From assembly GCA_937921685.1 (NCBI GenBank), contig CAKZUF010000004.1, positions 1 to 21,481 on the forward strand: 21,481 bases of DNA. The letters run 5' to 3'. The notes under the pieces are model-generated. The model had not been told where the DNA came from and did not search any database. It worked only from the letters and a program-made list of their open reading frames with translations. The stretch comes from an uncultured archaeon. GTDB lineage: Archaea; Thermoproteota; Nitrososphaeria_A; Caldarchaeales; Calditenuaceae. The translations under genes and the position numbers were made by a program. Shown here piece by piece: positions 1-21,481 of this stretch; position 1 is the stretch's first letter; each line of letters opens with the position of its first letter.

Positions 1-29
1 GTGGAGTCAAGCGATTAGCACAAGAGGAG

Positions 30-1062
30 ATGGATAAGTTTTTAGAGGCTTTGAGGATGGGTTGGAGAAGGGCTATGGATACCATCGAATTTGGAAAATG
101 CTGCATGGAAATGGAGTAGAGATATCGAGGTCAACCGCAAGACGATATTATTATAAGATATTTCCTGAGTGGGTGGGGAGGAGAGGAGCATGTCTTGACA
201 GGACCACTAGGATTAGAATCTTCAGTGAGATCAAAAGGCTGCGGATGATTGGATACTCGTATGGCAGAATAATAGAGGCGATAGAGGAGATGTACGGTGT
301 CAGGCTAAGTAAGTCGTTTGTCAGTAGGTGGTTAAGGGGAATACGCAGCCCATTCAGCGGTCGTAGAATACCGTCAATCGACTTCTTGAAGAAGACTCCC
401 GATTGCGGATATGTTATAGGCGTTGTTGCTGGTGACGGGTGGGCAATTAGAAGCAGAGAAGGCGACATGTGGATAGGTAGCAAAGCAAAGGACAGGGAGT
501 TCATTGAGGAGTTCGCTGAGTCTTTGGAAAGGTTCTCGGAAGGGCGCCGCCGAGGCCGATACCGGTATGGAAGGGGTTATTCCGAGTAGCATTCAGATCA
601 AAAGTTCTCTACGAGCTACTTAAAAAGCCAATCAAAATTGACAGAATAAGGCATTTAGTGGAGCACTGCGAGGACTGCAGGAGGGGTTTTCTAAAAGGAT
701 TCTTTGACAGCGAAGGCACAGTAGACAAGAACGGGTCTATACTATGCTTCAGTTCTGATAAAAAACTACTCAGCTATGTCAAGAGGCTTCTCAGCAATTT
801 AGGTATTGAAGCAACCGGGCCACATCTATATACGAAAAGAGGAGCCACAATCTTTGATAAAAAGAGGAGCAAGACATATCGAGCAAGAAATGACGCCTAC
901 CGCCTCTACGTCAGAGCGCGAGGCAGACTGAGATTCCACCAGTTCATAGGATTTACAATCGGGCGAAAACAACGACGACTCGAAGAATACCTCACAAGGC
1001 GAAGACTACTACCGGCTACTCAGCCAACCAAACCCTCCCTACTTTCCTCTCTCAACCTTTAA
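30..1062 (+). pseudogene. Free-standing LAGLIDADG-family homing-endonuclease-like gene with N-terminal tandem HTH-like units, split over three reading frames; it may extend upstream of the window
   Basis: ORF 62..589 carries 'GYVIGVVAGDGWA' (LAGLIDADG motif 1). ORF 658..1062 carries 'GFLKGFFDSEGT' (motif 2). The frame of ORF 658 is already open from 520 and reads KVLGRAPPRPIPVWKGLFRVAFRSKVLYELLKKPIKIDRIRHLVEHCEDCRRGFLKGFFDSEGT, continuing '...EFIEEFAESLE' from frame 2. Upstream, frame 0 (ATG at 30, open from base 3) reads MDKFLEALRMG. Joined to frame 2 'EKGYGYHRIWKML' this parallels the second unit 'EIKRLRMIGYSYGRIIEAI'. Confidence 0.75.
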
Positions 1063-1201
1063 TCCCACTTCACACTCAAAATGTAGAATTTGTAGTGTAT
1101 TCTTGTGGATGTATGTGAAGATATAAAGCTAATCTAACCGGCAACCAGTATATTCAGCCCTTTAGCCAGCCTATTCCACTACATACACTGATGAATCATC
1201 C

Positions 1202-1210
1202 AAATATATT
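1202..1210 (+). promoter_or_regulatory. Candidate TATA box for the P-type ATPase gene (short-leader or leaderless transcript)
   Basis: 'AAATATATT' is centred about 32 nt upstream of the TTG start at 1238 in an AT-rich intergenic region. Sequence pattern only. Confidence 0.35.
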
Positions 1211-1237
1211 GGATGGGGTGTAGGGTGTATGTGAAGG

Positions 1238-3964
1238 TTGGCTGAAAGTCAGTACTCCTGGCATGCCCTCGAGACTTCTGAGTGTCTGAGGCTGCTGGGC
1301 TCGAATCTCGACACCGGTCTTAGTAGGGATGAAGCGGCTGAGCGGCTTAAGACCTTCGGCCCAAACGTGATTGAGCGGGGGAAGGGGGTCTCCCCTCTGA
1401 GAATACTTCTGAGACAGTTCCTAAACCTGATGATCATAATTCTAATCGCGGCTACGGCCATTTCGGCCCTCTTAGGCGAGGTCCTCGACTCGGTTGTGAT
1501 TCTTGTAATAGTTTTCTTGGCTGCGTTTCTGGGTTTCTGGCAGGAGTTCCGCTCTGAGAGGATTGTCGAGGCTTTGAAGAAGATGATGGCTCCTAGCTGC
1601 AGCGTCCTCAGGGACGGCGTTAGGGTCAAGGTGAAGGCAGAGGATGTAGTCCCAGGGGATATTCTTCTCCTCGAAGCAGGTGATAAGATTGTAGCCGATG
1701 CCAGGGTTGTGGAGTCGCATGGACTACAGGCCTATGAGGCAGCGCTGACCGGTGAGTCGATACCAATAGCCAAAACCCCAACTGCTCTTTCTGAGGACAC
1801 ACCACTTCCAGACAGGGTGAACATGGTCTATGCAGGAACAACGATAACTGCTGGTAAAGGCAAGGCGGTAGTCACCGCGACAGGAATGCGGACGGAGTTT
1901 GGAAGGATTGCTAAGGAGGTCCTAGAGATACGGGAGGAGAAGACTCCGCTTGAACGGAGGATGGAGGAGGTTGCGAGGAACCTGGGGAAGATAATCCTCC
2001 TGATAATAGCCGTGATTGCGGCTGTTGAGCTGGCAGAGCTCGCACTTCTTGGAAAAGCACTCTCGTATGACTTGCTGATAAGCGTCTTCATGTTCGCCGT
2101 CGCCCTCGCAGTAGCCGCCGTTCCTGAGGCTCTCCCAGCCATAGTGACTAGCACCCTCGCGGTGGGCATGTGGATGCTTGCGAAGAGAAACGCAGTTGCA
2201 CGGAGCATGACCGCGGTCGAGACGCTCGGATCAACCGAGGTGATATGCTCGGATAAGACGGGGACTATTACTAAGGGCGAGATGATGGTTAAGGAGGTCT
2301 TTCTGGGCGGGAGATTCTACGAGCTGTCAAACCCACAGGGCGCAGCCGAACTCAAGTCAGAGAGGTTGGAGGACAGGCTGCCGCACGACCTCCAGAGACT
2401 AGCATTGGCTGCGGTACTCTCCTCAGACGCTGTAGTCAAAAAAGTGGCAAACCGCTACGAGGTATACGGCGATCCAACCGAGGCAGCGCTCGTGTTGATG
2501 GCCGAGAGTTTCGGGGTAGACCATATACAGGCGCGGTCAAAGTATAGGAGGGTCTCCGAGATACCATTCTCCTCTGAGCGCAAGCGCATGACCACTATCG
2601 TATCCTCAGGAGGGCGTCTCGTGGCCTACATGAAGGGTGCTCCAGAGGTTGTGGTTGGGCTCTGTAGCAGGGTCCTCGTCGACGGCTCAGCTGTCGAGCT
2701 CACTGAAGAGTGGAGGAATAAGCTGTCAATTACTAACGAGGAGATGGCAGCCCGCGGACTGAGAGTGTTGGCGGTCGCAGAGAGGGGGCTCGATGGGCCC
2801 ATGTCCAGCTTTTCTGAGGAGGAGGTGGAGCGCGGGTTCACTCTGCTTGGGCTTGTGGGCATCATAGACCCTCCGAGGCCCGAGGTTAGGGAGGCGGTGG
2901 AGAAGTGCCGGCTGGCGAAGATAAAGCCGATAATGATTACCGGCGACCACCGTCTAACGGCCCTAGCCGTGGCCAGAGAGGTTGGTATCCATCAAGAAGG
3001 CGATCTAATAATAACTGGAGCAGAGCTTGCGAGGATGAGCGACGACGAGCTCGCGGATAAGGTCGAGAAAATAACGGTCTATGCCCGCGTGTCGCCCAGC
3101 GACAAGCTACGCATCGTGGAGGCTTGGAAAAAGCGGGGAAAGACTGTGGCCATGACTGGTGATGGAGTGAATGACGCACCAGCTTTGAAACGCGCAGACA
3201 TTGGCGTCGCAATGGGTCTGACAGGGACCGAGGTGACAAAAGAGGCCTCAGACCTGATCTTGCTGGACGACAACTTCTCAACCATAGTAAAGGCCGTCGA
3301 GCTGGGCAGATGGATCTACGATAACATTAAGAAGTATCTGGCTTATCTACTCCAAGCAAACTTCGTCGAGATAGCGGTGATCGCGATCTCGGCGCTCATA
3401 ATTTTACCCTTCTTAGGGGTTGGCGGTGAGGAGCTCCTACCACTCCTCCCCGTCCAGATACTCTACATCAACCTCGCGACAGATGGGCTACCGGCTATAG
3501 CCCTAGGCTTCACCCCGCCTGAGCCCGATATAATGAGGAGGGCCCCACGTCCGAGGGGTGAAAAGGTCTTTACCCGCGACATCAAGGAGTACTTGGTTAG
3601 GGCGCTAATAGTTGAGACGCCCGTCCTGCTTCTAGGCTTTATTGACGCCCTCCCACTGGGCATCGAGGCTGCCCGAAGCAGACTCTTCCTAATGTTCGTA
3701 TTCATCGAGCTGGCCGTAGCCATTAACACAGTCTCTCTTTCACAGTCGATCTTCAAGTTCCGCCCCCACAAGTGGCTCCTCGTCACAATACTCTGGGAGA
3801 TCACGTTGATAGCGATCATAACAATCATCCCCGTGACCCGTGAGGCCTTACACATAGTTCCGCCGGGCCCGAGGGACATTGCATGGATGGTGCTGGGAGC
3901 AATAGCAACCTTCACAAGTATAGAGCTGCTTAAGCGCTTTGAGATAAGCAGGCTCTACCGGTGA
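1238..3964 (+). CDS. P-type cation-transporting ATPase, type IIA (SERCA/Ca2+-ATPase-like)
   Basis: 908-aa ORF with the phosphorylation motif 'CSDKTGTITKGEM', hinge 'MTGDGVNDAPALKRADIGVAMG', TM4 'VPEALPAIV' and TM6 'LYINLATDGLPAIALGFTPPEPDIMRRAPR'. The N-terminus 'LSRDEAAERLKTFGPNVIE' matches the cation-ATPase N domain. Confidence 0.95.
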   Translation: MAESQYSWHALETSECLRLLGSNLDTGLSRDEAAERLKTFGPNVIERGKGVSPLRILLRQFLNLMIIILIAATAISALLGEVLDSVVILVIVFLAAFLGFWQEFRSERIVEALKKMMAPSCSVLRDGVRVKVKAEDVVPGDILLLEAGDKIVADARVVESHGLQAYEAALTGESIPIAKTPTALSEDTPLPDRVNMVYAGTTITAGKGKAVVTATGMRTEFGRIAKEVLEIREEKTPLERRMEEVARNLGKIILLIIAVIAAVELAELALLGKALSYDLLISVFMFAVALAVAAVPEALPAIVTSTLAVGMWMLAKRNAVARSMTAVETLGSTEVICSDKTGTITKGEMMVKEVFLGGRFYELSNPQGAAELKSERLEDRLPHDLQRLALAAVLSSDAVVKKVANRYEVYGDPTEAALVLMAESFGVDHIQARSKYRRVSEIPFSSERKRMTTIVSSGGRLVAYMKGAPEVVVGLCSRVLVDGSAVELTEEWRNKLSITNEEMAARGLRVLAVAERGLDGPMSSFSEEEVERGFTLLGLVGIIDPPRPEVREAVEKCRLAKIKPIMITGDHRLTALAVAREVGIHQEGDLIITGAELARMSDDELADKVEKITVYARVSPSDKLRIVEAWKKRGKTVAMTGDGVNDAPALKRADIGVAMGLTGTEVTKEASDLILLDDNFSTIVKAVELGRWIYDNIKKYLAYLLQANFVEIAVIAISALIILPFLGVGGEELLPLLPVQILYINLATDGLPAIALGFTPPEPDIMRRAPRPRGEKVFTRDIKEYLVRALIVETPVLLLGFIDALPLGIEAARSRLFLMFVFIELAVAINTVSLSQSIFKFRPHKWLLVTILWEITLIAIITIIPVTREALHIVPPGPRDIAWMVLGAIATFTSIELLKRFEISRLYR

Positions 3965-4066
3965 GAGGCACCAAAGATGGGTGGAGGATTTAACAAGCCG
4001 TATCCGCGATTACTGCTATATTGCTGACTTGTAGGGTTCTTATTGGTGGTTGAGGGAGCAGCACCG

Positions 4067-5659
4067 ATGTCGAGGCCGATAATTGGTCGAGGAACATGGC
4101 TGGACAGGGTGGCGCATAGGCTTGTGGAGAGGGAGAAGAGGCTTGGTAGGAGCCTAGACCTGCTCTTGACCGAGAGCGGAGTAGCGGCCAGCGGAATCCC
4201 ACATATCGGGAACCTCTCAGACCCCGCCCGCGCCTACGGGGTAACCCTCGCACTCCGCGGCCTAGGGTACAGCTCGGAGATGATACTATTCGTCGACGAC
4301 ATGGACGGGCTTCGAAGCATCCCCCAAGGTCTCCCAAAAGAGCTTGAGGAGCACCTCCTCAAGCCCGTCTCAAGGATCCCAGACCCCTACGGCTGTCACC
4401 AAAGCTACGCCGAGCACATGGTCTCCATGATGACCGACCCCCTCGACCAGATCGGGATCGAGTACAGGTTGTATAACGCCCACGAGGTCTATGGGAGCGG
4501 AAAACTAGCCGGGATTGCTGCGGAGATATTAAGCAACGCTGGGAGAGTTGGAGAGGCGATAAAGACCCTAGTCGGCCAAGAGAAATTTATGGAGCAGCTT
4601 CCCTACTACCCTGTCTGCGAATCATGTGGCAGGATATACACAGGCAAGGCGATCGAGTTCGATAAGGACGGCTGGAGGGTGAGATACGTGTGCAGCGATA
4701 TCGAGATAAAGAAGAGGATGCACCGGGGATGCGGCTACGAGGGCTGGGCGAGCCTAAAGAATGGGAACGGCAAGCTCCCGTGGAAGGTCGAGTTCGCCGC
4801 CCGGTGGAAGCTACTCGACATCAGATTCGAGGCCTATGGAAAAGACCTCATAGACAGTGTGAAGGTCAACGACTGGGTCTCCAGAAACATACTCAACTTT
4901 GAGCCGCCTCTGCACGTCAAGTATGAGCACTTCATAGACGCCAGTAGGAGGAAGTTTTCAAAATCCGTGGGAAACGTATTCACACCACAGATGTGGCTCA
5001 GATATGCCCCGCCGGAGACCCTCCTCCTGCTGATGTTTAAGAGAAGCGTGGGCACCCGGATAGTGACGCCTGAACTGATACCTAGGCTTTGGGACGAAGT
5101 CGAGGAGCTCGAAGACATATACTTCGGGAAGACTAAGATACCAGACGAGCGTGTCAGAGCAAAACTACGCGGACTCTTCGAGTATATCTACCTCCTGAGG
5201 CCGCCCCAGAGCCTAAGGGCACATGCACCCTTTAAGCTACTCGCCGAGCTTGGGTCTCTGGCCCCTGGCGAGAACGTCCGCGAGTTCGTGGAGAAGAGGC
5301 TTCGAAGATACGGATACAAGGTCGACGAGTATCTCCTCGGGAAGGCTGAGAAGGCGAGGCTCTATGCCTTGGACTTCGGAGCAGTCCCCCGCGTCAAGGT
5401 TCAGGTGGAGCTAGAAGAGAACGAGAGAGAAGCTATTCAGGCCTTGATCGAGAGGGCCGGTAGGGCGGTGGACGGCGAGGAAGTCCAAGCAGCAATATTC
5501 GAGGAGGCGAGACGCAGGGGCATTAATCCGCCACAACTATTCTCAAAGATCTACCTCCTCCTTCTGGGGAGGCCTAACGGCCCTAGGCTTGGACCTTACC
5601 TGTTTGATATAGGTGTAGATAGACTTCGAGAGGCCTTGGCAGATCTATCCTCGAAATAA
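4067..5659 (+). CDS. lysK: Lysyl-tRNA synthetase, class I (archaeal type)
   Basis: HIGH-type motif 'SGIPHIGNLSD', KMSKS-type motif 'KFSKSVGN', and length about 530 aa. The ATG at 4067 (MSRPIIGRGTWLDR...) is preferred over the TTG at 4043 given in the track. Confidence 0.9.
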   Translation: MSRPIIGRGTWLDRVAHRLVEREKRLGRSLDLLLTESGVAASGIPHIGNLSDPARAYGVTLALRGLGYSSEMILFVDDMDGLRSIPQGLPKELEEHLLKPVSRIPDPYGCHQSYAEHMVSMMTDPLDQIGIEYRLYNAHEVYGSGKLAGIAAEILSNAGRVGEAIKTLVGQEKFMEQLPYYPVCESCGRIYTGKAIEFDKDGWRVRYVCSDIEIKKRMHRGCGYEGWASLKNGNGKLPWKVEFAARWKLLDIRFEAYGKDLIDSVKVNDWVSRNILNFEPPLHVKYEHFIDASRRKFSKSVGNVFTPQMWLRYAPPETLLLLMFKRSVGTRIVTPELIPRLWDEVEELEDIYFGKTKIPDERVRAKLRGLFEYIYLLRPPQSLRAHAPFKLLAELGSLAPGENVREFVEKRLRRYGYKVDEYLLGKAEKARLYALDFGAVPRVKVQVELEENEREAIQALIERAGRAVDGEEVQAAIFEEARRRGINPPQLFSKIYLLLLGRPNGPRLGPYLFDIGVDRLREALADLSSK

Positions 5660-5679
5660 TTTGTTTCGCGCTGTAGTGT

Positions 5680-7128
5680 CTATTCTGCGCTAATTTGGCC
5701 TAGCCTAATGTTTCTAAGACGGGCAGAAGGTCCTCCGAGCCAGACTGGTATACCCTGCATAGGGTCGCCTTTACCGCAGTACCCGGCGTAGAATTTTAGG
5801 TCCTTACCGAGCGCGTCTATGGCTGAGTAGAGGGCCTGAGTAGTCAGTTCTACGACAGGCTGATAGACCATGGCGCCCAGCTCTCCATCCCTGATGAGAT
5901 AGGCCTCGACACCGACATATCTCTGATTCCACCGCTTATCATCTATGTTCCACTCCATGTAGCTCTTCACGTATACGCCCTCCCGGATATCCTCGATAAG
6001 CTCCTCAAATGTGTGGTCGCCAGGCTTCATGTATGTGTTCGCCATCCGGACTATGGGCTCCCTGTTATAGTTGTTAGCCCGGGACGCCGCGTTGCTCTTC
6101 ACACCAAACTCGGGGGCAGTCTCACGGTTGTGGAGTAACTCCTTAATCACGCCGCGCTCGATCAGAACCCTCTCCGAGGCCTTAACACCCTCGTCGTCGT
6201 AGAGGTAGTAGCCAAAAGAGCCGGGGAGCGTGGGGTCGTCGACGATTGTAACAAGCTCAGAGCCAATCCTTGAGCCCAGATGCTCCCGAGTGATGTACGT
6301 CTCTCCTGCCTGCGCCGCCTCTCTGCCCAGCATTCTGTCAGCCTCTCCAGGATGCCCCGCAGACTCATGACACACGAGGCCGATGATCTCGGAGCCCAGC
6401 ACCACATCCATCTTCCCTTTAGGCGGCTCAACCGCCTTCCTAACCGCTTCAGACACGGCTGCCGCCTCCTCAGCCATCGTATCATCTATCCTCCACCTCT
6501 CAACTGCCTCCCAGCCTCTCGACTCACCTAGGTTGAGAAACCTCTGAAGACACCTGCCTTCCCCGAATATCGTGAATATGCAGTTAAGGGCTGATAGGGG
6601 CTTGTCTAAGTAGACGTCAGCTCCGTCCGTGTTCAGGACATGTTTCTCTAGACGGCCCAGCGTCATCTCAAACACTCTGGAGACAGCTTTGACTCCCCTT
6701 CTCTCAGCAGCCTCGACGATCTCTCCATCAGCCATCCTCAGGAGCTCGGCTTTATCCTCCGTCGCAACGTTCTCATGCTTAACGCGGGGCCTAACTATGA
6801 CCCGCGCCTTCCCCATAACCTCGTCGGACATGGACACTCCCTTGGAGAGCAGCCTAGCCGAGGCTTTGGCAAGCTCTACAGCCCTCTTTACAGCCTCAGA
6901 AACACCCCGCCTAGTCAGGTCTCCTGTGGAGCTGAAGCCGAGGGCCCTGTTGTAAAGAACACGCACACCCACGCCCCGCGAGACAGTCCGAGCAGAAACG
7001 TCAACAACGCCATTCCTTAAAACGAATGTCTCACCAACGTGGTTTTCAAACCTAGCCTCTGCGTAAGAGGCTCCCAGCCTAGTTGCGGTCTTTAAAGCGT
7101 AGCTTAATAATTCCTCCAACGGCGCCAT
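5680..7128 (-). CDS. tldD: TldD-family metalloprotease
   Basis: 482-aa ORF with the metal-binding motif 'HESAGHPGEADR' (HExxxH), an N-terminus 'LLSYALKTATRLGASYAEARFE' typical of TldD/PmbA proteins, and a C-terminal 'YCGKGDPMQGIPV' segment. TAG stop at 5680-5682. Confidence 0.85.
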   Translation of the reverse strand: MAPLEELLSYALKTATRLGASYAEARFENHVGETFVLRNGVVDVSARTVSRGVGVRVLYNRALGFSSTGDLTRRGVSEAVKRAVELAKASARLLSKGVSMSDEVMGKARVIVRPRVKHENVATEDKAELLRMADGEIVEAAERRGVKAVSRVFEMTLGRLEKHVLNTDGADVYLDKPLSALNCIFTIFGEGRCLQRFLNLGESRGWEAVERWRIDDTMAEEAAAVSEAVRKAVEPPKGKMDVVLGSEIIGLVCHESAGHPGEADRMLGREAAQAGETYITREHLGSRIGSELVTIVDDPTLPGSFGYYLYDDEGVKASERVLIERGVIKELLHNRETAPEFGVKSNAASRANNYNREPIVRMANTYMKPGDHTFEELIEDIREGVYVKSYMEWNIDDKRWNQRYVGVEAYLIRDGELGAMVYQPVVELTTQALYSAIDALGKDLKFYAGYCGKGDPMQGIPVWLGGPSARLRNIRLGQISAE

Positions 7129-7445
7129 CTTCTTCCTTCTAAACCCTCACCCTCGTTACTAATATTTTCTTCCATCTTGTTCAGCGCGTTGTTAACCTTC
7201 CGCTGGATTCCGAGCGCACGCATCCTAAGCTCTTCAAACAAGCTGATCGTGGAGGGGGAGAGCCGCGGGTCGAGGAGCAGGTTCTCGATCGTCTCTATGA
7301 CCTCGGAGATGTTGTTTGCAACCATTTCTAGCCGAGAGCCGTTATTGACCTGCTCCTCGAAGAAGTCCACTGTATCTTTAAGCTCTTCGTAGATTCTGTG
7401 TATCTGCTTAAGCGCCGTCATGCATTCTAAAAAAGTCCGACTCAA
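7104..7445 (-). CDS. Hypothetical small helical (coiled-coil-like) protein, overlapping the tldD start by 25 nt
   Basis: 113-aa ORF from a TTG start (an alternative ATG gives MTALKQIHRIYEEL...). It has a heptad-like charged/hydrophobic pattern and no recognisable motif. The Arg/Trp-rich tail 'GRRWRRWRNY' lies in the overlap with tldD. The opposite-strand ORF 7177..7392 looks like a shadow. Confidence 0.5.
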   Translation of the reverse strand: MSRTFLECMTALKQIHRIYEELKDTVDFFEEQVNNGSRLEMVANNISEVIETIENLLLDPRLSPSTISLFEELRMRALGIQRKVNNALNKMEENISNEGEGLEGRRWRRWRNY

Positions 7446-7513
7446 GCTATAAGTCTTTCCTAAAGCAGCGTAATGGTTTAATAACCTATAGCAATCTACA
7501 CTGAGAAGCGGAG

Positions 7514-8248
7514 TTGGATAAAGTCACGGTAGCAGAGCTCTATCCCATGCTCTGGGAGGTTGTTAGAGGAATGGGGAGCTACAACAGCAAGCGCGACCTA
7601 CTCGTTAAAGAGATCTTGGTAAAGCATCCGAGGATTACTCTCGACGAGCTTGCGCTGCAGCTAGGGGTTCTGAGGGGGGAGGCTCTAATATTGCTGAGGA
7701 GCCACCGGCTCTGGTACTACGAAGTGGAGGAGGAGTTAGAACTATCCAAGAACTTCACTCCAATATACGATGTGGGCGCTCTGGGGGGCACATTCGACGA
7801 GCTCCACGTAGGCCATATCGCTCTTCTTAACACCGCCTTTAGACTCTCGAAAAAGGTGATAATTGGTGTCACGAGCGACGAGTTTGCATCGAGGTTGAGA
7901 AAGGAGGGGCGGGTATCGCCGATGAGGGAGAGGGTTGAGGAACTTAGTAGAACTCTAGATAAGTATGGATGGTTATCGAGGGCTGAGATAACTCAGCTCA
8001 ACGACCCCTATGGTCCTCTGTTATCCGATGAGAGAATCAACGCATTGGTGACAGGCCCCATAACGCTTGACAGGGCTGAAGAGGCGGCGAGCCTCAGAGT
8101 TTCGAAAGGCCTGCCGCCAGTATCGCTTGAACTCTCCCCCCTTGTTCTCGCAGAGGACGGGAGACCCATCAGCAGCACTAGGGTTAGGCTAGGCGAGGTT
8201 GACAGGACTGGCAGACTCATAGCAGGCCGAATACCAACAAGACAATGA
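7514..8248 (+). CDS. coaD: Archaeal-type phosphopantetheine adenylyltransferase (cytidylyltransferase fold) with an approximately 85-aa N-terminal HTH-like extension
   Basis: 'GGTFDELHVGHIALL' is the (H/T)xGH nucleotidyltransferase motif, and 'ISSTRVRLG' is the C-terminal ISxxxxR motif. The N-terminal 'ITLDELALQLGVLRGEALILLRSH' looks like a winged-helix/HTH. TTG start at 7514. The 3' end overlaps the convergent gene by 32 nt (8217-8248). Confidence 0.75.
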   Translation: MDKVTVAELYPMLWEVVRGMGSYNSKRDLLVKEILVKHPRITLDELALQLGVLRGEALILLRSHRLWYYEVEEELELSKNFTPIYDVGALGGTFDELHVGHIALLNTAFRLSKKVIIGVTSDEFASRLRKEGRVSPMRERVEELSRTLDKYGWLSRAEITQLNDPYGPLLSDERINALVTGPITLDRAEEAASLRVSKGLPPVSLELSPLVLAEDGRPISSTRVRLGEVDRTGRLIAGRIPTRQ

Positions 8249-9068
8249 TCGAGAGGATGATGGAGAGCGTAACAGTCTTGGAGCTGAGCTTGTAAAATTT
8301 TTTACAAGCCAGTCCAACGTATGAGACCAGCCACAACCAAGAGAACACGGTGGCCAAGGCGCTCCAGGGCTCGCGGCTCAGAACCGGCTCACTCACGAAA
8401 CTGTAGCCGCTAAACTCTATCCGGTCCCATGAAAGCCTCTCAACCAGTATATCGCCCAAGCTTACAATCTGGTCAGAGACCCTAGCGGTTGCAGACTCTA
8501 TGAGGAGGGGGTGAGCGGGGTTTGAGGCGTTGTATACTAGCCGTGGAGACCGTAAGACCTGCACAGTAATCGTCAATGCCGACTCACTAGACCGCAGCAT
8601 TCCATCTATTCGCGCGTTCTCAAGCTTGACCTCGCTGACCTCCGCGTAGGTTATAGCCACATCGGTGGATGGCGATGGAATTAGGATGGGGAGTAGAAGC
8701 AGTGTCGCCACCGTGAAGGCGAAAAAGCCGTGCATAGTAGAGCTAAAAACTGGTATCAGGCTCCTCTTCTCCCTCCCCTTCAAATAAACGGTAATAGAGA
8801 ATACGCCGATAACCGCTAGAAACCCCATGCTCAGATATAGTGTAGCCAAAAAGACGGCCTCGGGGGCCTCGGTAATAGGAGGACGTGGCAGCTCTATTCC
8901 AGGTGAAGCGTAATCGACCCGCAGCTTCTCTGAGACGTAGTAAACAGAGGAGGCGATATGAGAGAGTAGGGCTGACAATAATATTATGACGCCTCTCCTA
9001 AACCTCGGATTCCCAGACATGGCCTCCGCTAGAGACAGCGGGTCAACAATTTCTCTAACACCCTTCAC
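8217..9068 (-). CDS. Hypothetical integral membrane protein
   Basis: 283-aa ORF (GTG at 9068; alternative ATG at about 9020 giving MSGNPRF...). It has several hydrophobic helices ('VIILLSALLSHIASSVYYV', 'AVFLATLYLSMGFLAVIGVFSITVYL', 'FFAFTVATLLLLPILIP', 'LSIILSIIVLLVFGLL') around a roughly 100-aa soluble segment. No recognisable family. Confidence 0.55.
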   Translation of the reverse strand: MKGVREIVDPLSLAEAMSGNPRFRRGVIILLSALLSHIASSVYYVSEKLRVDYASPGIELPRPPITEAPEAVFLATLYLSMGFLAVIGVFSITVYLKGREKRSLIPVFSSTMHGFFAFTVATLLLLPILIPSPSTDVAITYAEVSEVKLENARIDGMLRSSESALTITVQVLRSPRLVYNASNPAHPLLIESATARVSDQIVSLGDILVERLSWDRIEFSGYSFVSEPVLSREPWSALATVFSWLWLVSYVGLACKKFYKLSSKTVTLSIILSIIVLLVFGLL

Positions 9069-9203
9069 GTCGACACCACTTCGATCAGCAACTCTCCACC
9101 TCTGCCCCTACTCTAAAATCTTCCCATAGCATAGGGCGACACAGATAAAAGTAGCGTTCACGTCCCCACATTCTAAAGAATAGGCGAGACGTTGTAGTGT
9201 TAT

Positions 9204-10745
9204 TCAGCCTCTTCTAACAAACAATATGGCTAAAACGCCTGCCAGCGCCACTATGATTAGAAGATTGAACATGGCTGTAGTGGCGAGTGCTGGTATGGAT
9301 TGAACCTGAATAGCTGATGGGGTGAGCTTGACGGAGTAGATTATCGCAGAGTTTTCTCCGGCAAATAAGATAGTTGAGGTGGACCACACAGCTACATAGG
9401 CGGTTGAGACGAATATTCCAGACATCCACCCGGTTAGCACAGCGCGGAGCGAGATTCTTGTAGTCGGCTCGGTTTTGGTTTGCTGTATCCCGAAGACCTC
9501 CCAGACAGGAAAGACTGGGAATAGCTTTACAAACAGCAACAGGATCAGCGCTAGGCCCGCGAAAGAGCCTGCGGTGAGTAAAAACTCCACATATGTAGGC
9601 GTATATTGGGAGACGGCTGACTGGACGGTCGGGAGACCTTCATGGTGCATCAGCCCCGGCAAAACTATTAACACTCTCTTAACCCACATGGCTGGGAGGA
9701 CTACTGCAGACATTGCAACGACCGCTTTATAGGTTCTTATCCTCGGTATAAGCAAAACAACACTAGCCAGTATAAGAGAGGCCAACACATACCATGTTAG
9801 AGGGCTGTAAGGCCCAGTCCATGAAAACTCTGAGACTGTAATGTCTTCAGATACTGCCGCGTATCTGATGGTGAATGTCTCTACGAGCATAAAGTAGAGA
9901 TAGCCCAGCAAGAAGACCACAAGTATCTTTCCCAGATTAATGAAGGTTCTATCGGGGATTACTTCGCGGAGAGCAAGTCTCCATCTGATGATGGCCGAGG
10001 TTATTATGACGAGTGATAAGCCTGATAGAAGCGCGCCTATTATGAAGTATGGACCCATGATTGCGTCGTTCCATGTTGGGACAGACTTCATCCCGCCAAA
10101 TATCCAGCCCGTAACCGTGTGCATCATGACCGCAACAGGCACTGCAGCTATTGCGAGGATTTTAAGCCCCGACTCAAGTAAATGGAGCTGGTCTTTATCC
10201 CCCCGCCAGTCATAGCGTAGGAGGTTATGGAGCCATGAAAGACGGCCCTCCTTCTCTGCCATGACCGCTATATCGGGTATAAGGGCTACGTGTAGATAGC
10301 CTAGGCCTGTGAGAAGATAGAAAAGAAGGACGATTACATCCCATCCGACCGGCGACTGTATCCTGCCGAAAAGAGGTATGTAAGCGATGGCGCGGAAGAA
10401 TTGCCCCACATCGAACAATATGTTAAGGGCGGCCATCAACAGGCTTCCAACAGTTATGACTTCAGCTATCCTCGTTATCGGTTTGCCCCATTCCAGGTTG
10501 AGCAGCCTCATAACCGATGAGATGAAGGTACCGGACATGCTTATGCTTATGAAGAAGACGAAATTAGCCATGTAAACCCCCCAGACAACGGGCCTGTTAA
10601 GTCCTGTGACTGTGAGCCCCTGAGTCAGCTGTTGAAGCCATGCAAACAAGGCTAGAAGAATTATGAGTGCCAGCACTCCTAGAGTGATGTATGCTAATCT
10701 ACCGAAGCTTCCAGCGCTATAGTACTTGTTGAAGCCGACCTCCAT
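9204..10745 (-). CDS. NrfD/PsrC-family polytopic membrane (quinol-interacting) subunit of the molybdopterin oxidoreductase, with extra C-terminal helices
   Basis: 513-aa highly hydrophobic ORF. 'GLTVTGLNRPVVWGVYMANFVFFISISMSGTFIS' resembles the conserved NrfD N-terminal helices. Its ATG at 10745 directly abuts the TAG stop of the Fe-S subunit gene (10746-10748). Confidence 0.7.
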   Translation of the reverse strand: MEVGFNKYYSAGSFGRLAYITLGVLALIILLALFAWLQQLTQGLTVTGLNRPVVWGVYMANFVFFISISMSGTFISSVMRLLNLEWGKPITRIAEVITVGSLLMAALNILFDVGQFFRAIAYIPLFGRIQSPVGWDVIVLLFYLLTGLGYLHVALIPDIAVMAEKEGRLSWLHNLLRYDWRGDKDQLHLLESGLKILAIAAVPVAVMMHTVTGWIFGGMKSVPTWNDAIMGPYFIIGALLSGLSLVIITSAIIRWRLALREVIPDRTFINLGKILVVFLLGYLYFMLVETFTIRYAAVSEDITVSEFSWTGPYSPLTWYVLASLILASVVLLIPRIRTYKAVVAMSAVVLPAMWVKRVLIVLPGLMHHEGLPTVQSAVSQYTPTYVEFLLTAGSFAGLALILLLFVKLFPVFPVWEVFGIQQTKTEPTTRISLRAVLTGWMSGIFVSTAYVAVWSTSTILFAGENSAIIYSVKLTPSAIQVQSIPALATTAMFNLLIIVALAGVLAILFVRRG

Positions 10746-11561
10746 CTATCTCCCCTCCTGGAGATATATCACCTTCGGATTTGTCCCCAGCTCCTCAAAC
10801 AGTCTAAAAGCCCTCTTACTCTTAGCCATCCGCGAAGCCAAGCTCTCTGGGTCGTCGAGGTCCCCGAAGATTAGTGCTCTACCCGTGCAACTCCTGACAC
10901 ATGACGGCAGATAGTTGAGCTCTCTGAAGTCGAAGTCGATCCACAAATCCTCGGGATCAGCTCTCTCAACCTCGTCGCTTTTCATGATAAGTCTCCGCAT
11001 TAGAGTATCCACAGCTTTACTGACCTTCTCATCTAGGCTCATATTGTTTTTGACAACCTTAGCTATGGCCGGCGGAACGTTTCCAGAACTTATATCCCTC
11101 TTTAAACGCATAATTCTGTGGACACAGAAAGTGCATTTCTCTACAACCCCTGCAGGCCTCACTGGCACGGTTGGATTGAGATAGTCTAAATAGGTGTCCG
11201 GCCATGACGGTTCACGCCAGTTGAAGTATCTGACACCGTAGGGGCAGGCGACCATACAGAGCCTGCAGCCGATGCACCTGTTATAGTCTTGATCTACTAT
11301 ACCGTCTTCGCGCCTGAATGTTGCGCCGACTGGGCAGACCTAGACGCATGGAGGGCTGTCGCAGTGCATGCAGGGTCTTGGCAGCATGGAGACCCGCCCA
11401 TCGACGTTTTTAACTACTAGGTCCATCCAGGAGATTTGACGACCCGCTGCTTGCTCAGCTTCACTCCCTATAGGCACATTATTCTCTGCTTTACATGCAA
11501 CTACGCAGGCTTGACAGGCCGTGCATTTATCCAAGTCTATAACCATACCCCACCTGACCAT
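10746..11561 (-). pseudogene. PsrB/DmsB-type four-cluster [4Fe-4S] electron-transfer subunit, interrupted by one in-frame TAG at 11340-11342
   Basis: Track ORFs 11340..11576 and 10746..11255 share a frame, and the 84 nt between them contain no stop. The joined reading is MVRWGMVIDLDKCTACQACVVACKAEN...CMHCDSPPCV[TAG][36 protein letters not shown]...KCTFCVHRI...[20 protein letters not shown]. The likely ATG at 11561 overlaps the psrA stop (TGATG). Confidence 0.8.
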
Positions 11562-13996
11562 CACGCACCACCCCACTTAGAAATCCTGACGCGCGTCGAT
11601 GAGAAACCAGCCGAGCCTGACAGCCTTTCCCGCCTCTCGACAAGGATTGTGTTGACATTAGTTCCCGTCTTCGAGGCCCATCTGCCATAGGCTTTCCGGC
11701 CTATTCCGAAGGGCATGACAACGACCTCAGGCATTGAGGTTGGATGTGTCTTCGCTCTGGTAATTAAACTTCCAGCAGGCGACTCTACCACGACTAAGTC
11801 ACCATCATTTATACCGAGCTTCTTAGCAGTCTCTGGATGAATCTCCACCCAGTTACGCCAACCCATTCTTACTTGCGGTCCAAAACTAGCTAAAGCCCAG
11901 GGAGAGTTTGTACCTCTCCCCTCCGCATGCATTATCGACTTGTATGTAACTAGGATGAAGGGGTATTGGGATGCGTCTCCAGCGAATTCAGGCTCCTCAT
12001 AATGTGGTAGGAAAACCTCTACACCTCTTGCCTTAATGTTTAGATTGTCAAGCACCATCTCATACGCATGCTCAAACTCTACCCCCTTCTCTTTTGCGAT
12101 TTTCTGGGCTAAACTTGTAAGCTTCTCCTCCAAGGTCTTAGAGTGGAACTCAAACCTTCCAGTCTTTGTCCGCAACTCGTGTCTATAGTCTTCGAAACTG
12201 TAGGGTGGATCTGCCCAGAAGCCATATTTCAACACATTAGCCCAGAATTCTTCGAAACTGTTCATTCGGGAGACGGGGACGGGCCCAACCTTTCCACGTT
12301 TACTCTCCCAGATCCCACTCCATCTAAACTTTATGACCTCTTCAAAACTATTCCATGGAAAAGCCTCTGCTACGACGCCACCAATCCTCTCCGCCAGCTC
12401 TATTATCACGTCTCCTGTATTCGCGGTATTGTAGAGGGGCTTAACAACGGGCTGACGTATTGAGGCAACAGGGTAGCCGAGACTTGGGTAAATAACGTCG
12501 TCCATCCAGCGTTCGAGATATGTGTGGTCAGGCAGGACTACGTCTGCATAATAGGCTGTTGTCTCATCCATGAATGGGGAAGTGCTGACTATGAATGGTA
12601 TCTTCTCCAAAGCCTTCTCCCAAACAGCTATGTTGGGGGATGAGAATACTGGATTGGTATAGTAGGTCATCAAAACCTCTACTGGGTATGGTCTACCCTC
12701 AACGACCGACTCGGCAACCTGCTGATATACGTTCTTCGCGAATGGATACCTCTCTGTTCCTGCATAGTCTACGCGTATTTTGGCCAGCCCCTCTTCAGCT
12801 ACCTTATCAAGAGTAAGCTGCGGCCATTCTTTGAAAGGAGGCGACTTCTGCACGATCACACCACCCTTTCTACCTATGCTGCCGACCAGCGCGTTTAGGG
12901 CATGGATGGCCATGTAGTTGTAGACGCCATTAGGCTGCATCATAGCTCCCCTTTGGCCGGCGGCGATAGCCGGCCTAGTCGTCGCGAACTCGTGGGCTAT
13001 TCTTTCAATAGTCTCTGAAGAAACACCAGTAACACTCTCAGCCCACTCCACCCCATATTTGGAGAGAACCGTCTCCGCAAACTCTTCAAAACCATACGTG
13101 TGGTCCTCGACAAACTCCCTGTCATATAGCTTATCTCTGATTATCACATGCGCTATCCCGAGAGCTAAGGCTCCGTCAGTACCAGGTCTTATTCTGATCC
13201 ACTCGTCAGCCTTTATGGCAGTAGTCGAGTATCTTACATCCACTACAACTATCTTGGCCCGAATAGGCCTCTCACCCCTAATGTGGCCATAGCTTCTTAG
13301 AAGCCTCGTCGTCGGCCTCCATGCCTCTATGAAGCCTGCTCCGAAGAGAAGCAGGTAGTTAGCGTTTTGCCAGTCATAGCCCAAGTAAGCTTTGACACCT
13401 TGCGTAAGGTAATGCGCAATTACTGCGCCATCAGAGCATATACTACTATGGCCCACGCGGTTTGGTGTTCCGAAGGCGGTTGTGAATCTCGAGATGAAGT
13501 CTCCCATGTTGCCTCGGACTCTGCCATCAAGCCAGACAAAACGCTCAGGTGTCCCGGCCCTACGCAGCTCAGATAGTCTTGAAGAGACTAGGTCGATGGC
13601 CTCTCTCCAGCTGACCTCCCTAAATCCAATTTTACCTCTCTCGCCAACCCTGACGAGAGGTCCGGTGATTCTATCGGGATCGTATAGTATTTGGAGGCCG
13701 TAGTGCGCCTTAGGGCATATCGACCCTCTATTAATGGGGTGGAGAGGGTTACCCTCTATCTTGACGGCTCTACCCTCAGCTACCCGCACTGCTATCCCAC
13801 ATCCGGCTGGGCACTGCAGACACGTGCTCGCCACCCAGCTATCTTCAACAAACCTATAGTCAGACCTAGCGTGTAGTATTTCTGTCTGGAGGCTGAGAAG
13901 CGTCTCTCTCGGCGCCGCGATTAGTGAACCTATTGCGCTGGCAGCTGCGGTGGCTGTAACCACCCTCATGAAGTCCCTTCTGCTGACGCCTGACAT
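11561..13996 (-). CDS. Molybdopterin (bis-MGD) oxidoreductase catalytic subunit, Psr/Phs/Ttr/Arr-like, Tat-exported
   Basis: Twin-arginine signal 'MSGVSRRDFMRVVTATAAASAIG', N-terminal Fe-S motif 'CLQCPAGCGIAVRV', candidate Mo-ligand region 'GHSSICSDG', and about 810 aa. The ATG at 13996 is preferred over the TTG at 14011. The substrate cannot be assigned from sequence alone. Confidence 0.9.
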   Translation of the reverse strand: MSGVSRRDFMRVVTATAAASAIGSLIAAPRETLLSLQTEILHARSDYRFVEDSWVASTCLQCPAGCGIAVRVAEGRAVKIEGNPLHPINRGSICPKAHYGLQILYDPDRITGPLVRVGERGKIGFREVSWREAIDLVSSRLSELRRAGTPERFVWLDGRVRGNMGDFISRFTTAFGTPNRVGHSSICSDGAVIAHYLTQGVKAYLGYDWQNANYLLLFGAGFIEAWRPTTRLLRSYGHIRGERPIRAKIVVVDVRYSTTAIKADEWIRIRPGTDGALALGIAHVIIRDKLYDREFVEDHTYGFEEFAETVLSKYGVEWAESVTGVSSETIERIAHEFATTRPAIAAGQRGAMMQPNGVYNYMAIHALNALVGSIGRKGGVIVQKSPPFKEWPQLTLDKVAEEGLAKIRVDYAGTERYPFAKNVYQQVAESVVEGRPYPVEVLMTYYTNPVFSSPNIAVWEKALEKIPFIVSTSPFMDETTAYYADVVLPDHTYLERWMDDVIYPSLGYPVASIRQPVVKPLYNTANTGDVIIELAERIGGVVAEAFPWNSFEEVIKFRWSGIWESKRGKVGPVPVSRMNSFEEFWANVLKYGFWADPPYSFEDYRHELRTKTGRFEFHSKTLEEKLTSLAQKIAKEKGVEFEHAYEMVLDNLNIKARGVEVFLPHYEEPEFAGDASQYPFILVTYKSIMHAEGRGTNSPWALASFGPQVRMGWRNWVEIHPETAKKLGINDGDLVVVESPAGSLITRAKTHPTSMPEVVVMPFGIGRKAYGRWASKTGTNVNTILVERRERLSGSAGFSSTRVRISKWGGA

Positions 13997-14014
13997 GCAC
14001 GTGTTACGCAACTA

Positions 14015-14043
14015 ACTATAATTTTAGGCAAATTTAATATAAA
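14015..14043 (-). promoter_or_regulatory. AT-rich core promoter region of the oxidoreductase operon, with two candidate TATA boxes
   Basis: On the minus strand, 'CTTTATATTAAATT' and 'AAAATTATAG' lie about 24-45 nt upstream of the candidate starts at 14011 and 13996. Pattern only. Confidence 0.45.
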
Positions 14044-14050
14044 GTCTAAA

Positions 14051-14070
14051 AATGCATGCAAATGCATGCT
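14051..14070. promoter_or_regulatory. Tandem 10-bp repeat AATGCATGCA/AATGCATGCT containing the 8-bp palindrome TGCATGCA; candidate transcription-factor site
   Basis: Read directly from the sequence. The two units sit exactly one helical turn apart, immediately upstream (operon sense) of the TATA-like boxes. Confidence 0.4.
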
Positions 14071-14113
14071 TTTGTATTCAAGCTACTCCCAGCGGTCTGC
14101 CATTACGCCGGAT

Positions 14114-14800
14114 TTAAGGCTGGTTTTTCAAATTCTGATAATACTTGCAGAGGCTATTTAAGATACAGTCCCCACACAAGGGCCTTCTGGCCCTACAGAC
14201 TCTACGTCCATGGGCTATTAAGAGAAGATGCGCCAAGTGTCTCGAGTCGGTGCTGAATACTTCTTCCAGCCGCTTACGTACCCTCTCATAACTCGCGCCC
14301 TCATCCACCAAGCCAATGCGAGCTGAGACCCTCCGCACATGAGTGTCCACCGGGACGGTATGTGCAATCCCCATCGTGGCTAGGAGGACGTCGGCCGTCT
14401 TTCCACCCACACCTGGCAGAGCCATTAGCCTCTCCCTCACCTCCTCTGCATCCCCCTTAAGCATGTTCCAAAGATCACCGTCATACCTCTCCACGACAGT
14501 CCGGGAGACCTCGAGGAGGAACTTGGCTTTAGACCGGTACATGCCGGCCATTCGTATAGCCTTCTCAACCCTCCTCCTCCCAGCCTCCAAAATCGCTGAG
14601 GGGGTAAGCCCCATATCAATCTCAAGCGTCTTAAGCGCGTTGAGGGCAGCCTTATCCGTCGTGTTCTGCGACAATATTGTCGCTACTAGGACTCGGAAGG
14701 GGTCTCTGCTCTGGAGATGAGTGTAGAGCGAGACATACTCTTCCGCCTGTATCCTGTACTGCGTCCTCAGTCTTCGCAGAATCTCCTCGCCGATAGCCAA
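14114..14800 (-). CDS. nth: Endonuclease III (HhH-GPD DNA glycosylase/AP lyase with a [4Fe-4S] cluster)
   Basis: 'VATILSQNTTD', the HhH motif 'LMALPGVGGKTADVLL', 'VPVDTHVRRV', and the cluster motif C-x6-C-x2-C-x5-C ('CRARRPLCGDCILNSLC'). The maximal ORF runs to the GTG at 14911, but that start would overlap the divergent gene and lie upstream of the shared TATA box. The in-frame TTG at 14800 gives a typical length of about 228 aa. Confidence 0.85.
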   Translation of the reverse strand: MAIGEEILRRLRTQYRIQAEEYVSLYTHLQSRDPFRVLVATILSQNTTDKAALNALKTLEIDMGLTPSAILEAGRRRVEKAIRMAGMYRSKAKFLLEVSRTVVERYDGDLWNMLKGDAEEVRERLMALPGVGGKTADVLLATMGIAHTVPVDTHVRRVSARIGLVDEGASYERVRKRLEEVFSTDSRHLAHLLLIAHGRRVCRARRPLCGDCILNSLCKYYQNLKNQP

Positions 14801-14860
14801 TCTGCACAGAAAGTGTTCAGGCGCGAGATAACAATTCCCTTTTGGGGAGCCTGTGTAGTC

Positions 14861-14869
14861 TTTAAATTT
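14861..14869. promoter_or_regulatory. TATA-like box 'TTTAAATTT' between divergent nth and the nuoI-like gene
   Basis: It is the only AT-rich element in the divergent region, about 30-37 nt upstream of the ATG at 14898. Its reverse complement could also serve nth. Confidence 0.45.
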
Positions 14870-14897
14870 GGCTCCCGATGCGGAACTAGTGGCGTAG

Positions 14898-15821
14898 ATG
14901 TCCGCAGCCACGCTGCTTAGAGAGATTCTGAGGCCTATATGGGTAGCCGCTAGGCATGTATTCTTTAAGCCCTACACCTATAAGTATCCATACGAGGAGA
15001 TACCTAATCTTCCCAGTGAGAACTACAGGTTTGACCCCAAGCAGGGGTTCGCCTACCCGGGTTTTAAGGGCAGGCACTTACTAATCCTTGAGAAGTGCAC
15101 CGGCTGCAGCCTCTGCGACATAGCTTGCCAAAACATTGCGGAGGCCATAACGATGGTCTACGCGTTTGACGTAATCATCGAGGCTGAAGAGAAGGATTAT
15201 AACGAGTTCGCCTCTGGGAGGGGGGTGCTCTCAGAGCTTCTCGACCGTGTGGTGGAGGGGTTCACTAGGCCTCTCGTGGAGCCGGGGCCCGGGACTGGGG
15301 GGTCGCATCCGCTTTTGGGATTTTTTGCCGATTTGAAGAGAGTCGTCAAGGCTGATGGCAAGGCTTCGATAAGGCTTAATTCCGACCCGATATGGGAGCA
15401 CAACTCGGCTACACTATACAGCAACTACCTCGACGAGCAATTCAGCCAGCTTGAGAAGAGTGGCTGGAGCTTCAGCATACTAGAGGACAAGTTCCCAGAC
15501 GCCATTGTCTACGGGGCCAGCAAGAATGGGTGTAGCGTCAAGATAATAATCCAGAAGCGCGACCTCAAATACCCCCAGAACAAGAAGTCCTATTTCCCAC
15601 AGGTAGACTATGGGAGGTGCGTCTTCTGCGGCTTCTGTGTCGACGCCTGTCCGTTCTACGCGCTAGAGATGACCCCAGACGTGGAGCTCTCATCTATTTC
15701 CCGCCAAGGCTTGGTCTATAACCCCTACATGCTGGCCGGCCCCAAGATCTCCACCAACCCACCCTCCACAAACCCGATAGACGCCTTTTACGGATGGCTG
15801 AGGGCCAAGCTCGGCCGGTGA
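14898..15821 (+). CDS. nuoI: NuoI-like (complex I subunit I / 2x[4Fe-4S] ferredoxin) protein with a large internal insertion
   Basis: The N-terminus 'FFKPYTYKYPYEEIPNLPSENYRF...GFKGRHLL' matches the NuoI lead-in. First cluster motif 'CTGCSLCDIAC', second 'CVFCGFCVDACP'. The motifs are 163 residues apart, against a few tens in canonical NuoI. Confidence 0.75.
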   Translation: MSAATLLREILRPIWVAARHVFFKPYTYKYPYEEIPNLPSENYRFDPKQGFAYPGFKGRHLLILEKCTGCSLCDIACQNIAEAITMVYAFDVIIEAEEKDYNEFASGRGVLSELLDRVVEGFTRPLVEPGPGTGGSHPLLGFFADLKRVVKADGKASIRLNSDPIWEHNSATLYSNYLDEQFSQLEKSGWSFSILEDKFPDAIVYGASKNGCSVKIIIQKRDLKYPQNKKSYFPQVDYGRCVFCGFCVDACPFYALEMTPDVELSSISRQGLVYNPYMLAGPKISTNPPSTNPIDAFYGWLRAKLGR

Positions 15822-15886
15822 CGACCGACAGAGGGTTACCTATTTAGCCACCTCTAGAGCGAGATTCTTCTGACGGTGATTCTTAC

Positions 15887-16978
15887 TTGAGCGGCCTTAG
15901 ACTCGGAATTGTTTTGGCGTCTGAGGAGTATTCACCAAGCGAGCTCGTCAGGCAGGGCGTGGAGGCTGAGAAAAATGGGCTTGACACCGCATGGGGCTCA
16001 GACCATTTCCACCCATGGTTTGACACTGGAGCCCACGGAGTCTTTATATGGTCAGTACTGTCCTCGGTCGGCGCCCTCACACAGAAGATAGTGATGGGCA
16101 CAAGTGTTACCTGTCCACTCTTTAGATACCCGCCGCCGATTGTAGCACAGGCCTTCGCTACGATGCAGAACCTGTTTCCGGGAAGGATGTTCCTAGGCGT
16201 GGGGACTGGTGAGGCTCTAAACGAAGTCCCATGCGGATTCTCTTGGCCTTCCTACCGGGAGAGGTTGGAGAGGCTTGAGGAAGCGGTCTTCATGACGAGG
16301 ATTCTCTGGCAGGGGAAACAGGTGACATATCGCGGAAGATACTACAGCCTTAACAAGGCAAAGCTATACGACCCACCACCAGTCGATATACCAATACACA
16401 TTGCCTCAAGCGGTGCTAGAGGGGCTAGGCTGGCGGGAATGCTTGCCGACGCCTTCATGACGCTGCCGGTTGACGATCTCACAGCATATACCCAGAAGCT
16501 CTTCCCCGCGCTGGATGACGGCGCGAGAGAGGTGGGCAGGAGGGGCGAGGATGTTGAGAAGTCCCTACTCGTACATGTGGGATTCCATGAGGAGGACTAT
16601 GAGAAGGCGCTTAGGTCGCTCCTCCCCTGGCGCGGAACACTCCTCCCAATATTCTTCGACCTAAACGTCTACGACCCAAAATACATCGAGATGCACGGTA
16701 ACAGGGTCTCGGAAGAGCTGGTTAAAGACGTCTTCCTAGTGGCTACGAAGGCTGAAGAGGTCATCAAGTATCTTGAGAAGTATCTTGCGCTGGGGTTCAG
16801 GCACATTGCCTTCTCTGTCAGCGGGGACCCCATAGGGTTCATCAGGGTGCTGGGGAAGGAGGTCGCCCCCTATCTGAGAGAGATCTATGGAGAGGCCAAG
16901 ATACCCTATCGGGGCAGCTACACCAGGGAGAACCTCCAGCGATATATTGAGCTACGGGGGATAAAACTACAGCTCTAG
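15887..16978 (+). CDS. Luciferase-like monooxygenase (LLM) family oxidoreductase, F420-dependent G6PD-like subfamily
   Basis: 363-aa ORF (TTG start). The N-terminus 'LGIVLASEEYSPSELVRQGVEAEKNGLDTAWGSDHFHPW' resembles the Fgd/LLM N-terminal signature. Substrate and cofactor cannot be determined by eye. Confidence 0.7.
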   Translation: MSGLRLGIVLASEEYSPSELVRQGVEAEKNGLDTAWGSDHFHPWFDTGAHGVFIWSVLSSVGALTQKIVMGTSVTCPLFRYPPPIVAQAFATMQNLFPGRMFLGVGTGEALNEVPCGFSWPSYRERLERLEEAVFMTRILWQGKQVTYRGRYYSLNKAKLYDPPPVDIPIHIASSGARGARLAGMLADAFMTLPVDDLTAYTQKLFPALDDGAREVGRRGEDVEKSLLVHVGFHEEDYEKALRSLLPWRGTLLPIFFDLNVYDPKYIEMHGNRVSEELVKDVFLVATKAEEVIKYLEKYLALGFRHIAFSVSGDPIGFIRVLGKEVAPYLREIYGEAKIPYRGSYTRENLQRYIELRGIKLQL

Positions 16979-17026
16979 CCATCCTCTAAGAGAATACCTA
17001 AAAGCTGCCACGCCCCCATTTTCGCG

Positions 17027-17371
17027 TTGTCGGCCAGCCAGAGAACAGGGTTGCGTGAGGCGTGGAAAACCTTTAGAGAGATTGTCGCCGATCTCAGGGG
17101 CTTTCTCGAGACGGACGACTATAGATACGTGGTGATGGCGCATGAGAAGGCTGAGTCCCTCGCATCGAGTAGGGAAGTGGTAGAGCTGAGCGGTGTTAGG
17201 GACCTATTGGAAAACCTCAGACAGATGCGGGAGAGGGTAGAGAGGGGCGGCTATAACCTGTCAACGCTTGAGCACGGCCTCTTGGCGCAACAGGCAGTAT
17301 ACGTGATCTCCCGGTCAAATATCCTCGCGACGGGCCTAGAATTCCGGTTCAAGAGGGCGAGGGGAGGCTAA
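17027..17371 (+). CDS. Hypothetical protein (114 aa, predicted helical)
   Basis: Open frame from a TTG start with protein-like composition and no recognisable motif. Coding status is uncertain. Confidence 0.4.
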   Translation: MSASQRTGLREAWKTFREIVADLRGFLETDDYRYVVMAHEKAESLASSREVVELSGVRDLLENLRQMRERVERGGYNLSTLEHGLLAQQAVYVISRSNILATGLEFRFKRARGG

Positions 17372-17507
17372 GAAATAACACCAGTTAATCGGGAGCCTAG
17401 CCCTCGAAATAAATCATGTCAAGCCCACGCACATTTGCTACAGCTCGGACAAAGTATGCTTGCGGGGTCTTAGTTTTCGGGGTCATTGGAAGGCGGGATG
17501 ATAGTCC

Positions 17508-18584
17508 TTAGGGCCAGAGCGTTATAGCCGAGTACTCTGAGATGAGTGAGATTCCCGCCGTAATTATCAGATTCACAAAAGCTAGGGGTATGAGGTATTT
17601 CCATCCGAGGTCTAGGACCTTCTCTATGGTGAGCCGCGGGTAGGCGCCTCGCAGCAGTGCGACGAACGTGAACAATATTAGGCCCTTAAGTATGATCCAG
17701 AAGGGTGCCGAGATGCTTTCGGGTAGGCCGGGGATTGGCGGACCGAGCCAGCCGCCGAGATATAGTATTGCTCCGAGGAAGCAGAATGCTAGAACTTTCT
17801 CGAACATGGCGAGCTGAATCATCAGGAAGTAGACGCCTGAATACTCGGTCTGCCAGCCGAAGACGATTTCACCCTCCGCAGTCGGTATGTCGAAGGGCAG
17901 CCTCTCAGTCTCGGCCAACAAGGTGATGATGAACACTATGAAGCCGAGAACCTGTGTGACTGCTAGTGGAACAACCGCCTGGGCCTCAACGATCTTCTCT
18001 AGATTAAGTGTCCTCGTAGACAGGACAACGCCTGTCAGGGCTAGGAAGAGGGGCACCTCGTATCCGAAGAGCTGGAGCGCTATTCTGGACATTCCTATGA
18101 AGGGGTATTTGCTCCTTGAGGCATATCCTGCCAGCACTATTGGTATAGGGGATAATGCTGCGACTAGGAAGAATAAGAGGAGGCCAATCTCTGAGGGGTA
18201 GATTATCCATCCCGCCCCGAAGGGGAGGAATGCATATAGCAACAGTGACAGGATTAATGCGAGGCAGGGCATGAGGACGAAGAGAGGCCTGTTCACACCC
18301 TCGGGGATTATCCTCTCCTTTGAGAGAAACTTGATGGCGTCAGCTATGAGCTGGAGGACACCGGCTACTTTCCCAACGTGAAGTGGACCTATCCTGAGTG
18401 AGACGCGGGCGAAGAGCTTTCTCTCAAACCAGACTGCAAACATTCCTAGCAGGGTGCTGAAGAGCGCGCCGGGGAATATGGCTGCCTTGATGAATGGCTC
18501 GCTATAGATGAAGCGTATCAGCTCCTGGATTAGAGGCGGCATAGAACTATACAGTTGGACAAATGCTTGGACCGGGTCTATCAA
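17508..18584 (-). CDS. nuoH: NADH-quinone oxidoreductase (complex I-like) subunit H
   Basis: 'FERKLFARVSLRIGPLHVGKVAGVLQLIADAIKFLSKE' and 'ETERLPFDIPTAEGEIVFGWQTEYSG' are hallmark NuoH/ND1 motifs. The protein is polytopic, and its start overlaps the nuoA stop by 4 nt. Confidence 0.92.
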   Translation of the reverse strand: MIDPVQAFVQLYSSMPPLIQELIRFIYSEPFIKAAIFPGALFSTLLGMFAVWFERKLFARVSLRIGPLHVGKVAGVLQLIADAIKFLSKERIIPEGVNRPLFVLMPCLALILSLLLYAFLPFGAGWIIYPSEIGLLLFFLVAALSPIPIVLAGYASRSKYPFIGMSRIALQLFGYEVPLFLALTGVVLSTRTLNLEKIVEAQAVVPLAVTQVLGFIVFIITLLAETERLPFDIPTAEGEIVFGWQTEYSGVYFLMIQLAMFEKVLAFCFLGAILYLGGWLGPPIPGLPESISAPFWIILKGLILFTFVALLRGAYPRLTIEKVLDLGWKYLIPLAFVNLIITAGISLISEYSAITLWP

Positions 18585-18988
18585 CCTCCTCCACCTCTCT
18601 CGAGCCTCTGCTTCAGGGAGGGGAGCTGCGTCGACGCATATATCGAGCCGGCAGTGATTACAGCCAAGATCAATAACCCACGTATTAGGCTCTCACCAGC
18701 CCGCAACATGTCCAAAACAACGATGAAGGCAATGACGGCGAAGACTGCGTAGGCGATGTAGATGATGACGTAGGGGAAGTATTCGATGGGAAATGGGGCC
18801 ACTCTGGTCGGTATCGGTGTTTGCCCGGACTCGAAGAGCATCCTCTTGACCCGGGACGGCTTCTTAGGGGCTATCAGAACCGAGACTATGTAGAAAATTG
18901 GAGGAGCGATGATTGTGAGGATTAGATATAGTAGCAGCGTCCAAAGCGCCGTATCCAGAGCGGCAGGACTCAACACGTCAATCAGCAA
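18581..18988 (-). CDS. nuoA: NADH-quinone oxidoreductase (complex I-like) subunit A
   Basis: 'FESGQTPIPTRVAPFPIEYFPYVIIYIAYAVFAVIAF' matches the NuoA/ND3 'ECG...F...FY' core. There are three hydrophobic helices. A TATA-like 'GTGTATAAATCG' (minus strand, about 18998-19009) suggests a start at or near the GTG at 18976. Confidence 0.7.
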   Translation of the reverse strand: MLIDVLSPAALDTALWTLLLYLILTIIAPPIFYIVSVLIAPKKPSRVKRMLFESGQTPIPTRVAPFPIEYFPYVIIYIAYAVFAVIAFIVVLDMLRAGESLIRGLLILAVITAGSIYASTQLPSLKQRLERGGGG

Positions 18989-19049
18989 TATGCCACGATT
19001 TATACACTAGTCGGATCCACCGTCAAGAAAGCTATGGGTGGAGGCTGGA

Positions 19050-19280
19050 CTACTCTACCTTCTCGAATGGGTCGAGGCCGGCGAGGGCTCTGAGCTCGAG
19101 GATGCGTCTTTTCAGATATTCAACCTCCTCCACACTGGGCTCGCGGGCCTCTGATCCAGAGGCAAGCCTCGCCTTCAGTCCAGCCCACTTGTACGCCAGC
19201 TCCTTCACATCCTCCTCCGTCAAATACTCCTCGAATATCCGCTTCGAGATCTCTCTAAACTCCTCAGCCGGGTCGCTCAT
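19050..19280 (-). CDS. Hypothetical small acidic helical protein (76 aa), translationally coupled to aspS
   Basis: Its ATG overlaps the aspS TGA (4-nt ATGA overlap at 19277-19280 per the ORF track). Composition is charged and helical. No motif recognised. Confidence 0.5.
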   Translation of the reverse strand: MSDPAEEFREISKRIFEEYLTEEDVKELAYKWAGLKARLASGSEAREPSVEEVEYLKRRILELRALAGLDPFEKVE

Positions 19281-20599
19281 GGCACGAGCCTGAACCTGTC
19301 CCTTGGAAAGAGTATGACATCCCTTATGTTGGTACGCCTCGTGATGACCATTATTAGCCTCTCAAACCCGAGCCCCCAGCCGGCGTGGACAGGCATGCCG
19401 TAATCATATACCGCCACATGGTGTTTAAAGCTCTCGGGGTTAAGCCCCTGCTCCTGCAGCCTCTGCCTGAGGAGAGCGGGGTCTGATATCCTCGTCCCAC
19501 CCGAAGCTAGTTCGAGCCACTGGTACATCAGGTCAAAGGACTCGGAGACCTGCGGGTTGTTAGGGTCGGGCTGGATGTAGAAGGGCTTTATGGCTGTTGG
19601 GAAGTGGGTGATGAAGTAGAACCCCGTGTGCCTCTTGGCAAGATACCTCAGGTCTGGGGTCTCCAAGTCGCCTCCCCAGCTCTTCGGATGCCCAAGCTCC
19701 GCAAGCTCCTTCAAGGCCTCGTCATAGGTTATCCGCTTGAAAGGGGTTTTGGGGGGTCGGAGTGAGACCCCGAGGAGATCGAGCTCCCTCTGCCTCTCCT
19801 CCAAAACCCTTTTGAAGACGTGGGCAACCATCCCCTCAAGAACCTGCATAACACCTTCATAGTTCATGAAGGCAGCCTCTATGTCGACTGAAGTGAACTC
19901 GCTGACATGCCTTCTCGTATGTGAAGCCTCAGCTCTAAAGAATGGCCCGATCTCAAAGACACGTTCAAAGACGGTGACTAGCTCCTCCTTGTATAGCTGG
20001 GGGCTCTGGGCAAGATAAGCCGCCTTCCCGAAGTAGTCCACCTTGAAGAGGGCAGCCCCGCCCTCAGTCGCTGTGGCTATGATCTTAGGAGTCCTAACCT
20101 CCACAAATCCCTGCCCACGGAGATATTCACGTATAGCATCAAAGACCGTGTCAGCTATCATGAAGATAGCCGTATTCACGGGTTTTCTAAGGTCTAGTAT
20201 CCTGTGGTTAAGACGCGTCGTCATGGACGCTGGAACCTTACCGGTCACGTCGTAGGGGAGTTTCTCTACGGCCTTGGCAACCACTTCAATCCTCTCACCC
20301 TTCACCTCGACACCCATCCTCGACTGTGGAGCTACACGCACAGTCCCCCAGACCCTGACAGCCGATTCACGGGTCAAACCATCTAGAGCAGCCGAGAGCG
20401 CACTATCAGCACCCACGCGGCTAAACACAACTTGACAGAGGCCCGAGCTATCCCTCAAGACTATGAAGACCAGAGACCCAAGGTCGCGTATCTCATGGAT
20501 CCAACCCTGAAGGACTACACGCCGGCCGTCAAGCTCAGGCCTAACCATTCCGGAGCGTATCTGTTCAAAGCCAGCCTCAGACTCTGCGTTTCCGGCCAT
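19277..20599 (-). CDS. aspS: Aspartyl-tRNA synthetase, archaeal/eukaryal type (class IIb)
   Basis: N-terminal OB-fold 'VVLQGWIHEIRDLGSLVFIVLRD', motif 2 'FEIGPFFRAE', 'GGTRISD', and motif 3 'GLGFERLIMV'. The ATG at 20599 (MAGNAESE...) gives about 440 aa. The track's 48-aa upstream extension is low-complexity and overlaps a neighbouring decayed frame. Confidence 0.9.
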   Translation of the reverse strand: MAGNAESEAGFEQIRSGMVRPELDGRRVVLQGWIHEIRDLGSLVFIVLRDSSGLCQVVFSRVGADSALSAALDGLTRESAVRVWGTVRVAPQSRMGVEVKGERIEVVAKAVEKLPYDVTGKVPASMTTRLNHRILDLRKPVNTAIFMIADTVFDAIREYLRGQGFVEVRTPKIIATATEGGAALFKVDYFGKAAYLAQSPQLYKEELVTVFERVFEIGPFFRAEASHTRRHVSEFTSVDIEAAFMNYEGVMQVLEGMVAHVFKRVLEERQRELDLLGVSLRPPKTPFKRITYDEALKELAELGHPKSWGGDLETPDLRYLAKRHTGFYFITHFPTAIKPFYIQPDPNNPQVSESFDLMYQWLELASGGTRISDPALLRQRLQEQGLNPESFKHHVAVYDYGMPVHAGWGLGFERLIMVITRRTNIRDVILFPRDRFRLVP

Positions 20600-21175
20600 A
20601 TCGTCGGAGTACAGGCCTCTTACCGGCCCTTGACTCAGCCTCTTCCGCACCCTCCCCTCCCGCCCCACTCTGCTTCTTTCAAGCTTAACTGATAAAGGTG
20701 TTGGTGTTGAGGGGTTTATAACTGTGTGGCCTTCAGTCCTCAAACCCTATAGTCCCTTCAGGCTCATAGGGTTCAAACTTTGTATAAATAGTGAGCTGTT
20801 TCTCGATGAGATATGTGTTTTTAATCGCCCATCTTTTTATCTCGCCGAGATAGATACTCTTCACGGCCGTCTCTAACCCCTCTCTCAGATATTCGATACA
20901 ATATCCTGCGGTATTCTCTCGAGGTAGTAGTCCGTCCCCTCCTCAATCTATTGGAGATGTTCAGGACTGATGAAATCCACCACCACTAGGTAACTCTCCT
21001 CTATCTTCTTCAGGCCGGGTCTTCATGGTGATGGCGCAGGTAGATGTATAGGTCGTCGTACGTCTCAGAAAAAGAGTCAAGCCTAACCTGACCCTGCATG
21101 TGAAAATGCTCCCTCCACAAACCCCACGGCACCTCCAAGTCCCGGGAGGAGGGCCGCCATAACGGGCAAGAGGGG

Positions 21176-21481
21176 ATGGTGAGAAGACAATAGCCTACGT
21201 CGACGTTGGCTTCAGAGACGGTAAGGCACACACGGTACTGCTGAAGAATGAGAGGGGTGGAGGAGTTTAGGAGGGTTAGAAGCCTATTAGAACTATTAAA
21301 CCTCCAGGTAAGCGAAGTCTATGTAGATTCACTGACGTTTAGGATAATCCCGGAGCTGAGGACATTGACTGAGCATGGTGTCAAGGTCTTCTATTTACGA
21401 GATTTGAGACTGTTAAGGGTCTTTAGAGACGCAAACAAGGTGGTGAAGAGTGATGAAAATGATGCCAGATTACTGTCCCTG
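21176..21481 (+). mobile_element. Probable 5' part of an IS110-family (DEDD/RuvC-like) transposase gene, frameshifted and truncated by the window edge
   Basis: The frame open from the ATG at 21248 to the window end reads ...EVYVDSLTFRIIPELRTLTEHGVKVFYLRDLRLLRVFRDANKVVKSDENDARLLSL. The 'K(S/T)D..DAR.L' segment and spacing resemble the IS110 N-terminal domain. Just upstream in another frame (21190-21267) 'IAYVDVGFRDGKAHTVLLKNERG' resembles the 'IGIDxxK' first acidic motif. This rests on remembered family motifs only. Confidence 0.4.

Follow-up and report, generated by a model that had tools for sequence, protein, structure and literature searches.

Iron–sulfur (Fe-S) subunits of complex iron–sulfur molybdoenzymes (CISM), of the NrfC, PsrB, DmsB, ArrB, QrcC and DsrO type, together with the Fe-S domain of ACIII ActB, carry four groups of cysteines with the patterns CxxCxxCxxxC (group I), CxxCx4Cx3CP (group II), CxxCxxCxxxCP (group III) and CxxC...CxxxC (group IV). 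Each [4Fe-4S] cluster in a NarH/PsrB-type four-cluster protein receives its fourth ligand from the partner cysteine group, with group I paired with group IV and group II with group III. In the PsrABC complex of Thermus thermophilus, a four-cluster protein of this kind is combined with a molybdopterin subunit exported by the TAT route and with an NrfD-type anchor. Members of the family are encoded by a single uninterrupted frame, and a stop codon inside such a frame may be of several kinds. In-frame UAG codons in archaeal genes are familiar from the methylamine methyltransferases, in which they are read as pyrrolysine (Pyl), and several lineages of archaea are known to decode Pyl. Demonstrated cases of readthrough in archaea are limited to the insertion of selenocysteine (Sec) and Pyl (review PMC8211752). 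Nascent pseudogenes and segregating nonsense alleles of prokaryotes form another class, recognized by a disabling change that is real in the DNA, is absent from relatives and is accompanied by little or no decay.

In this study, a gene of the four-cluster family that is interrupted by an amber codon was analyzed within a stretch of 21,481 nucleotides from an uncultured thermophilic hot-spring archaeon of the Calditenuaceae (hereafter the window). The original prediction, made from the letters of this DNA, was that a single in-frame TAG splits an otherwise intact PsrB-type subunit within a tightly coupled operon, and that the stop either arose very recently, reflects a sequence error or is read through. 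The evidence assembled here makes it probable that the codon is a genuine and very recent nonsense mutation in a Caldarchaeales (`Aigarchaeota') chromosome, giving a null or strongly hypomorphic allele.

On direct translation, the Fe-S subunit gene occupies the minus strand from 11561 to 10746 and reads as 271 codons in one frame. Its sole interruption is a TAG at codon 74 (minus strand 11342..11340, with T at 11342, A at 11341 and G at 11340) in the context CMHCDSPPCV*VCP, where the asterisk is the stop (Table 1). Two minus-strand open reading frames (ORFs) share this frame, namely 11340..11576 (78 aa, starting with GTG) and 10746..11255 (169 aa, starting with ATG), so that both the ORF list and the translation of 11561..10746 bear out the predicted frame and its single TAG. 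Beyond the amber codon, 197 sense codons follow before the terminal TAG at 10748..10746. The read-through frame encodes all 16 cysteines that make up the four ferredoxin-type groups (C13/16/19/23, C64/67/72/76, C96/99/102/106 and C143/146...C221/225), and they fall on invariant or near-invariant columns of the homologue alignment; the claim that every downstream cysteine and the open frame are preserved was thus sound. The same holds for the placement of the TAG at a variable x position of the group II motif, as position 74 is a non-ligand position that is tolerant among 168 homologues. The first in-frame start codon past the TAG is Met103, at 11255, and a public protein collection lists the two fragments individually (P0121, 73 aa; P0122, 169 aa). 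With the TAG at codon 74 in place of a single uninterrupted frame, the locus reads as a disrupted member of the NrfC/PsrB/DmsB-type family.

Table 1. Coordinates of the operon features within the window.
Feature	Position	Strand	Remarks
Catalytic Mo/W-bis-PGD subunit, 811 aa, `PsrA-like'	11561..13996	-	Pfam Molybdop_Fe4S4, Molybdopterin, Molydop_binding
Fe-S subunit, codons 1-73	11343..11561	-	Cys group I and first three Cys of group II
Amber TAG, codon 74	11340..11342	-	Gln in 17/22 close orthologous loci, Ala in 5
Fe-S subunit, codons 75-271 and terminal TAG (10746..10748)	10746..11339	-	Cys76, groups III and IV, ~45-aa lineage-specific insertion
GGAGG Shine-Dalgarno-like motif	10754..10758	-	8 nt 5' of NrfD ATG, within Fe-S gene end; read from sequence
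NrfD-type integral membrane quinone-interacting subunit, 513 aa, intact	9204..10745	-	Pfam NrfD 1.5e-27

The Fe-S subunit matches Pfam Fer4_11 and, among solved structures, the Fe-S domain of ActB (6f0k_B, 3.7e-44), ArrB (6cz7_B, 1.8e-37) and Thermus PsrB (2vpw_B, 3.1e-34), and by sequence it is a bona fide member of the CISM four-cluster protein family, the matches to solved structures being decisive for its fold. Among the NCBIfam models, QrcC is matched at 7.5e-72 with 242 bits (cut-off 400) and DsrO at 1.5e-60 with 204.6 bits, marginally over its cut-off of 200, and the subunit lies under the equivalog cut-offs of QrcC, TtrB, ArrB and NrfC. The catalytic subunit scores 447 bits against ArrA (cut-off 1600) and 305 against QrcB (cut-off 440), and it fails the Psr/Phs equivalog score with 363 bits against the 694 of PhsA (NF012032). 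As the catalytic subunit is far under every one of these curated cut-offs, `Psr' is appropriate as a family-level label only, with the Fe-S subunit left without assignment to a named enzyme. The PsrB-type designation of the original prediction consequently holds for the four-cluster CISM family (Fer4_11 and 2vpw_B) but is not established for Psr specifically, the best Fe-S matches being with QrcC, DsrO and the Fe-S domain of ActB.

Both neighbours of the interrupted gene are intact. The catalytic subunit bears a twin-arginine signal (MSGVSRRDFMRV), contains no internal stops and has the length of its orthologue in the related locus L001, while the orthologues of the NrfD subunit are 514 aa long versus 513 aa in the window. 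The TGA of the catalytic subunit gene and the ATG of the Fe-S gene overlap by 1 nt (TGATG at 11561), and the ATG of the NrfD gene (10745) abuts the terminal TAG of the Fe-S gene. The same geometry is found in relatives, for example in L001 with genes at 4384-6819, 6819-7634 and 7635-9179, and the synteny and overlaps of the three-gene operon are common to L001-L008 and L170-L173, which confirms the earlier claim that coupling is intact on both sides. The GGAGG motif could let the membrane subunit be translated without this coupling, and with a Shine-Dalgarno-like motif of its own the membrane subunit may be produced despite the amber codon.

The state of the gene in relatives was examined at codon 74. 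The read-through product aligns over 100% of its length with the intact 271-aa protein P0001 at 94% amino-acid identity (E = 4.8e-178), and its match to intact 271-aa proteins is far beyond chance. Further intact proteins from metagenome-assembled Caldarchaeales (Nitrososphaerota) genomes are P0002 (86%, Candidatus Caldarchaeum sp.), P0003 (80%, Calditenuaceae) and P0004 and P0005 (both 74%). The gene is uninterrupted in 22 of 22 close Caldarchaeales orthologous loci (73-94% amino-acid identity). Of these, 17 have Gln at the site, encoded by CAA in the 16 nearest loci (86-94% identical, including L001-L008 and L170-L173) and by CAG in one (L009, 82% identical), while the other five (L010 and L089-L092, 73-75% identical) have Ala, encoded by GCC or GCG. 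Within the 90% protein cluster, all seven members other than the two fragments from the window are unsplit, with Gln at position 74. The wider set of 168 homologous loci has K in 96, R in 16, Q in 14, A, S and F in nine each and Y in four, with L, T, P, H and N making up the rest, and an in-frame stop in none. The ancestral state at codon 74 is Gln.

These alignments also bear on whether the 73-aa and 169-aa products might together form a functional two-piece Fe-S subunit, in line with the gene callers, which annotate two ORFs. Since its first start would be Met103, a separately started C-terminal piece would lack Cys76, Cys96, Cys99 and Cys102, and residues 75-102 would be missing from both pieces. 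No relative is split at this point; a pair of conserved pieces in relatives had been named beforehand as a finding that would weaken the pseudogene and readthrough interpretations alike, and instead one intact gene was found. A functional split gene has next to no probability, and the sequence refutes it.

The relationship of the window to its relatives could be followed beyond the operon. For more than 10 kb, the loci L001 and L002 keep synteny with the window, in the order glycosylase, catalytic subunit, Fe-S subunit, NrfD, a 283-aa ORF, a cytidylyltransferase-like gene, TldD, class-I LysRS and P-type ATPase. At the nucleotide level, the window and L001 are ~87.5% identical, and the two are sister species rather than strains. 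No conspecific copy was found in scans of the GTDB representative genomes and the JGI metagenomes, in which the best matches were 82% and 75% identical, and the species of the window was found in one sample only. A second broken gene seemed to occur in the relative L170, the catalytic subunit of which is divided into 336 and 518 aa and which thus resembled a repeated inactivation of the operon; this case was rejected, as the division is a run of N and hence a scaffold gap.

One base difference would suffice for the TAG to be a consensus error, with T called at a codon that is in truth CAG (Gln); in favour of this reading, the contig was assembled from a metagenome, and the Fe-S gene shows no other defect. 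However, the Logan per-run assembly of ERR9287632 contains a contig of 1939 bp (ERR9287632_4777092, L169) that is identical to window positions 10735..12673, with 0 mismatches and with the TAG included, and that likewise encodes the two Fe-S fragments. A second Logan contig of this run covers window positions 5938..9256 and differs from it at three of 3319 positions (8563, 7425 and 6448). The three differences indicate that the Logan and deposited assemblies are not copies of each other, and they correspond to a polymorphism of ~0.1% in the sampled population. Furthermore, no intact allele more than 94% identical was found in a collection of 5.8 billion protein clusters, to which the Logan assembly of ERR9287632 also contributes. 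Across ~19 window ORFs, comparison with L001 revealed no frameshift or other broken gene, which indicates that the window assembly is clean. An assembly artefact is largely excluded and very unlikely on these grounds, and the sequence error offered by the original prediction as one of its three choices loses its footing. The Logan assembly was produced by a different pipeline but probably from the same reads as the deposited metagenome-assembled genome (MAG), given which systematic error in the sequencing, or an intact allele in the minority, is possible. No mention of run ERR9287632 was found in the literature searched.

The age of the stop was approached through substitution patterns. Between the window and L001, dN/dS is 0.058 for the whole Fe-S gene, 0.066 for codons 1-73 and 0.053 for codons 75-271, with values of 0.084 for the catalytic subunit, 0.156 for the NrfD subunit and 0.05-0.16 for five neighbouring control genes. 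The value downstream of the stop is thus no different from that upstream or from those of housekeeping genes. With L003 as the outgroup, 28 synonymous and four non-synonymous changes in the Fe-S gene fall on the window branch, with the stop counted among the four, and 20 synonymous and ten non-synonymous changes on the L001 branch. Downstream of the stop, the window branch can be assigned only three to six amino-acid changes, which all lie at variable positions, and the gene has no indels or frameshifts. A Poisson bound restricts the neutral share of the window branch to at most ~1-8%, equivalent to a dS of 0.003-0.02, and the resulting upper bound on the age of a pseudogene is of the same order as the ~0.1% polymorphism within the sample. 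No relaxation of selection downstream of the stop is detectable, and a very young age of the amber stop is strongly supported, in keeping with the `very recent' option of the original prediction.

The changes specific to the window are conservative in both the catalytic and the membrane subunit, for example V>I and K>R. Relaxed selection on the NrfD subunit was considered from its 34 non-synonymous and 31 synonymous changes on the window branch versus 23 and 42 on the L001 branch, but was rejected, as the difference is not significant (Fisher p = 0.077) and the replacements are conservative. The full absence of secondary decay would be equally expected if codon 74 were translated.

Recoded stop codons may be recognized by conservation of the stop at the site in orthologues, by a stimulatory RNA element or leaky context, and by depletion of the codon as a terminator or the presence of decoding machinery. 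With none of the 168 loci sharing the stop, conservation is absent here. For the RNA 3' of the stop, the stretch of 116 nt from the stop folds at z = -1.0, 34 of 200 shuffles fold as well, and the orthologous L001 stretch folds at z = +0.5; no PYLIS-like structure lies near the TAG. Scans for tRNAs and Rfam families detected neither in the window. The base at +4 after the stop is G, which is not known to be a leaky context. As a terminator, TAG ends five of 19 ORFs in the window, five of 13 in L001 and nine of 20 in L003, and thus accounts for 26-45% of the stop codons counted in the window and its relatives. The four terminators named in the original prediction were all confirmed (tldD at 5680-5682, the Fe-S gene at 10746-10748, the LLM gene at 16976-16978 and a 76-aa ORF at 19050-19052), and the first three end proteins of exactly the orthologue lengths (482 aa for TldD, 271 aa for the Fe-S subunit and 363 aa for the LLM protein). 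TAG is an ordinary terminator in the window, and its use at orthologue-conserved gene ends supports the earlier argument against genome-wide reassignment.

These observations weigh heavily against the reading of TAG as a sense codon in this archaeon, whether through a change of the genetic code or through Pyl. The in-frame TAG itself speaks for it, together with the occurrence of Pyl decoding elsewhere in archaea; however, TAG-ended genes stop where their orthologues stop, no relative has TAG at this site and a variable, non-ligand position offers no plausible need for Pyl. In addition, the window holds no pyl gene: the lone pylS candidate was rejected as a 30-bit class-II synthetase cross-match in AspRS. 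Such a reading is extremely improbable and, within the window, effectively refuted. The literature searched on Aigarchaeota with polysulfide reductase or pyrrolysine contained nothing specific to this operon.

Functional readthrough without reassignment has more in its favour. In this case UAG-74 would be decoded usefully by a near-cognate tRNA (tRNA-Gln with anticodon CUG, by which the ancestral Gln would be regained) or by a suppressor tRNA, and the complex would stay in working order. The 197 downstream codons are without relaxed constraint, the remainder of the operon is intact and the tolerance of position 74 (K, R, Q, A, S, F, Y, L, T, P, H and N among the 168 loci) would make Gln, Lys or Tyr from a near-cognate tRNA acceptable. 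Set against this are the uniqueness of the TAG, the unremarkable RNA fold and +4 base, and the cost of an efficient suppressor when TAG closes five of the 19 window ORFs, three of which end where their orthologues do. The archaeal cases demonstrated to date concern only Sec and Pyl, and the youth of the stop, with an age bound close to the sampled polymorphism, fully accounts for the lack of decay. Functional readthrough is unlikely overall, and its more specific form, in which a standard tRNA, most plausibly tRNA-Gln, reads UAG-74 at a physiologically meaningful rate and keeps the complex functional and under selection, is most unlikely. Readthrough, the third choice of the original prediction, has no positive support.

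For the preferred reading, a recent nonsense mutation, a simple path can be proposed. The Gln74 codon would have drifted synonymously from CAA to CAG, and a C->T transition at minus-strand position 11342 (G->A on the plus strand) would then have converted CAG to TAG. We infer this order of the two substitutions, and the path is likely because the window favours CAG for Gln (93 codons of 127, versus 34 for CAA). The earlier statement that the TAG is a single substitution away from sense codons is correct for CAG, which L009 has, but the CAA of the nearest relatives is two substitutions away. Normal termination at codon 74 would release a 73-residue fragment that keeps group I and three cysteines of group II, but is without Cys76 and without groups III and IV. 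Because the fourth ligands come from the partner groups, no cluster would be fully ligated in this fragment, and the electron wire from the NrfD subunit to the molybdopterin subunit would be broken. By analogy with characterized four-cluster proteins, we infer loss of function of the Fe-S gene. The operon would then represent a fresh loss-of-function allele, a nascent pseudogene of an accessory respiratory complex, in which the mutation is too recent for secondary decay to have set in, either in the rest of the interrupted gene or in its two neighbours. The allele may still be segregating in the population.

Several consequences follow for the use of this genome. The Fe-S gene deserves a pseudogene or disrupted flag in annotation instead of the two small ORFs P0121 and P0122, and a working molybdoenzyme respiratory complex should not be credited to this MAG without further evidence. 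The locus is a clean example of the youth of a nonsense allele, with an age approximating within-population diversity and zero secondary decay, and it illustrates that an independent per-run assembly can tell real nonsense alleles from errors of a deposited assembly. If readthrough by a tRNA were true, archaea would have their first documented case in which an essential-domain protein is sustained by reading a stop codon as a canonical amino acid. The amber allele is an already known kind of feature with no sign of an altered genetic code, and it opens no long-standing question.

Comparison with the systems introduced above sets the locus in context. It resembles the CISM Fe-S subunits in its four cysteine groups and in being flanked by a molybdopterin subunit with a TAT signal and an NrfD membrane subunit, but differs from them in the premature TAG at codon 74 and in an insertion of ~45 residues inside group IV. 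The three-part composition of Thermus PsrABC is likewise found here; however, the catalytic subunit in the window is not a curated PsrA/PhsA (363 versus 694 bits) and scores higher against ArrA, and the membrane subunit of 513 aa has a C-terminal extension of ~150 aa past the NrfD domain. With the Pyl-containing methylamine methyltransferases the locus shares an in-frame UAG in an archaeal gene, whereas its UAG is not conserved at the site, the window has neither Pyl machinery nor a PYLIS-like element, and TAG is abundant as a terminator. With the nascent pseudogenes and segregating nonsense alleles of prokaryotes it shares one point nonsense mutation in an otherwise intact, constrained gene that is whole in relatives, the function affected being an accessory respiratory module; on present evidence, the allele in the window is not distinguishable from this known class.

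The deposited contig differs from Logan contig L174, which was assembled independently from the same run (ERR9287632) and covers positions 5938–9256, at three single bases (8563, 7425 and 6448) in 3319 bp, and one of these differences alters residue 169 of a 283-aa ORF. These three base differences indicate that the sampled population is polymorphic at the strain level. A further irregularity concerned L170, a close relative locus (GCA_038852825.1), in which the catalytic subunit was called as two genes of 336 and 518 aa. Mutation was considered as the cause of this split and was rejected, because a scaffold gap, filled with N, at positions 1346–1445 of L170 accounts for the two-gene call.

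Several other genes of the window also show notable features (see the table below). The two LAGLIDADG_3-like ORFs close to the start of the contig are neighbours on the same strand and lie in differing frames. An NT5C gene occupies the syntenic place in L001, a Caldarchaeales relative locus with ∼87.5% nucleotide identity to the window. Together, the two ORFs may be what is left of a homing endonuclease after decay or a frameshift, or they may belong to a mobile element inserted at this end of the contig.

Coordinates of additional features in the window
Feature	Position	Strand	Remarks
LAGLIDADG_3-like ORF	62..589	plus	E 0.0076, with weak HTH matches
LAGLIDADG_3-like ORF	658..1062	plus	E 2.8e-13
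307-aa protein with NuoI-like 4Fe-4S motifs	14898..15821		
Non-discriminating AspRS	19277..20743		longest ORF 488 aa, TTG start

In the 307-aa protein, the NuoI-like motifs are confined to the C-terminal third (residues ∼203–280), preceded by an N-terminal part of ∼200 aa; its gene is separate from nuoH and nuoA, which are located at 17508–18988. The match of the AspRS family model begins only at residue 66 of the longest ORF, and therefore the true start of this enzyme is probably downstream of the TTG codon. In the final ∼730 bp of the contig (20750–21481), no ORF of at least 75 aa, tRNA, Rfam match (E up to 0.1) or repeats were found.

Within the respiratory operon, the Pfam NrfD domain spans only residues 46–366 of the 513-aa NrfD-type membrane subunit (9204–10745), and a hydrophobic C-terminal extension of ∼150 aa is kept in its relatives (514 aa). 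The Fe-S subunit (10746–11561) carries an insertion of ∼45 residues (within residues ∼147–220) that splits CxxC from CxxxC of Cys group IV, as defined relative to bacterial homologues of 225–235 aa in alignment A1, an alignment of Fe-S subunit homologues. In the same alignment, this insertion is common to the Caldarchaeales orthologues and a few proteins of 272–290 aa.
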